From a virus (taxonomy: Duplodnaviria; Caudoviricetes), in the IMG/VR virus record IMGVR_UViG_3300023210_000034, positions 1-62,267 of that record: a stretch of DNA of 62,267 bases; one strand, 5' to 3'. Under the pieces are notes generated by a model. It was not told the origin of the DNA. It worked only from the letters and a program-made list of their open reading frames with translations, and did no database searches. Below, in pieces: positions 1 through 62,267 of the stretch. The position numbers and the translations under genes were made by a program. Positions within the stretch are counted from its first letter, which is position 1. The number at the start of each line of letters is the position of its first letter.

Positions 1-1
1 C

Positions 2-94
2 ACCGGCAACCCGCCCACCACCTACAAACTACATTCCACGGCTAACGGGACATACATTATCAAGGACAGCAATGGGAAAAGCAAAAAAAGATAA
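2..94 (+). CDS. 3' end of a small hypothetical protein (truncated by window start)
   Basis: Open frame TGNPPTTYKLHSTANGTYIIKDSNGKSKKR* overlapping the next ATG, like the other coupled mini-genes. Confidence 0.5.
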   Translation, partial: TGNPPTTYKLHSTANGTYIIKDSNGKSKKR

Positions 95-329
95 GGCAAG
101 ACAAAGACGGAGCCACTATTCTTCGCCGATGCCCATCAGAACGCATTACAAAGGCGTGATGATACCGGACCGTAGACTATTGCCCCGACTTCGGGTAACA
201 ACAGCCGGTCAAATGGCTAGAGATATAGCAGGAATACAGCCAATGACAGGGTTCGTAGCAAGCGCACATACAATAAGAGTACGACATGGGACAATGAGAG
301 TACGACATGGGAAAACATCAAAAAGATAA
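72..329 (+). CDS. MGK-leader mini-protein carrying a major capsid protein (gp23) N-terminal/Gol-region-like fragment
   Basis: VMIPDRRLLPRL...MARDIAGIQPMTGFVASAHTIRVRHG resembles T4 gp23 VMGMVRRAIPNLIAFDICGVQPMNSPTGQVFALRAVYG (recalled); AAGGA upstream. Confidence 0.75.
   Translation: MGKAKKDKARQRRSHYSSPMPIRTHYKGVMIPDRRLLPRLRVTTAGQMARDIAGIQPMTGFVASAHTIRVRHGTMRVRHGKTSKR
270..311 (+). repeat. 21-bp tandem near-perfect duplication
   Basis: ACAATAAGAGTACGACATGGG / ACAATGAGAGTACGACATGGG; the second copy supplies the ATG of the next gene. Confidence 0.9.
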
Positions 330-561
330 AGCAAGACAACGTGGGTTCTACGACGCCTACAAGAGATATTGTGATAACCCACGGGTCTGGACACGTATCA
401 ATGCACTGAAAACGGAATACGCTGGTGGGAATGCGAAGGACGCCGCATTCTTTTATGCGCCGTATGTTCCCTTACAGATGAAAATGTCACGTGGTTCTAA
501 ACAACCGCCAACCACATTCAATACTCGGTACGGAAAGGTGACGATCAATGGGGAAACATAG
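307..561 (+). CDS. MGK-leader mini-protein carrying a major capsid protein (gp23) C-terminal-like fragment
   Basis: EYAGGNAKDAAFFYAPYVPLQM...QPPTTFNTRYG resembles T4 gp23 GYKGPNEMDAGIYYAPYVAL...QPVMGFKTRYG (recalled). Confidence 0.8.
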   Translation: MGKHQKDKARQRGFYDAYKRYCDNPRVWTRINALKTEYAGGNAKDAAFFYAPYVPLQMKMSRGSKQPPTTFNTRYGKVTINGET

Positions 562-796
562 AACAGATAAACGTCGCCAACAAAGAAATCAAAAATGGAA
601 CATGACAGCGAAGAAGACAAGAAAGCCCGGTGGATGGAAGAAATACTTCACGAATTACAAGTCGAATAAATCATACCTCGATCTCAACCGCAGTGGGTAC
701 TCGTGGGGCAACACCAGAAATCTAACAGCTTCCGTGTGGATTAACACATCAGCGACTGTTGATCGTTCGACTAAACCCAAGAAGATATCAAGATGA
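548..796 (+). CDS. MGK-leader basic mini-protein
   Basis: Starts MGKHRTDKRRQQR, paralogous leader; coupled to neighbours. Confidence 0.7.
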   Translation: MGKHRTDKRRQQRNQKWNMTAKKTRKPGGWKKYFTNYKSNKSYLDLNRSGYSWGNTRNLTASVWINTSATVDRSTKPKKISR

Positions 797-1038
797 AACC
801 GGGCAAATATCTAGTGATCGATAAGGACACAACCAGTACCAAAGGACTGATGTATCATTCTTTAAGGCTCACATACCGCAAGGGCAAGTCACCACTTGTC
901 AAGATAACCAAACAAGAACCTAGATTCAGAACCAGATATGATGCACGGAAATTTATTGAGGAACAATCAACACCAGACGTAATGAGGTCCGGAAACCTAA
1001 CTGATCCCCCAAGCTTCAGGATAGTGAAAGATGGGTAA
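793..1038 (+). CDS. Small basic protein, KxGKY-I / RFRxxxDA family member 1
   Basis: MKPGKYLVI...RFRTRYDAR...FRIVK shares motifs with ORFs at 2054-3072. Confidence 0.7.
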   Translation: MKPGKYLVIDKDTTSTKGLMYHSLRLTYRKGKSPLVKITKQEPRFRTRYDARKFIEEQSTPDVMRSGNLTDPPSFRIVKDG

Positions 1039-1201
1039 GCAACTAAAAGATAACGCAAGGCAAGAACGACACATGCTGAAACGTCGTTCTGGACTTGGGC
1101 CAGTGAAATCATTCACCATATTCGGAAGAGGGAGTGGCAAAATCACCTATCACGAATCGGTGAAACATAGAGGAAAACATGTCTACTTTAAACAAACGTA
1201 A
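1031..1201 (+). CDS. MGK-leader basic mini-protein (56 aa, not in ORF track)
   Basis: Hand translation MGKQLKDNARQERHMLKRRSGLGPVKSFTIFGRGSGKITYHESVKHRGKHVYFKQT*. Confidence 0.7.
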   Translation: MGKQLKDNARQERHMLKRRSGLGPVKSFTIFGRGSGKITYHESVKHRGKHVYFKQT

Positions 1202-2057
1202 GCGCGGATACTTAACCTTCGCAATCAATAACGAGAAACAAGATTACGTGAGACTAGCATACGGTCTCGCATTAAGTCTACGGTTGTCTCAACAAGAAAC
1301 TCCATACCTCAGTGTCGTGGTCACCGATCCAGATGACATGCCTGAGAAGTACAAAAAGGTATTCGATAACGTCATCCAAAACCCATGGGGTGATGATGAT
1401 TGGGATCGTGAATGGAAACTCCGTAACGAATGGAAATCCATGCACCTTACACCATACGAGGAAACAATCAAGACAGAAGCAGACATGCTGTACTTCGATG
1501 AAATGGAGCCATTGATCGATCATATCGCAGACCGCCAAGACGTGGCTATCTGTGACAACGTACGAACATTCCAAGACCAAGTGGCAGACATGACATTCTA
1601 TCGCAAAACATTCGTGAACAACAACTTGTATAATGCATACAGTGCGATGTCCTACTTTAAACAAGGCGATGAGTCTTGGAAGTTCTTTGAACTTATCAAA
1701 GAGATCGCAGACAATTGGTCAGAATACAGCTATGAATTCCTCCGCAAATACAGACAGCAAGAGTTCAGCACCGATGTAGCATACGGCCTAGCAGTCAGAC
1801 TACTCGATAAGAAGCGTGAGTACAAGCCATGCATTGAAGGCTTCAACTTCGTTCACATGAAGATGTTAGCACAACTGATGCCAGAACCCAATACCCATTT
1901 TGATGATGATTGGGACTTATGGCTAGACAACAGAATGAATGATAACTGTGAACTGTTCGTAAACAACTATTACATCAGCCGACCATTCCATTATCATGTG
2001 AAGGATTGGTTGACAGATGAGATCATTGAGCAGTACGAGGCAAAGCTAGGGTTATGA
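1179..2057 (+). CDS. Glycosyltransferase-like protein (GT-A/GT8-like)
   Basis: RGYLTFA...DYVRLAYGLALSL, TPYEETIKTEADM (DxD-like), STDVAY, FVHMK, PFHYHVK motifs; GAGG RBS. Confidence 0.65.
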   Translation: MSTLNKRKRGYLTFAINNEKQDYVRLAYGLALSLRLSQQETPYLSVVVTDPDDMPEKYKKVFDNVIQNPWGDDDWDREWKLRNEWKSMHLTPYEETIKTEADMLYFDEMEPLIDHIADRQDVAICDNVRTFQDQVADMTFYRKTFVNNNLYNAYSAMSYFKQGDESWKFFELIKEIADNWSEYSYEFLRKYRQQEFSTDVAYGLAVRLLDKKREYKPCIEGFNFVHMKMLAQLMPEPNTHFDDDWDLWLDNRMNDNCELFVNNYYISRPFHYHVKDWLTDEIIEQYEAKLGL

Positions 2058-2272
2058 GACCCCCGCGATATCACATAGCATTCCTAACGGTTAAAATGAA
2101 AACAGTGGACAGTGATCAGGGAACATGGACATATCCAGTCTTGCACGATTATTATGTCATATCTGGCGCAAGCTTTCGATTCAAACGAGATGCTACTCGG
2201 GCATTGAAGGATTATTCACACGCGGACACGGTATATTTTGTGGTAGATTGTAAAGGGAAGTTGGGATTATGA
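2054..2272 (+). CDS. Small basic protein, RFKRDA family member 2
   Basis: MRPPRYHI...SFRFKRDA...YFVVD; ATGA overlap. Confidence 0.7.
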   Translation: MRPPRYHIAFLTVKMKTVDSDQGTWTYPVLHDYYVISGASFRFKRDATRALKDYSHADTVYFVVDCKGKLGL

Positions 2273-2454
2273 GAAGACCAAAGTGGTGTATAAAGTATCA
2301 CAACAGTGATCCTACTAAATGGTATGTTCTTTCTGCCACGTACAGATTTAAACGTGATGCTGAAATTGATGCCAGAGAAAGACGCCAACATTGTATGATA
2401 CGTAAGGGCCATCACAAGTTTTATGTGGAGAAGGTGCCTTATGCGAAAAGGTAG
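2269..2454 (+). CDS. Small basic protein, RFKRDA family member 3
   Basis: MRRPKWCI...YRFKRDA...FYVEKVPYAKR. Confidence 0.7.
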   Translation: MRRPKWCIKYHNSDPTKWYVLSATYRFKRDAEIDARERRQHCMIRKGHHKFYVEKVPYAKR

Positions 2455-2668
2455 ATACGTGATCAAATTCCGAAGAGCACCAGACCACGGAGAAGACCCA
2501 TCCGAATGGGGTTACTATGGTGGCTACAAAAATGGCCCCGGCTGTTTCCGATTTCGCTTGGCTATCGATGCACGTAACCAATTGGATCACCTGTTAGCAA
2601 GCGTGGGATTTCCGGTATTTGATGGATACGAATTTTATATAGAAAAGATGCCTCATGAAAAAAGGTAA
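2441..2668 (+). CDS. Small basic protein, RFKRDA family member 4
   Basis: MRKGRYVI...FRFRLAIDA...FYIEKMPHEKR; start moved to 2441 by paralog alignment and RBS. Confidence 0.7.
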   Translation: MRKGRYVIKFRRAPDHGEDPSEWGYYGGYKNGPGCFRFRLAIDARNQLDHLLASVGFPVFDGYEFYIEKMPHEKR

Positions 2669-2858
2669 GTACATCATCAAAATCTTGAGCCATCAGATCA
2701 ATCCGCATACCTTTGAGCCTGAACGTGTGTGGATATATCATGGCCACTTTAGATTCAAGAGACCAGCAGAGAATTACGCACGTAACATCAACAGAAGAAA
2801 GTCTCCCCCGCCACACAATGTCGCATACATAGAGAAGTTACCACATGCGAGAAGGTAA
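2655..2858 (+). CDS. Small basic protein, RFKRDA family member 5
   Basis: MKKGKYII...FRFKRPA...YIEKLPHARR. Confidence 0.7.
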   Translation: MKKGKYIIKILSHQINPHTFEPERVWIYHGHFRFKRPAENYARNINRRKSPPPHNVAYIEKLPHARR

Positions 2859-3072
2859 GTACATCATCAGATATCACGATAAGCGGCCCGCCCGGAAGCC
2901 AGCAGACCCCACGTGGGGAATAGTATCTTCGCAGAATGGCCGACCCTATACTTACAAAGTTAAGTCTTTTCGGTTCAAGCGCGAAGCACAAGACTATATA
3001 CAAGAGAAATATAATATGTACACACAGGCCAATGAAATCCATTTCTATATTGTAAGGCACAAAAATGTTTGA
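2845..3072 (+). CDS. Small basic protein, RFKRDA family member 6
   Basis: MREGKYII...FRFKREA...FYIVRHK. Confidence 0.7.
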   Translation: MREGKYIIRYHDKRPARKPADPTWGIVSSQNGRPYTYKVKSFRFKREAQDYIQEKYNMYTQANEIHFYIVRHKNV

Positions 3073-3634
3073 CGAAGACTACACTTTTAGGGTATACTAT
3101 AACCAAGTGGGCGATATACATGCATGCTCATCTGAATCCAAACCAGATGAAAGCCTGAATGATATCCCATTTTTAGAAACAACGGAGTACGAATACAGGG
3201 ACGTTATCGCAGCACAACAAAATTACGGCGTAATCTCAATCAATGATGTGCCAACACTAGTTGCGGCAACCACCGACGAATACAAAGCATTCAGAAGGAA
3301 GTTCGATAAACAAAACATAACACTGATACCTGTGATCGACAAACAACGAGAACACTACGTGGTGAAGTTCACATACATGAAGAACCGCAACAAAGTACTC
3401 GTTGAGGGCATGGACGATTTCTACAAACGTGCAGGTAATAGAGATGCAGTCGTATGGGTGTTCGTTGTCCCAAGGAACTATATCTATGAGCCACCATTAC
3501 TCACATTGAAATGGATCGGCGGCGATGTAGTCATGAATAAAGAGTTATACGAGATTCCAGCAGGAGTCAATCAGGAGATCACATTGATCAGTAACATAGA
3601 TAAACATCTAACGTCGTTCGAGGTAAGGAAATGA
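3065..3634 (+). CDS. Hypothetical protein coupled to glycosyltransferase
   Basis: 189-aa ORF overlapping both neighbours, typical codon usage. Confidence 0.7.
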   Translation: MFDEDYTFRVYYNQVGDIHACSSESKPDESLNDIPFLETTEYEYRDVIAAQQNYGVISINDVPTLVAATTDEYKAFRRKFDKQNITLIPVIDKQREHYVVKFTYMKNRNKVLVEGMDDFYKRAGNRDAVVWVFVVPRNYIYEPPLLTLKWIGGDVVMNKELYEIPAGVNQEITLISNIDKHLTSFEVRK

Positions 3635-4593
3635 AGCAAGAGTACAATATATCGGACTTTTCTGTTGTGTACATCTCATACGATGAACCAAACTGTGAGA
3701 AACATTGGGCCGATCTCCTAGAGAAAAACCCAGCAGCTAAACGTGTCCACCATGTCAAAGGATTCGACGCAGCCCATAGAGCAGCAGGGGAAGCAGGAAC
3801 AACCGACCGTATCATCACAGTAGACGCAGACAACATCATCCATCCAGAGTTCATGCTACAAAAGGTAATGATCGATGATGAACTACATCACGATTACGTG
3901 TACAGTTGGAAAGGTCTGAACATGGTCAATGGTCTATCGTATGGCAACGGTGGACTGAAACTATGGCCACGCGATGAACTCCTGAACATGGCATCACATG
4001 AACTGGCCGAAGATGGTAACGGCGTGGACTTCTGTTGGATGCCCACGTACGTACAAATGGCAAGCATATGGTCAGATGTATACGTGAATGGCTCACCCTT
4101 CCAAGCATTCCGCGCAGGGTATCGCGAAGGCGTGAAGATGAGTCTACACAATGGCGATAAGGTTGACAAGTGGAAGTTCTATGAAAAGAATGCAAGAGCG
4201 AACCTCGAACGATTAAGCATCTGGTGCTCAGTGGGACGAGATATCCTACACGGTAACTACGCTATGATTGGAGCAAGGATGGGTGCCGTGAAAGCATTCG
4301 ATCCAGAGTTCGAACCATCAAGCGTAGCTGAGTTCGATTACTTCGACACAGTATGGGACCAGCATAGAGCTATCTTCAATGACCCCCACACACTCAAGAG
4401 ATTCATGCTCAGACTTAATGAAGAGATCAATGATCTAATGCAGCTACGTGTCGCTGAACTCGATGAACAACAATCAGCGTGGTTCAAGTCAGTACACTTC
4501 GACAACAAGGCAAAGTACAGCATCATGGTAACAGAACAAGAAGCAGCAGGATTGGAACTCAAGAGAATGTTCGAGGACAGTACAGTAATATGA
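3631..4593 (+). CDS. GT-A fold glycosyltransferase-like protein (paralog 1)
   Basis: VYISYDEPN, VKGFDAAH, VDAD (DxD), YGNGGLK, PFQAFRAGYRE; paralogous to 14362 and 15312. Confidence 0.7.
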   Translation: MKQEYNISDFSVVYISYDEPNCEKHWADLLEKNPAAKRVHHVKGFDAAHRAAGEAGTTDRIITVDADNIIHPEFMLQKVMIDDELHHDYVYSWKGLNMVNGLSYGNGGLKLWPRDELLNMASHELAEDGNGVDFCWMPTYVQMASIWSDVYVNGSPFQAFRAGYREGVKMSLHNGDKVDKWKFYEKNARANLERLSIWCSVGRDILHGNYAMIGARMGAVKAFDPEFEPSSVAEFDYFDTVWDQHRAIFNDPHTLKRFMLRLNEEINDLMQLRVAELDEQQSAWFKSVHFDNKAKYSIMVTEQEAAGLELKRMFEDSTVI

Positions 4594-4787
4594 CCGATGA
4601 AGAACTACTCAAGACAATACGAATGACGCACAGCAATCCTTGTGTGATGTGCAAGCATCAAGCCCCTGACGACGAACCGGGATGGAATTCCAGACCGGGT
4701 GACCGTTGCCACCTTCACTATCACCGTGACATGGCCAATTGTATAGACATAAATTACAAAGACTTTGAAATGAAAACAAATGACTGA
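4590..4787 (+). CDS. Small Cys-rich protein (TDEEL...CxxC...C...C family)
   Basis: MTDEELL...CVMC...RC...NCIDINY; paralogs at 20601 and 20770; true start is the ATGA overlap at 4590. Confidence 0.7.
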   Translation: MTDEELLKTIRMTHSNPCVMCKHQAPDDEPGWNSRPGDRCHLHYHRDMANCIDINYKDFEMKTND

Positions 4788-5037
4788 AAAAACAAAAGTT
4801 GAATATTTTAGCGACGATTCCCTGTTCATGATAACGCACACAAAGAACGGCAAACGTCACAGTATCAAAGGCCCAGCGCAGTCCGAATGGTGGCGAACGG
4901 GGCAAATGGCAACTCGTTCATATTATGTCAATGATAGGTTACATAGGGTAGATGGCCCAGCATATATTCAGTGGCATCAAGATGGAACACTATGGCATGA
5001 AGACTATTATTTGAATGGTGAGAAACAAAATGACTGA
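4780..5037 (+). CDS. MORN-variant/YwqK-like repeat protein
   Basis: KRHSIKGPA and RLHRVDGPA...YYLNG repeats. Confidence 0.75.
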   Translation: MTEKTKVEYFSDDSLFMITHTKNGKRHSIKGPAQSEWWRTGQMATRSYYVNDRLHRVDGPAYIQWHQDGTLWHEDYYLNGEKQND

Positions 5038-6487
5038 AAAATCACAGAACCAATTGAACATCGAGAACATGCAAACACGCATGGACAAGGTAGAACAATC
5101 ATCATGTACTATGTGCACGGCTAAATGGTTGCAAACTACCCTGTATCTTATGAACGGAATGAACCACTCATGTCACCATCCAGTGGCACACAAAATTCCA
5201 CCAGAAGAACTCAAGGATAATCCAACCGCACTACACAACACAAAGTTCAAGAAAGAACAACGACAGCTAATGCTCGACGGTGAACGACCACCAGAATGCG
5301 AATACTGCTGGAACATCGAAGACCTAAAGGGAGACCATATCAGTGATCGTACCTATAAGTCAACCGATGAACAATGGAGCATGCCATACCTCGATAAGAT
5401 CATGGAAGCTAAAGCAACAGGTAACATCAACCCAAGCTATCTTGAAGTCGCATTCGAAAACACATGTAACTTCAAATGTGCGTACTGCTCACCAGAAGTG
5501 TCATCCAAATGGATGGAAGAAATAAAACAACATGGTCCATACACAACCTCGTGGTTGACAGGGAGCCTGACTTGGTTACAAGACTCAGGAAGAATGCCAC
5601 TACCAAACCGCGAAGACAATGTGTACGTGGATGCCTTTTGGGAATGGTGGCCCGACCTATACCAAGACCTGAACACATTCCGTATCACTGGTGGCGAACC
5701 ACTACTAAGCAAAAACACATGGAAGGTGCTTGAGTACATAAAAGAGAACCCACGTGAAGACTTCAATCTTGCCATCAATACCAACCTTGATGTTCCCGAA
5801 GAGTTCATTAATAAACTGATCCAGTATCATAACGATATCGCACCACATATCAATAGCTTCGAAATATATACATCATGTGAAGCCAAGGGCGATGCCGCTG
5901 AGTATATCCGCTATGGTATGGACTACACTCGATTCATGAAGAACGTTCATCGGGTACTAGCGAACACCGAAGCACGTGTGAACTTCATGATAACCTTCAA
6001 TGTGTTGAGCCTAGGCACCTTCCAAGACTTCTTGAAAGATATCTGGAACCTTAGATCATACTACAACGAATCAGACGCAATGAACCGTATCCCAATGATG
6101 ATCTCATATCTGCGCTGGCCACCGTTCCTGAACGCACAACTAGCAACAGATTACATAAAAGATATCTTCATACACCACATCAATGAATTCATTGATGCTC
6201 ATATGCGTGACACAAGCCCAACTGATAAAGCCAGATTCTATCTGGAAGAAAAAGATCAGATCGATAGGCTATGTGAATACCTCAGAGATCGTCCAGAGAC
6301 AAATGCACGAGATCAAACCGATCTAGTCACATTCGTGAAAGAATACGACAAACGTAGAGGAACTGATTTCGCAACAACGTTTCCCGAACACGATAAACTA
6401 ATACAGTGGTCATACCCACAACAAGGATACCACGATAATGATTGGGATCAGGGAGATGGAGATATAGCACATGTCACACCAATTTAG
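5030..6487 (+). CDS. Radical SAM protein with N-terminal Cys-rich (twitch-like) domain
   Basis: CNFKCAYC (CxxxCxxC), ITGGEPLL, NTN; N-terminal C..KW...HSCHH...ECEYCW. Confidence 0.9.
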   Translation: MTEKSQNQLNIENMQTRMDKVEQSSCTMCTAKWLQTTLYLMNGMNHSCHHPVAHKIPPEELKDNPTALHNTKFKKEQRQLMLDGERPPECEYCWNIEDLKGDHISDRTYKSTDEQWSMPYLDKIMEAKATGNINPSYLEVAFENTCNFKCAYCSPEVSSKWMEEIKQHGPYTTSWLTGSLTWLQDSGRMPLPNREDNVYVDAFWEWWPDLYQDLNTFRITGGEPLLSKNTWKVLEYIKENPREDFNLAINTNLDVPEEFINKLIQYHNDIAPHINSFEIYTSCEAKGDAAEYIRYGMDYTRFMKNVHRVLANTEARVNFMITFNVLSLGTFQDFLKDIWNLRSYYNESDAMNRIPMMISYLRWPPFLNAQLATDYIKDIFIHHINEFIDAHMRDTSPTDKARFYLEEKDQIDRLCEYLRDRPETNARDQTDLVTFVKEYDKRRGTDFATTFPEHDKLIQWSYPQQGYHDNDWDQGDGDIAHVTPI

Positions 6488-8012
6488 ACTACAAGAAAAC
6501 GGAGACCCCTTTCACGAGGAAGATAACGTTCTTACCATGAAAGACTTCCTGAATGATACAGGTTGTGGGATGTGTCTTGCCAAATGGACACAGGTAACCA
6601 TGCATCTAGGTACGGGACACACTCATTCATGCCATCACCCCGCAGCACATAAAATACCACTGGAAGAAATTCAAGCAAACCCTGCAGCATTACATAACAC
6701 AGAGTTCAAGAAAGAACAACGTAAATTAATGCTGAACGATAAGAAGCCAGACGAGTGTGACTATTGCTGGCGCATCGAAGACGCCAATGAACTCAGTGAT
6801 CGATACCATAAATCATTGGACTCATTCAGCTTCAACAATCGCAATGAGATCATTAAACTGGATGGCGATGAAGACGTGTACCCATCATATGTAGAGGTAA
6901 GCTTCTCTAACGTATGTAACTTCAAGTGCGGGTACTGTAGCCCTCAATATAGCTCAACATGGACCGAAGAGATCAATCAACATGGTCCGTATAAACTATC
7001 ATCAGATGGCTTCGAATTCAATGGCCTTGATCCAGATAAAACAAACATCCCAAACAATCAAGAGAACCCATACAAAGACGCTTGGTGGGAATGGTTCCCC
7101 GAAGCATACAAGCACATGAAGGTACTTCGCATCACTGGCGGCGAACCACTACTCAGCAAAGATACAATGAGAACCATTGACTTCCTCCTAGAGAACCCCA
7201 ATCCCGAACTGGACTTCGCGATCAACACAAACTTGTGTCCACCGCCCGAGCTATGGGAAGAGTTCAAGCTCAAGATATTCAGACTTACTGAACGTGGATG
7301 TGTGAAGAAGTTCACATTGTTCACAAGTATAGAGAATTGGGGAGCACGAGCCGAGTACAACAGATTTGGTATGGACTTCAACCAATTCCGTTCGAACTTC
7401 CATGAGTTCCTTGATGAAGTTCCACGTGCCAGAATAACCATCATGGCAGCGTTCAACATCATGAGCATCACATCATTCAAACGATTGCTGATGTGGGTGC
7501 TGGAACTGAAGAAGAAGTACAATCATAGCGCATACATGGAAGGTGTGTATGATCGCACCGGCATCAAATATACAGATAACTCCGAAACCCTGAACATCCG
7601 TCGAGAAGTCAACGGGTCCGGATACGACAGAGTGGGTATCGATATCCCATATGTTAGAGCACCACACTTCCTTGACGCTCATATCGCCACACCCGAACTT
7701 CTGGAAGAATACCTGTTGCCAGCCGTGGAATTCATGTACCAGAACCTCGGACACTCAGGATGGTCAGACAACCTTGGCTTCAATGTGCACGAAGCAGATA
7801 AACTAAAAAGAATCTTCACTGATCTATCCAACAAGATCACATACCATGGCAACTACCCCAAGGCGCAGGGCGTTGGCCAAGACCTCAATCGAGCACGGTT
7901 CTACAAATTTGTCGAAGAACACGATGCCCGTAGAGGTACAAACTTCTTAGAAGCGTTCCCCGAGATGGAAGACTTTTATAATATATGCAAAACAGAAAGC
8001 GATAACTATTAA
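6471..8012 (+). CDS. Radical SAM protein, tandem paralog of 5030-6487
   Basis: CNFKCGYC, ITGGEPLL, CLAKW...HSCHH...ECDYCW, C-terminal DARRGTNF. Confidence 0.9.
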   Translation: MSHQFRLQENGDPFHEEDNVLTMKDFLNDTGCGMCLAKWTQVTMHLGTGHTHSCHHPAAHKIPLEEIQANPAALHNTEFKKEQRKLMLNDKKPDECDYCWRIEDANELSDRYHKSLDSFSFNNRNEIIKLDGDEDVYPSYVEVSFSNVCNFKCGYCSPQYSSTWTEEINQHGPYKLSSDGFEFNGLDPDKTNIPNNQENPYKDAWWEWFPEAYKHMKVLRITGGEPLLSKDTMRTIDFLLENPNPELDFAINTNLCPPPELWEEFKLKIFRLTERGCVKKFTLFTSIENWGARAEYNRFGMDFNQFRSNFHEFLDEVPRARITIMAAFNIMSITSFKRLLMWVLELKKKYNHSAYMEGVYDRTGIKYTDNSETLNIRREVNGSGYDRVGIDIPYVRAPHFLDAHIATPELLEEYLLPAVEFMYQNLGHSGWSDNLGFNVHEADKLKRIFTDLSNKITYHGNYPKAQGVGQDLNRARFYKFVEEHDARRGTNFLEAFPEMEDFYNICKTESDNY

Positions 8013-8013
8013 C

Positions 8014-9480
8014 ATGTTCACAGAAAATGATATCAATTGGATTTACGAATACCATACTCCAGGTGGAGCATGGCCAAACGCTCAAGGATTCCCGAACTAC
8101 GGGGATAACCATTGGCTAGCACCACACTCCGGAATTACATACGTTCCAACACCACAAGATAGCGTGTTCATGCCACAACAGAATTTCGGACAATACCGAG
8201 ATAGCTTGTTCGAGTGTACGGAAAAAGGGGCAAACCCGAACACTAACCCGTTCAGCTTCATATATTATAAGCCGGGCAACATAAACAGTATGTCATGGCT
8301 GTACTCACAATGGAAACGTGGAGAACATCCACAATGGATATACCCCATTGATACGCTACATACTGACTTCTTCAAAATTGGTACCGACTACTTCGATACC
8401 ATGAAGCTAATCAACCCAAACATCATGCGATATATTCGTAGAACAGATGTGCCTAAATGCTACCTGATGTTCATGGTGGCGCTAGAAGGCGATGCCAGTG
8501 CTAATTACAATCACTGCCTGAACCGAATGGAAACATGGGCAAAACACAACAACATCCCTGCCGAGAAAATATTACTAGGAGATGGCAACGCTCGATTCAA
8601 TGAATCAATGGAAGAACCATCAACTGTTCGACATTTCTTTTATCATGGCACACAAACACAATCAATGTATTTCGCAGATGAATTGTCCAAACACTTGAAT
8701 TTGGGATTGAACATCAGAGATATCAATCTCACAGACGAACAACGACACGTGCTTACCGAATATCGACGCAAACAACGACCAACGCACAAGTATATCACAC
8801 TGAATAGAGCACCGAGAAGTCATAGATATGTATTAGTGTTCACCCTGATGGAACAACAAATGCAGGACGATGGGCTTATCAGCCTCGGATCAGATGTAGC
8901 AACCAACTTCGCAGGGCAACGATGTGATTGGTTCGATGATGACACCGCAGCCCGATATGAACAATGGTATAATACCACACATAAAGAGGGTCTGGAACTT
9001 GATTGTGACCTCAGTATCAATCGTGCCGCCGACTTCAACTTCGATCTATATAATCAAGCATACTATCAATTAGTTAGCGAAACATATTTCGAGGACGCAA
9101 ACTATGAAAATGCTAACAGCTTCATTTCAGAGAAAACATACAAACCTATCGCCAATCTTCAACCATTCGTGCTGTACAGCCCAGCCAAAACGTTGGCCGT
9201 TCTACACAAGCTCGGATATAAAACGTTTGACAAATGGTGGGACGAGAGCTATAATGATATCGAGGATGATCAAGAACGCCATTTAGCTATCATTGAACTG
9301 ACCAAAACACTGAACGCAATACCACTCGAAGAATGGCAACTGATGATCATGGATATGCTGCCAACATTGTTGCATAACTACGAACTGTTGTTGAATATTT
9401 TCGAATGGGAAAACACAGTGCTGTATAAACAAATGAAATCTCTACTACGAACCGGAAACATCATAGACTATCAACCATGA
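8014..9480 (+). CDS. Putative glycosyltransferase-like protein (GT10-like C-terminal motif)
   Basis: LNRAPRSHR, LVSETYF, FISEKTYKPI..LQPF, LGYKTFDKWWDESY, HNY motifs. Confidence 0.5.
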   Translation: MFTENDINWIYEYHTPGGAWPNAQGFPNYGDNHWLAPHSGITYVPTPQDSVFMPQQNFGQYRDSLFECTEKGANPNTNPFSFIYYKPGNINSMSWLYSQWKRGEHPQWIYPIDTLHTDFFKIGTDYFDTMKLINPNIMRYIRRTDVPKCYLMFMVALEGDASANYNHCLNRMETWAKHNNIPAEKILLGDGNARFNESMEEPSTVRHFFYHGTQTQSMYFADELSKHLNLGLNIRDINLTDEQRHVLTEYRRKQRPTHKYITLNRAPRSHRYVLVFTLMEQQMQDDGLISLGSDVATNFAGQRCDWFDDDTAARYEQWYNTTHKEGLELDCDLSINRAADFNFDLYNQAYYQLVSETYFEDANYENANSFISEKTYKPIANLQPFVLYSPAKTLAVLHKLGYKTFDKWWDESYNDIEDDQERHLAIIELTKTLNAIPLEEWQLMIMDMLPTLLHNYELLLNIFEWENTVLYKQMKSLLRTGNIIDYQP

Positions 9481-11366
9481 AAAACCTGTACCTAGTACAA
9501 ATGAGCCTAAGTCTACCCGGCTCCAAGTTCAGACACATCCCATACAGTGTGGGATTGTTGTGGTCGTATGCCTCGCAGTTCACCCGCATCACCGATAACT
9601 ACGACCTGAAAGGCATACTGTTCAACAAAGAACCAACCCAATCAGCCGTACAAAAGATTGAAGACCCCGATGTTATTGGGGTCAGTATATACACATGGAA
9701 CTACAATTACAGCATCAAATTGATCGAGGAAGTGAAACGACAGTACCCCGATTGTACTGTCATCGTTGGTGGTCCGGGTATACCAAATGATCCAGACAAA
9801 GCGAAGGTATTCATGCGCACCAATCCCGAAGTGGACTTCATGGTACACCACGAAGGCGAAGTCGTGTTCACTGATCTCCTTGACAGTCTTCTTGATCCCC
9901 TTGGCCTTGACCACAAGGATATCCCAAGCATCGTGTACCGTGATGATCACCAGATCAAACAAAACACTGGCTCTGGTCGCATCGATGATCTCGGTACTAT
10001 CCCATCACCATACCTGACCGGCGTCTTCGATGACCTGATCAATGAATACAAAAACAACACCGATATCGTACTGAATGGTGTGATGGAAACCAATAGAGGT
10101 TGCCCATTCCAATGTACCTTCTGTGATTGGGGTGGCCTAACCTTCCAGAAACTCAAGAAATTCGACATCGATAGAGTGAAGAAAGAGATCGCATGGTTCG
10201 GTGTGCATGAAGTCGAAATGATCGTGAACGCCGATGCGAACTTCGGTATCTTCAAAGATCGTGACCTACGTATCGCTGAACATATCGTCAGTACCAATAA
10301 ACAATTCGGATATCCTAAGATGTTCGATACAAACTACAACAAGAACAACAGCGAACTTGTGCTACAGATAGCCAACACCCTATCAACAATCAATAGACGC
10401 TTCACAGTGGCCCTACAGAGCACACATGAGCCAACACTGAACGCAATCAAGCGCGGTAACCTAGAGACCAGCGATCTCGATAAAATACTGGAGATCGCTA
10501 AACGAAATAACGTCGTCGTCAGTACCGAACTGATCACCGGACTACCATTGGAAACACTCGATAGCTGGAAGCAAGGCATCGCAACTATGATCGAAAAAGG
10601 TATCATGGTAGAAGCATTGCCACTGAGTCTATTAGAGAACTCTGAAATGAATGACCCAGCGTACCGAGCCAAGTACGGGATGATAACACATAACTCAGAG
10701 CTTCCATTCGGTTCATACGTGCCTGAATATCAAGACGTGATCACGTCCACCAGTACAATATCCCATGAAGAAATGGCCGAACTATGGATGTTCAATTGGA
10801 TAACCAATAGTATGCATTCACTCGGCTTCACTCACCTGATCTCACGATATATGCATGATCATCACGGTATATCATATATCGATTTCTATGACCAATTGTT
10901 GACAGACTTCCGGAACGACAGCGTGTTGTCAGCCATTACCGCTGAATTCGAAGTCTATGCGATGAATCATAATTACGTGAACTTCTATATCACATCAAGA
11001 CCAGAATGGCTAACATATATTAACAACCATCGTCGGGATTTAATGGATGTCCTCGTGGCTATGTGTCACAGTATGATCAGACCAATAGACCCACGCATTA
11101 TGATCAGACCAATAGACCCACGCATTCATGATCTATTGATATATCAATTCATGAAACAGGCAACTAATAAAAAACCTGTAGCAGAAGCCATTGAGTTCAA
11201 ATACAATTGGGATCATTGGGAACGTACAGGTGAACTCGAACACAAACAAACCAACATACTGTTCGAACATCCCGGCATGGGCAACTTCTACGACTTTGAA
11301 AACTTCATCGCCTACACCCGTAGAAACTCAGGATGGATGGTCAAAACATCAGAGGTATTAATATGA
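9477..11366 (+). CDS. Cobalamin-binding radical SAM protein
   Basis: N-terminal B12-type domain (SIYTWN, VGGP, HEGE) plus ETNRGCPFQCTFCDWG, DANFG, ELITGLP. Confidence 0.9.
   Translation: MKNLYLVQMSLSLPGSKFRHIPYSVGLLWSYASQFTRITDNYDLKGILFNKEPTQSAVQKIEDPDVIGVSIYTWNYNYSIKLIEEVKRQYPDCTVIVGGPGIPNDPDKAKVFMRTNPEVDFMVHHEGEVVFTDLLDSLLDPLGLDHKDIPSIVYRDDHQIKQNTGSGRIDDLGTIPSPYLTGVFDDLINEYKNNTDIVLNGVMETNRGCPFQCTFCDWGGLTFQKLKKFDIDRVKKEIAWFGVHEVEMIVNADANFGIFKDRDLRIAEHIVSTNKQFGYPKMFDTNYNKNNSELVLQIANTLSTINRRFTVALQSTHEPTLNAIKRGNLETSDLDKILEIAKRNNVVVSTELITGLPLETLDSWKQGIATMIEKGIMVEALPLSLLENSEMNDPAYRAKYGMITHNSELPFGSYVPEYQDVITSTSTISHEEMAELWMFNWITNSMHSLGFTHLISRYMHDHHGISYIDFYDQLLTDFRNDSVLSAITAEFEVYAMNHNYVNFYITSRPEWLTYINNHRRDLMDVLVAMCHSMIRPIDPRIMIRPIDPRIHDLLIYQFMKQATNKKPVAEAIEFKYNWDHWERTGELEHKQTNILFEHPGMGNFYDFENFIAYTRRNSGWMVKTSEVLI
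11072..11126 (+). repeat. Perfect 27-bp in-frame tandem duplication (MIRPIDPRI x2)
   Basis: TATGATCAGACCAATAGACCCACGCAT occurs twice in tandem. Confidence 0.95.
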
Positions 11367-11689
11367 TTGATCCAAAAGCATTACGGGCCGCAATGCTAAA
11401 ATATCGTGAGCATTGGGACGATTTCGATGAAAAACACATGATTAAAGTTCTCGAAGCCTACGAGGCCGAAAAGCCTAGCAAGTGGCAACCGATTGAGACT
11501 GCAAAAAAGGACGGCGCTATTGTTCAGTTGCGCGTGATGTTCAACGAGCCGCTGAATACTGCTGGATCGTGGGAACATACATGTTGGAGGTATTACGGCG
11601 ATGACGGTTGTGACGATAACCAGCCAACGCACTGGCGACCGCTGGAAGCCTTGTCCGTATTACTATGCTCAAAAAATGGAGATTATTGA
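11363..11689 (+). CDS. DUF551-like small phage protein
   Basis: WQPIETAKKDG...QPTHWRPL signature; GAGG RBS before ATG 11363. Confidence 0.65.
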   Translation: MIDPKALRAAMLKYREHWDDFDEKHMIKVLEAYEAEKPSKWQPIETAKKDGAIVQLRVMFNEPLNTAGSWEHTCWRYYGDDGCDDNQPTHWRPLEALSVLLCSKNGDY

Positions 11690-11691
11690 AC

Positions 11692-11835
11692 ATGACCGCA
11701 CTTCAGATAATTGCCGGATTTTCGATAATTCTTCTGGTCGGCGCTGGTGTTAATTCAACGTTCATCCAGAAGCTCGCCTACGCATGTGCAGTTATTTTTG
11801 TGGTCGCAGCTTTGGTTGCTGAACACTTCCAATAA
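11692..11835 (+). CDS. Small membrane protein (47 aa, two hydrophobic segments)
   Basis: MTALQIIAGFSIILLVGAGVNSTFIQKLAYACAVIFVVAALVAEHFQ*; GGAG upstream. Confidence 0.55.
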   Translation: MTALQIIAGFSIILLVGAGVNSTFIQKLAYACAVIFVVAALVAEHFQ

Positions 11836-11855
11836 TCCGGTTGAAAGAAATATAG

Positions 11856-12062
11856 ATGGCAAACGTACCTGAGACACAAACCAGATTGGCACAGCTTGAG
11901 CGAAAGGTTGAGCTTATGGAAGAACGCTTGAAGATGCTTGAGCCGGATAAAAAGCCACAGTTAGACAAAGAGGCGCTGGAGATTGTACTGGATGCTCTTG
12001 AACCGGCCCATCAATACTCTACAAAACTCAGAGAAGCTATCATAAAATTGAGAGGTGAATAA
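11856..12062 (+). CDS. Small coiled-coil hypothetical protein
   Basis: 68-aa ORF with heptad-like pattern, coupled to the next gene. Confidence 0.6.
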   Translation: MANVPETQTRLAQLERKVELMEERLKMLEPDKKPQLDKEALEIVLDALEPAHQYSTKLREAIIKLRGE

Positions 12063-12358
12063 TGGCAAAGTATAAAAAGATCAACCTGACCAAAGAAGAG
12101 AAGGTAGAGATCGCACAACGCATAACATCACGCAAAGGTTTACGTGAATTCATTGGACGAAGAGTGCAAGCCCTATGGGTAGCACCATCAAGCAAATCAG
12201 TGTATTCACCCCTGCCACTACTAGAAGAACAACTGAAATTGATGCACAATGATACCTTTTGGGGTACCGATCCTGTCCTAGAAGATAAATCAATAGCCGA
12301 ACTACAAGCAAGGCTCGACGGAAACTATCGCATCGAACGTGTAGAGAGCAAGAACTAA
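12062..12358 (+). CDS. Hypothetical protein
   Basis: GAGG RBS, TAATG overlaps at both ends. Confidence 0.65.
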   Translation: MAKYKKINLTKEEKVEIAQRITSRKGLREFIGRRVQALWVAPSSKSVYSPLPLLEEQLKLMHNDTFWGTDPVLEDKSIAELQARLDGNYRIERVESKN

Positions 12359-13419
12359 TGACATTCAATATTATCGGCGGCAACGGACCAAACTTCATCC
12401 GAACTGTCCTCGTAACAGGATCAGCAGGATTCATAGGCACATACGTATGCCAACTCCTATTGGACAGAGGCTTCAAAGTCCGTGGCATCGATAACTACAG
12501 CAAATATGGTTACATCAAACGATCACACGATGACCACCCACACTACGAATTCATCGAAGGCGACTGTAAAGATGTCGATCTAATGCGAGAAGTCATGGCT
12601 GGTGTCGATCATGTCATACATCTCGCAGCACTAATCGGGGGCCTACGCTTCTTCAATGATCATGCATACGATATGATGGCAGAGAACGAACGCATTTGCG
12701 CAAGCTTATTCGACGCAGCCATCAATGCCCACCTGACCGATAACCTCAAAAAGGTCACATTGATAACAAGTTCTCAAGTGTACGAAATGACAGAAGAATT
12801 CCCAACACCAGAAGACTCAACCCTAATGGACCCACCACCACGATCAATGTATGGCTTCCAAAAACTCGCAGCAGAGTATTTCGCCGAAGGTGCGCGACTA
12901 CAACACGGACTACCATACACCATCCTTAGACCATTCAATGCTATCGGTACAGGAGAAGAACCCGGCACGTATGTCGATAAAGCTGGACAAGAAGTAGCAA
13001 TGAACCATGTCGTACCAGAATTCATCATGAAATGTCTCAAATCAGGCGGAACTGAACCCATCGAAATGCATGGATCAGGTAAACAAGTACGTGACTTCAC
13101 ACATGGTGTGGACTTCGCGACAGCAGTGGCAGAAACCCTCGACATCAATGCTTGCAAAAACCAAATATACAACGTGTGTGGTGGTATGCGATTATCAATG
13201 GAAGACCTATTACGAGCAATTCATTCACTAGTATATCCTGATCTCGATCCTAACTCACTACGTATTAGATACGTCAAATCATTCGATAACGATGTAATAT
13301 ATCGATATGGGGATAGCTCAAAATTGTACCGAACCACGGGATGGAAACCAACCAAAGACCTATACGGCAGTCTACAAGAAATAATCGATTATGTTAAAAC
13401 TACCGTCGATAAGGATTAA
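12358..13419 (+). CDS. NAD-dependent NDP-sugar epimerase/dehydratase
   Basis: VTGSAGFIG, HLAA, TSSQVY, YGFQK (YxxxK), RPFNAIG, QVRDFTH. Confidence 0.9.
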   Translation: MTFNIIGGNGPNFIRTVLVTGSAGFIGTYVCQLLLDRGFKVRGIDNYSKYGYIKRSHDDHPHYEFIEGDCKDVDLMREVMAGVDHVIHLAALIGGLRFFNDHAYDMMAENERICASLFDAAINAHLTDNLKKVTLITSSQVYEMTEEFPTPEDSTLMDPPPRSMYGFQKLAAEYFAEGARLQHGLPYTILRPFNAIGTGEEPGTYVDKAGQEVAMNHVVPEFIMKCLKSGGTEPIEMHGSGKQVRDFTHGVDFATAVAETLDINACKNQIYNVCGGMRLSMEDLLRAIHSLVYPDLDPNSLRIRYVKSFDNDVIYRYGDSSKLYRTTGWKPTKDLYGSLQEIIDYVKTTVDKD

Positions 13420-14317
13420 AATCAAACGGGAAATTGCGATTTAGGCTAACCAATGGCCCAAGACCCTTGAACTGATCGTGATACCACTTATCATACGTCT
13501 CCGAACTGAACTCAGGGTCATAGATAAGTGGTTCCCATTGATCCAATATATCCTGATTGTAGACATCATTGATCTCAACATCAAGACTGGTACTCATTCT
13601 CTCTGCAAACTCTCGCGCAGCCACAGGACTCGGATGACCATCTTCTTGCCGTGCCCCATCGTAATTCACGTACGTTACCCTCTTATCAGGATGTAATTTA
13701 TTCATGGAATATATGCTAGGTAACTCTTTGTCAATCGCATTTATAACACACTCCAAATAAGGATCATCTAAACTCTTCCGGATCACCTTGTCTGACCAAA
13801 CTTGTGGACTAATCCCCATTTCGTCATACATCGTGATAATCCTGTATCTACACGGTAAACGGTCGAGAAGCATTTTCATGCCAAGAATCAATTGAGACTC
13901 ATATCGTGTACAATGAATAGGGTTCAAGAAACCGTTGTCAAAAAATGATTGCATCTTGTCTTGAACATTATGCTTGTAGTTGTAGTGATTTACCATACTT
14001 CCACAGCCAGGACCCCAACCATATTCCATATCACCGGAATTCTCATGGGTGAAGTCTTTAATCTGATCACCACCAATCCAACCAGTGTAGGGCATAATAG
14101 TATCAATTCGCCCGAACTCTGTCAACTGTAGAACAACAACGTCTTCTGAGGTTAAATCAAAATCCATGATGATCTCCATCAACCTACTGTACATCGTTTG
14201 ATGGCCCTGTCCGCGTAATGCACCATTCCATACCTTGTAATCTCCCGACATGAAATCGACCCAACATGGCCATACCCAATTACTGAAACTACAACCTAAC
14301 ACAAACATACGATCCAT
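13400..14317 (-). CDS. SGNH/GDSL-hydrolase-like protein
   Basis: LGCSFS near N-terminus, N.A..G.G block, DGHPS near C-terminus. Confidence 0.55.
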   Translation of the reverse strand: MDRMFVLGCSFSNWVWPCWVDFMSGDYKVWNGALRGQGHQTMYSRLMEIIMDFDLTSEDVVVLQLTEFGRIDTIMPYTGWIGGDQIKDFTHENSGDMEYGWGPGCGSMVNHYNYKHNVQDKMQSFFDNGFLNPIHCTRYESQLILGMKMLLDRLPCRYRIITMYDEMGISPQVWSDKVIRKSLDDPYLECVINAIDKELPSIYSMNKLHPDKRVTYVNYDGARQEDGHPSPVAAREFAERMSTSLDVEINDVYNQDILDQWEPLIYDPEFSSETYDKWYHDQFKGLGPLVSLNRNFPFDFNPYRR

Positions 14318-14341
14318 AAAATAATCCTTTACTATTAAACG

Positions 14342-14348
14342 TATTTAA
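14342..14348 (-). promoter_or_regulatory. T4-type late promoter-like TAAATA
   Basis: TTAAATA about 25 nt upstream of the 14317 start. Confidence 0.45.
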
Positions 14349-14361
14349 TATATAATACAAC

Positions 14362-15063
14362 ATGTTTGATATTATATTCATAAGTTACCAAGAATCTAAC
14401 GCTGAAGAACATTGGGAAAAGCTGAATAAAAGATTCCCATTTAATACTATCAGGGTTAAAGATGTGCAAGGTATTCCACAGGCACACTATGAAGCAGCCA
14501 AACGATCCAGAACCAAATGGTTCTATGTGGTCGATGGCGATACCGTCGTAAATGATGACTTCATGTTTGATATCGATCCCAATATCGAGTCAGATTATAG
14601 CCTGAATGCCGACGAATGGGTGTTCGTAATGAGAGCATACAACCCCGTAACCGAATTAACATATGGATACAGTGGTATTAAACTATTCAATAAAAAACAT
14701 GTGTTAACCTTTGATCCAGATGTTATCGTAGACTTCACAACAACCGTCGCAGGAATATTTAAAGCTATGCCCATAATAGCAAGCACAACAGTATACGACA
14801 CATCACCATTCGAAACATGGAAATCAGCATTCAGAGAGTGTACCAAACTCTCAGCAAATGTCATCAAAGGGAATAAACCAGACGAAACACGAGAAAGATT
14901 GAACCAGTGGATGAACACCGGCAATGGAGAATACGGGCTGTTCAGTAAACAAGGAGCCGTGTATGGACACCAATACGGATCAGCGAACGCTAATAATCCA
15001 GAAGAACTTGCTCGAATAAATAATTTCGAATGGTTAAAGGAGCAATTCAATGGTAACACATAA
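14362..15063 (+). CDS. GT-A fold glycosyltransferase-like protein (paralog 2)
   Basis: DIIFISYQESN, VQGIPQAH, VVDGD, YGYSGIKL, PFETWKSAFRE. Confidence 0.75.
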   Translation: MFDIIFISYQESNAEEHWEKLNKRFPFNTIRVKDVQGIPQAHYEAAKRSRTKWFYVVDGDTVVNDDFMFDIDPNIESDYSLNADEWVFVMRAYNPVTELTYGYSGIKLFNKKHVLTFDPDVIVDFTTTVAGIFKAMPIIASTTVYDTSPFETWKSAFRECTKLSANVIKGNKPDETRERLNQWMNTGNGEYGLFSKQGAVYGHQYGSANANNPEELARINNFEWLKEQFNGNT

Positions 15064-15184
15064 AGAAAAAAGACGACAAGAACAACAACTAAGAGATCGT
15101 AAACGACTCAGAAGAGACAAAATCGTCATGATAGGAATCATGATATTCGCAGTAGCAACACTCATTTGGAACCACCTTAGATGA
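15050..15184 (+). CDS. 44-aa charged N-terminus plus C-terminal TM protein
   Basis: MVTHKEKRRQEQQLRDRKRLRRDKIVMIGIMIFAVATLIWNHLR*; AAGGAG RBS. Confidence 0.6.
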   Translation: MVTHKEKRRQEQQLRDRKRLRRDKIVMIGIMIFAVATLIWNHLR

Positions 15185-15315
15185 CATCTGAACGTAAAAA
15201 ACAAAAAGAACTCGATGATCTGAAATTCAAACGTCAAATGAAACGATTGGATATTATCACAGTATGTGGACTGCTAGCCCTGATCGCAGTGATAACATCA
15301 ATGGTGATGATATGA
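15181..15315 (+). CDS. 44-aa charged N-terminus plus C-terminal TM protein
   Basis: MTSERKKQKELDDLKFKRQMKRLDIITVCGLLALIAVITSMVMI*; ATGA overlaps at both ends. Confidence 0.6.
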   Translation: MTSERKKQKELDDLKFKRQMKRLDIITVCGLLALIAVITSMVMI

Positions 15316-16223
15316 AAGTACTAGACCTAGATTGGGTGTTCTTGAGCTACGATGAACCAGCAGCCGATCATAACTACAACCAATTACTCGAAACAATCCC
15401 TCATGCTAAACGATTACATGGAGTGAAAGGATTCGACGCAGCGCATAAATGTGCCGCAGACCTAGCCGAAACTGAACGATTTATCCTAGTCGATGGTGAT
15501 CATGTCATCACACCAGATTTCCATGAAACCGAATTCGAACCAGCAATAGACCCAAATGTCGTCCACTCGTGGGCCGCAAAGAATAACGTGAATAACCTAA
15601 TATATGGAACCGGTGGCGCTAAATGCTGGAATAAACATACATTAATGAATATCAACACGCATGAAGCTGCAACACATGAAAACTACTCAATAGACTTCTG
15701 CTACGGGGGTCTCGAATACCAACCAATGGGAAATATGTACTCCGGATTAACTTGGATCAGTGGAACACCATATCAAGCATACAGATCAGGGTTCAGAGAT
15801 GTTATCAAAATGTGTGTCAAAAATGGCGAACCCGTAAAGGATATCCTTACAGCATCAGGGGGGAACCTCGCACGATTGTTGATATGGTGCACAATAGGAA
15901 GAGATCAAAAATGGGGCGATTTCGCTATGTTAGGCGCAAGACAAGGCGTATATAACCTGTTCTTGAACCCGAAATTCGATTACCACAATATCATAGACTA
16001 TGATTGGTTCGATGATCATTGGGAAAAGGTATCAACACGATTTAGTATCAATCCAATGAATGATTTCAATTATAATAAACCTAATATGGAAACAGAATTG
16101 AATGCACTCAGACACGAACTCAAAACTATCGGACTACCAGTCGTAGAACTGTACGATGATGAATGCGAATGGTATCGAATGGCAGACATTAACCCAACTA
16201 GAATCCCTCCATTCCTGTATTAA
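15312..16223 (+). CDS. GT-A fold glycosyltransferase-like protein (paralog 3)
   Basis: VFLSYDEP, GVKGFDAAH, LVDGD, YGTGGAK, PYQAYRSGFRD; start 15312 via ATGA overlap. Confidence 0.75.
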   Translation: MKVLDLDWVFLSYDEPAADHNYNQLLETIPHAKRLHGVKGFDAAHKCAADLAETERFILVDGDHVITPDFHETEFEPAIDPNVVHSWAAKNNVNNLIYGTGGAKCWNKHTLMNINTHEAATHENYSIDFCYGGLEYQPMGNMYSGLTWISGTPYQAYRSGFRDVIKMCVKNGEPVKDILTASGGNLARLLIWCTIGRDQKWGDFAMLGARQGVYNLFLNPKFDYHNIIDYDWFDDHWEKVSTRFSINPMNDFNYNKPNMETELNALRHELKTIGLPVVELYDDECEWYRMADINPTRIPPFLY

Positions 16224-16224
16224 T

Positions 16225-16917
16225 ATGACAGACCTATCAATCATCCTGAATGGACTTCAACGCATTTATCCGGATAAACTCCTGATGAACAATATAACAC
16301 ATATCCTACATCAATCAAATCCACCTAATATCGAATTGGCATTCAGTGCAGCACAAATCGAAAGTAAACAATGGCTGATACAAGAACTAATAAATCATAT
16401 CGAACCAAATAAAACTATCTTTATCCTCGGTGGATGGTATGGACTACTGCCAGCTATGATGTACGAACTGCCAGAATTCAATACAGCAAAAATTAGATCA
16501 TTCGATATCGAACCAACATGCGCACCAATCGCGGAACTAATGAATAGACAACGTGTGAAAGCAAATTGGCAATTTAAAGCATCAACAGCAGATATATACG
16601 ACCTCGACTACAATAAAACTACGTACACTACAACAAGACGTGACCAAACAATCGCCGATATGCAGGACGAACCCGATATCATCGTGAATACAATATGTGA
16701 ACACCTACTGAACTTCAATGAATGGTTCGATAAACTACCCAAAAACAAACTAATCGTACTACAATCTAATGACTACTTCGAATACACACAAGAACATGTG
16801 AACTGTGTCAATACACTACAAGAGTTTAAACAACAAGCACCAATGAATATACTATTCGAAGGACAAAACAAATTCGAGATGTATACAAGATTCATGCTGA
16901 TAGGAACAAAAATATGA
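16225..16917 (+). CDS. Class I SAM-dependent methyltransferase-like protein
   Basis: ILGGWYG glycine motif, IRSFDIEP, DIIVNTICEH, VLQSND. Confidence 0.65.
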   Translation: MTDLSIILNGLQRIYPDKLLMNNITHILHQSNPPNIELAFSAAQIESKQWLIQELINHIEPNKTIFILGGWYGLLPAMMYELPEFNTAKIRSFDIEPTCAPIAELMNRQRVKANWQFKASTADIYDLDYNKTTYTTTRRDQTIADMQDEPDIIVNTICEHLLNFNEWFDKLPKNKLIVLQSNDYFEYTQEHVNCVNTLQEFKQQAPMNILFEGQNKFEMYTRFMLIGTKI

Positions 16918-17009
16918 ACAAAATAACAAAATACATCATTAAACTATGGGATGATCCAACCATCACTCGGTGCAGGTATGATGAAATACATTAAGGAAGA
17001 ATAAACAGA

Positions 17010-17219
17010 ATGACCGTAACAAAAGTACTGATAATGCTAGCAGCACTGGTCGTGACCATGATAGGTTTCGTGATGGTTATCGGGATGCCTAAGTCTATAG
17101 AGAGATTCGAAGCATACAACAAAAAATGCACCGAACGAAACATGACTATGATCGTACCTTCAAGACTACCTCTAGGATTCTGTGTAGACCAAGAAGGAAA
17201 AGTCTGGTACTTCAAATGA
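17010..17219 (+). CDS. Small membrane-anchored protein
   Basis: N-terminal hydrophobic helix, two Cys; AAGGA upstream. Confidence 0.6.
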   Translation: MTVTKVLIMLAALVVTMIGFVMVIGMPKSIERFEAYNKKCTERNMTMIVPSRLPLGFCVDQEGKVWYFK

Positions 17220-17422
17220 TGAACTATCATTACAACAAAGCTGTTCAAAAACTGTTCTACATGCGAGACCAGTACTTCAGAGGAACAGGAGCCTTCCATC
17301 TACTGGCGTCTCCCGAATACTTCCGGCAACAACAGTACCTCAGATATCGTCAACGTGAATACAATAAACACAGAGCATACATCCGAGCACGGTACAACAA
17401 ACGGGTACTACCACCGTTATGA
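17216..17422 (+). CDS. Small basic protein (divergent member of the KKLSY family)
   Basis: QYLRYRQRE...YIRARY resembles the C-termini of the following paralogs. Confidence 0.55.
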   Translation: MMNYHYNKAVQKLFYMRDQYFRGTGAFHLLASPEYFRQQQYLRYRQREYNKHRAYIRARYNKRVLPPL

Positions 17423-17619
17423 CACTAAAAAAACTATCATACAAAGAACGAAAACGGTTCGATCAAGACTTCGAAAAACTCATGAAATGGACTAAAAGAC
17501 ACAACCAAGCACTCTTTAACAGCACAGTAAACGATACCAACACAAAATTTTTACAGTACTGTACCAGAAAACGATGGTACATGCTAAGAAGATACAACGT
17601 AGGACCACCATTTATATGA
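17419..17619 (+). CDS. Small basic protein, KKLSYxExKRF family
   Basis: KKLSYKERKRFDQD..KL..W...TKFLQYC...RRY. Confidence 0.7.
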   Translation: MTLKKLSYKERKRFDQDFEKLMKWTKRHNQALFNSTVNDTNTKFLQYCTRKRWYMLRRYNVGPPFI

Positions 17620-17822
17620 CACGCAAACAACTATCATACAGGGAAACAAAACGATTTCAACAAGATCAGGATAAACTTGACTATTGGATAGAACAATACG
17701 ACCATTGCATGTTCTCTACATCATGGCAACCTAATCCACCAGATACCAAATTCTTGGACTATTGTGTGAAAAAACGTACTAGACAGAGAGAACTAATGAG
17801 ACGGAGATATCTTAAAGAATGA
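17616..17822 (+). CDS. Small basic protein, KKLSYxExKRF family
   Basis: KQLSYRETKRFQQD.DKL..W...TKFLDYC...RRRYLK; start at ATGA overlap 17616. Confidence 0.7.
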   Translation: MTRKQLSYRETKRFQQDQDKLDYWIEQYDHCMFSTSWQPNPPDTKFLDYCVKKRTRQRELMRRRYLKE

Positions 17823-18043
17823 CAATATCATACAGCGAACATAATAAAATTGAGGGGGCCAAAAAACTATCATTCAGGGAGTATAAACGATTCCTAAAAG
17901 ATCAGGCGAGGCTTAATCATTACGATAAATCAGGCTTCTTCAGCATCAAGGAAAAAGCTGGAATGAACGCAAAATACATGACGTACATGAATCGTGAACT
18001 ACTTAAACATACACAGTACATGGCTAGAAGATACTTGAAATGA
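17819..18043 (+). CDS. Small basic protein, KKLSYxExKRF family
   Basis: KKLSFREYKRFLKDQARL...KYMTY...RRYLK. Confidence 0.7.
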   Translation: MTISYSEHNKIEGAKKLSFREYKRFLKDQARLNHYDKSGFFSIKEKAGMNAKYMTYMNRELLKHTQYMARRYLK

Positions 18044-18159
18044 AACTCAAATACAGAGAACATCTAAGATTCGAAGCCGATAGACTTAAACTAAATAAAT
18101 GGACAGAACGATTTAATACAGCCGTGAAACAATTTGTACCAAAGAGAGATCAACAATGA
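18040..18159 (+). CDS. Truncated KKLSY-family member (39 aa)
   Basis: MKLKYREHLRFEADRLKLNKWTERFNTAVKQFVPKRDQQ*. Confidence 0.55.
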   Translation: MKLKYREHLRFEADRLKLNKWTERFNTAVKQFVPKRDQQ

Positions 18160-18356
18160 CTAAATACGGAATATGGCATCATGGAGATTTCAAACGTGAT
18201 GTGCGCGTAGGGCCCGGTTGGCTACAGGATAATGGTACCACGTTTTTAAGAAACTCACGGGAAGAGACTCATGAGAAGTTAGTGTGGTACCAGCGGACGT
18301 TTCCGGATGTAAAATATCACACCAAACAATATGTCCCAAAGAAAGATCAACAATGA
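18127..18356 (+). repeat. 33-bp direct repeats (18127-18159 and 18324-18356) flanking gene 18156-18356
   Basis: AAACAATTTGTACCAAAGAGAGATCAACAATGA vs AAACAATATGTCCCAAAGAAAGATCAACAATGA, 30/33 identical. Confidence 0.85.
18156..18356 (+). CDS. Small hypothetical protein
   Basis: 66-aa ORF with ATGA overlaps at both ends. Confidence 0.65.
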   Translation: MTKYGIWHHGDFKRDVRVGPGWLQDNGTTFLRNSREETHEKLVWYQRTFPDVKYHTKQYVPKKDQQ

Positions 18357-18595
18357 GTACATTAGAATCAGTCCATAAACATCCATCTAGAACACGTAAA
18401 CAATATCATCAAGATAACCATAGGACAAAACTTCTACACTGGCTGTTCCGCACTAAGTATCACACCGGAGTTCTTCAATACATGATCAAAGCACACGATC
18501 CAAGACGATACAACACACAAGAGAAATATACGCGATATTGTCTCAAGGAACTCAAACGACACGAATCACACTCGAATAAACAGGAAATAACATGA
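18353..18595 (+). CDS. Small basic protein (divergent KKLSY-like)
   Basis: KQYHQD...KLLHW...EKYTRYCLKE; start at ATGA overlap 18353. Confidence 0.55.
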   Translation: MSTLESVHKHPSRTRKQYHQDNHRTKLLHWLFRTKYHTGVLQYMIKAHDPRRYNTQEKYTRYCLKELKRHESHSNKQEIT

Positions 18596-18897
18596 ATCTG
18601 ACCCAAAAACTGAAAACAGCACTCACTGCCTCGTGCAAATGTATCACCAAAACCAATGAAACAGCGTATCATCAAGACGATTGTCCCTATATGTTGTACT
18701 CAGAGAGCATTAAGGCCATAACAACACTACAACAAGGTAGAGATGAAGCATTCAACGACTTGATGATCATCTATGAATCATGGAACAAAATGGGGCCAGA
18801 GAAACATGATCTACCCCAAGATATGACTGATGTCATCTTGAAAGTAGCCGCCGCGAACTTTAAACTACAATATCCAACAATAAGGAAACAACAATGA
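18592..18897 (+). CDS. Hypothetical protein with CxC...HxxxC motif
   Basis: SCKC...YHQDDCPY; AGGA RBS. Confidence 0.65.
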   Translation: MNLTQKLKTALTASCKCITKTNETAYHQDDCPYMLYSESIKAITTLQQGRDEAFNDLMIIYESWNKMGPEKHDLPQDMTDVILKVAAANFKLQYPTIRKQQ

Positions 18898-19526
18898 AAG
18901 TACTATTAACAGGAGCATCATCAGGGATCGGTGAAGCTATCCTTCATGAACTTCAAGCAGATGGTCACGAGGTCATCGACCCAACACGTGATGAACTTGA
19001 CTTAAATGATCCAATTCAAGTGTCTGAATACGCTTCGACTGATATTCCCCTAGAGGATTTCGATATCCTGATCAATAATGCTGGTCATGATCATGGCGGA
19101 AAGACTCCATTTAGTCTACAACAACCACATGATGTTCAATCGATCATGCAAGTGAATCTTCTCGCCCCAATAGCCCTAACACAGTCTGTATTAAAACACA
19201 ACACTGTAGCGACAATCGTTAATATCACTAGTATGAATGTTCGAAGATATCCACCGAATGATCTCGCCTATACTCTAAGCAAGAAGAGTTTGCATGAGTT
19301 CACTGAACTGTTGCGTACAGAACATCGAGAAGCACGATTCATAGAGATTAGACCGGGACTTGTCAAGACAGGCTTCAATAAAGCACGGTTCTATGACCGT
19401 CGAGAGAGTTTTGATGATGGGTTGTACAGTAATCCTCATATGATGCCTATAGATGTTGCTCGTACAGTAATGAATGCCTTGAATGATCCTAATATGAACG
19501 TTGTGGAGTTAGAACCATCGAATTAA
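18894..19526 (+). CDS. Short-chain dehydrogenase/reductase (SDR)
   Basis: TGASSGIG, NNAG, YTLSK (YxxxK), PGLVKT. Confidence 0.9.
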   Translation: MKVLLTGASSGIGEAILHELQADGHEVIDPTRDELDLNDPIQVSEYASTDIPLEDFDILINNAGHDHGGKTPFSLQQPHDVQSIMQVNLLAPIALTQSVLKHNTVATIVNITSMNVRRYPPNDLAYTLSKKSLHEFTELLRTEHREARFIEIRPGLVKTGFNKARFYDRRESFDDGLYSNPHMMPIDVARTVMNALNDPNMNVVELEPSN

Positions 19527-20614
19527 CACATCCATGGCAACTATACCATTGGCACTTCGAACCATCCTCTAAATGTGCTCTAGAATGCCCAAGGTGCCCT
19601 CGTACAGAGCTTCCGGACACTCCTTGGTTAAACCGTGAGCTATCGCTCGAACAGTTCCAAGAGATACTCACACCAGAGTTATTACAGGATGAAGTCAAAC
19701 GTATCACGATGTGTGGTGATGTTGGCGATCCAATCTATTGTAAAGAGTATCTCGCCATCATTCGATACATCAAAGAACATAACCCTAAGATACACGTGTA
19801 CACGATCACTAATGGTTCATATAAAACCCCATCATGGTGGAGAGAGTTCGCCTCGATCAGTAATCAATACGATACCATTAACTTCTCAGTAGATGGTTAC
19901 AATCAATCCTCGAATAACCTTTATCGAGTTAATAGTTCTTTTGATAGTATCATGACAGGGATGGGTATAATGTGTCGTGAATCGTCCTGTTATGTCAATT
20001 GGGCAATGATTGTGTTCAAGTTCAATGAGGATCACATCGATACCATGAAGGACATCGCTCGGGCACAGGGTTGTGATGGTTTCCAGATCACTAAATCGAC
20101 TAAGTTCAACAGTAAATACGGCAATCCTGAACCAGACGATCTCGAACCATCAGAGGATAATATCAGTTCATCCAATAGATATGAACGTGAATATATTAAT
20201 CTTCGCAATCGTCGGCTGGACAACACAGAGTATATGTTGTATAATCAAGAGAAGTACGAAGAAGTTCGAGAAGAATACGGTGGATTTATCATGCCGATGT
20301 GTCTCATTGGTAACCGAGGATTGTTTGTTAATGCTGCGGGAACATTACATCCATGTAGTTGGGTAAGTTATCCTTATACTAAACTGTCGAACAAGCGTAA
20401 GACGATAGAGTACAAGAACAGTTTTTATGCTGAATACCGTGAACAGTTGAATGTTATTGATCGTGGGCTAGAGGATGTATTGAATGATCCAGCGTGGGAT
20501 AAGTTGTTTAGAACGTTCAATGATCCTGATAAAGCATGGGTTGAATGTGAACAGAAATGCAATCAATGTATTGTACAACAAACGGGATATGCTGTAGGAT
20601 ATGAAACAAACTAG
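19517..20614 (+). CDS. Radical SAM protein with C-terminal SPASM/twitch-like Cys domain, probable ATC start
   Basis: Frame upstream of ATG 19709 encodes HWHFEPSSKCALECPRCPR (CxxxCxxC); then CGDVGDP, TNGS, SVDG, MC...HPCSW...CEQKC. Confidence 0.85.
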   Translation: MELTHPWQLYHWHFEPSSKCALECPRCPRTELPDTPWLNRELSLEQFQEILTPELLQDEVKRITMCGDVGDPIYCKEYLAIIRYIKEHNPKIHVYTITNGSYKTPSWWREFASISNQYDTINFSVDGYNQSSNNLYRVNSSFDSIMTGMGIMCRESSCYVNWAMIVFKFNEDHIDTMKDIARAQGCDGFQITKSTKFNSKYGNPEPDDLEPSEDNISSSNRYEREYINLRNRRLDNTEYMLYNQEKYEEVREEYGGFIMPMCLIGNRGLFVNAAGTLHPCSWVSYPYTKLSNKRKTIEYKNSFYAEYREQLNVIDRGLEDVLNDPAWDKLFRTFNDPDKAWVECEQKCNQCIVQQTGYAVGYETN

Positions 20615-20777
20615 TCCATATACTGATCAAGAATTGCTTGACATATTATCACGATCATGCAAGACGTGCGGTCGAACAACGTGGTCGTTTCAAAGTGGTG
20701 TAACCTGTATTCTATTCGATACGAAGAAGTCACGATGCATCGACAATAAGTATCTCTATTGGGTGAAGAATGACTGA
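20601..20777 (+). CDS. Small Cys-rich protein (TDxEL...CxxC...C...C family; 58 aa, not in ORF track)
   Basis: MKQTSPYTDQELLDILSRSCKTCGRTTWSFQSGVTCILFDTKKSRCIDNKYLYWVKND*. Confidence 0.7.
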   Translation: MKQTSPYTDQELLDILSRSCKTCGRTTWSFQSGVTCILFDTKKSRCIDNKYLYWVKND

Positions 20778-20955
20778 TTCACCATACACTGATGAAGAAC
20801 TGATAGAAGCCTTAACTGTTAGGCGGCATTGTCCTACATGTCATTGGTGGTTCACGCACAGTACAGGGTCAATGTGTAGGGTACGCTCGGGTAACTATGT
20901 GGAATGTATCCTCAATGATTACGATGCATGGTACCGCAGGAAACCTAAATCCTAG
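20770..20955 (+). CDS. Small Cys-rich protein (TDxEL...CxxC...C...C family)
   Basis: MTDSPYTDEELI...CPTC...MC...ECILNDYDAW. Confidence 0.7.
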   Translation: MTDSPYTDEELIEALTVRRHCPTCHWWFTHSTGSMCRVRSGNYVECILNDYDAWYRRKPKS

Positions 20956-21312
20956 TTATCTCCCTGTGCATTGTTCATTATACGTGGCGCGAAGTTTATC
21001 ATGCTGATCAGTAGCATTCTTGTACAGTTCCACCACAGCATCCTCACGAGCATAAGCCGACATTGCCGCTTCCGTAGTTGAATCATTTATCCGGAAATTA
21101 GCGGTGGCCATACGCTCAATATGTCGTTGGGCTTGAAGAGCATTCCTGCGCATCATGTTATAGGTGATGTCTTCTGTCATCATACGACAGTTGTCGGCAC
21201 GTTCGGCATGAGCATTCACATGATCTATCCACGAAGGTCCGTATGCCACAACCACTAGGGCTACGATCACGGACAAGATAGCGATCATGATCTTCTCTCT
21301 GATATAATTCAT
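20956..21312 (-). CDS. Membrane-anchored or exported hypothetical protein
   Basis: N-terminal hydrophobic helix, two Cys. Confidence 0.65.
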   Translation of the reverse strand: MNYIREKIMIAILSVIVALVVVAYGPSWIDHVNAHAERADNCRMMTEDITYNMMRRNALQAQRHIERMATANFRINDSTTEAAMSAYAREDAVVELYKNATDQHDKLRATYNEQCTGR

Positions 21313-21773
21313 TTGATTTTCCTTTTCCGGGGTTTACCTTGCTTGGTCAATGATGCTTGATACTCCAGAGCAATAGCAATCTTGACCAGTTTCTCTTCTC
21401 TACTATGACCCACCCGTACCATGTCGTCGGGTGAAGCGGTCAGGCCGGACTTACCATTCTTCTCGTGGTTAGTGGTCATGCACAATGCTGGCATACCCTG
21501 TTTCGCGTATGCGTCTGATGCTGCCATCTGGATAACTGTTGCGAAATAGTTACGTGTCATATCCCACACTTGAACAAGATCACCCACTTTAATTTCGTTC
21601 AGGGGAGTTTCAAGGCTTTTCATGTAATATGTATGGGCCAGTTCCCCGCGCTTGGTGAATGACAGTCCACCGCCATGACACTTAAAGCATTTAGTACCGT
21701 ATGCGCGACAGTAGCTGTATTGTCCAGTACCGCCGCATCGTGAGCATGTTGTTGTTTCAAATGATGTAGCCAT
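21309..21773 (-). CDS. Protein with DnaJ-like CxxCxGxG zinc-finger
   Basis: CSRCGGTG...CFKCHGGG; GGAG RBS; downstream of repeated promoter. Confidence 0.75.
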   Translation of the reverse strand: MATSFETTTCSRCGGTGQYSYCRAYGTKCFKCHGGGLSFTKRGELAHTYYMKSLETPLNEIKVGDLVQVWDMTRNYFATVIQMAASDAYAKQGMPALCMTTNHEKNGKSGLTASPDDMVRVGHSREEKLVKIAIALEYQASLTKQGKPRKRKIK

Positions 21774-21794
21774 GTTTGCATCTCCGGTGTTTGA

Positions 21795-21841
21795 TGTTTC
21801 TTTCTACCCTCTGAGTGTACCATGAATCCCTGTGGGGTCAA
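21795..21841 (-). promoter_or_regulatory. Sigma70-type early promoter, repeat copy 1
   Basis: TTGACC-N16-TACACT with extended TG; 35-bp core identical to 22092-22126. Confidence 0.75.
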
Positions 21842-21856
21842 TCTTTTTTGAGAGGT

Positions 21857-22072
21857 TTATTTTGCGCTGATCTCGTCGGCGTACCGGTTGAATTCGGCAT
21901 AGAACTCTTCGGTATCATCGCGGATATCGATGCCAGCGTCCATGACATCCATGAAGGTATCGCTATCAACCCAGTTCCAATTGATTGAACCATCTTCGTT
22001 GCGATTTTCAGCTAACACGATTGCTTTGTCCATTGCGTTCCGGATGATGGTTTTCAGTCCACTGTAAGTCAT
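21857..22072 (-). CDS. Small acidic early phage protein
   Basis: MTYSGLK...ENRNEDGSINWNWVDSD; AGGAG RBS before 22072. Confidence 0.7.
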   Translation of the reverse strand: MTYSGLKTIIRNAMDKAIVLAENRNEDGSINWNWVDSDTFMDVMDAGIDIRDDTEEFYAEFNRYADEISAK

Positions 22073-22091
22073 GATGTTCGCTCCTGTTCGG

Positions 22092-22138
22092 TGTTTCTTT
22101 CTACCCTCTGAGTGTACCATGAATCCATGTGGTGTCAA
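22092..22138 (-). promoter_or_regulatory. Sigma70-type early promoter, repeat copy 2
   Basis: TTGACA-N16-TACACT with extended TG. Confidence 0.75.
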
Positions 22139-22158
22139 CTGTTTCAGGATGTTATTCC

Positions 22159-22300
22159 ACACAACCTATGATACCCAAGAATCTGTACCTGATTCTTTTA
22201 CTCAGGTATTATCTGAGATGGCTGTATCCCTTACTGGAAGCCAAACACGATTTCCGATAATGCATGTTATGCCGCTTAAATTACAAACTCAAGGTTGTAT
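22159..22300. ncRNA. Candidate multi-branch structured RNA/DNA element
   Basis: Closing stem ACAACCT(22161)/AGGTTGT(22292) enclosing hairpins AAGAATC/GATTCTT, CTCAG/CTGAG, GGCT/AGCC, GCAT/ATGC. Confidence 0.4.
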
Positions 22301-23364
22301 TAATTCTCTCGAATGATTTCAGAGATGCTCGGGATTAGTTTTTGAATGTCTACCCCACGATGCTTCAAGTTGTACTCAGCACGTGCCCAGAACTGTTCAA
22401 TCAATGATTGATCCACCTCAGTATCAATGGCCAGATCGATCTCCTTCAATAACCCTTGATCTTGTATATGTTGTCGAACTTGTTTAAGATATTCCGGCTT
22501 CAACATTTTGATATGATAATACTCAGGGTCACACAATACATTAGAGAACCATGACTCAGCAAAATACCCATCGATCTCATCAATGGTCTCAGGCAATTGC
22601 ATTAAATTCAAGCAGGTTATTGTCGGTGACCAGTGTAATTTGATGTTCGAACGCATAGAGAACTTCTTGATGTTCTCATAAACCACATCCCAATCACCCC
22701 CAGCGCGTTGATAGTTGAATACATCTCCCATACCATCTATAGAACATGTCAACCCACCCAAGCTAAACGTTTCTAACTCATCCAATAGCTCATCGTCATA
22801 TCGTGAACCATTAGTGAACGATACTACCCGAACATCCTTGATAGGTATCTGACGCAAGAACTCTATCACTGTGTTCTTGATGACAAAGGGTTCACCACCG
22901 GCCAACATGATCTGCTTCAATCCTGTCATGCTTGGGAGATCATTGATTAAGGCAGCATGATGATCAACGGGCATCTCAACATATGGAGTCTCGTTCGGAT
23001 ACGTCTCCTTATGAATGAGATGACTATAGCTGGGGTTACACATCACACAATTGAAATTACATACATTGTTGAAGCGTACGTGAAGGTATTCTATATCAGA
23101 GGCTTGAACAGTCTCAGAGGTCACGATGCCATCGTTGCTGTACTTCCTAGTGATCCCCTTACTATGCTTACACCCAACACACTCAGGGGGAGTGATACCA
23201 TTCATTACATCACGTCTGATCGCTTTCAATACAGGATGATTATGCAAGTCTGAGGTAACGATCTCTTTATATTCTGGTCTATTGTTGCTACGTACATAAC
23301 AACATGGGGTCACTCTGGAAGAAGTATCAACGAACACCCCATTATTCAAGTGTGAACATATCAT
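22300..23364 (-). CDS. Radical SAM protein with N-terminal twitch-like domain
   Basis: C...PCCY...ECVGC, CNFNCVMC, AGGEPF, TNGS, SIDG. Confidence 0.9.
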   Translation of the reverse strand: MICSHLNNGVFVDTSSRVTPCCYVRSNNRPEYKEIVTSDLHNHPVLKAIRRDVMNGITPPECVGCKHSKGITRKYSNDGIVTSETVQASDIEYLHVRFNNVCNFNCVMCNPSYSHLIHKETYPNETPYVEMPVDHHAALINDLPSMTGLKQIMLAGGEPFVIKNTVIEFLRQIPIKDVRVVSFTNGSRYDDELLDELETFSLGGLTCSIDGMGDVFNYQRAGGDWDVVYENIKKFSMRSNIKLHWSPTITCLNLMQLPETIDEIDGYFAESWFSNVLCDPEYYHIKMLKPEYLKQVRQHIQDQGLLKEIDLAIDTEVDQSLIEQFWARAEYNLKHRGVDIQKLIPSISEIIREN

Positions 23365-23936
23365 TCAACTATCCCGAACACCAAGTGTATTCTATAGGGG
23401 AAACTCTGCATGGGATCATATCCAGACATGTTCACAAAGCTATGGGTCTTCACCGTTTCTGCATGATATACGGAACCCTCCTTCATATGATATGATTGAA
23501 CATCGTTCTGAAGAGCATCCAATCCATTAGGATAGAATAACATCTGGTTATTAGGGCTAGTGAGCACTGGTATATGAATGCGGTTTGATGGGTCTGTATG
23601 GGCCGTGTAGGACGACTGAGTATTGACCAGCATCCATCTCCCCCGAACTAATGTGTATGGTATTTCATCTAGGATATCAGGTAGTATAGAGTCAATCATG
23701 TCGGGGGTCAATGCGGTGTACGCTTCCTCTGGATGAGAGAGGTCTGCTATCCTTCCGCACGAGTCCATATAACTATCGAACATATGTTCCGGCACCATTT
23801 GAACCGCCCGTTGAACATTCTTATTGAAGTCCTTTTGATCTCTATTCCACCAATCATCACTTTGTTCCCATATCGAATGGAATAATTGCTGTAATTTGAT
23901 CACGTCTACATTAATACCTAAATCGGTTACACTCAT
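23361..23936 (-). CDS. AspH-like 2OG-Fe(II) oxygenase
   Basis: HTD...RIHIPV...H.FVN...RIHLV. Confidence 0.7.
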   Translation of the reverse strand: MSVTDLGINVDVIKLQQLFHSIWEQSDDWWNRDQKDFNKNVQRAVQMVPEHMFDSYMDSCGRIADLSHPEEAYTALTPDMIDSILPDILDEIPYTLVRGRWMLVNTQSSYTAHTDPSNRIHIPVLTSPNNQMLFYPNGLDALQNDVQSYHMKEGSVYHAETVKTHSFVNMSGYDPMQSFPYRIHLVFGIVE

Positions 23937-24907
23937 TCTTTAATCCTCTGACTTGTGGGGGATACCCATGTGTTCTCTTGTTGTAGTGTTCGATCTTTGG
24001 TACATTTCTTCCTACATTGTGATGGAGCGTTGTCATAATCCTCTAATGATCTAATGAAATCCTGTGACCGTTGATCAATGATCTGCTGTAATGTATGATA
24101 CCTGATACTGTAGTTATCCCTCTGAATGCCAAAGGGTGAAACCTCTAGGTAATCATTGTTCGAGGCTATCCAACAACATGGAGTATAGACTCCTTCTGCG
24201 CTGATGTAATGTAGATTGCCCGTGCTGCATAATGGTTGGATCATCTTGTTATTAGGCTCGATCACTGGCTTGGCGGTCTTGTTCGAACTTACCCAATCAT
24301 CTGATGGGCGTAAGGGATCATCCAGTCCCTTGTATCGATCACTCTTGATCAATGTGAATTCATCTAACCCTATCTCGGTACATAGTTCACGTGCCTCTTC
24401 AAGCTGGTGTTCGTTATGCTTGAATACGATTAGTTCCCAATGAGATCGTGCTTTGGAGGTAGCCATAATACGCATACCTGCCTCAATAGAGTCCCAATCA
24501 GCATTCTCTCTATAGATATGATTGGTGTCACGTAACCCATCAACACAGAAGCTCATGGTGTCATGTTCTTGTAGTATCGAAGCAGTCTTTTCCCACCAGT
24601 CGGTCGAACGATATGAACCATTCGTCCGTATTGAGATCATTTGATTATGCTCTTTCAGATATTCAAGATACCCATGGAAGTTGTTATGATAGATCGCATC
24701 ACCATAGTTACCACATAGTAGAAACTTGTAACGCTTCTTCAATATCTCAGGGGTAAACGCTTGCTTGAAGACATCCAATGGTAACGAGGTATTTGTATTA
24801 GCTTCTGGGAATACGACACGAGAACATTTGGAACAGTTCACGGCACACTTCGAGACGATCTCTACATGCCACGATTTTATATCATTCAGGGAGATCGGTG
24901 CTGTCAC
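23933..24907 (-). CDS. Radical SAM protein with SPASM/twitch-like domain (paralog of 19517)
   Basis: WHVEIVSKCAVNCSKC, CGNYGD, TNGS, VDG, PCCW, CRKKC. Confidence 0.9.
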   Translation of the reverse strand: MTAPISLNDIKSWHVEIVSKCAVNCSKCSRVVFPEANTNTSLPLDVFKQAFTPEILKKRYKFLLCGNYGDAIYHNNFHGYLEYLKEHNQMISIRTNGSYRSTDWWEKTASILQEHDTMSFCVDGLRDTNHIYRENADWDSIEAGMRIMATSKARSHWELIVFKHNEHQLEEARELCTEIGLDEFTLIKSDRYKGLDDPLRPSDDWVSSNKTAKPVIEPNNKMIQPLCSTGNLHYISAEGVYTPCCWIASNNDYLEVSPFGIQRDNYSIRYHTLQQIIDQRSQDFIRSLEDYDNAPSQCRKKCTKDRTLQQENTWVSPTSQRIKE

Positions 24908-26132
24908 GATATACTCCTTTGATGCCTATGGTATGTTTGTCAAACATCTCTTGAAAGGCTTCTCTATCGTTTGATTTAGGTACACACATTCCACAACCAC
25001 ACATGCTATTAGGGCAGGTGATGATTGGTATGGTTCCATTTGCCTCTATTTGTTCCCTCAAGAACAAGTTGATCTTATCGAACTCTGTTATGGTACCAAT
25101 AGGTCCAGTTGCTCCATTGAAGTCGGCCCGACATGTTTGGTGATGATACACTAAATCGTTACCCTGTTCAATATGTAGGAAGAACCAATTCACCATACAG
25201 TCCCATCCTTTAAAGCGGGTATCATTAACGAACTTAAGTTTGTCCCATTCTTTGGTCTCGGAGTCCCTTAAGCATAGTGTACGTCCACCACAACACATAC
25301 GCCCGAGCTTACGCCCTACTTGTTTCTGGTTAGATTTCTCTTTATAGTCTGGTTCGAGGGATTTTTCCTGTGGTTCTTCGGTACTGGTTGTGGAGTCTTG
25401 TAGTTTATTGCCGCTTACTTCAGCGTTCTTTTTATCCCAAAAGGTTTTCATGTATTCTAATTGCCATGCATCATATGTATGAACAACCTTTCTCATGATA
25501 CCATCGGTGTCGGGGAACCAATCTGAATTGAAGCTTGACCCATCACCAATGACCCGAGGGGTGAATGCGATATCATTTGGTATAAGGAAGTTTTCGATTA
25601 AGTCCACACATTCTTCGAAGTGCTCTGCATGCATCATGACATTAACTGTCAACCATGTATTAGCATCGGGGGAGTTCTTAATCAATAGCATGTTCTCTTT
25701 GGCACGTTGTTTGAGTTTCTCTGGACCTTCGGTATGATATGATATCGTCATACCAGAGAAGTACTTCAATATTTCTTGATGTTTATCTGGATGCCATGTA
25801 CCATTTGTTGTCAAGCCGAGGTTAAAGTTCTCGCTGTATTGTTCTTTGATATGTGCGGCGAGTTCAAAGAACGCTGGGTTCACCACCGGTTCACCACCAG
25901 TGAATGATATAGTTGCCTTTGTCCAATCATCTGAATGATGTTGTTTGTATATTTCGTAGTATTCATTCAAGTGTGCGGCGGTAGTTTTAAGTTCTTCGAT
26001 GCTGGAATGAGGGCTATAGTTGTTATGCATATATCCGGTACAGTACGAGCAATCGAAGTTGCATCGTTTACCTAAGTCCCATATGATCATCATTTTATTG
26101 AATGAGTCTGAATCGATTGTGTCAAATGACAT
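24882..26132 (-). CDS. Radical SAM protein
   Basis: WDLGKRCNFDCSYC, TGGEP, TTNG, C-terminal CPNSMCGCGMC. Confidence 0.9.
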   Translation of the reverse strand: MSFDTIDSDSFNKMMIIWDLGKRCNFDCSYCTGYMHNNYSPHSSIEELKTTAAHLNEYYEIYKQHHSDDWTKATISFTGGEPVVNPAFFELAAHIKEQYSENFNLGLTTNGTWHPDKHQEILKYFSGMTISYHTEGPEKLKQRAKENMLLIKNSPDANTWLTVNVMMHAEHFEECVDLIENFLIPNDIAFTPRVIGDGSSFNSDWFPDTDGIMRKVVHTYDAWQLEYMKTFWDKKNAEVSGNKLQDSTTSTEEPQEKSLEPDYKEKSNQKQVGRKLGRMCCGGRTLCLRDSETKEWDKLKFVNDTRFKGWDCMVNWFFLHIEQGNDLVYHHQTCRADFNGATGPIGTITEFDKINLFLREQIEANGTIPIITCPNSMCGCGMCVPKSNDREAFQEMFDKHTIGIKGVYRDSTDLPE

Positions 26133-27033
26133 GTTGCACTCCTAGAATTTTGGTTGAACCCATTATGCGGGATTTGATTTCTTGGACATCTCCGATGACC
26201 CGTCCTACTATTGCTTTACCTATTGCTGCTCTAGGATCATCGCGTGTTATCCCTAGAGTGCTTAGATAGTTTGAATTACGATGGAACCACTCTTCGAAGT
26301 GAGCGGCCCGTTCAGTATTATAGAACGGCCCCCTATCGAATTGCAAGCAAAAATCTGCACTGTATTTCCATTGTGGTATCAATGCTTCTTCCCCTGCATG
26401 AGTTCCATCTTCTTGATCTTTATAGTAGTCCCAAAGATGCTTACCTTTATGACAATAGTTCAAAGAGATGTCGCCTGGATCATGTAATACGGTAAATGAA
26501 TCGAAGTCTTGATCTTCCATTGCAGTAGCTTCACGGTTGAAGAAGTGTGATACTATTCTACCTGCTGCACCCAAGTCTTCCCAACGATGGATCAATACAT
26601 TGTATGTTTCGATAGCGGTTCTGATATCACTTGGCGCTGCTACATACCATGGATTAGGGTCTTCGTTTTTCCCTCTCATATCCTCGAAGAACTTATGACA
26701 TCTATTGGAGTCTTGTTGTGTCATGTATGGTCCTTGAATTTTGAACATAGGGTCTTTTGGATTGTATGTATTTCGTCCTTCAAGGAACATTGATTGGGGA
26801 TCATACAGGTTTATGGTATCGATGATCGTGTTCAATTTGTTGATGATATCTAGTTCTGACCATTCGCTATTGAGGTTATATATTCTATCGGGTTGTGCTA
26901 TGGGATGATGTATGCGATTTTCACAAACATGTATCAATGCCTGTTTCCATTTTTGACCTAATGGTGTATCTGCGGCATCGAATTGTATGATTTCATTGGT
27001 TTGATTTGGTTTCTGTAATGTTAATTCAAACAT
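26122..27033 (-). CDS. Hypothetical protein of the radical SAM cluster
   Basis: 303-aa ORF, HKFFE...IHRWE...YCHKGK; ATAAATA immediately upstream. Confidence 0.7.
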   Translation of the reverse strand: MFELTLQKPNQTNEIIQFDAADTPLGQKWKQALIHVCENRIHHPIAQPDRIYNLNSEWSELDIINKLNTIIDTINLYDPQSMFLEGRNTYNPKDPMFKIQGPYMTQQDSNRCHKFFEDMRGKNEDPNPWYVAAPSDIRTAIETYNVLIHRWEDLGAAGRIVSHFFNREATAMEDQDFDSFTVLHDPGDISLNYCHKGKHLWDYYKDQEDGTHAGEEALIPQWKYSADFCLQFDRGPFYNTERAAHFEEWFHRNSNYLSTLGITRDDPRAAIGKAIVGRVIGDVQEIKSRIMGSTKILGVQHVI

Positions 27034-27038
27034 GACAT

Positions 27039-27045
27039 TATTTAT
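27039..27045 (-). promoter_or_regulatory. T4-type late promoter-like ATAAATA (near-leaderless)
   Basis: ATAAATA 5 nt upstream of ATG 27033. Confidence 0.5.
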
Positions 27046-27096
27046 GGTTCATTTTGACCTCAACAATTATTATTGAGTTCTTGTGACAAAAATTTG

Positions 27097-27423
27097 CTAG
27101 ATCAATGGTTCAGATGATAGTACCGTGACTGTAATATTTGATGTTGCTGCGCATGCATAGAAATCGTCTTGATGCGTTAGCCAATCTTGATATTCCACGG
27201 TATCCCATATACTGACTAGTGTCACTGTAGATTCCACCTCATCCCATGTGTATGTTCTATCCACGGTATAATTAGTCATTATTTCGATCATTGCGTCCCA
27301 TTCTGGTCTTGTGCTATAGAATGTGTTCATTGCGGTTCCGGCTGCTGCGGCAAAATCGATTGTAGCGCATTCTTCTGGGAAATTGCTGAAATCGAATGTA
27401 GATGTTATTTTAATTTGGGCCAT
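27097..27423 (-). CDS. Small acidic Thr-rich protein with its own late promoter
   Basis: 108 aa; AGGAG RBS; ATAAATA at 27441-27447. Confidence 0.75.
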   Translation of the reverse strand: MAQIKITSTFDFSNFPEECATIDFAAAAGTAMNTFYSTRPEWDAMIEIMTNYTVDRTYTWDEVESTVTLVSIWDTVEYQDWLTHQDDFYACAATSNITVTVLSSEPLI

Positions 27424-27432
27424 ATTGTACTC

Positions 27433-28845
27433 CTATGTGTTATTTATCATGTTGTGTTGTTGATAGTTCAGTAACTTCCGTTGTAACCCATTGGTGAGCC
27501 ATCTAGCTGCCCCTTCCAATTGTAGTTCTTTCACGGTATCATCGAACTTCAAGTATCTCTGGATACGTACCTGTTCTGTGTTCTCTCCGTATTCCCAATC
27601 ATATGAGAGCACGTTATCTGGATTGAGTTTTAATTCGATATTATTGTTTGTCGCCCATTGATGGAGTGGTGTACTATGAATGATTACTGCTGGGTTATTC
27701 ACTGTGATATTATATGTTCCCGTGTATTCTGGGTTCATTTTGATTTGATCATGGATAGTTTGGATCATTTGTAGTGACATCTGGAAGTCTTCTTCGGTTT
27801 CGGTTGGGTATCCCACCATCATCAGTATATCTATATCGATATTTCGTTGTACGAGTTCCTTCAGCATTGTGAACAGGTCTTGATCGGTGAATGTTTTGGT
27901 CATATGTTCACGGACTATTGTGCTACCGGATTCGACTCCGATGATGGCTCTACTGTATCCGGATTGTTTCAGGATATCGTAGTCATTTGCAGTCATTTGG
28001 TGTTCTGGTCTACAAATGAATTGGCCCCACCATTTGATGTTCATATTTTTCTCTATAATATTGTGGCACCAATCTCTCATGGCTTTCATACTACCATTGA
28101 TAAGACTGTCCGTGAAGTAGAATTTATCTATCCCATGGGTTTGATTTAGGTATTCGAGTTCGGATGCCACACTAATTCCTGTACGGAATCTATATGTTGG
28201 CCATATCGTTGCGATGTTACAGAACGTACAGTTTTTGACGCATCCCCTTGATCCTGTCACCAATAAAATACCATTGTCCTCATACATGTCCAAATCAAGG
28301 TCTGAGTAATCTGGTATTGGTATTTGGTTCATATCCTGTAGTTGGACTGGTTTGAATACGTTCGCCCGTGAGGTATTGTTTTGCAGTAGTTCCACTAGGG
28401 TTTCTTCTGCGTCACCGGAGATGAAAGCGTCTATGAGGTTATTTTCCTGTAGTTCTTTAATGAACGTTACACCTATACTGATGTGGGCACCGCCTATGAC
28501 TGTTTTGATGTTTGATTTTTGTTTAATTTTGTGCAGGAGTTTTCTTGCAACGGGTATTTGCTTATAGCTGAACAGGGATATCCCTATCCATGTGGGGTTG
28601 GTTTCGATCAATTGATTTGCCCATGCATCGATGCATTGCTCATCGATATCGAGAATATTTTCGGTGATGTTATCTACTGTTCGAAAGTATTCTTTACTTC
28701 CTACTGTATTCCAATATTCGATATTGAAATCGACATACTTCGCTTTGAATCCATTATCATTGAGCACGGCCTTAAGGATAGCGGGACCAATCAATGGGTA
28801 CTTTCTTTCTAGCGGGGGTATTGCACATATTACGATATCAAGCAT
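27433..28845 (-). CDS. Cobalamin-binding radical SAM protein
   Basis: PAILKA, WIGISLFS, IGGAH, GDAE; GSRGCVKNCTFC, FTDSLING, GVESGS, VGYPTETEEDF. Confidence 0.9.
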   Translation of the reverse strand: MLDIVICAIPPLERKYPLIGPAILKAVLNDNGFKAKYVDFNIEYWNTVGSKEYFRTVDNITENILDIDEQCIDAWANQLIETNPTWIGISLFSYKQIPVARKLLHKIKQKSNIKTVIGGAHISIGVTFIKELQENNLIDAFISGDAEETLVELLQNNTSRANVFKPVQLQDMNQIPIPDYSDLDLDMYEDNGILLVTGSRGCVKNCTFCNIATIWPTYRFRTGISVASELEYLNQTHGIDKFYFTDSLINGSMKAMRDWCHNIIEKNMNIKWWGQFICRPEHQMTANDYDILKQSGYSRAIIGVESGSTIVREHMTKTFTDQDLFTMLKELVQRNIDIDILMMVGYPTETEEDFQMSLQMIQTIHDQIKMNPEYTGTYNITVNNPAVIIHSTPLHQWATNNNIELKLNPDNVLSYDWEYGENTEQVRIQRYLKFDDTVKELQLEGAARWLTNGLQRKLLNYQQHNMINNT

Positions 28846-29563
28846 TATTCATCAATGATTGGCCAGTAACCCCGACGACGAAGTGTGTGCGTTCGGTATC
28901 GCCCATATTCTCGGCATAATGTTCGAATCCAGCATTAACGAAGTACACATGGCCATCGACTGGTATATGTAGTACTTCGAAATCATCCTTGGGAGAATGT
29001 CTGAAGCCTAGTTTACAGTCATCATTGGTTGTCAGTGCGATATGATATCTCATTCCGTATCGTGTACAATAATCGATATGAGGTTTGATTTGAAAGTCTG
29101 GTTGAATTCTGGCAAACCTTGCTCTTGAGATAGGGTCTTGGAATTGTTCTAACACATCACGAATGTATGGTGCATTATCCATCATAGGTCTGAGTTGATT
29201 GTACGCAGATTCATTCAAGCCTGATTTAGCTTTGTCCATATCTTGTTTGTATTGCGATAGGGTACCGCCAGTGGCATCGATTGTTTTAGTAGCGTTTTGA
29301 TCTTCGTTGTATTCTGTACAGATGATTTGTTCATACGAGTGGTATTCCCCATCATCGTTTTGGAAGACCTGTGTGAGTCTGTCGCGACCATGGGTGAGTT
29401 CTTTGATCAAGGGTGCATTGGTTTTCATGTCGTTCCACCCACCATTCAGTTCTTCGAGAATTTTAAGTTCTGCCATGATTTTTTCTGGATCGAATTGTAG
29501 ATCGAGTTTTTCATAGAACGGAAAGTGTTTACGTGTTAGCATTGAATTTTGATCGGTATTCAT
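28838..29563 (-). CDS. Aspartyl/asparaginyl beta-hydroxylase (AspH/LpxO)-like 2OG oxygenase
   Basis: RARFA...PHID...RYHIAL...DGHVYFVNAG.EH...RTH; CTAAATA at 29591-29597. Confidence 0.75.
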   Translation of the reverse strand: MNTDQNSMLTRKHFPFYEKLDLQFDPEKIMAELKILEELNGGWNDMKTNAPLIKELTHGRDRLTQVFQNDDGEYHSYEQIICTEYNEDQNATKTIDATGGTLSQYKQDMDKAKSGLNESAYNQLRPMMDNAPYIRDVLEQFQDPISRARFARIQPDFQIKPHIDYCTRYGMRYHIALTTNDDCKLGFRHSPKDDFEVLHIPVDGHVYFVNAGFEHYAENMGDTERTHFVVGVTGQSLMNNA

Positions 29564-30173
29564 CGAATGATATTCCTTTATCTAATAGGGTATTTAGGGT
29601 ATCCTCGGTGGTGGTATAAATCAAATGTTGCCAACAAGAGGCTTGATCTTGATCACACACTGGATACAGCATTTCGTGGTTGGTCCATTCTAGTGGTGTA
29701 CTGTTGTTGTAGTTCGCGGCGGTTTTCTTTGCCCATCTCGTTTTGAATGGTTCTTTGGAGATAAACATCACGTTGCTATTATCTGGCATAAATGCTTGTT
29801 GTTGCATTACCATTGCTGGCCCGATCACATTCACCCGTGGGTTCAATGATGGTTGGTTTCCGGCGACACGGTTCCATGTTCGTATGCTTGGATCGAAATA
29901 CAAACGATTTAAGCATCGTGCTGCTTGGCCATAACAGTCTCTATGTAATAGAGTACTGAACGCCACCACGGAGTAATCCTCGACGAGCAATGATACACAT
30001 AGTTGGTCTTCGACCTTAAGGCGATCTGGTTCATAGTTTCTGATCATCTTCTGGTCGGATGGATCATTTTTGGTAAGGATCGCGTCTCGGTATTCTTCGA
30101 ACAGTCGGATGTATTCTTCGTCAGGACTAATCGTGATCAGTTCATATCCTTGGATGATCTGTTCGCGTTTCAT
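29529..30173 (-). CDS. Hypothetical protein (possible GNAT-like fold)
   Basis: VVAFS...ARCLNRLY..P.IR...FIS pattern; weak assignment. Confidence 0.55.
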   Translation of the reverse strand: MKREQIIQGYELITISPDEEYIRLFEEYRDAILTKNDPSDQKMIRNYEPDRLKVEDQLCVSLLVEDYSVVAFSTLLHRDCYGQAARCLNRLYFDPSIRTWNRVAGNQPSLNPRVNVIGPAMVMQQQAFMPDNSNVMFISKEPFKTRWAKKTAANYNNSTPLEWTNHEMLYPVCDQDQASCWQHLIYTTTEDTLNTLLDKGISFDEYRSKFNANT

Positions 30174-30526
30174 ATTGCAAATCCGAAGCTTAATACGTAT
30201 CGTGATCCTTGAACCTTTGACACTTGATGTTCATAGATATCTGGACGGATCAGGATGACTCTGTTGAATAGATTGAAGATCACTCCACCTTCTTCGGTTG
30301 TGAACTCCCCGCCGGATTTAGGTTTCTTGATAACGATGTTCAGTCGATAATGCTTGAGCTTCTTCCACTTGCCACGCATTGGGTCTTTGTGTGGTGGGAG
30401 TTCTGATTGATCTGGCATCTTGAGGATATAGCAGTCGCCCATGAAAGGCCACGTGATTGTGTATATTCTCATTCGGAAGTATCCGGTTTCCTGTCTACCT
30501 GCTTGCCATTTGAAATATTCTGCCAT
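30170..30526 (-). CDS. Small 2OG-Fe(II) oxygenase
   Basis: PHKD...GGEF...RPD.YEH.V...RYVLS. Confidence 0.75.
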   Translation of the reverse strand: MAEYFKWQAGRQETGYFRMRIYTITWPFMGDCYILKMPDQSELPPHKDPMRGKWKKLKHYRLNIVIKKPKSGGEFTTEEGGVIFNLFNRVILIRPDIYEHQVSKVQGSRYVLSFGFAI

Positions 30527-31191
30527 TAATCGATCTTTGCAATGAACACCAAGCGTTGAAATGGTCCGATGGCATTCATTCCGGCGTGGAGTTGTGTGTT
30601 TGGGAATCGTATAGCTTTGTTGTACCGGTGGAAGATCACTTCGTCTGGCCGGAAGTATGGATACATTTCGTGACTACAGTGGTCGAGCATTGACTTCACG
30701 GTGTCGGAATGATCCATCCATGGAGAAGGGACCATGAATTTTCCCATGTTCTCTGAGGTGATTGGAGTGTACCCCATGGTTCGATAGATTTCGAGTTTGT
30801 CTTCGGAGGTATCATTGTCCACCGCGATGACCTTTTGATCACAATGGTCAGTGAACAGCACTATGCCTTGGTCTTGTTGTTCGCCAAGGCTGACGCAAGT
30901 GTTCACATGGTATCCCGACACATTGACGGGATTATTGTCGGTATGTATTTGGAATGGTTCTGGTGCATCTGACATGAAGCCCCGTGTAATTTGGTAGACA
31001 TCCGTTCCGAACCAATCACTAAGTGTTGCTGGATCGATAATTGACTTGATGGTTTTCCCCCGCAACGGGACGAATCTTCTATCGATTGCACCATTCATTG
31101 TGATAGCATCATTACCGGCACCATTCCACAACTCATTGAAGGCTTGCAATTCTTGGTCACTCAGGAAGTTATTACGGGTCACGGTTGTCAT
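30526..31191 (-). CDS. Putative 2OG-Fe(II) oxygenase-like protein
   Basis: IHTD...YNKAIRF...QLHAG...R. Confidence 0.5.
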   Translation of the reverse strand: MTTVTRNNFLSDQELQAFNELWNGAGNDAITMNGAIDRRFVPLRGKTIKSIIDPATLSDWFGTDVYQITRGFMSDAPEPFQIHTDNNPVNVSGYHVNTCVSLGEQQDQGIVLFTDHCDQKVIAVDNDTSEDKLEIYRTMGYTPITSENMGKFMVPSPWMDHSDTVKSMLDHCSHEMYPYFRPDEVIFHRYNKAIRFPNTQLHAGMNAIGPFQRLVFIAKID

Positions 31192-31931
31192 GATTTTGTT
31201 CCTATTAGTTCAATTAAGCTTCCGCCGATATCCACCTCCCACCATTGTTCACCAAACATGGATCGTTTAGGGTGAGCATGATGGGTGTTATGCCAGCCTT
31301 CTCCCCATACCAAATATCCGGTAAAGAGATTGTTGGTACTGTGGTCATTGGTCACGTGTGGTTTGTATCCATACAAGTGGTTCAGGTTGTTCACGGCACT
31401 CCCTAGGTTCCATAGGATGGCCGCTGGAGCGAGGTACGCTGCGATCAGGAGCATTGGGTCAAGTAGCAACAGCGCGACGATGATCAGGGCGTGTATCTTG
31501 AAGTAGTTCTTATGTAGGAATAGATGGAATGGGTCACGTAGCATATTGGTCACGTACTTGATATGTACTGGTTCGAACATACTAAGGAACTGTACCTTGA
31601 AAATTCCTTTGGTTAATGGAGAATGCGGGTCTTTCTCGGTGTCGGAGAATGCATGATGTTTTTTATGTGATGCTACCCAACTGATTGACGAGCCGGTCAG
31701 TCCGTATATCCCACAGATAGTGCCGAAGTATTTAAACCATGTTGGCATATTCCATGAGTTATGAGAGAGACCACGATGAAATGTCATAGTCATGCCGAAG
31801 CATCCGGTCAGGAAGTACACAAACAATGTGATCCCGAAGTGATATGTTTCTCCATATAGAAACAATCCCAGCAAACCGACATGTGCCAGCAACTGTAGCA
31901 GGAATAATTTCATTGAATCATGTGTTATCAT
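31188..31931 (-). CDS. Membrane fatty-acid (delta-9-like acyl-lipid/acyl-CoA) desaturase
   Basis: His boxes HRGLSH, HKKHH and HNTHH; DPHSP, GEGWHN; TM helices. Confidence 0.9.
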   Translation of the reverse strand: MITHDSMKLFLLQLLAHVGLLGLFLYGETYHFGITLFVYFLTGCFGMTMTFHRGLSHNSWNMPTWFKYFGTICGIYGLTGSSISWVASHKKHHAFSDTEKDPHSPLTKGIFKVQFLSMFEPVHIKYVTNMLRDPFHLFLHKNYFKIHALIIVALLLLDPMLLIAAYLAPAAILWNLGSAVNNLNHLYGYKPHVTNDHSTNNLFTGYLVWGEGWHNTHHAHPKRSMFGEQWWEVDIGGSLIELIGTKS

Positions 31932-32434
31932 TATTCGAGATGCTCCACCCTAATATTACATCTTCTCAGAAAGTCCCACCCTTCCGTGCTACGGTATTCA
32001 TGTTTGAAGTATACTTCGGTGATACCGGCTTGGTGGATCAGTTTAGCGCAATCGATACATGGAGAGTGTGTAACGAACAGTGCAGCACCATCGCCACTTT
32101 CATGTGACTTAGCTAACTTAGCTATAGCATTGGTTTCGGCATGAAGTACTTCTGGAAGTGATGTAAGTTTTTCGTATACACCGCCTTGATTGGTTCCGGC
32201 GACAGGCGTATACCCACGTTTGATCATTTCATCACCATCTTCTTTGGAATGTACGGTGATCTTATCTGATCTTTCACATACGTTGGACCATCCTGAAGGC
32301 ATACCGTTGTATCCAATACTGAGGACTCGGTTGTCTTTGACAATGATACAGCCGACGTGTAGTCGAACGGCGGAACTAAGTTCAGCGTATCGTTCGGCTA
32401 CATCCATATGGGCTTGTTTAAATTTATCCTTCAT
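31931..32434 (-). CDS. cd: dCMP deaminase
   Basis: VGCIIVK, GYNGMPSG, HAETNAI, SPCIDC. Confidence 0.9.
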   Translation of the reverse strand: MKDKFKQAHMDVAERYAELSSAVRLHVGCIIVKDNRVLSIGYNGMPSGWSNVCERSDKITVHSKEDGDEMIKRGYTPVAGTNQGGVYEKLTSLPEVLHAETNAIAKLAKSHESGDGAALFVTHSPCIDCAKLIHQAGITEVYFKHEYRSTEGWDFLRRCNIRVEHLE

Positions 32435-32622
32435 TTTGAATGCGATGGCATACGTTTTTCAACGAACCATACGTGCTTCTTCAATACTGGATCGAACTTT
32501 CTGAAACGAAACTTCTCGCCGGTCTTTGTGCCCTTTGTTGATTTTTTAATTGTGTAGACTGTACCTGTCTCGGGTTGTTCTTCTGGTACCAATCTCACAA
32601 GCATGTAACTCTTTTTAGCCAT
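32431..32622 (-). CDS. rpmG: Phage-encoded 50S ribosomal protein L33 (zinc-free type)
   Basis: MAKK..VRLV...TGTVYTIKK...EKFRFRKFDPVLKKHVWFVEK; AAGGA RBS before 32622. Confidence 0.85.
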   Translation of the reverse strand: MAKKSYMLVRLVPEEQPETGTVYTIKKSTKGTKTGEKFRFRKFDPVLKKHVWFVEKRMPSHSK

Positions 32623-32626
32623 GTTG

Positions 32627-32893
32627 TTATCCTTCGCTGGTAATTTCTGGTTGACCTTCGATTTCAAGTGGATCGGGGGTAGGTGTTAGTTCATCGATCA
32701 GGTTCTGATAATGTTCGATAGCTTGGTCTTCGTTTTCGAACTTATCCTCGGAGAGTTTTGTCAATGTTTCGTGAACATTATTTCCGTATCCTAGACGCCG
32801 TAATTGCGCGGCATAGATAACGAGGTCACACTTTCCTAGGTTAGTGTTATTGAGAATTTCGCTAGCGAATACGTGTTGATTAGGTTGTGTCAT
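32627..32893 (-). CDS. Hypothetical protein
   Basis: 88-aa ORF with AAGGA RBS. Confidence 0.65.
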   Translation of the reverse strand: MTQPNQHVFASEILNNTNLGKCDLVIYAAQLRRLGYGNNVHETLTKLSEDKFENEDQAIEHYQNLIDELTPTPDPLEIEGQPEITSEG

Positions 32894-33185
32894 TTTGTAT
32901 TTCCTTATTGAGGATCGCTTTCACTCGATCATTGACTTCATCCCATTCTTCATCTTCTGTGAAGTTCGGTGACCAGTTGTTGATCCATTCCATGACATCG
33001 GTCAATGCTTGGACGGTGGTGTCGATATCTTTTTCTAGATTATCGACTTGGGCAGCAATACTGTATGCATTTTCGTTAGGGTTTTGTACTGCTTCCCAAT
33101 TGGTATTTCGTAGCATACCTGCGGGTCCATACACGTCATATCTCAGACCTGATTTCTCTATACGATCTCGTTCTTGATGTGCCAT
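32880..33185 (-). CDS. Hypothetical protein
   Basis: 101-aa ORF with AAGGA RBS, behind a sigma70-type promoter. Confidence 0.65.
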   Translation of the reverse strand: MAHQERDRIEKSGLRYDVYGPAGMLRNTNWEAVQNPNENAYSIAAQVDNLEKDIDTTVQALTDVMEWINNWSPNFTEDEEWDEVNDRVKAILNKEIQNDTT

Positions 33186-33211
33186 CAGTATTTCCTTATG
33201 GTTAATTCATG

Positions 33212-33241
33212 ATTATAGCATCATGAAGTGGTTGATGTCAA
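33212..33241 (-). promoter_or_regulatory. Sigma70-type promoter
   Basis: TTGACA-N18-TATAAT with extended TG. Confidence 0.7.
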
Positions 33242-33492
33242 TGGGTAATTGCGTACGCGACTAGATCGGATTGTAGTTCGAATGTGAGGATAGCATTGTT
33301 CTTCATTGAGTATGGGTCTGCGAGATATGGCACATGGTTGAAATACCATCCCCATTTACCTTCACAATGTTCGGCGCACCATTCGACTATCTGAACGGAT
33401 ACCCCTCCGGTGTGTAGACTGCATCGGTGATCGTACTTATGATCGTATCCACAGTCTGGATATAGACTATGGTCTCTTGTCATGTCTATCAT
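33238..33492 (-). CDS. Hypothetical protein
   Basis: WCAEHCEGKWGWYF...FE...D pattern; ATGA overlap with thyA. Confidence 0.65.
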   Translation of the reverse strand: MIDMTRDHSLYPDCGYDHKYDHRCSLHTGGVSVQIVEWCAEHCEGKWGWYFNHVPYLADPYSMKNNAILTFELQSDLVAYAITH

Positions 33493-34403
33493 ACCGCCAT
33501 ATCTGCTTTGATGGCGGCTTGAGGATTGTAGTCTTCCAGTACGAAATCATCCATAGTGAAGTTGTTGATATCTTTGGTTGTGGATTTGATGTTCAGTGTT
33601 GGTAGTACATCTGGAGTTCTAGACAACTGTTCTTGCACTTGATCGAAGTGGTTATTGTAGATATGAGCATCATTGAGTGTGATTACTAGCTCACCCACGT
33701 CGAGATCGGTCACTTGCGCTACAAGGTGTGTTAGCAGGGCATATGAGGCTATGTTGAATGGCACACCTAGGAACATATCACATGATCGTTGTGTCATGTG
33801 GCATGATAGTTTACCATCTGCGACATAGAATTGAAAAGAAAAATGGCAAGGGGGCAAGCACATTTGATCAAGCTCTCCTGGATTATAAGCAATAATCAAA
33901 TGTCTACGATCCCACGGCTTGTCTTTGATGTTTTGAATTACGTTAGCGATTTGGTCTACCGTGTGATACGGTTTGAATTCGCGCACCTTAGTAATGTCGT
34001 TATTTTTCCACCATTCCGCTGATTCTTCGTCGGACCATGATTCACTGGTCCGCCATTCACGCCATTGTTTACCATACACACGACCTAAATCTGTACCATG
34101 TTTCCAATAATCTGCTTCTGCATTAGCAGTCCAGATAGTAGTCTTACCTTCCAACTCTGCCCGAGGTTTACCATACCGTATCTCAGCAAGCCTACGTTCG
34201 TCACTGGAACCTTCTAGGAACCATAACAACTCTGATACAACACTCTTAAATGCTAGTTTTTTAGTTGTAACTGCTGGAAAACCTTGTTGCAAATCAAAAC
34301 GCATCTGATGAGCAAAGATCGAGCGTGTGCCTGTACCAGTGCGGTCATCACGATCAACACCAGTGTCCATTATTAGTTTAAGAGTTTCAAGATATTGATT
34401 CAT
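33489..34403 (-). CDS. thyA: Thymidylate synthase ThyA
   Basis: DRTGTGT, ELLWFLEG, YGKQWR, LPPCHF, QRSCDMFLGVPFNIASY, HIYNNH. Confidence 0.97.
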   Translation of the reverse strand: MNQYLETLKLIMDTGVDRDDRTGTGTRSIFAHQMRFDLQQGFPAVTTKKLAFKSVVSELLWFLEGSSDERRLAEIRYGKPRAELEGKTTIWTANAEADYWKHGTDLGRVYGKQWREWRTSESWSDEESAEWWKNNDITKVREFKPYHTVDQIANVIQNIKDKPWDRRHLIIAYNPGELDQMCLPPCHFSFQFYVADGKLSCHMTQRSCDMFLGVPFNIASYALLTHLVAQVTDLDVGELVITLNDAHIYNNHFDQVQEQLSRTPDVLPTLNIKSTTKDINNFTMDDFVLEDYNPQAAIKADMAV

Positions 34404-34714
34404 TGTAATTCTCCGTGAATCCAGTGTTCAGTTTCGCCATTCGGGTATGTTGCTGCAGGTCCATCTACACGATGTAGTTCGCCGTTCAAGAACCATTTTT
34501 CTCCACCGTTGCCATATACAGCGGCAGGGCCATCTGTTCTATGCCCTTTGCCGTGTTGATACCAAAGCTCAGTACCATTTTCATGTATACGTGCTGGTCC
34601 ATCTACCCGATGAAGTTTGCCATCTAGGTACCATTCTTGCGTACCGTACTCGTTAACAATTAGACCTTGTTTCATTTTCTCCATCCGATTGGGATATAAT
34701 CTTTGTGTACACAT
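34400..34714 (-). CDS. MORN-variant/YwqK-like repeat protein (start may be about 30 nt downstream)
   Basis: Three GxxxW(Y/F)xxGxxHRxDGPA repeats. Confidence 0.8.
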   Translation of the reverse strand: MCTQRLYPNRMEKMKQGLIVNEYGTQEWYLDGKLHRVDGPARIHENGTELWYQHGKGHRTDGPAAVYGNGGEKWFLNGELHRVDGPAATYPNGETEHWIHGELQ

Positions 34715-34887
34715 GCTGTATATACGTGTATAAAATCTTTGTCTAAGTTATCATATGCAGTATGACATTCTTGTTGTGATGAATATGTCTTGATGTTGCC
34801 ATCAAGACTATGGTGGTAATAAGAACCTTGACCATTACTTCCTATAAGCATTGTCAATAATACAAATACGTTCATTGTCTTTTCCAT
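34672..34887 (-). CDS. Small exported-type hypothetical protein
   Basis: Hydrophobic N-terminus, YSSQQEC...C motif. Confidence 0.55.
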   Translation of the reverse strand: MEKTMNVFVLLTMLIGSNGQGSYYHHSLDGNIKTYSSQQECHTAYDNLDKDFIHVYTACVHKDYIPIGWRK

Positions 34888-35393
34888 GTTTGAAACGTGA
34901 ACAAATGTTCGCCAAAATCTCTTGTAGCATCTGCCATCAATCCATGACCAGTTTGCTCAAAGCCTTTGATAAGTTCATCATAATCCATGAACACATCGCC
35001 CTCGTATTCGCCATGTACCTTAGTAATGTAAAGTTTATCGCATGCTGGCAAACATTGCTTGTATATCTCAGCACCACCGATGATAACGATCTCTTTATCT
35101 GGATATGCTTTCACGAATGTTTGCAGACCTTTGGTGAGATCATCGCCGTGTAATGTACCACTGGCACCGGGGAAGTCTGAGAGGGGTTTAGATGTAACCA
35201 CGACATTGATTCGGTTTGGTAGTGGTCGGTATTTGGGTGGCAATGAGTCCCATGTTTTTCGGCCCATTACCACCACTTGGTTTATTGTTTTTTCTACGAA
35301 CCGTTCCATATCATCTTTGATGTGAGGCCACGGTAAACCGTTTTCGGACCCGATGGCTCCGTCGTCGGCTATAGCTAAGATCGCTGTTATCAT
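34872..35393 (-). CDS. frd: Dihydrofolate reductase
   Basis: IG..NGLPW..IKDDM..F, VVMGRKTWDSLP..RPLPNRIN, IIGGAEIY. Confidence 0.97.
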   Translation of the reverse strand: MITAILAIADDGAIGSENGLPWPHIKDDMERFVEKTINQVVVMGRKTWDSLPPKYRPLPNRINVVVTSKPLSDFPGASGTLHGDDLTKGLQTFVKAYPDKEIVIIGGAEIYKQCLPACDKLYITKVHGEYEGDVFMDYDELIKGFEQTGHGLMADATRDFGEHLFTFQTWKRQ

Positions 35394-35743
35394 AAGTCTT
35401 TCAACGTTTTTTCTGTTTGAGCTTCGATTGTTATTGCGACTTCGTTCATATCCAGTTTGAATTCGATCAGGTGAATTTCTTCGCTGATGTCTTCGATATG
35501 TTGGTTGATCAGCATTTCAAGACGCCTTGGGTTAATGTTTTCATTAGCCAAGGTATCCTGAATGTCGATTGGTATATACTCTCCGTTGGTAAGCACTATT
35601 TCAATATGTTTGATAAGTTCTATGGGAACATCTTCCAGACGAACGTCTTGGAATGTTGTGTCCCATTTTTCTAAGAACTCAGTACTGAAATAACTATGCT
35701 GCGGTTTTTTTGTTGGCACTACCTTTTGGCCTTCCGCGTCCAC
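35390..35743 (-). CDS. Hypothetical acidic protein
   Basis: ORF coupled to DHFR. Confidence 0.65.
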   Translation of the reverse strand: MDAEGQKVVPTKKPQHSYFSTEFLEKWDTTFQDVRLEDVPIELIKHIEIVLTNGEYIPIDIQDTLANENINPRRLEMLINQHIEDISEEIHLIEFKLDMNEVAITIEAQTEKTLKDL

Positions 35744-36401
35744 GTTTTGGCTTTAACGATGGGTCCATAGAATATGCTTCTTCAGTTAGTCGGCTAGCTT
35801 CTCCTTGTAGCGCAGCAATTTGTGCTTCGATTTGCTGTGCTTGTGTTAGATTGGCAGTTGCCAATCCGGTCATTCCCACCAAACCTTCTTCAACCTCATT
35901 AGGTGGTGGTGCCCAACCTTCGATTTCATTGGTTTCGAGAACCTTTTCACGGGCTTCTTCTGCCAATCGGGTTTCTGCAGCATGCCTAATAACTTCTGGA
36001 TCAGCCATTCCTGTACCTTTATCGTTGTCGGCAAGAACTTTAGCGGCTTCTCCCCCTGAATCGATCTGAGACAGTAGGCTATTCAGTTCATCGAGACGAA
36101 TTTTACTTTTAGCATTCGGCAAGATAGTCACTTGGTTTGTTTGAACTTTCTTTATCATACCCTCTTTGTGTAGAGTATGCAACATATTATTTCCGTTTGC
36201 GAACACATTTCTGTGCAATGCGTCTGCGAAGTTTTTGGCTTGTTGGCCGACATCGCTTTCTAGCACTCGCATAATGCCATCGTGATACTGCACTGGCAGT
36301 ACATCTGGATAGCATACAAGGCACATGTGCTCTTCTTCTGGCACTGTGTTATATAATACTACTACTTTCTTGTCTCCGTGTTTTCCACTATGTTTAATCA
36401 T
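35694..36401 (-). CDS. Hypothetical protein with C-terminal AT-hook-like motif
   Basis: 235 aa, AAGGA RBS, KRGRGRPK. Confidence 0.75.
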   Translation of the reverse strand: MIKHSGKHGDKKVVVLYNTVPEEEHMCLVCYPDVLPVQYHDGIMRVLESDVGQQAKNFADALHRNVFANGNNMLHTLHKEGMIKKVQTNQVTILPNAKSKIRLDELNSLLSQIDSGGEAAKVLADNDKGTGMADPEVIRHAAETRLAEEAREKVLETNEIEGWAPPPNEVEEGLVGMTGLATANLTQAQQIEAQIAALQGEASRLTEEAYSMDPSLKPKRGRGRPKGSANKKTAA

Positions 36402-36410
36402 GTTGGTTCC

Positions 36411-36731
36411 TTATTTTTGAGGCTTTTGGTCAAGCACTCCTGCTTGGTCTAGGAATGAGTGTAGACGTTTGTATAGACCGCCGACATCTTCCATTTCTTC
36501 TGGCTTCACCCCACCACGAGCAGATACAACGTTAATGATTTGCATCATCAGCACGAAGTCGTTAACACTTAATGCTGGTTGTTCTGGCTCACCCGGACCA
36601 TTTTGGTCTGGATCAGCCTGTTCTGGTGTTGGTGCTGCCTGTTCAGGTTCCGGTGTTGGTTCCTGATATGTTGGTTCCCCTTGGATTGGTGCTGGTGCCA
36701 CGGGTGCCTGATCTAATGTTTCTTCGGTCAT
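36411..36731 (-). CDS. Hypothetical protein with Pro/Glu-rich N-terminus
   Basis: Start MTEETL at 36731 with AAGGA RBS; LSVNDF...IINVVSARG...VGGLY. Confidence 0.7.
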   Translation of the reverse strand: MTEETLDQAPVAPAPIQGEPTYQEPTPEPEQAAPTPEQADPDQNGPGEPEQPALSVNDFVLMMQIINVVSARGGVKPEEMEDVGGLYKRLHSFLDQAGVLDQKPQK

Positions 36732-36788
36732 TTTGTTTTCCTTTATGAACTGACTGATAAGTACATATATAATTATCAAGGAAAAAAC

Positions 36789-37403
36789 ATGCGCAAATAT
36801 TTCTTAGCTCCCTTTTTACTAGTAACAATGATGTTTTCTGCCCCAGCTTCATCACTGGATTTCTTCAGTTACAGTGGGTATCCATTGAAGTTTTCACCCA
36901 TCTTTGAGTCAGTTGACCGTATGGTGACATGCCAAGCCACGATCAATGAAATGATCGATAACTTACAACTGTATCAACTTATGATGAAGATGGAGAAGGA
37001 TCAACAAGGAATCCCGATGACCGAGCCAAACAAGTGGGCGGTACTTCGGATCAATCAGTTAAAGGTGGATTGGAGAAAGATTGAGGATACATTGGTTGCG
37101 GTGAATGGAATGTTAGCGAAGACTACGAAGATTGAGCTTCGAACACTCACGCGCAAGCAGCAAAGATCGTATATCACCGACCGTCAGGAACTAGTGCAGA
37201 TACGTATCGCCGGAAACTATTTACAGTTTTGGAATGCTTTGGGCGCGACTGTAGTTGGATGTATTGCCGATCATCAGGCACAGATCAAGCCGACGATGGA
37301 TAAGATACTCGCGAATGTTCAAGAAGCAATAACGGCGACACCAGCAGTACCGGCATCGCCATTAAAACCACGTCCGAAAACGGATATCCCTGAAACAGAA
37401 TAG
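36789..37403 (+). CDS. Secreted/periplasmic hypothetical protein (lone + strand gene)
   Basis: Signal peptide MRKYFLAPFLLVTMMFSAPASS; AAGGA RBS; TATAAT upstream. Confidence 0.75.
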   Translation: MRKYFLAPFLLVTMMFSAPASSLDFFSYSGYPLKFSPIFESVDRMVTCQATINEMIDNLQLYQLMMKMEKDQQGIPMTEPNKWAVLRINQLKVDWRKIEDTLVAVNGMLAKTTKIELRTLTRKQQRSYITDRQELVQIRIAGNYLQFWNALGATVVGCIADHQAQIKPTMDKILANVQEAITATPAVPASPLKPRPKTDIPETE

Positions 37404-38105
37404 CTATTTGGTTATGATGATGCAGCTTTGACGTTCGGCGTCTGTGTCGATAGACCGCCCACATACATAGCGTTGTTTGAAACCGGCTTCCGCGATCATG
37501 GAAAGGAAATACTTTGGTGTATGGAACCCCGTATAGCTACTTGTATCGTCGGCATTGTCATCGTTTTGATTAATTTCAACGCCATCGTGTAGCCAGAAGT
37601 AGTCAAGATGTTTAACTTGTTCAAGTTTTTCATCTTGATCGAAGGTTTCGTATTTGGCTCGATGTTCTAAAAACCATGGCAAGGCGTATGGTTCCAAGAA
37701 GGTAACGACCATCACACCATCATCATTTAGATGATCATGCAACATGGCATGGACAAGCTCTTTAGTTTCGGCATGAGGGGTGTGAGTAAACACACTGAAT
37801 GCTAATATGAAATCGAAACGAGCAAGCATGGGAAGCGGTTCGCCAACGATTCCGGTTGGGTTATAGTGGGGCTGATACCGGTCGAAATGATGCCATGCTG
37901 CTTCTGGATAATCATCATTTCCGAGAATAGTAGCAAAATTGTCCACGTCAACGCAGGTGTAGTTTTTTGGTTCAATTTTAGAAACATCATCGCGAATGAT
38001 ATTACCGTGACTGCCCCCGAAATCGAGAACGGTTTTGTTGACCCAATCAGGGCGTTCGAGTATTGTGTCGAAAAAATCAAATTTCTTAGCGTGGTGATAC
38101 ATCAC
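37404..38105 (-). CDS. Class I SAM-dependent methyltransferase
   Basis: VLDFGGSHG, CVDVD, FDFILAFSVFTH, LNDDG. Confidence 0.8.
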   Translation of the reverse strand: MMYHHAKKFDFFDTILERPDWVNKTVLDFGGSHGNIIRDDVSKIEPKNYTCVDVDNFATILGNDDYPEAAWHHFDRYQPHYNPTGIVGEPLPMLARFDFILAFSVFTHTPHAETKELVHAMLHDHLNDDGVMVVTFLEPYALPWFLEHRAKYETFDQDEKLEQVKHLDYFWLHDGVEINQNDDNADDTSSYTGFHTPKYFLSMIAEAGFKQRYVCGRSIDTDAERQSCIIITK

Positions 38106-38284
38106 GGTTTCCTAGTCGGTAGTTCGGCTAATTTTTCTTCATCCCGCAGGGCTTCTAACATTTTTACCCGTTCATTGACTTCTTTCCGGTCGATATATGC
38201 CCCGAAGGCGGCTTGGCCAACCTTGGCGAATGCTATCCCAAGAACTAGGAGAAACATCAGCACCAACACGCCAACCATTATCAT
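38102..38284 (-). CDS. Small membrane protein
   Basis: N-terminal TM helix, ATGA coupling. Confidence 0.55.
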   Translation of the reverse strand: MIMVGVLVLMFLLVLGIAFAKVGQAAFGAYIDRKEVNERVKMLEALRDEEKLAELPTRKP

Positions 38285-38371
38285 TTTCAGGACCGAACAG
38301 ATACATCATTCCCGCCATTAATGCGGTAAAGAATGTCAGGAATACGATGACTACTGCCATGGGAAGAGGCA

Positions 38372-39667
38372 TTACCTAATCCCATCATAGTGGCAGGTTT
38401 GACCGAATGGTGCGGTGATATGTCCTGCACCCTCGCCGTGGATGATGAACACTGTATCGCAGTAGTCTTCATCGCCCCATGAACCCCAAGGATAACCGTC
38501 CGTGAAGAACAACAGGATGTCGGGTTCGATTTCGTTTTCTTTCATGAAGTCCCAATTCACGGAGAACTCGGTGCCGCCATTACCTGCTGGCATGTAGTCT
38601 TTGAGTTCATCGCCATTGTATTGCGTGAATTCTTTCAGACCGTACACTTGAGTATCGAAGGTCCAGATTGTGACTTTGTAGTCAGTGTACTGTTCCATGA
38701 TGCCGTGGATTTCACCAAAGATTTCCTTACCCATTTCGGTGGTCATAGACCCACTCATATCAACTGCCACGTGGACGTTGACCGTAGGCTCTGGCTCCAT
38801 GCCGGGAAGGATTGCGTCAAGTTCCCAGCCCTTGCGAGACGGACGTTGGAAGGTGAAGTTTGACTTCACTTGACCTTGGATACTGGCAGTAATCATTTCC
38901 CGCCAATCAATCTTTGATTCGTTCCAGTCATCAAGCATGGACTGAATGCCAGCGGGGATATCACCGGCTTCGCATGCTGCTGCAGACTGACGAATGCTAT
39001 CGCGGACTTCGGCTTTGATTTCGTCACGCTCTTCTTTGGTCAATGGCTTTGGACGACCTTTGCCTTTGCCATCTTTGCCGCCAGCTTTGCCTTTGCCGGA
39101 ACCAGCACCTTCGCCATCTTCGTCTTCGACATCCAAGTGATCATCGAGAACCATTCCGGCCAATTTAGGAAGATCGATGCGCTCTGCATTCTCCATCAGA
39201 TCAGCATAAATCTGTTCCATGGACCAACCGTAGTATTTGGTTTCGTGCAGGATAGGAACCTGATCGATTACTTTACCGATACGGTTCTGGATCAGATCAC
39301 CATTCACTGCATAGTCACATGCGATGTTGGCGATATCAGGCCGACGACCTTCGTTACGATCCATATGATCCCAAGCGTTGTGCAAAATCTCGTGTCCGAA
39401 CAGGAACACGTTTTGAGCATCATCCAGAGAAAGAATGAACTTACTGTTGTAATAGAAGTGGCGACCATCGGTTGCGGCGGTTGAAAGCCACGCATCACCG
39501 TTGACCAATATCAGTCGTGCAGCCATGTTCCCGAAGAATGGTTGTGTCAACAGCAAGCGAATCTTGGCCGTGACCAATTTCTTGATAGCTTCTTCGTCCT
39601 CGTACGGATCAGTTTTGAATCCGACAGGGAGTGCTGACTTGCCTTCTGGTTTAATTATGCTTGACAT
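38372..39667 (-). CDS. VWA-like protein with N-terminal putative metallopeptidase (DUF2201-type)
   Basis: TAATDG, HEILH, N.ACDYAVN; MIDAS DMSGS, GGT.F, FTDG. Confidence 0.85.
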   Translation of the reverse strand: MSSIIKPEGKSALPVGFKTDPYEDEEAIKKLVTAKIRLLLTQPFFGNMAARLILVNGDAWLSTAATDGRHFYYNSKFILSLDDAQNVFLFGHEILHNAWDHMDRNEGRRPDIANIACDYAVNGDLIQNRIGKVIDQVPILHETKYYGWSMEQIYADLMENAERIDLPKLAGMVLDDHLDVEDEDGEGAGSGKGKAGGKDGKGKGRPKPLTKEERDEIKAEVRDSIRQSAAACEAGDIPAGIQSMLDDWNESKIDWREMITASIQGQVKSNFTFQRPSRKGWELDAILPGMEPEPTVNVHVAVDMSGSMTTEMGKEIFGEIHGIMEQYTDYKVTIWTFDTQVYGLKEFTQYNGDELKDYMPAGNGGTEFSVNWDFMKENEIEPDILLFFTDGYPWGSWGDEDYCDTVFIIHGEGAGHITAPFGQTCHYDGIR

Positions 39668-39694
39668 ATTGTTTCCTTATTTGAATGTACACGG

Positions 39695-39722
39695 AGTATA
39701 CCATGATTCATTCTGGTGTCAA
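39695..39722 (-). promoter_or_regulatory. Sigma70-type early promoter
   Basis: TTGACA-N16-TATACT with the same TCATGG spacer end as the 21.8/22.1 kb promoters. Confidence 0.7.
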
Positions 39723-39989
39723 TGTTTTTTCTGGCATTTGTGCGATAGGGAATTCAACGTATCTGGCTTTTCTTCCTTTGGAAGTATATGGTTGTCTGTA
39801 CCCGATTGCATAACCGTTGTCGAGTTCCACCCAATAGTTAACATCTTTTTCGGGACCGGGCCATCCAAAGTTTGATCCGTTGCGGTGTTTGATTAGTTGT
39901 GTTCCGTGTTCTTTGGCGGGGATGTCGCGTGTTTTATATTTTCGCATGCTCCACCAAGCATCGAAATCATCTTTGAGGTTGCCGTACAT
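39708..39989 (-). CDS. Hypothetical protein
   Basis: AGGAG RBS; WPGPEKDVNYWVELDNGYAIG. Confidence 0.7.
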   Translation of the reverse strand: MYGNLKDDFDAWWSMRKYKTRDIPAKEHGTQLIKHRNGSNFGWPGPEKDVNYWVELDNGYAIGYRQPYTSKGRKARYVEFPIAQMPEKTLTPE

Positions 39990-39999
39990 TTACGAACTC

Positions 40000-40260
40000 C
40001 TATGAGTCGAGGGTGTCTTTTTGTTCAGATTCGTACACGGCGATTACCATGTCGATTCCACGAATGATTTCTTTGACGATTTGTTTCATACCGTCTTTGT
40101 TATCAGGGTGTGCTTCTGTCATGCCTACGGTGATTTGCATGATCATGTCTTGAACATCTTCGAGGGTCTCGATTTTAGCTTCACCGACTTGCAGTTCTAG
40201 GAAATCTTTGAAGTCTTCTGGTGTGGGTGTGTTCATCATTGTATTTATCCCAGTACTCAT
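40000..40260 (-). CDS. Hypothetical acidic protein
   Basis: ORF; ATAAATA at 40242-40248 suggests a start at the second Met. Confidence 0.6.
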   Translation of the reverse strand: MSTGINTMMNTPTPEDFKDFLELQVGEAKIETLEDVQDMIMQITVGMTEAHPDNKDGMKQIVKEIIRGIDMVIAVYESEQKDTLDS

Positions 40261-40409
40261 TCTGATCCCTGCTTGTGTGTAGAGATCATGCCCGTGGCGA
40301 TCATTGCGAACATCCCTACAAGGATGACTGCGCCACCAACCTCACTAAACGCAATAGCGGCGGTACCGCCCCAAATGCCACATATAGCGATGCCTTGGCC
40401 TATGCTCAT
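40257..40409 (-). CDS. Small membrane protein (50 aa)
   Basis: MSIGQGIAICGIWGGTAAIAFSEVGGAVILVGMFAMIATGMISTHKQGSE*; AGGAG RBS. Confidence 0.6.
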   Translation of the reverse strand: MSIGQGIAICGIWGGTAAIAFSEVGGAVILVGMFAMIATGMISTHKQGSE

Positions 40410-40422
40410 GGTATCTCCTGTA

Positions 40423-40467
40423 AAGAAAAGGATGGGGTGAGGGCTGGCTACAGTCCCTCACCCCATC
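40423..40467 (-). terminator. Rho-independent terminator after the AAA ATPase gene
   Basis: GATGGGGTGAGGG...CCCTCACCCCATC hairpin followed by CTTTTCTTT on the minus strand. Confidence 0.85.
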
Positions 40468-40479
40468 AGGGGCCGACGA

Positions 40480-41637
40480 TTAGTCGTCAATATCGCCAAG
40501 AGCGGCGGCGATGAAGTGGCCGTACTCTTTGTTGAACTTCTCGAACTGTGTCATCTTTTGAGGGATGACTGGAAGTTCAAACTTAACCAGAGCGGTTCGG
40601 ACAGCCATGACAACGATTTCTGTGGTCATGTTATCCATCATGAAGGTAACGAAGTGGTCGAACTTATCGTACCAAGCATCATCGCCTTTGGTTTTCTCGA
40701 AATCCTCTTTCAACTCGTAGCAGAGAGAAACCGAGAGGGAGAAGTGAGCGGACACGTTGTCGATCTTCAACTCTTTGACCTTACCCATCAGGATATCGGT
40801 CGGGTTAGGCATCTTGTGAACGATGGCGCGTGTTGCCATGAACTTGCCAGCCATTGCATCACCGATGCTGCCACCCAAGAGTTTGCGAAGTGTGGAGTCT
40901 TTGACACCCTTGACTGCGCAGAAGTCAGAAACGAAAGACCAAGAGCGAGGGGTGGCGAAAGCGCGACCAGAAGACTTCGGCTTGAAATCGTACAAGTCAG
41001 CTTTGTTCGCATTCAAGTATGCGATAACAGTAGCGTCTTGACGGTTTGCGATTGCCCATTCTTCCCAGCACTTGTAGTCATGCTTCATTTCCAAGTGAGA
41101 GAAACGGTTGGACAGTGGAGTAGGCATGCGGTACACGACACCTTTGTCGGTTTCGCGGTTACCAGCGGCAACGATAACAACGTTGTCTGGCAGTTTGTAT
41201 TCGCCGACACGACGGTTCAGGATAAGCTGATAACCACTTGCCATAACGGCGGGAGAAGCGGTGTTCATTTCATCAAGGAACAGTGTGACGATTGGGAAGT
41301 CGATGCACTTCATGCCCTTCATTCCATCAGGAATTTTGTCAGTGAACAGCATGTCGTCATCATTTGGCAGACAGCCGGGACGTGCCCATTCCATTGTGTT
41401 GGTGGATTTGGAGTAGAACGGCATGCCTTTGATGTCGGTGACATCAAGCAGTGGCATACGGAGATCGATCACATAACCACCGCGATCAACAGTGATCTGC
41501 TCGATGATTTCTGATTTACCGATACCCGGTGGACCCCAAAGGAATACTGGACGTTTTACCATGAAGGCAACTTCCAGAGCTTCCGCTACTTCTTTTGGAG
41601 TGCATATTTCGATATTTAGTGCGTCGTTACTAGCCAT
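40480..41637 (-). CDS. MoxR-family AAA+ ATPase
   Basis: Walker A GPPGIGKS, Walker B LFLDE, AAGN, NRF, TPRSW. Confidence 0.92.
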   Translation of the reverse strand: MASNDALNIEICTPKEVAEALEVAFMVKRPVFLWGPPGIGKSEIIEQITVDRGGYVIDLRMPLLDVTDIKGMPFYSKSTNTMEWARPGCLPNDDDMLFTDKIPDGMKGMKCIDFPIVTLFLDEMNTASPAVMASGYQLILNRRVGEYKLPDNVVIVAAGNRETDKGVVYRMPTPLSNRFSHLEMKHDYKCWEEWAIANRQDATVIAYLNANKADLYDFKPKSSGRAFATPRSWSFVSDFCAVKGVKDSTLRKLLGGSIGDAMAGKFMATRAIVHKMPNPTDILMGKVKELKIDNVSAHFSLSVSLCYELKEDFEKTKGDDAWYDKFDHFVTFMMDNMTTEIVVMAVRTALVKFELPVIPQKMTQFEKFNKEYGHFIAAALGDIDD

Positions 41638-41679
41638 TTTCGTCAACCCTTTCAAAGGTGGTTTGTTTTCTTGATGCAG

Positions 41680-41707
41680 ATAGTATCACAAAAAAGCTGT
41701 GTGTCAA
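41680..41707 (-). promoter_or_regulatory. Sigma70-type promoter
   Basis: TTGACA-N16-TACTAT with extended TG. Confidence 0.6.
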
Positions 41708-41764
41708 TCGTTTTTTAAAACTTTGTTGAAACTCTTTAGTGACGGTCTCGATTTGTTAAGGGGA

Positions 41765-41793
41765 AGTATACACGTACATCCGACATATGTCAA
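41765..41793 (-). promoter_or_regulatory. Sigma70-type promoter
   Basis: TTGACA-N17-TATACT. Confidence 0.65.
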
Positions 41794-41799
41794 CTGCTA

Positions 41800-42147
41800 T
41801 TATCGTTGTTGTGTAATTAAAAAGCGTTGGATGTCAAAACCACATAGTGCAAACCAATTGAAGATCGCTCGATCAAAGAAGATGATCCTCTTTCTGTATA
41901 TGTAGTATGGGCAATTGATCTTTTTATCTAATGCCAACAATGTCTTGAAATTGGACTCAATGTTCTTGCGTTGTTTGACGTTTGCATGAAATGCTTCTAG
42001 ATCAAGCTTGTGTTGAAATTCATGTAGACCTATCTCGGTCAATCTTAATCCGCCGCCTTTGCGTGGGTTCATCCATATGATTGGAAACAATTGTTCCGCA
42101 GTTTCGGCAGACTTTTCTGCAACTAACTCCGTAAGTTTTTGTTTCAT
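41800..42147 (-). CDS. Hypothetical phage protein
   Basis: WMNPR..GGLRLT..G...LD..INCPYY. Confidence 0.75.
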   Translation of the reverse strand: MKQKLTELVAEKSAETAEQLFPIIWMNPRKGGGLRLTEIGLHEFQHKLDLEAFHANVKQRKNIESNFKTLLALDKKINCPYYIYRKRIIFFDRAIFNWFALCGFDIQRFLITQQR

Positions 42148-42437
42148 GGATACACCTGTTGCCCCTTGATTAATTTCATGACAACGAATAGGTCTGTCTT
42201 GAATTCGGTGTTCAGTTTCTTGGCGAGGTTGATCGCATGTCCGGGATTGCTGAATGAAACCTTTTTATATTTCGGGGGATTCTTCTTGAGGTTCTTCAAC
42301 AAGTTCAATGTTTTTAGATTGATAGGTTGCCCATCATAGTACACAGCCCAAATCCCATCACTCAATAGGACTTGTTCAGAGTCATATGTTTCTTTGTTTG
42401 TGTTCTCTCGGAGAACGGTCGGGGCAGGACGCGACAT
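42144..42437 (-). CDS. Hypothetical phage protein
   Basis: MSRPAPTVL...WAVYYDGQPINLK...PKYKKVSFSNPGHAINLAKKLN; start at 42437. Confidence 0.8.
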   Translation of the reverse strand: MSRPAPTVLRENTNKETYDSEQVLLSDGIWAVYYDGQPINLKTLNLLKNLKKNPPKYKKVSFSNPGHAINLAKKLNTEFKTDLFVVMKLIKGQQVYP

Positions 42438-42994
42438 TATCCTTCTCCCTTTAGTTTGCGCCATCTAGCAAGTTGAGATTGGCGGCATTTTTCTTTTTGT
42501 TCCTCGGACATAGGACCACGTTTTGGCATAACCTGTTTTGCACGAGCTACCCGAAGCTTTTCCTTTTGTTCCTCTTTCATTTTCCAACCGCTGGGCATAA
42601 CCTGCTTTGCTCTAGCATCGCGGATTTTTTGTTTGGATTCTTCTGAATGTTTACGTTTTAATCCTTTCTCACTGAGTATTTTTCTACCAGCTTCGGAAAT
42701 GCCAGTATCGCCACCCATTTGTCCGTCTTCTTGTTTTAAATTAGCCCATTCGCGAGATTCGACTATGTTATTGTTGGTTGAGAAATTCAGAGCATACTCT
42801 ATCAACTCTTGTTCGTCCGTGAACTGTTTTTTCCAAACAGTGGTAACATTATTGGAATGCTTTTTAATATGCCTAACCCAATACAAACCAGAACCGCTAT
42901 ATCCATCCGGATCGTTCACAGTCTTTCCGAAATATTTCATACCCGTATCATTGTGTTCTTTGATATATAACCACGTTGGTTTAAAATTGTCCAT
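42437..42994 (-). mobile_element. Free-standing GIY-YIG (Seg-like) homing endonuclease with NUMOD3 repeats
   Basis: WLYIKEH..TGMKYFGKT...YSGSG; KHSEESKQKI, MKEEQKEKL, MSEEQKEKC; late promoter ATAAATA at 42999-43005. Confidence 0.85.
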
Positions 42995-43025
42995 ACTGTA
43001 TTTATCTATTATATGGGTATATAAC

Positions 43026-43259
43026 TCAAAAAGTTCCACCATCGAATTTACTAGGCAATCCTTGGCTGGCCAAATTGGCCTCGTCTTGATATTGGGTTTT
43101 TGATTGTAGTTCAGCCACGAGATCAATCAATCCAAACATCTCATTGTGTAAATCTCTTGCGTCTTTGGCGGTCATGGTTAATTGTTTACCCGCCTGATCG
43201 TTCATCAGTTTCACCTTCTCGCGAAACTTTTTGATGTGCAATGAGCTATACGCTGCCAT
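43026..43259 (-). CDS. Hypothetical phage protein
   Basis: MAAYSSLHIKKF...A+DL..E...FDGGTF; AAGGA RBS. Confidence 0.7.
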   Translation of the reverse strand: MAAYSSLHIKKFREKVKLMNDQAGKQLTMTAKDARDLHNEMFGLIDLVAELQSKTQYQDEANLASQGLPSKFDGGTF

Positions 43260-43713
43260 TGTCGATTGCTTCCTTGACGGTATTGAACGGTCCCTGATAG
43301 CCATAGCGTTGTAGTGTAATCAGTTTAGGACAGAACATATATTTCCATTGCCCGTTGTTCTTCAGATCGACCATATAATGACCGGCACAGAAGTAACTCT
43401 TTGATTTCGCGCCTTTGGTAAACAATGGTACACGTCGAACGACATCATACATTGTATTGAATGGCATAGCGTCGGTGCTATAACCATATACATCCAATGG
43501 TGCTTGTGGCGTTTTCTTCACTGACTTAGTGAACTTGATGTCGTATTTGGCACCAATTTCTTTCAATGATACAAACTGTTCGGACTTATTCCCGAAATGA
43601 ATGGTCATTGTGTCTCCGTTGCCGGAACTAATGATTGATCCGACCTTGGACCCATTAGTCTTATTGATTACCCAACACTTGTTTTTTACGATGGGATTTG
43701 CTATTAGTTTCAT
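43246..43713 (-). CDS. Hypothetical phage protein
   Basis: MKLIANPIVKNKCW...PLFTK..KSKSYFCAG.Y...CPKLITLQRY..QGPF; GGAG RBS. Confidence 0.8.
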   Translation of the reverse strand: MKLIANPIVKNKCWVINKTNGSKVGSIISSGNGDTMTIHFGNKSEQFVSLKEIGAKYDIKFTKSVKKTPQAPLDVYGYSTDAMPFNTMYDVVRRVPLFTKGAKSKSYFCAGHYMVDLKNNGQWKYMFCPKLITLQRYGYQGPFNTVKEAIDNGSV

Positions 43714-44705
43714 ATTTGTTCTCCGTATGATGAACTCAGCCATGCTGTATATTGCTTTGAAAACCCTGAAATAGTATTTAGGTCGTATTTTGAGCAAAAG
43801 CGCATAAACATCAGGCCAACCTTCGCGATATCCTTTGGATGTTCGGCCAGTTCAATGGCTTCATCGATCTTTTCAATCACGTATTCTGGCTGTTTGGTGA
43901 GATCAATCAGGGTCTTGTTGCGCTCATAATCTTCTTTGACTACGTGCTCTGCCCCTTCGTGATCGGTCCATGTTTGTTGCATCAGGTTATTCCAATCATA
44001 ACCTCTGGTGGGTTTATCGGCAAATGCTTCCAACAGTCCTGTACGTTTAGCTGAACCCTTCTTTCGAACGCCGGGGTACGCACTGAATACATTATCGGCG
44101 CTATCTCCACGGATACATTTCTCGAACAATACCCATTCTGGATTAGGTGGCTCCTTTGGTTCTTGTGTCTTCTTATCGATCACTGGCTTATCGTTGTCAC
44201 CAAAGATACCATGAACGGTAATCAATTGGCTTGCCAATCCATTGTACTGGTATACGGTTTCGCTCAACAATTGATGGAAGTCAGAGTCGGAACTCAGAAT
44301 GATATGAGTATCGTTCGGATGGGTTTGAATCCATCGAGCAATCATATCATCGGCTTCGGCCACATGATTTTGTAGCACAGTGCAGTTCGTTCGTTCGGTA
44401 AGATATTCGGTGAAATGTCCATACGCTTCGAAGAACTCTTCATCTTCTTTGATTTCTTTGGGTGTACGTTTTTGTTTCAACACATCCCGATTACGTTTGT
44501 ATGGTTCGTAGAAATCTTTGCGCCATGATCGGCCTTCGAGACAGAAGATCACATGGTCAACATTTTCTTTGAGGACTGATTTGTTCACGATTGATAGGGT
44601 AGTATGGATAGCCATCCCGATCTTCAAGTGGGATTCTGATCCTTTAGCTGCCATATGTTTAGCGCGGAAGAAAGCATTCATAGTGTCTACTAGTAGATAT
44701 CGCAT
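43710..44705 (-). CDS. rnh: T4 RNase H-like 5'-3' exonuclease (FEN family)
   Basis: LLVDTMN, SWRKDFY.PYK.NR, EADD, SSDSDFHQL, RGDSADNV, N..LIDL. Confidence 0.9.
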   Translation of the reverse strand: MRYLLVDTMNAFFRAKHMAAKGSESHLKIGMAIHTTLSIVNKSVLKENVDHVIFCLEGRSWRKDFYEPYKRNRDVLKQKRTPKEIKEDEEFFEAYGHFTEYLTERTNCTVLQNHVAEADDMIARWIQTHPNDTHIILSSDSDFHQLLSETVYQYNGLASQLITVHGIFGDNDKPVIDKKTQEPKEPPNPEWVLFEKCIRGDSADNVFSAYPGVRKKGSAKRTGLLEAFADKPTRGYDWNNLMQQTWTDHEGAEHVVKEDYERNKTLIDLTKQPEYVIEKIDEAIELAEHPKDIAKVGLMFMRFCSKYDLNTISGFSKQYTAWLSSSYGEQI

Positions 44706-45085
44706 TAAGTTACCTCTGTTCTGCCATTACCAATTTTACGCCGACCGGATGGTTCTATGTCAGGGTTCATGGCTTCATCTTTTTCGAAGTTCTCCATGGC
44801 GATCTGACGACATACATCTTGGAACCAATGGTCTACCATTTCGGCATCCGTTTTGGCTTCGTAGCCTGATTTGGCTAGACGTACGATGAAAGCATCATTC
44901 CAATCGAATTCAAATGATCCACCGGCAGTTGGGTTGTCTGGATCGACTTCTACATTGATCACGTCAATATATGATAGCCCTTGTTGATCCGCGTATTCTT
45001 TATCGGTTAGTTCCGGATCGATTTTATCCGTGTTGTCTACATCCGGCTTGCCGCCGAATATTCCTTTAAGTATAGCTCCGAACAT
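44705..45085 (-). CDS. Hypothetical phage protein
   Basis: GSFEFDWNDAFI..L...GY...VDHWFQDVC; start at 45085. Confidence 0.7.
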   Translation of the reverse strand: MFGAILKGIFGGKPDVDNTDKIDPELTDKEYADQQGLSYIDVINVEVDPDNPTAGGSFEFDWNDAFIVRLAKSGYEAKTDAEMVDHWFQDVCRQIAMENFEKDEAMNPDIEPSGRRKIGNGRTEVT

Positions 45086-45321
45086 TATAGTTCCTCTATG
45101 ATACCGAGTACTTCCGCAAAGCCCATCAGGGATGCGAATACCCATACTGCATTTGCGTCGATTTGAATGCCATACAGTCCTAAAATAATACATGCAGCAA
45201 TACGTGCTACGCTTTTTGTCACACTAATTCGGAAGTGTGTTTTCCTTGGGTCTTGTCCTACCGGCATTGTGTCATCCTCGTGTTCATTGTATGCTTGCCT
45301 TGCTCGTTCTTCCGGTGTCAT
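45085..45321 (-). CDS. Small membrane protein
   Basis: HFRIS..KS..RI...AEVLGIIEEL, two hydrophobic segments. Confidence 0.7.
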   Translation of the reverse strand: MTPEERARQAYNEHEDDTMPVGQDPRKTHFRISVTKSVARIAACIILGLYGIQIDANAVWVFASLMGFAEVLGIIEEL

Positions 45322-45512
45322 TTGATTTCCTTAATATAGATACCATCATCCCGAACTTCATAGTCAAGGTCTGTATCTTCATCCCATCCCATTCGTTCCA
45401 GCAGTTCTGGCGGCAATGGTAAGATCAAATTATCAGCATCATCCGGATCGGATTGAATGATAAGTGTTTCGTACCACGGCTTGTTATTTAAACGTTTTTC
45501 AAGCATGCTCAT
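45318..45512 (-). CDS. AbrB/MazE/SpoVT-like small protein
   Basis: LILPLPPELLERMGWDEDTDLDYEV.DDGIYIK. Confidence 0.65.
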   Translation of the reverse strand: MSMLEKRLNNKPWYETLIIQSDPDDADNLILPLPPELLERMGWDEDTDLDYEVRDDGIYIKEIK

Positions 45513-45516
45513 AATT

Positions 45517-45927
45517 TTATAACGTGAAAGTGTCAATGAAATCAATACCATAGCGTTCACAACCGGGCAATACCCACTCGGGCATATCGTCAATCATGAT
45601 GGTGATATCTCTTTCGTAACACATCAGTCCTTTCCAATGCATAGATTCATCACCATCCAGAATGATACTTTGGGTGGCGATATCTGGTTGACGTACCTGC
45701 ATAACGATATCTTCGAAATGATCCATTGTCAGCTTGGTATGTGATTGTAAATCAAAGATCGTTTGTTCTCTGGTCCAGAAACCTGTGTTGTTTCTGAACG
45801 TGACGATCCAATATTCTTTATCGGGATTGGCCAAGATATACTCTTCGAACAAGTGTGTCTTGTTACTGTTCACAAGTGTATGATCGAAGTCAATCCCGAT
45901 CTTTTGATGTTTGTCTAATCGATTCAT
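45517..45927 (-). CDS. HAD-superfamily hydrolase-like protein
   Basis: IGIDFDHTL (DxDxT), IVTFR, K, IDDMP. Confidence 0.7.
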   Translation of the reverse strand: MNRLDKHQKIGIDFDHTLVNSNKTHLFEEYILANPDKEYWIVTFRNNTGFWTREQTIFDLQSHTKLTMDHFEDIVMQVRQPDIATQSIILDGDESMHWKGLMCYERDITIMIDDMPEWVLPGCERYGIDFIDTFTL

Positions 45928-46397
45928 TGTATATCCAGTCTCGCAATTGGTAGATTGTAACAGTCTGCTTTTACGATGAAATTATTTGATGGATCAACAT
46001 CGCCTTTTTTCATAAATCGGGCAGCATCGAAATATTCCTGCTTACCCATGGCTCCAAGGAACCAAGCCTTCTTGCATTTAGAGTCTACTCGCACGAAGGC
46101 ATACGCATCGCATTGTTGTTTTGTATTGAATGCAGCAACACTGCACTCATAGTGTGGGCGTGGTGCTGATGTCACTCGTTTTGTTTTCACATCAACCGTC
46201 AGTCCGTTCGTGAGAATGAGATCATAATCGTACGTATTCGCTATGGTCCCGCCGAATATCTGATGTGCCACCAGTTCTCCAATAAACCCAGCGGTATTGC
46301 CTTTACCGCTGAGAATACTGTTATTTAACTTTCCCATTCTGAGGGCTTCTTGTTCGGCGTAGTCGCGCATGTCTTGTGTAATATTTACATACTCCAT
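45924..46397 (-). CDS. PD-(D/E)xK-like nuclease-fold protein
   Basis: GFIGE...DYDL...TVDVKTK; start likely MEYVNI at 46397. Confidence 0.55.
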   Translation of the reverse strand: MEYVNITQDMRDYAEQEALRMGKLNNSILSGKGNTAGFIGELVAHQIFGGTIANTYDYDLILTNGLTVDVKTKRVTSAPRPHYECSVAAFNTKQQCDAYAFVRVDSKCKKAWFLGAMGKQEYFDAARFMKKGDVDPSNNFIVKADCYNLPIARLDIQ

Positions 46398-46465
46398 TAT
46401 CGTTCCGGTGTACTCATTTTGTTTTCCTTTAGTACTTTTGTTTTTCTGGTATAACGCCTCTAAAG

Positions 46466-46580
46466 TATAAATACAATGTAGTTCGCGATGCTCTAACATC
46501 CAACTACTCTATAACTGTATTATAACATAGGAGTTACAGCAATGTCAATGTTTAATAAATCTAATCTGAATATACTATAA
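46466..46580 (+). other. Orphan late promoter + hairpin leader + RBS with a 12-codon ORF (probable homing endonuclease remnant)
   Basis: TATAAATA at 46466; GTAGTT..GATG..CATC..AACTAC hairpin; AGGAG RBS; ATG 46542 MSMFNKSNLNIL*. Confidence 0.5.
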
Positions 46581-46602
46581 ACAAATATGCAAACGGCGAA
46601 CG

Positions 46603-47094
46603 TTAAGATTCATCAGTTTTAGAATAATGCGGCGAAGTGTGATAATTTCCGCGATCAGGTATGCAATATCTAATGCCGCCAGCAGGATCTTTCATATCAC
46701 CGTCACGTCGTGGAATCAAATGTACATGAGGGAACGCGACTGTTTGACCTGATGCTTTACCAGCGTTAAGTCCTACATTGAAGCCATCACACAATCCTTG
46801 TTGGACCATTTTGTTGCCTTGTATGTATGCTTGTTTCATGCATTCAGGGATTAGCTCCCACGGATTTCCACTTGAGTAAGTCAGGATTTGCTCTGGTGCA
46901 TTTGTCTTTGAGCGATCCCAATTCTCAATAAACCCTTTAGGAACGAATAGCATATGACCTTTGGTGACAGGATAGATGTCTAGATATACGTCGATATCGC
47001 CGTTGATATCGAACAACCATTCGGTCCATGGACGTAATGGTTTCAATCCTTTTTCGACGGTGTGGTTGAATTTTGCTGGCATGTTCTGCTCCAT
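46603..47094 (-). CDS. HIT family hydrolase
   Basis: DIYPVTKGHMLFVPK, GFNVGLN.G.ASGQTV.FPHVHLIPR; first His of the HxHxH triad replaced by Phe. Confidence 0.9.
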   Translation of the reverse strand: MEQNMPAKFNHTVEKGLKPLRPWTEWLFDINGDIDVYLDIYPVTKGHMLFVPKGFIENWDRSKTNAPEQILTYSSGNPWELIPECMKQAYIQGNKMVQQGLCDGFNVGLNAGKASGQTVAFPHVHLIPRRDGDMKDPAGGIRYCIPDRGNYHTSPHYSKTDES

Positions 47095-47110
47095 TTACGA
47101 TTAATGAACC

Positions 47111-47139
47111 ATTGTATCTGATTCAAGCATAGGAGTCAA
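47111..47139 (-). promoter_or_regulatory. Sigma70-type promoter
   Basis: TTGACT-N17-TACAAT. Confidence 0.55.
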
Positions 47140-47142
47140 ATG

Positions 47143-48855
47143 TTAAATGTCGTACAGTCGCTGTTCTAAATCTTCACGTGCGCCTTCTTCTTGGAAATCG
47201 CCGTGGAAGCCATATCGACCATCGTCGAGGTTGATACCTTTATCGCCGTACCAACCGCTGGTGTATTCGATATCATACAGCATGTCTTCGTCGGACAATA
47301 CATGAACGATCTCGTACAACGGCATTACATACTTTACCGGTTCATGTATACTGGTGAAAAGAATTCTTCCACCATATGGTAAGGTTGGATCATTCAGTTC
47401 GCGCTTAATAGCATTGTACACTTCGGTTTCGTAACCATATCTTACGCCAGTTTCGGTTGCCCAGTGAACAGCAGACCTGATATCGTCCATGCCTTCCATA
47501 TCTTCATATTGATCGATGGTTTCCCATATGTCACCGTCGTTCATGTTGATCCATTCGTCTAGGTCTTCCCCATTGTTATCTGCGATGACCCGCATTTTAT
47601 CTTTTAGCGTCTGGGTGAGATTGTCTGGTAATTCGTTTACAAAATCCTTCACTTGATCCGGATCAACATAATGCTCTTGATCATAGTCGCCCTGTACTAC
47701 GCCAACATAATGACTTAGATTTCCTTTTTGATAGTTCGCGAATGTTTCTAGGTCTTTGTCTTCGTCTAGTACAATTAATGCTTTGCTGTAATCTTTGATC
47801 TGGTCTTTGTCGAATGGTAGTTTTGATTCACCATCGTCATCGCTCTCAGCGAACTCAACGCGAACATAACTTATGTCATGACTGTCCAGTGTTTTTAAGA
47901 CACGATCTAATACTTCTTTAGAAGGCCCACGTGCTCTAAGCATGTCTTTCAGTGTGCCAAGATCGGGTTTCGCTTGGATTAGGCGTTCACGTTCTTGCTC
48001 TGGGAGATCGGATAGTGCGAAGTTATTCTCTGGTTGATAGCCACCACCGGATATACCTTTAACCATTTTATGTTCTAACAGTTTGATAATGTAAGGGTGA
48101 TAACGTTCTGCAGGTTTTTCATTAGCTCGACCTTTTGTTTCGCCAAGATATCCATCCTCGTCTATGATAAATGTCAGGTGGGGCTTCCAACGGTTGTTGG
48201 GTTGTAGTGAACGGAAACTCAGAATACGATGATTTTTGTATCCACCAGCGTTTCCGCAGTGTCCCATGGCGTCGGCCTCGGAAGGACATGAAGAACGATT
48301 CAATAGCCACCATGAGCCTTGATCCAGTTTGATAATTTCATGATCATCTTCTCGAATATCTACGGTTCCCTTCGCGTCTACCGCCCACTTCTTTTCATGC
48401 TCTCTGAATATATCGAACAATTCTGCAGGTTTTTCGCTCCTAAATACGTGGTTCTGTATGGCGGGAACATTATGTACAATTCCCATGAAATGCGTTAATT
48501 GTGCATGTATCCAATGGGCACGGGGAATGTTAAACATGTCTGTCCATCCCATTTTGTGCATTATTTTGGATCGAAGGTCTTTGAGTGTATCTGCTATTTC
48601 TGGATGCTGTTTAGATAGTTGACCATTGAACCCCGGCGCTCCAACTAACTCATTCAACATATCGAGCCGAACCCATTTCAAATACCATGCAATTCGGTCA
48701 TTCTTTCGAAGAAGTTCCTTTGCAAGTTTTATAGAATGTTTGCTAGTTTCGCGCCACCACGCTGCTTGTTCTTCGGGCAATATCTTCAACACACCAGCGA
48801 ACATCTGTTCGTAGTTCTGTGCCTCAGTTAAAAATGTGAATTCTCTGGCTCTCAT
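47143..48855 (-). CDS. Putative internal head protein with PcfJ-like domain
   Basis: Capsid-targeting-like N-terminus MRAREFTFLTE; EADAMGHCG...ILSFR...PHLTF...GETKGRAN; CTAAATA at 48873-48879. Confidence 0.6.
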   Translation of the reverse strand: MRAREFTFLTEAQNYEQMFAGVLKILPEEQAAWWRETSKHSIKLAKELLRKNDRIAWYLKWVRLDMLNELVGAPGFNGQLSKQHPEIADTLKDLRSKIMHKMGWTDMFNIPRAHWIHAQLTHFMGIVHNVPAIQNHVFRSEKPAELFDIFREHEKKWAVDAKGTVDIREDDHEIIKLDQGSWWLLNRSSCPSEADAMGHCGNAGGYKNHRILSFRSLQPNNRWKPHLTFIIDEDGYLGETKGRANEKPAERYHPYIIKLLEHKMVKGISGGGYQPENNFALSDLPEQERERLIQAKPDLGTLKDMLRARGPSKEVLDRVLKTLDSHDISYVRVEFAESDDDGESKLPFDKDQIKDYSKALIVLDEDKDLETFANYQKGNLSHYVGVVQGDYDQEHYVDPDQVKDFVNELPDNLTQTLKDKMRVIADNNGEDLDEWINMNDGDIWETIDQYEDMEGMDDIRSAVHWATETGVRYGYETEVYNAIKRELNDPTLPYGGRILFTSIHEPVKYVMPLYEIVHVLSDEDMLYDIEYTSGWYGDKGINLDDGRYGFHGDFQEEGAREDLEQRLYDI

Positions 48856-48887
48856 GCTAATCCCTTATAGGGTATTTAGCATTTTTC

Positions 48888-49313
48888 TCATTCGTGCTTC
48901 TTCTTCTTCAAAGCTTTCCACATCTTCACACCCTGCAACTCATGCTGATACAAGTCATATGCGGCCTTGAGTTCAGGTGGAACCAATGTTTCTTCAGCCA
49001 GAACCTTCTTTAACACCACATCATAGGCATCTCTGGCGTCTTGTAATCTACTGTATTCTTGGTGAGTTCTATCATTAGGAGTGGTATCAGGGACAACACA
49101 CAACATCTTACACAGCTTCAATACCGTGGCCATTAGCTGAACATCTGGATTGGTTTCCGTCGAAAACGTGATATCTTGCTCTGTAATCACGAGACTGTTC
49201 GCTGTCATGTCGCAACCGTCCACCAGATAGGGGTCTTTGATCGCTGTCAATGACATCGAGCTACCCCATGGCTGCGTTGATGTTGATAGGAGATTGGTAT
49301 TAATTGTTGCCAT
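48888..49313 (-). CDS. Hypothetical protein (paralog of adjacent gene)
   Basis: EYSRLQDARDAY...ELKAAYDLY...K.WKAL. Confidence 0.7.
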   Translation of the reverse strand: MATINTNLLSTSTQPWGSSMSLTAIKDPYLVDGCDMTANSLVITEQDITFSTETNPDVQLMATVLKLCKMLCVVPDTTPNDRTHQEYSRLQDARDAYDVVLKKVLAEETLVPPELKAAYDLYQHELQGVKMWKALKKKKHE

Positions 49314-49762
49314 TATTCTTCCCCACGGTTCTTCTTTGCTGGGGCCTTCAGAATTTCCCAATTCTTGAGGTTCTGTAACGTCTCCATGTATTTGTCGTAC
49401 ACTTCTTTCAACATTGGATACTTTTCTTCAATGATGGTATCCCGACGTAGGATCAACAATGTTTCTTCGATATTCTTTAGACGTTCATTGATCTCTTCTA
49501 CCTCGACAAGAATAGTCTGCATGGTGCCAGTGTCGGTATTTGGCCACGTGTTGATGGTTGTCGTGCCATCATATGGCGACTTTGTGATACCCGTTCCCGG
49601 ATAAAGCGGGTTCGGGGTAGAACTATCCGTCCACTGGCCATTGAAATGGTTACGGTAGAAATCCGTAGCGGAAGTGTTGATGTTGGTGTCATCGGTAGAT
49701 ATGTTAATCGTTTTCAGTTTATCTAATAAATCTTGGTAGTCTGTGTCGTCCATTTTACTCAT
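49313..49762 (-). CDS. Hypothetical protein
   Basis: RLKNIEETL.IL...EEKYPMLKEVYDKY...NWEIL; AAGGA RBS. Confidence 0.7.
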   Translation of the reverse strand: MSKMDDTDYQDLLDKLKTINISTDDTNINTSATDFYRNHFNGQWTDSSTPNPLYPGTGITKSPYDGTTTINTWPNTDTGTMQTILVEVEEINERLKNIEETLLILRRDTIIEEKYPMLKEVYDKYMETLQNLKNWEILKAPAKKNRGEE

Positions 49763-50033
49763 CGGATTTCCTTTCGATATCACTCTCTACACAATCACCT
49801 GATTGTATCTCTATGATATGCAATACTTCTGTTTCACTGGTATTAATTAGTTGATGCCATTCATACATCATATGACATGACGGGGTTCATTTGCCGGTTG
49901 CTAATAATATCATGATACCAGTTGGTATATTTGTTGTTTATGAACATTTCGTGGTTCCTCCAAGGTCGTATTGTATTTTATACAACCTTGGATCAAAGCC
50001 ACCAGATACTACAACTATCTTATACGAGTCCAC
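49755..50033 (-). pseudogene. Relic of a cytidylyltransferase-cupin gene interrupted by a homing endonuclease fragment
   Basis: GTG-DSYKIVVVSGGFDP (50033 onward); MFINNKYTNWYHDIISNR (49947-49861); EWHQLIN...IIEIQSGDCVESDIER (49871-49755). Confidence 0.7.
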
Positions 50034-50283
50034 CGTTCCACTCTTTCATGGTTGCGGCGTGAGCTTGTACCGCATTGGTATCGAAGTTCCAATTGCGATC
50101 ATCCCGTTTCCAATGGTTAGGGATTTTGTACTTGTTGACTGGATTCTTGAAACTTAAATAGTCCTTCCAGTTTTCCTTGTTGTGCTGATACATATCAGCT
50201 TCGTTAAATACTCTACCAAATCGAACACAAAACTTTGTGTATTCGTCCACGTCATAGAAAATTTTACTCGACTCTCGCTTCAT
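50020..50283 (-). CDS. Hypothetical phage protein
   Basis: KIFYDVDEY..FC.RFG.VFNEADMY; AAGGAG RBS before 50283. Confidence 0.75.
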   Translation of the reverse strand: MKRESSKIFYDVDEYTKFCVRFGRVFNEADMYQHNKENWKDYLSFKNPVNKYKIPNHWKRDDRNWNFDTNAVQAHAATMKEWNGGLV

Positions 50284-50293
50284 ATTGTGCTCC

Positions 50294-51031
50294 TTAAAGC
50301 GTTTGTTTTGGCAAATAGTAGGTGTACTCTGCAAACCCGCTATCGACCGTGATGCGCATTATTCCTCTTTGGGAAAATTGTATGCACATCTCATCCTCCA
50401 ATCTGAGAATGTTCAGGACTTGTTTTGTGTTCCAGTAGAATTCAGATGGGTACGATGTGCCCACCTGTTCCGCGAACTTAAACCGTCCTGCATTAGTGGC
50501 CTCGTCTCCGAAGCAAAAATATAGATCACCGTCTTCAACTTCACATCTAAACTTCTCCCCATCTGCAATATCCGCTTGCCATTTCATTTGATCGATGGCA
50601 TTGTCCTCTGGTATGATATTGATCTCGTATGACTTCGGCATCATTTTCTCGATCTCAATTCGTCCCATCTCATCCAAAATAACATGAGTTGTCTGGAGAC
50701 GATGATCGTTCTGAAATTCGCTAGTTGTCGTCTCAAAATGTAATGATGCAGGAGAGGACACTCCATTACGTTCACGTGATTCGATCTCAATAACACAGTT
50801 TTTCTTGTATGGTTCGATCTTAAGAAGATTCTGAATCTTTGGAAGGTTCGGGATACCAAATTCTCCGTGAAGAAGTGGCATTGTTCCATGTAGTACTGCC
50901 TTCAATACTACTTGGTGGTCATCGGTAACCCCTTCGATATACACGGTATCTTCCCGTGCATCGACCTTTACCCTGTCCATTAGCCCTAACATAGTTGTAT
51001 GTTTGACTAGATCATCTAGAAACGTCTTCAT
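50294..51031 (-). CDS. DNA polymerase sliding clamp (gp45-like), putative
   Basis: 245 aa, directly downstream of the polymerase, beta-rich, ends GIMRITVDSGFAEYTYYLP. Confidence 0.7.
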   Translation of the reverse strand: MKTFLDDLVKHTTMLGLMDRVKVDAREDTVYIEGVTDDHQVVLKAVLHGTMPLLHGEFGIPNLPKIQNLLKIEPYKKNCVIEIESRERNGVSSPASLHFETTTSEFQNDHRLQTTHVILDEMGRIEIEKMMPKSYEINIIPEDNAIDQMKWQADIADGEKFRCEVEDGDLYFCFGDEATNAGRFKFAEQVGTSYPSEFYWNTKQVLNILRLEDEMCIQFSQRGIMRITVDSGFAEYTYYLPKQTL

Positions 51032-51079
51032 GTATTCTCCTACTATTAATTGTACCTGAAACTTGCATGTAATACAAGT

Positions 51080-53788
51080 TTATTTTGTAATTGTGAAAAA
51101 GGTATTGAATGCGGTGGTGATGTCGGTAGCGGTCCTTAATTCCCACTCCAAGATACCAAGCAGGTTGTCAACTTTCTTGCCAACAATTGCTTCTTCCATC
51201 GCTGCGTCATCGAACGGTAATTCAGTGAACCATTCCGGCAAACGCTTTTCATCAATGGGATATCCAATTCTCTCGTAGCCTAAAGAATTTGGTCTAAGCT
51301 GACATACAATGGTTTTCTGCCCATCAACAATTCCCATGCTGTGTTGATCACCATTGAATTCTTTCAAGCTATTCCAGTGCCATGCTGCGCGAACGTGACC
51401 GGGCATATTGGATTTGCCGTGGTGGATTTCATGATGAGTATATCTGGTGAGATTGTTAACTCGTTTCGGTGTACCCTTTTCCCACGGCTGCAAATTGTGG
51501 AACTCAGTCTTGAATGCAACGATCTTATCAACAATGCTCTCTCTTGATTTACCATCCAATAGATCAGTCAAAATGTCACCCAAGAACACCTGAACCTTCG
51601 CTGGGGTATCCGACCGTTTCAAGTCCAAGCCCATAGCTTTCAGTTTAGGGGTATTCAATCGTTTGCCTTCATAATCATAGATGGACAATGCGTAGCGTTT
51701 CTTCTTGATAAACAACCCACGAGAAGCCACCATCTCACGACCACCCTTGATGATTGCACCAAGTTCTTCGGGACACTTAAAGGCTTTAGCCATGAAAGCA
51801 GGGAAGGAGTCGTTGACCGAATCAGATAATGCATCGTACAGTTCAACAACATTGCTGTTTGTCCAATGAATGTCACCGGCCTCGATCTGTTTAGCCAGAA
51901 CCTTATCACCACTGAAATACACCGAGTCAGTATCGCCGTAAATGATAGATTCACCTAAGTGATCATATTCGCCCGTTAACGTTTCGTTAACATATGCAGA
52001 CATGTGTTTGGTGATACATCTTCCCGTTAGAGTAGTACTTTGTCCAAGACGTTGATCATAAAATCTACACCATTGGTTCAACAAAGCGCCGTATAAACTG
52101 TTCAAGTTAATCTTCTTCACATGTTGACGCTTATCCCAAAATGATATTTCTTCTGGATCGGTGGCGGCATACATTTTCTTCTGTAGTTCTTTACGTTCAG
52201 CGTACCATTTCCGAAGTAACCCCGGAATGATTGCTTCGTGCTCGGTATCAAACAAGGTACCGTTTGCGCTAAGACACAAAAAGTTCTCTGTATTGAATAC
52301 CATATTATATACTTCGGCAGCACTATTGGTTGATATTTCACCATCGAACCATTCAATTTGGATCATAGTGTCGGTCTCTTGGTTCATTACTGCTTGGTAT
52401 TCCAATGATCCGAACACGCCTTCCCATGCTGCAGCAAATGACATTCCCTTCTTGGGTTTGCCCTTTACCATCGTAGGAGCCATTTTATCGGCAATCATTT
52501 GATCGGTCATGGTGGGGATTAGTTGCCCCTTCAATGTTTCCGGTGCCATATTCAATGCACGAATAGCACTTGGGTACAATGAGTTGATATCGATTGAGCC
52601 AATCTGTTCATGTATTCCGCGTTTGGGTGGCGCTACGTATGCACCCGCCGCACGATTGGCTTCAGCCCTCGCTTCGGCTTCTTCCTCGGTCTCATTGAAA
52701 TTGCGTTCGGCTTTGTTCTGAACCACTAGTCCTTGAGCGTGTGCTTCATTGATGATGCCCTGCTCGGTCACGGCAACAGCACCCATCGTCGTTGGGATTA
52801 ATACGGTGTTAGCGTGAGCCAGTGCGTTCGCCAGATCGATAAACTTGTTGCGTTCATCAATACGAAATAACAGCATAGCATCCTGTAAACTGTATTCAAC
52901 AAACTTTCGGAAGTCATTGTTGTACAGTTGATCCAATGTGCCTTCGTATTCCACTTTCTTCTCGCCAAGTTCATACTCGGCAATAGCGTCCAACGAATAC
53001 GAGTGCATTTCGTGGTATGTGTACTTTTCGTACAAGTTCATGTAATCCAGATGGATACGACCAACTAGATCATAGGTAAGTTGTTCCGCACCGTATTTTT
53101 CAAATACTCGCTTCTTGGGCTGCTCGTTCCATAAACAAAACTCGTTCATGCGGGTTTCGCCAAATAACCACTTTACTCGGTGGAGCATGTATGGAATATC
53201 ATACGTGGTTGAATTCCAACCAGACAATACATCCGCATCTTGAATGATTCCAATGAAGGTAGATAACATCTCTTCTTCACTATCGAACAGAGTCACGCCT
53301 TTGAGGTCTTCGACTTCTCGTTCGGCTTCTTCCATTGTCATACCCTCGGGAGGTATCGCGTATGCTATAAGTTCATTAGACCAATCCAGATAACAACTGA
53401 TAGCTGTGATCTTATTGAACGCTTCTTCGGTACTACTATAGCCACGAACTTTATCGAAATCTGTCTCGATATCGAAGAAGCAGGTATGTAATTTTGGAAT
53501 CTCGGCGTCTAGATATTCTGTAGACAAACATTTAGCCACGGGTCTGATGTCAGATTCCCATAGGTTTTTGTGTTCGTGCTTGTACTTCTTCTTTTTGAAG
53601 TCAGCTAAATCTTTGCAGTTCACTTTGGTTACACGTGTACCGTAAGTAGTAGTACAGTCACCATTAGGATTAGTGAAGTAGAACTGGTAAATGGCCGGGT
53701 ATTCTTTGAATACTCGTTTACCATCTACCCGTTCCACGACTTTAATCACTTCGTTGAACATACCGCCTTGTATTGCATCAACGTACAT
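51080..53788 (-). CDS. Family B DNA polymerase (T4 gp43-like)
   Basis: Exo FFDIET, GWNS..YD.PY; polymerase DINSLYPS, KINLNSLYG, YGDTDS, KKRY. Confidence 0.97.
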   Translation of the reverse strand: MYVDAIQGGMFNEVIKVVERVDGKRVFKEYPAIYQFYFTNPNGDCTTTYGTRVTKVNCKDLADFKKKKYKHEHKNLWESDIRPVAKCLSTEYLDAEIPKLHTCFFDIETDFDKVRGYSSTEEAFNKITAISCYLDWSNELIAYAIPPEGMTMEEAEREVEDLKGVTLFDSEEEMLSTFIGIIQDADVLSGWNSTTYDIPYMLHRVKWLFGETRMNEFCLWNEQPKKRVFEKYGAEQLTYDLVGRIHLDYMNLYEKYTYHEMHSYSLDAIAEYELGEKKVEYEGTLDQLYNNDFRKFVEYSLQDAMLLFRIDERNKFIDLANALAHANTVLIPTTMGAVAVTEQGIINEAHAQGLVVQNKAERNFNETEEEAEARAEANRAAGAYVAPPKRGIHEQIGSIDINSLYPSAIRALNMAPETLKGQLIPTMTDQMIADKMAPTMVKGKPKKGMSFAAAWEGVFGSLEYQAVMNQETDTMIQIEWFDGEISTNSAAEVYNMVFNTENFLCLSANGTLFDTEHEAIIPGLLRKWYAERKELQKKMYAATDPEEISFWDKRQHVKKINLNSLYGALLNQWCRFYDQRLGQSTTLTGRCITKHMSAYVNETLTGEYDHLGESIIYGDTDSVYFSGDKVLAKQIEAGDIHWTNSNVVELYDALSDSVNDSFPAFMAKAFKCPEELGAIIKGGREMVASRGLFIKKKRYALSIYDYEGKRLNTPKLKAMGLDLKRSDTPAKVQVFLGDILTDLLDGKSRESIVDKIVAFKTEFHNLQPWEKGTPKRVNNLTRYTHHEIHHGKSNMPGHVRAAWHWNSLKEFNGDQHSMGIVDGQKTIVCQLRPNSLGYERIGYPIDEKRLPEWFTELPFDDAAMEEAIVGKKVDNLLGILEWELRTATDITTAFNTFFTITK

Positions 53789-53791
53789 GTA

Positions 53792-54049
53792 TTAAATTTT
53801 ACCAGTGGTTGCTAGAATTGATTCCAATAGTTCGTAATCACTTGTTTGATCACCGAAGTCGCCTCTGTGGGCTACCTTGATGGCTTTATTCAAAACACTT
53901 GCTTTGATTTCTAGTTCTTTTGCAATCGCCGCGACAGTATCTTTCAACCCGCCTTGCATTGTTTCAACTTCTTGCAAAACTGTCATACCCTCGGTTAGTA
54001 GTTGGGTTAGTTTTGCTTTCTCTTCTTGTCCGAAAACTCTATCACTCAT
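53792..54049 (-). CDS. Small dsDNA-binding protein (T4 DsbA/GapR-like), putative
   Basis: Helical pattern L..EG..V..E.E....LKD...IAKEL.IK...L.KAIK.AH. Confidence 0.55.
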   Translation of the reverse strand: MSDRVFGQEEKAKLTQLLTEGMTVLQEVETMQGGLKDTVAAIAKELEIKASVLNKAIKVAHRGDFGDQTSDYELLESILATTGKI

Positions 54050-54108
54050 GTTGTATCTCCTTACTGTAGATACATTATATTATAAATCGTTGTCTGGAGT
54101 CTAGTTTT

Positions 54109-54756
54109 TTATTGACCTAATACGCCAGCGAACAAACCATTCAATGCTTGGATGAATGATACCTTGTCGTGGCCCATGCGCATAGCCATTGCTCTGGCTA
54201 AATCTTCATCGAAACCCTTCTTGAGAAGTTTGGCAGTGGTTTGATCGATGTTGCGTTGGGTGTATAAATCTTGGGTTTTCCGTTCAGCATCGTTCTCTTG
54301 ATCGGTGCCTTTCCAGAAATCCTTGAAACTTTCGTTTGTGTCGGCTTCACTCATTGGCGCTTTACATTGGAAACATTGCTCATCATACACCACATTATCG
54401 GCACCACACTGTTGGCATGGTTTCATCTTTGGTTCATAATCGCTTTTATCAGCACCAACCAATCTATGACTGAATGGATGCTCTTGGTATGGATCGCCTG
54501 TTGCTGGAGATGCCGCCTCATGGCCTTTGACCTGTGCACCGGGTGCTGGACCCTGTTGTGCTTCGACTACATGTCGTTCTGGATTAACAGAATGGAAGCC
54601 TGCGAGAATATTGCGCATTGCCTGCTGATCCATTGATCCAGCACCTGTTGTTGGTGCAGGTCCAGCGGTGCCGGTCTCGCGATTTGTTACTCGTTGGTTG
54701 TTATCGATTTGGCTTAGTTTACCAAGGATATTGGCTAATTCATTATCTGCGGCCAT
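54109..54756 (-). CDS. Hypothetical protein with zinc ribbon, probable virion/internal protein
   Basis: CQQC...CFQC; x-x-E junctions VVEA, TNES; EHPFSHRLVG. Confidence 0.65.
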   Translation of the reverse strand: MAADNELANILGKLSQIDNNQRVTNRETGTAGPAPTTGAGSMDQQAMRNILAGFHSVNPERHVVEAQQGPAPGAQVKGHEAASPATGDPYQEHPFSHRLVGADKSDYEPKMKPCQQCGADNVVYDEQCFQCKAPMSEADTNESFKDFWKGTDQENDAERKTQDLYTQRNIDQTTAKLLKKGFDEDLARAMAMRMGHDKVSFIQALNGLFAGVLGQ

Positions 54757-55567
54757 GTTGACTCTTTCTCTCGTTTAATTCGGATTCGAACGCCTGTTTG
54801 ATTGCTTGGAGCACATCGGCGTCTTGTAGTAATTCGTGCTTGCTTGATACCCAATCTACAAAATCTTGTTGTTCCATCGGCCAAACATCTGAGTTGATAA
54901 CATCTTTTGCTGTTTCAACTGCGGCCTCGTACTCTTGGTCCATTTCGTCGTCGGTTGGATCATTATCGTATGGGCTAATCATTCCACCACGATATGGGTC
55001 GGCTTCTTTGAATTGCATGTACGTTCCTTCATGAACTTCATGGCGCTTCTCCATCCGTTGAATTCTGGCTGAATTAACGTTGTTGAAATACGCAGTCTTT
55101 TCTTGGTCGGATAGTGCGGCGATACTTTCTTTAACACGTTGGAATGATTCCGGTAGCTTGTTTTTATACAATGGATTGCCGTGTTTTGCCTTGTAGTTGT
55201 CAATCGCATCCTGATTATGATCAACTGGTTTCTTATGTTTTCGTTCCTGCCGATTTATCTCTCGTTCAACATCGATGCGATCTCTTGACATTTGATGATC
55301 GTGAGCATTCTTTTCTGAATGTGGTTTATCAGGATCGTGTTGATGATCCTGTGGTCTAGCGAATTTCGAGACGCCTTCGCCAACATCTTTTGGTTTCATG
55401 GCTTTATTCCATTTCTCACTACCACCAGATTTACCAGCATCATAAGCAAGCATTCCGCCTTTATCTTTGTGACCGTAATCGGCACCATTGGCACCAATCA
55501 CGTGACCGCGATTATCAATTTGATAACTCTCGTTCAGTATAGCTAATTTACCAAGCAGTTCTTTCAT
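54743..55567 (-). CDS. Hypothetical protein, probable internal head protein
   Basis: N-terminus MKELLGKLAILNES; further sites VGEG, LPES, VKES, VHEG, FKEA. Confidence 0.65.
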   Translation of the reverse strand: MKELLGKLAILNESYQIDNRGHVIGANGADYGHKDKGGMLAYDAGKSGGSEKWNKAMKPKDVGEGVSKFARPQDHQHDPDKPHSEKNAHDHQMSRDRIDVEREINRQERKHKKPVDHNQDAIDNYKAKHGNPLYKNKLPESFQRVKESIAALSDQEKTAYFNNVNSARIQRMEKRHEVHEGTYMQFKEADPYRGGMISPYDNDPTDDEMDQEYEAAVETAKDVINSDVWPMEQQDFVDWVSSKHELLQDADVLQAIKQAFESELNERKSQHGRR

Positions 55568-55576
55568 CGTGTTTCC

Positions 55577-56212
55577 TTAGAGTGCTGAGTTCAGAACTTC
55601 CATTACAGCTTCCCAAATATCTTCTGCTTGGAAACCTGTTTCGAGTTTAAGATCAGACTCGTTCAGAGATTTGATCATGTCTTGTTCTGTGACATGTGCA
55701 GAAGCACGAACTGTGCTTAGATTTTCAGCTACTGTATGAAGAACATATGCTTTCTGTTGATCATGTGCCAACATCTCTTCAGAAGCTTCGCGTAGAACAG
55801 CTACAACTTGTGACAGTTTATAACCAAATTCTTCACTCAAAGAACGACTTTCGTTCTCAACTTCGCTGATCTTATCTTCAAATGATGGGGATAGTTCTGC
55901 CATTCCGTGATCAACATCGGACATTCCGGAGTGACCGAGGTCATCTCCGTCTTCTTTTGTCATGGTCAGGGTATCACCCGGCTCCATATCTTCTGCAAAA
56001 CGCTCGGCATTACGACGAGCTTTCTCGATTGTTTTAGCGAAATCGCCGTGCAATGTTTTACCAGAGTTAGTAACTGCTACCCAATAACCGGGAATACGAG
56101 TACCTTCTTTGATTACTTTCCCGCCGCGCTTTCCTCTTGATTCTGTAATAACTGGCTTTTCGGCTGATGTTACGACATTGATTAGATTTTTAAAGTTATC
56201 TCTTTGATCCAT
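55577..56212 (-). CDS. Hypothetical protein, probable internal head protein
   Basis: Start MDQRDNFKNLI at 56212; VITES, IKEG, VTEQ, LNES; CTAAATA at 56236-56242. Confidence 0.65.
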   Translation of the reverse strand: MDQRDNFKNLINVVTSAEKPVITESRGKRGGKVIKEGTRIPGYWVAVTNSGKTLHGDFAKTIEKARRNAERFAEDMEPGDTLTMTKEDGDDLGHSGMSDVDHGMAELSPSFEDKISEVENESRSLSEEFGYKLSQVVAVLREASEEMLAHDQQKAYVLHTVAENLSTVRASAHVTEQDMIKSLNESDLKLETGFQAEDIWEAVMEVLNSAL

Positions 56213-59200
56213 TGGTAGTATCCTTTGTGTTCTTGTATTTAGGTGTTTTGGCCTTCTTCGGAGCATTACCACGTCGTTGTGGGTTAGCATACACTGATGC
56301 CTTGGGGTCGCCAGCACCTAATGCCATATCGCCCCCAGTAGCTATGCTGCCGGTAGACATACCACCAGCGGTCTCTGATACATCAGTTTTACTATCATCG
56401 TTGATTTTTTGGTTGATATAATCTTTTACAGCTTTAATACTGTTGAAATGACTTTTACCTGAATTAGAGTCTCGATTATCCATCCAATATCCACCACGTT
56501 TCTGACCTCTCCGTGCTCCACCGCCATTAGGGTAATATTTCATACCTTTATATGTTAATGTAACTTCGTTGACAACAGAAACGTTCTCTGTGACTTCGGC
56601 TTTCTTCTTATTCCATGCTTCACGGATGCTTGCTGATGCCTTACGTGCTGCCGAACGTACACCTTTTTTACGAGAAGTCTTTAACTTCTTGGTTTTGGAC
56701 CGGATTTTGGTCTTCAGCTTATGTTCAGGGAGTGTTTGAACATCATCGGCTAGGTATTGCTCTGCCTTTTCTCGGGCGTTAGTGTATTCTTTTAGGTACG
56801 ATTCAGATATGCTTTCTTGAATGTCGTTCAATTCTTTGAGTGTTTTCTGTAGTTCAGTATCGTGATCCATAATGTTATCTCCTGTGATGTTCTCTTCGAC
56901 TTTTTTAAGACGGTCGTAATAGTCTGGAAATTCAGCGAGGTGATCTCTTGCGATCTCACTAGCTAGTGTTTCGTTCTCTGTGTGTTCTTTTTCTACATTG
57001 ATGCCCTTCAAGAGTTGTTGTCTGATTTGTTTGATAGGCACATCGTGCATCTTTGCGATTTGTTGAACACTTGGTGTTTGTGGACCCATTTGATCTTCGG
57101 TCACCAACTTCTTGGATGTAGCGATCAAAGTCGTGCCGTATCCCGCCTTGTTGTAATCATCACGCTCTTGGCGGTATGATTTATTGGCTTTACGCATTAA
57201 CTTGATAGCATCTTCTTCGGACATTCTCCCCGCACCAACTTCAGTATTCAACATAGCTTCATATGCCCAGATGTCATCTTCGATGTCCATCCCATCGGAA
57301 TTATCGTGGCGATCAGGTTCAGAATACACTTCATCATGTGCGCCATGTAAATGCCCATCTGGTCCAATCTCGACATTCTGGAATCGGTTGTTCTTTTTAC
57401 CAAGACGATAGGAATACACATTGATTCCTCGTGTCTTGAACAGCTTCGCCCACGCTTTGGCTGAACCGGGTGTTTGTGTTTTGTCTGATTGTAGGGTGTA
57501 TCCAAGTTTTTCAATACAGAATTTGTACAGTCGATACCCTAGACTCATGCCTTGGTATTCGGTGAGAACCCTAGAGTATTGGGTGATCCACGTTTTGCCT
57601 TCACGATATAGAGTGATCGCAGCTATCGGTTCATGTTTTTCCGGAGTGTACAACATGATCTCCCGACGATTGTATTGTCCTCTTATATTGTTAAGAGCAA
57701 CGGGATATTTCCCTATTTTACCCACCCATTCCAAGTCATCTGGTTCGCCCCATAAACCATAACTGGTGCCTATATCATCGACCTCATGTCCCATGTCGTC
57801 TCGGTTAACTTCATCAAGCTTCTCATCGGGCATCAACTTCTTGATACGTCCCTTGAAGATTTGCTGATCGCCTTTGTCGGTTTTAGCAATAGGTTGGTTG
57901 TTCTTGTCTTTCTTGAACCCTGTGATTGTTGCTTTACGGTTCTTGAACTTTCCAACCATCATTTCGTCATCTGTTTCAAGGTCAGGCAAGCTGATCTTTT
58001 CTTCTTGGATGCCCATGCCTTTCAACATCATTTGAACTCTTGGAGCACCAAACGATCCGTTCTTCACAGATACATCAAAGTTCTTTTTGAACCAACGAAT
58101 ATCTTGTAGGAATTCACGGTTCTCTGGCTCGAACAACAACTCTCCGTCCGATGACATTTCAAGCCGTCCCATGTGTTGATATTCCAGTCCTAACTTTTTA
58201 CACATCTCTACATGAATAGCATACGCTGCATCCCACCAATAAACTTTGTTGCCTTCTTCATCATAAAATCCACGTAACTCTTTCATGGATGATTCCTGTA
58301 GATGAGATGCCAACATATTGGCTGGTGGATTAACTAGTACCTTGAGTTGGATGCCTCTGCGTGGGATGGATACGTATTCAACATATTCTAATAGTTTGGA
58401 TTCTGTAATCTCATCCTTCTTGGTAATAATATCGTCATTATCTGTTTTAGCTTGAGCCACATAACGGTCATCGTCCATCTGAATCCATTTATGCCCATAT
58501 GGGGTAGTTAAAGATTCCAACAATGGCGGAACACCACCCTTGGTGACCTTGTTGCCAAACTTCTTGGCTTGTTTCTTGGTTTCATCTGGACCAACATCGA
58601 CTGTTTGGTTTTGCTTGGTGATGATGCCAACGCCTTCGGCCACCATTCCTTTCACCCAAAGTGGTCGCCACCCCATATCTTCTTCGATATAAAACACTGT
58701 GTCAATCCATCGGTTGGCTTCCAATTCATCGCGTATGGTTTCCTCGTAATCCAATTCACCACGTGCGGATAAGAAAAGGCGATTGCGTTCCTCATAGTCG
58801 AGACCCAGTTCCTTCACCATTGCGTGATGTATCAAGAACTCCGAATCCCACCAATAAACATGGTCATCATCATAATAGCCACGCAATTCTTGGTATTCTG
58901 AATTTTTCAACATTGCTATTAATTGTCGGCTGCTGGGGTTCACATACACCTCTGCCTCTTTATTGTCTCCATGCCGGGTAACAATATGCTTCAGTTCATT
59001 TAGTGTCTCAGTGCTTTCTTGAAACTGTGCTATCTTAGAAGGTTGTTTACCAGTACGAGCGAACAACTTTACTGCCTTACGAGTTTTGACGGCAAAGCCT
59101 TCTTCCCAGCCATATCCACTATCTACTGCTATGGATTCGATATCCATGCCAGCACTGAGGGTCATTCTCAGAGCGAGTTTTATGGTATCAACCTCAATCG

Positions 59201-59963
59201 ATTGAAAATATCCATTACCTCGTTCGAGAGAAAAACGAACCCAGCCGTTGTCGTACATCAACTCAGCCGTATGGTCACATAGAACGGCCTCGGCATCGTA
59301 ATACTCTTTATGTTTATGAACCACATCAGCAGGTAATCCAAACCAGTCAGGATGCTGATGTACGAATTGAGTATGATGGGCGTTATCAACTTTTATCATC
59401 TCTTTCGGAAAGGTCGGATGAATCCAGTATTTCAGTACATCCAATCCCTCTGATACCACTTCGGTGTCTTCGGTCATCGCGCTCAATGCCCGCTTGATGT
59501 TGCCGGATAATGGCTGACGTTGGCGACCAATCTCATCACGCTCATCAGGGAATACACTTAACTCTTCATCATCAGTCATCGGAACTGCCGAAGCATCATT
59601 CCCTACTTCTGGGTTTACGCCGTCTTCCCATGGACCAAAATGCCCAGTATCCTGCATGAATGCGAATGCTTGCATTGTTTCATATCGGTGCTGTTTCTTT
59701 GAATCGATGTTTCCCAAGTCATAATAGAACTCACGGGGAAGCAGGATATCTCTGCCATTGGACTTATCGATGACACGCCACATGCCATCTATTTCAACTT
59801 CTACCCAAGCATGACCAAATCGCTGACCACTAAGTGGTCCCTGCCCAGACACAACACCGTGTACCAAGTGAACAGTATCATCTCCATGAAGATTTTGGGT
59901 GTTTGCTTCGAGCATATACTTACCTGCTGCTGCGTAACAATCACCGCCGCCATTGCGTTCCAT
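56196..59963 (-). CDS. 1255-aa modular polyprotein-like protein (transglutaminase-like, duplicated module, GNAT, DUF5661-like)
   Basis: GDCY...HG...GHAWVE...ID; two ELRGxYD...YWWD...IH modules; V.TEYQGMSLG..LY...LQSD.TQT...AW..L; GINVEKEHT...EIARDHL.EFPDYY.RL. Confidence 0.8.
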   Translation of the reverse strand: MERNGGGDCYAAAGKYMLEANTQNLHGDDTVHLVHGVVSGQGPLSGQRFGHAWVEVEIDGMWRVIDKSNGRDILLPREFYYDLGNIDSKKQHRYETMQAFAFMQDTGHFGPWEDGVNPEVGNDASAVPMTDDEELSVFPDERDEIGRQRQPLSGNIKRALSAMTEDTEVVSEGLDVLKYWIHPTFPKEMIKVDNAHHTQFVHQHPDWFGLPADVVHKHKEYYDAEAVLCDHTAELMYDNGWVRFSLERGNGYFQSIEVDTIKLALRMTLSAGMDIESIAVDSGYGWEEGFAVKTRKAVKLFARTGKQPSKIAQFQESTETLNELKHIVTRHGDNKEAEVYVNPSSRQLIAMLKNSEYQELRGYYDDDHVYWWDSEFLIHHAMVKELGLDYEERNRLFLSARGELDYEETIRDELEANRWIDTVFYIEEDMGWRPLWVKGMVAEGVGIITKQNQTVDVGPDETKKQAKKFGNKVTKGGVPPLLESLTTPYGHKWIQMDDDRYVAQAKTDNDDIITKKDEITESKLLEYVEYVSIPRRGIQLKVLVNPPANMLASHLQESSMKELRGFYDEEGNKVYWWDAAYAIHVEMCKKLGLEYQHMGRLEMSSDGELLFEPENREFLQDIRWFKKNFDVSVKNGSFGAPRVQMMLKGMGIQEEKISLPDLETDDEMMVGKFKNRKATITGFKKDKNNQPIAKTDKGDQQIFKGRIKKLMPDEKLDEVNRDDMGHEVDDIGTSYGLWGEPDDLEWVGKIGKYPVALNNIRGQYNRREIMLYTPEKHEPIAAITLYREGKTWITQYSRVLTEYQGMSLGYRLYKFCIEKLGYTLQSDKTQTPGSAKAWAKLFKTRGINVYSYRLGKKNNRFQNVEIGPDGHLHGAHDEVYSEPDRHDNSDGMDIEDDIWAYEAMLNTEVGAGRMSEEDAIKLMRKANKSYRQERDDYNKAGYGTTLIATSKKLVTEDQMGPQTPSVQQIAKMHDVPIKQIRQQLLKGINVEKEHTENETLASEIARDHLAEFPDYYDRLKKVEENITGDNIMDHDTELQKTLKELNDIQESISESYLKEYTNAREKAEQYLADDVQTLPEHKLKTKIRSKTKKLKTSRKKGVRSAARKASASIREAWNKKKAEVTENVSVVNEVTLTYKGMKYYPNGGGARRGQKRGGYWMDNRDSNSGKSHFNSIKAVKDYINQKINDDSKTDVSETAGGMSTGSIATGGDMALGAGDPKASVYANPQRRGNAPKKAKTPKYKNTKDTTNGSKR

Positions 59964-59965
59964 AG

Positions 59966-62260
59966 TTAAATATCCGAGTAATCTTTACTGATGCCGCGAC
60001 TGCCGCGTCCACCTTTTCGCCTAACCTTTTCCAAATCATCAAATGCTTCGATCAATGAATCCATCATCAATTGAAGTGTTCCTTTGTCCATGAACCCTTT
60101 AGCACGACGCCAACTGTATGGGTGAACGCCAGTGGTTACTTTGACCAATTCCTTGAGCTTACCGCGAACGCTTGCCATAAGTGACTCGATGCTATAAATG
60201 CCCATACCTGCAACATACACGTGGGATTTACCAACGTTTTCGTTGTCTAGTTTGTATAGGTTCTCATGAAGTTGATTGTATTGTTTGAAACATTCGGTAA
60301 CTTCCAAGTGACGTAGCTGAGATGCAATCTTGATGATTTGATCTCCAACACGCTTGCGCATTTCTTTTTCTACCGGTTCTTTATCATTCAGCTTATCAAA
60401 TGCTTGAACAACCTTGGACAGTCGTTTGTATTGTGCCACAAGAAGACCCTTGTTACCACCGAACATCTGTCTGCCATAAAAAGGATCAGATGGTGAAATC
60501 ATATCACTTCTGCCACGCTTGCCGCTTGGCTTATGGTGTGGGTAATCAGTTTTGCGTTGAAGTGATGGCTCGACCTCGGACATAAAATCTTCATCGACGC
60601 CGACAATACTCGCGAACTTCTCTTTGGTGAAACCTCGTTCCATATCCCTTTCGAGGTTGCTTTTGCCTTCTCCGTCATGATCTTCTTGGAAGTTAATACC
60701 GCTCACGTCAAGTTCTGTGTCTGCTGTCGCATCAGGTTTTGCATGTGGGTCTGGTCCTTTGACGAAGGCTCGCATTTTGGCTTTATCATCAGGCATAAAG
60801 AAATCCTTATGTGCTTTATTATAACGGTCATTTGTCACGCTATCGACAGTGTTGATGGTGACTACTCGTGTATCCAACGACGCCGCCGTTCCCCACCAAA
60901 TTGGTGTCAATGCAGCTATTGCATCAAAGTGCCCCTCAAGAATTAGATGGGTATCATCGTCCGATTCAAAACGTATCAATTTATTTGCGAAAGCACCTTC
61001 ATAACTTTGATAATCGGCGAAGATGGCATCGTGATGACCAAATTTTGCAACATGTCTAACCGTTTTATCTGGATAAATCCAGCCGCCATATTCTTCTCTA
61101 TGAATAAGTTCACGAAGTTCATTAAGTTGCTGTTCTTGTACTGGGGTGTCCTTGCCAATACTAGATATCCATGCAATCATTTCTTTATTTTCTTCTGGCA
61201 AACGATAACTGAAGCTATTTCCGGCATATGGGTCGCCCCGTTCTTTTACTGAAATTCTCAAATGATCTGACTGTTTTGCAGTTGGCATCCATACACCACG
61301 CAATGCTTTGATATCTTCTTCGTATCCTTCCACACCAATCGAATTCTCGTTTTCTGTAATGAAGCGGATATACCCGTTATCGAACATGTAATGATACGCT
61401 CTTGGATATCCTAAGTTATCAGACATCGCGTTGGCGAGCGTTATATGTTGTTGATACGGAACATAGGTAATTTCTTTATCAGCCGCTATCCATCCACCAT
61501 AATTACTAACATCAATAAGTTCACGAAGTTCATTAAGTTGCTGTTCTTGAACATTCTCGGCGTCAGGTGTTCTAATAAATTCTCTGAGTTTTCTTTTGGC
61601 TTCCGGATCGTCTTGCATCTGGAATATAACATTTACTGATGCGTGTCGCTCTCCGCTATCTGGAACAACACTAATTCGCACCATATCAGTACGTTCGTGT
61701 GATGCCGTTGGCCACCATCTACCAAAAGTATTAACTAGTGCCGCCTTTGTGCCTTCTAAATTCAATTGAGGATTATAATCAGTTTCCACTCGAACATATC
61801 CCTCTTTAAACGCTTCTCCATAACTGGATATACCAAATGTTCTCATCATATGGCCCATATGACCATACTCTCCTACCTGCTCAATGGTTTTATCTGGGTA
61901 AATCCATGCACCGTATTCTTGTACATCAAGAGGTTCACGAAGTTCAGTGAGTTCTTCTTCACGAACATTTTCTTTATTCAATACAAATGCTCTCAGACGA
62001 CCTTTGTCCTGTGGCATCTGGAAACGATGGTTACCGTTATCGTCAAATGGTCCACTCCGTATGCCCCAGCGTGTCCCATCATCGGCTGCTAATTCAATGA
62101 AGACATCCTTTGATGTACCAGCAGTTCTCCACCAAACAGGAAGAGAGTTCTCGATAGCCTTTCTGGTGCCTTCTAGTGTAATATCGCCAAAGTTTGTGGT
62201 GAATCGAACGTGCCCATCGCCGAATGCTTCGGAAAAGGACATGTATCCTAGATTCTTCAT
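59966..62260 (-). CDS. Large repeat-containing protein (start at window edge uncertain)
   Basis: Three full and one partial repeat of about 140 aa beginning V(Q/R)E..L.ELRE.....YG.WI..DK. Confidence 0.75.
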   Translation of the reverse strand: MKNLGYMSFSEAFGDGHVRFTTNFGDITLEGTRKAIENSLPVWWRTAGTSKDVFIELAADDGTRWGIRSGPFDDNGNHRFQMPQDKGRLRAFVLNKENVREEELTELREPLDVQEYGAWIYPDKTIEQVGEYGHMGHMMRTFGISSYGEAFKEGYVRVETDYNPQLNLEGTKAALVNTFGRWWPTASHERTDMVRISVVPDSGERHASVNVIFQMQDDPEAKRKLREFIRTPDAENVQEQQLNELRELIDVSNYGGWIAADKEITYVPYQQHITLANAMSDNLGYPRAYHYMFDNGYIRFITENENSIGVEGYEEDIKALRGVWMPTAKQSDHLRISVKERGDPYAGNSFSYRLPEENKEMIAWISSIGKDTPVQEQQLNELRELIHREEYGGWIYPDKTVRHVAKFGHHDAIFADYQSYEGAFANKLIRFESDDDTHLILEGHFDAIAALTPIWWGTAASLDTRVVTINTVDSVTNDRYNKAHKDFFMPDDKAKMRAFVKGPDPHAKPDATADTELDVSGINFQEDHDGEGKSNLERDMERGFTKEKFASIVGVDEDFMSEVEPSLQRKTDYPHHKPSGKRGRSDMISPSDPFYGRQMFGGNKGLLVAQYKRLSKVVQAFDKLNDKEPVEKEMRKRVGDQIIKIASQLRHLEVTECFKQYNQLHENLYKLDNENVGKSHVYVAGMGIYSIESLMASVRGKLKELVKVTTGVHPYSWRRAKGFMDKGTLQLMMDSLIEAFDDLEKVRRKGGRGSRGISKDYSDI
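61103..61549 (-). repeat. 36-bp identical direct repeats (61103-61138 and 61514-61549) at repeat-module junctions
   Basis: AATAAGTTCACGAAGTTCATTAAGTTGCTGTTCTTG twice, encoding QEQQLNELRELI. Confidence 0.9.
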
Positions 62261-62267
62261 GCTCTAC

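Follow-up and report, generated by a model that had tools for sequence, protein, structure and literature searches.

A tandem array of leader-tagged mini-genes, two with cargos from capsid genes, in an uncultured marine jumbo myovirus

The DNA stretch analysed here, referred to below as the window (62,267 nt; the array described lies on its plus strand), comes from an uncultured jumbo myovirus of marine origin, whose capsid is of the T4 type and whose genome measures about 350 kb, the record being about 17% complete. It begins inside an array, specific to this lineage, in which six or more mini-genes of 56-85 codons each are coupled in translation. The six leader units have 13 N-terminal residues in common and carry cargos that are unrelated to one another. 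Protein and profile comparisons show that two of these cargos stem from gp23-type capsid genes, of which they are old and much diverged pieces. The reading that we prefer, with a probability of roughly 0.55, is that recombination drives an array of accessory mini-proteins bearing a common tag, some of whose cargos are scavenged from capsid genes.

Layout and distribution of the leader array

Four mini-ORFs with a common leader had been proposed in a preliminary description of this DNA, and they are borne out by their coordinates (72-329, 307-561, 548-796 and 1031-1201), by overlaps of 8-23 nt and by a six-frame scan, in which the leader occurs four times in 62,267 nt, always within the cluster 72-1201. 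The leaders of ORFs 72, 307, 548 and 1031 are MGKAKKDKARQRR, MGKHQKDKARQRG, MGKHRTDKRRQQR and MGKQLKDNARQER, respectively, with the Lys/Arg-rich consensus M-G-K-x-x-K-D-K-A-R-Q-R-R. The start of each unit overlaps the preceding stop, and purine-rich stretches resembling Shine-Dalgarno sequences are found ahead of the starts, while no promoter-like or terminator-like site was found on the plus strand of positions 1-1200. All the mini-proteins are strongly basic (pI 9.6-12), which is in part compositional, since the three frames of this A-rich stretch (37% A) all give a pI of 9.7-11.2.

The array begins before the 5' end of the window, as can be deduced from a sister contig (L003) that is 96-100% identical to the window and has two extra leader units further upstream. 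The 3' end of the nearer one, U2, is still seen at positions 2-94, its start lying beyond the window end; the whole unit can be read in the sister contig (L003:4841-5023), where it begins with MGKQQKDKARRKR, and is preceded by the unit U1 (L003:4695-4910). The statement that the mini-genes lie far from any head module holds in so far as, in the sister contig, the capsid gene precedes them by about 47 kb, with the qualification that the window truncates the 5' end of the array. Tail-fibre-like genes are located immediately upstream of the array.

The remaining members of the cluster are orphans or nearly so. ORF 548 (548-796, 82 aa, pI 11.4) consists of the leader and an orphan cargo, with no match among 1.84 billion representatives, and ORF 1031 (1031-1201, 56 aa), the last leader unit, also has an orphan cargo and overlaps the start of a 292-aa gene at 1179. 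Between them lies ORF 793 (793-1038, 81 aa), which is devoid of the leader and shows weak similarity (16-25% identity) to a second tandem family at 2054-3072, of which it is a member sitting within the leader array. Known RNA families, NCBIfam and PADLOC, together with an ESM Atlas look-up for ORF 548, gave no usable match. Codon usage is weak or atypical in ORFs 72, 548 and 1031, for which another frame scores higher.

A search for leader ORFs in related genomes, as had been advised, retrieved the array from the sister contig only, thus from this same lineage. Strict and loose leader patterns run on IMG/VR, protein scans with ORF 307 and ORF 1179 and one metagenome scan all led to this contig alone. 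The 44 other loci fitting the loose pattern contain a single match each, and the 36 among them with an MGK start are unrelated proteins. The array was encountered in 13 of the sequencing runs listed, which are DNA runs from 10 studies with no RNA run among them; no homologues were found outside the lineage, with one cluster among 5.8 billion proteins.

Two cargos related to the major capsid protein

The clearest capsid relationship is that of ORF 307 (307-561, 84 aa), in which the leader (307-345) is followed by a cargo corresponding, from aa 18 to 81 (358-549), to a C-terminal segment of the capsid protein. This segment has an FYxPYxPL...TRYG signature; its presence had been noticed beforehand and is now established by three kinds of match. 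The Pfam family Gp23 (PF07068) is matched at 30.2 bits (cut-off 24.4, E 4e-7, profile 302-350) and the major head protein family PHROG 138 with an E value of 8e-7, and all of the 847 phage records matched are full-length capsid genes. Identity amounts to 39% with residues 319-369 of the lineage's own major capsid protein (MCP) and to 43-56% with the MCP of Vibrio phage D509. The motifs DAAxFYxPYxPL and FxTRYG are retained, all gaps relative to real capsid proteins are in frame, and the codon-usage score (0.22) is within the gene range. Four variants are known from 15 contigs, all with an open frame. No close full-length donor was found in a search for longer matches.

ORF 72 (72-329, 85 aa; leader 72-110) carries a capsid N-terminal segment at aa 33-73 (168-290). 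With Pfam Gp23 it reaches only 17 bits (E 0.004, profile 7-46), which is under the cut-off of 24.4. Even so, the claim that it contains a counterpart of the Gol region of the capsid protein stands, as this segment is 39% identical to residues 58-98 of the lineage's own MCP (BLASTP, pairwise E 1e-8) and scores 25 bits on a profile of the jumbo clade, a value equalled by none of 300 shuffles. In T4 the Gol peptide activates the Lit protease by way of EF-Tu, whose domains II and III it binds. The Gol region is described in parts of PMC3014915 as the most conserved part of gp23, of which 29 residues suffice for Lit activation; its core comprises 20 residues, 13 of them functionally important. ORF 72 shows homology to the part of T2 gp23, and likewise of the own MCP, in which Gol lies, but differs in being of the jumbo-clade type, in having just 9 of 40 residues identical to T2 over the segment and in being predicted to form a separate protein of 85 aa. 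Conserved residues have been lost: [RK]R has become RV, the P of 'mPtvIA' is an A and the P of 'GP' an F. These losses, one Arg and two Pro, concern positions that are conserved in most of 16 capsid-family members, one Pro even in all 16. A complex prediction for aa 20-80 with E. coli EF-Tu, run without controls, gave a score of 0.00, a value that speaks neither for nor against an interaction. The codon-usage score of ORF 72 (-0.04) is below the minimum of 80-codon windows of true genes (-0.002; mean 0.32). Where the capsid fragment meets the next leader, a 21-nt tandem duplication is present (275-316), of which the first copy has a vestigial ATGGGA start.

Both ORFs are derived capsid fragments, not capsid proteins, in view of the alignments, which cover only positions 7-46 and 302-350 of the 376 in PF07068. 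They share with gp24-type vertex paralogues the property of being a second Gp23-family sequence within one genome. The latter are, in contrast, near full length (profile positions 2-376 in T2, 2-43 and 126-366 in KVP40, 110-355 in a Campylobacter phage), against 40-50 of 376 positions for each piece here. The fragments score 25.8 and 33.2 bits, compared with 32-99 bits for real segments in the leave-one-out profile of their own group, gp24 excepted. Profile tests found no capsid material in the other four of the six leader units. The weak capsid match proposed for ORF 548 did not survive: BLASTP gives E>20, there is no Pfam or PHROG match, and the score on the panel capsid profile is -2.1 bits, with 209 of 300 shuffles as good. 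The sole hint, 1.1 bits on the jumbo profile and in another capsid region, was equalled by 6 of 300 shuffles in a series of 21 tests, and ORF 548 was rejected as a capsid fragment. Neither sequence comparison nor profile tests gave a capsid signal for ORF 1031.

Whether the fragments are self- or foreign-derived has a mixed answer: both are 39% identical to the own MCP, and their clade affinities are opposite. ORF 72 is of the jumbo type, with a difference of +15 bits that none of 300 permutations reaches for each of four classical donors. ORF 307 leans towards classical T4 (difference -13.9, reached by 0-9 of 300 permutations), although diverged sequences are in general drawn towards the classical profile because this profile is broader (null mean -0.5 to -4.8), and its five diagnostic columns are divided into one jumbo, two classical and two that are neither. 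In each of 16 real capsid-family proteins, both segments favour one and the same clade; those of ORFs 72 and 307 differ. This disfavours an origin of both fragments from one decayed copy of a capsid gene, and it supports the earlier view that the capsid segments placed behind a common leader in open, coupled genes did not result simply from a single capsid gene decaying. That the phage recently copied its own capsid gene is rejected, given the protein identity of 39% and the lack of any blastn match at DNA level. A jumbo-clade vertex paralogue of the gp24 kind was also considered as donor, and no second full-length Gp23-family gene was found in five genomes of 344-469 kb. A SegE-type homing endonuclease adjoins the capsid gene in this lineage, and genes of the homing-endonuclease type flank it in two panel phages; recombinogenic ends of the capsid gene may plausibly arise in this way.

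The culturable Sinorhizobium jumbo phage Phosso also has these two gp23 segments as stand-alone pieces. Each forms the N-terminal part of a small hypothetical ORF at a great distance from the capsid gene, and these ORFs, CDS 170 and an unannotated frame upstream of CDS 276, are likewise orphans; over 32 aa, CDS 170 shares 47% identity with ORF 307. The arrangement differs, as the Phosso pieces are without a shared leader, lie 68 kb apart on opposite strands and are each followed by 60-130 further residues.

Recombination and selection within the array

The leader repeats, 33-40 nt in length, are crossover sites through which whole units are added or removed, and both resulting forms coexist in nature. 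The short haplotype lacks a 235-nt unit (96-330) that comprises the cargo of ORF 72 and the 5' part of the ORF 307 leader. At its joint, position 95 is followed by 331 and 9 nt (GCAAGACAA) fit either side; a crossover inside the leader deletes exactly the cargo of ORF 72. Compared with G001, the window matches at 1-104 with 100% and at 307-800 with 96.6% identity, both matches overlapping on the leader. The short form is the main contig in three of four seawater runs (X2, X3 and X4), and the sister contig, too, is devoid of the ORF 72 cargo. The long form was recovered from X1 and X2 as separate contigs of 286 nt and 264 nt without any difference, and long and short forms coexist in two seawater runs. 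Among the 15 contigs with the ORF 307 protein, 13 have a leader of the ORF 72 type. The notion that the fragments have been kept as intact genes thus applies to ORF 307, open on 15 contigs, and fails for ORF 72, whose cargo is absent from the sister contig and from three of the four main contigs.

A second kind of variation is concentrated in a mosaic patch at 383-694, where the window differs from the long contigs of the seawater runs. All differences to those of X1 and X2 (11 substitutions and 2 single-base indels) fall in this patch, and X3 has 10 substitutions; for 7 events the clustering has a P of about 1e-5. Positions 695-3200 are identical in those long contigs, and in X3 one 151-nt contig of depth 2 differs around 1876-1938.

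A precedent for such shuffling by repeats is known from the PeSL regulatory cassettes in hyperplastic regions of T4-type phages: according to parts of PMC2839356, short repeats at the edges of small non-essential ORFs allow these to be inserted, deleted or replaced among nearly identical phages. Here also, a unit of 235 nt is gained or lost through a crossover in the repeat. PeSLs are non-coding, with a sigma-70-like promoter and a stem-loop terminator, whereas the present repeat consists of a start codon and 12 further codons, is selected as peptide and is without promoter-like or terminator-like signal.

The leader is maintained as a peptide, with synonymous sites near saturation. Pairwise comparison of 12 leader codons, the pairs being non-independent, gives a pN/pS of 0.19 for the eight conserved positions (pS 0.73) and of 0.83 for the variable ones. 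G2, K3, D7 and R10 are invariant in all six units, yet Gly uses 3 codons and Arg10 is encoded by AGA, AGG and CGC. The cargos, on the other hand, are interchangeable and without detectable purifying selection between strains: two haplotypes differ by 14 changes, Sd 3 and Nd 11, with a pN/pS of 1.0. Some selection nevertheless acts to keep the frames of the fragments open. When segments of the own MCP were decayed to the observed identity by simulated neutral point substitutions, indels being left out, 44% of the N-terminal and 12% of the C-terminal ones remained stop-free, and the joint survival is about 0.05 (0.44 x 0.12), indels uncounted.

Possible functions and biological meaning

On the preferred reading, the units would be accessory proteins of fast turnover. 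The tag may provide a constant function, for example by binding nucleic acid or by directing the protein to it or into the virion, which is a guess, and the cargo would be expendable raw material acquired by illegitimate recombination. The capsid pieces would then be scavenged, perhaps exapted, and not a mimic tuned to the capsid. Two recognisable capsid cargos in six units exceed what scavenging at random from about 350 kb of genome should bring in. Together with the same segments standing alone in Phosso, this excess is a hint that capsid pieces may be selected for; on the preferred reading, both points are put down to detection bias or to a recombination hotspot.

Capsid proteins trigger several bacterial immune systems, and a phage expressing free conserved capsid segments is therefore an obvious candidate for a mimic or decoy. 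The preliminary description proposed that ORFs 72 and 307 present the most conserved capsid epitopes in order to decoy capsid-sensing immunity, such as Lit (through Gol and EF-Tu) or sensors of the CapRel type, or to poison the assembly of co-infecting T4-like phages. The captured pieces are indeed exactly the most conserved gp23 segments and their frames have stayed open despite heavy divergence. ORF 307 leans to a foreign clade, as a weapon against competitors would, and the strain differences, being mostly non-synonymous, are compatible with an arms race. Those same differences, 3 synonymous against 11 non-synonymous, provisionally equal the neutral expectation, the more common haplotype lacks the Gol-like unit, ORF 72 has diverged far from T2 and lost its conserved Arg and two Pro, and most leader units are without capsid material. 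The recurrence of the same two segments as stand-alone N-terminal copies in Phosso agrees with mimicry but would also be expected from detection bias, since only the best-conserved parts stay recognisable. A decoy or dominant-negative function appears weakened by these comparisons, and no more than weakened as the data, from two haplotypes, are thin; we regard it as a long shot. The broader proposal that jumbo phages repeatedly excise both capsid epitopes and express them as free mimics against capsid-sensing immunity or rival assembly, in this lineage behind a dedicated basic tag in a recombining array, seems just as improbable.

It is unlikely, if less so, that the locus is non-functional recombination debris in a hyperplastic region, made up of remnants of capsid-gene DNA and other sequence, with frames open by chance and recent origin and the leader as a footprint of unequal crossover. 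The presence/absence polymorphism of the ORF 72 unit, its atypical codon usage, the pN/pS of about 1 in the cargo, the lack of homologues outside the lineage (for ORF 548 even among 1.84 billion representatives) and the homing endonucleases beside capsid genes, with the recombinogenic ends that they could plausibly create, are all in line with it. Against it, purifying selection on the leader peptide and its nearly saturated synonymous sites indicate that the units have been translated and are of old origin. In every copy seen, each unit has an open frame and a coupled start, the gaps of ORF 307 are in frame, and joint stop-free survival has a low chance. Finally, the leader might be a virion-delivery tag similar to the capsid targeting sequence of T-even internal proteins, loading diverse small basic proteins into the head for injection with the DNA, some with anti-defence roles. 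This idea is about what the tag does and can be reconciled with the tagged accessory array, but is itself rather unlikely, somewhat more so than debris. In parts of PMC3012670, the T-even proteins IPI, IPII, IPIII and Alt are described as encoded by a locus that is hypervariable between close relatives and as sharing a targeting leader, and some of them counter host defences. As far as those parts go, the likeness lies in unrelated small proteins of a T4-type phage that share only a short N-terminal leader; the leader here differs in being Lys/Arg-rich, and the units in being tandem and translationally coupled. The very basic mini-proteins and the position just downstream of tail-fibre-like genes would suit delivery. 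The basicity is partly compositional, though, some 47 kb separate the array from the head genes, and an [LI]xE prohead-protease site follows the leader in one of six units, although four such sites are present in the own capsid protein, of which three fall within residues 1-42.

A literature search found no description of capsid-fragment decoys, nor of the mimic mechanism, and the locus is useful even on a sober reading. The leader, if it is a targeting signal, would be directly testable by reporter fusions. The locus is a natural case of a coding repeat that serves as a recombination handle for the gain and loss of mini-genes, and both alleles of the array are visible together in seawater populations. 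Furthermore, two unrelated lineages of jumbo phages show that accessory ORFs can be made from recycled pieces of essential structural genes.

The leader array and its lineage

Four small genes, described previously as sharing a leader, are all present on the + strand of the window at 72-329, 307-561, 548-796 and 1031-1201 (ORF 72, 307, 548 and 1031), with neighbour overlaps of 8-23 nt and a common 13-residue start. A six-frame scan of the window detects the leader four times, always within this cluster. At 62,267 nt, the IMG/VR virus record that makes up the window is estimated to be 17% complete, and its sole DNA match to a named phage is a weak one with the Ralstonia jumbo phage RsoM2USA (66% identity, 620 nt). 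The first 800 nt are also covered by a sister contig, G001 (50,098 nt; loci L003-L010), which reaches 49 kb further upstream. G001 contains two additional leader units, U1 (L003:4695-4910) and U2 (L003:4841-5023), and the tail of U2 corresponds to window 2-94; therefore, the window end truncates the array, which has six units or more. As the + strand of window 1-1200 has neither promoter-like nor terminator-like sites, the array appears to be read through from upstream genes.

Across the six units, leader residues G2, K3, D7 and R10 are invariant, while Gly is encoded by three codons and Arg10 by AGA, AGG and CGC. Based on 12 codons and non-independent pairs, pN/pS is 0.19 at eight conserved positions (pS 0.73) and 0.83 at the variable ones. 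Even so, this is what an old, translated peptide motif would show, rather than recent homogenisation of the DNA. The mini-proteins are very basic (pI 9.6-12), as any of the three frames in this A-rich stretch would be.

In a set of 5.8 billion proteins, the array is represented by a single cluster, at 96% identity. A strict leader pattern and a metagenome scan both retrieve the sister contig alone. A loose pattern gives multiple matches on this contig only and one match at each of 44 other loci; of these 44, the 36 that start with MGK lie in unrelated proteins. In these pattern, protein and metagenome searches, the array is thus known only from this lineage.

Several neighbouring features can be mentioned. 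Within U1, EQERK forms a short tandem repeat in frame (L003:4780-4835), and this repeat overlaps the frame that leads into U2. ORF 793-1038 lies inside the array, lacks the leader and bears a weak likeness (16-25% identity) to a second tandem family at window 2054-3072. This family comprises five small basic ORFs, whose unit junctions contain DNA repeats and which share the consensus M-R-x-G-K-Y-x-I-K-Y ... FRFKRDA ... FYIEK-x-PH-x-x-R; the members tested have no Pfam or PHROG matches. The genes flanking the array (window 1179-2057 and L003:3893-4702) share 22% identity over 191 aa (pairwise E 7e-4), as distant paralogues without family assignment. The genes downstream (window 3631-4593 and 5015-6487) include one with weak similarity to glycosyltransferases and one for a radical SAM protein; upstream, a tail-fibre-like protein of 637 aa (L003:605-2518) matches a Peptidase_G2/intramolecular-chaperone domain just under the cut-off (24.1 versus 25 bits).

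Capsid-like cargo in two units

The preliminary description assigned capsid segments to three of the mini-genes, and two of these assignments hold. ORF 307 scores 30.2 bits against Pfam Gp23 (curated cut-off 24.4), covering profile positions 302-350 of 376, and also matches PHROG 138. By tblastn it matches 847 phage records in a single place each, every one a full-length capsid gene, with a best identity of 50% over 48 aa. The Gol-region segment claimed for ORF 72 remains below the Pfam cut-off (17 bits; profile 7-46), and one record is matched, the capsid gene of Sinorhizobium phage Phosso (E 9e-3). Nevertheless, residues 33-73 align with residues 58-98 of the lineage's own major capsid protein (MCP; 39% identity, pairwise E 1e-8), and a jumbo-clade profile gives 25 bits, equalled by none of 300 shuffles. 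In the panel alignment, the segment is the homologue of the T4/T2 Gol region, which is treated in section 37 of PMC3014915. A capsid signal is absent from ORF 548, ORF 1031, U1, U2 and ORF 793; the weak match formerly seen in ORF 548 is thereby abandoned, and this ORF has no relatives among 1.84 billion representatives.

The real capsid gene of the lineage is located on G001 and encodes 394 aa (PF07068, E 1.9e-97). Its product falls into a marine clade of very large size, with 8,000 relatives scored; identity is 79-100% among the 120 matches listed, on contigs of up to 308 kb. Among named phages, the protein comes closest to those of two jumbo myoviruses, Vibrio phage 2.275.O (349 kb, 66%) and Escherichia phage BF17 (383 kb, 61%). 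Immediately downstream of this gene lies a SegE-type GIY-YIG and NUMOD3 homing endonuclease (L004:86-913, - strand; G001:C1:86-913). Similarly, the capsid gene is followed by an annotated homing endonuclease in Vibrio phage D509 and by Hef74 in Campylobacter phage NCTC12673. Such endonucleases could give rise to recombinogenic ends in capsid genes.

As both fragments are only about 39% identical to the own MCP and blastn finds no DNA match with its gene, they are not recent self-copies. Their affinities were scored per segment with leave-one-out profiles from 5 jumbo-clade and 11 other Gp23-family proteins. In all 16 real proteins both segments favour the same profile, the jumbo members by +36 to +61 bits (5/5) and the others with negative values (11/11; T2 gp24 near zero). 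The fragments are split, with +15.0 for ORF 72 and -13.9 for ORF 307. Since the classical profile is broader and therefore more forgiving, a permutation null was run in which the matches to a rival-clade donor were held fixed and the remaining positions shuffled. For ORF 72, the real value is reached by 0 of 300 permutations with each of four classical donors, so this N-terminal fragment is clearly jumbo-type in sequence. For ORF 307, it is reached by 9, 6, 5 and 0 of 300 with four jumbo donors (null mean -0.5 to -4.8), which gives moderate support for a leaning of the C-terminal fragment towards the classical type. On this small donor panel, two donors seem more likely than one, although an unsampled mosaic donor is conceivable. 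A gp24-like paralogue as possible donor was not found in five genomes of 344-469 kb.

Both fragments score far under real capsid segments (25.8 and 33.2 bits, where real segments other than those of gp24 reach 32-99 bits on the leave-one-out profile of their own group). ORF 72 has lost one Arg and two Pro that most of the 16 family proteins keep, one Pro being kept in 16 of 16. When the own-MCP segments decay by neutral point substitutions down to the observed identity, they stay stop-free in 44% and 12% of simulations, indels uncounted. As such decay often brings stops, the open frames are mild evidence of past selection on openness, provided that canonical clade members were the donors.

Isolated capsid fragments are not unique to this lineage in the PF07068 searches: they occur in 2 of 16 lineages, 2/6 among genomes of about 344-469 kb and 0/10 at 135-245 kb, where extra matches are gp24-type genes. 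In Phosso (469 kb; PV764938.1), the Gol segment is matched at 37.5 bits by an unannotated frame that lies upstream of CDS 276, and the C segment at 23.8 bits by the N-terminus of CDS 170; CDS 170 and ORF 307 share 47% identity over 32 aa. These stand-alone fragments reside in small orphan ORFs (L077:2236-2856 and L078:2424-2804), on opposite strands, 68 kb apart and distant from the capsid gene. The position of the N-segment piece, in a 265-nt unannotated stretch, suggests that CDS 276 starts earlier than annotated. Detection bias can explain the recurrence of the same two segments, as both are the best-conserved parts of gp23.

Gain and loss of units in seawater

The array occurs in sequencing runs of seawater or marine metagenomes. 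Between window and G001, positions 1-104 match at 100% and 307-800 at 96.6%, with a 33-nt leader inside both matches. In G001 the ORF 307 body is fused to the 5' part of the ORF 72 leader, so this contig lacks one unit of 235 nt, the one with the Gol-like cargo. Four seawater runs (X1-X4), each from a different study, provided contigs for comparison with window 1-3200. In X2, X3 and X4 the main contig has the joint 95->331 (9 nt ambiguous), and a 51-nt contig of X1 (depth 19.7) has ORF 72-type leader letters immediately preceding 320-360. The long form, with the ORF 72 cargo, is present as separate contigs without differences from the window in X1 (286 nt, depth 7.4 versus about 25) and X2 (264 nt, depth 2.7 versus 12.1), and was not seen in X3 or X4. 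Short and long forms coexist, and on rough contig depths the short form looks commoner. An ORF 72-type leader occurs in 13 of 15 non-independent contigs with the ORF 307 protein, the junction itself being read in G001 only.

Relative to the long contigs of X1 and X2, the window has 11 substitutions and two one-base indels, all within 383-694 (X3, 10 substitutions), while 695-3200 is identical in the long contigs of X1, X2 and X3; one X3 contig (151 nt, depth 2) departs from the window around 1876-1938. The clustering has a P of about 1e-5 for 7 events, and 383-694 is a recombination patch with its left border at the leader. Within ORF 307 (window 307-561), R/Q at residue 26 and T/N at residue 69 occur in all four combinations among variants P0001-P0004, indicating recombination or recurrent mutation within 130 nt. 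The cargo evolution that was to be checked looks neutral within the patch (3 synonymous versus 11 non-synonymous differences, pN/pS 1.0, two haplotypes).

Possible decoys or a probable fast-turnover array

It has been proposed that the capsid-fragment mini-proteins act on capsid-sensing immunity or on the assembly of rival phages. This idea gains slightly from the recurrence of fragments in Phosso and from the foreign leaning of ORF 307, but it is unlikely given that the cargo seems to evolve neutrally, that the Gol-like unit is dispensable and that conserved capsid residues are lost. Searches of open-access papers and bioRxiv turned up no description of capsid-fragment decoys.

The facts fit an array of fast-turnover accessory genes, as in the hyperplastic regions of T4-type phages. 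The tag is kept as a peptide, the cargos are exchangeable and unconstrained, and whole units are gained or lost through crossovers in the tag; two units carry old capsid-derived cargo, in an array confined to one lineage. The closest functional precedent is the T-even internal proteins, which combine a shared capsid targeting sequence with diverse cargo (PMC3012670, section 6). However, membership of this group fails on the protease site, as a T4-type [LI]xE site follows the leader in only 1 of 6 units. In T4-type hyperplastic regions, the recombining repeats are described as promoter/stem-loop cassettes (PMC2839356). Here, the new twist is that the recombining repeat is itself a coding leader.
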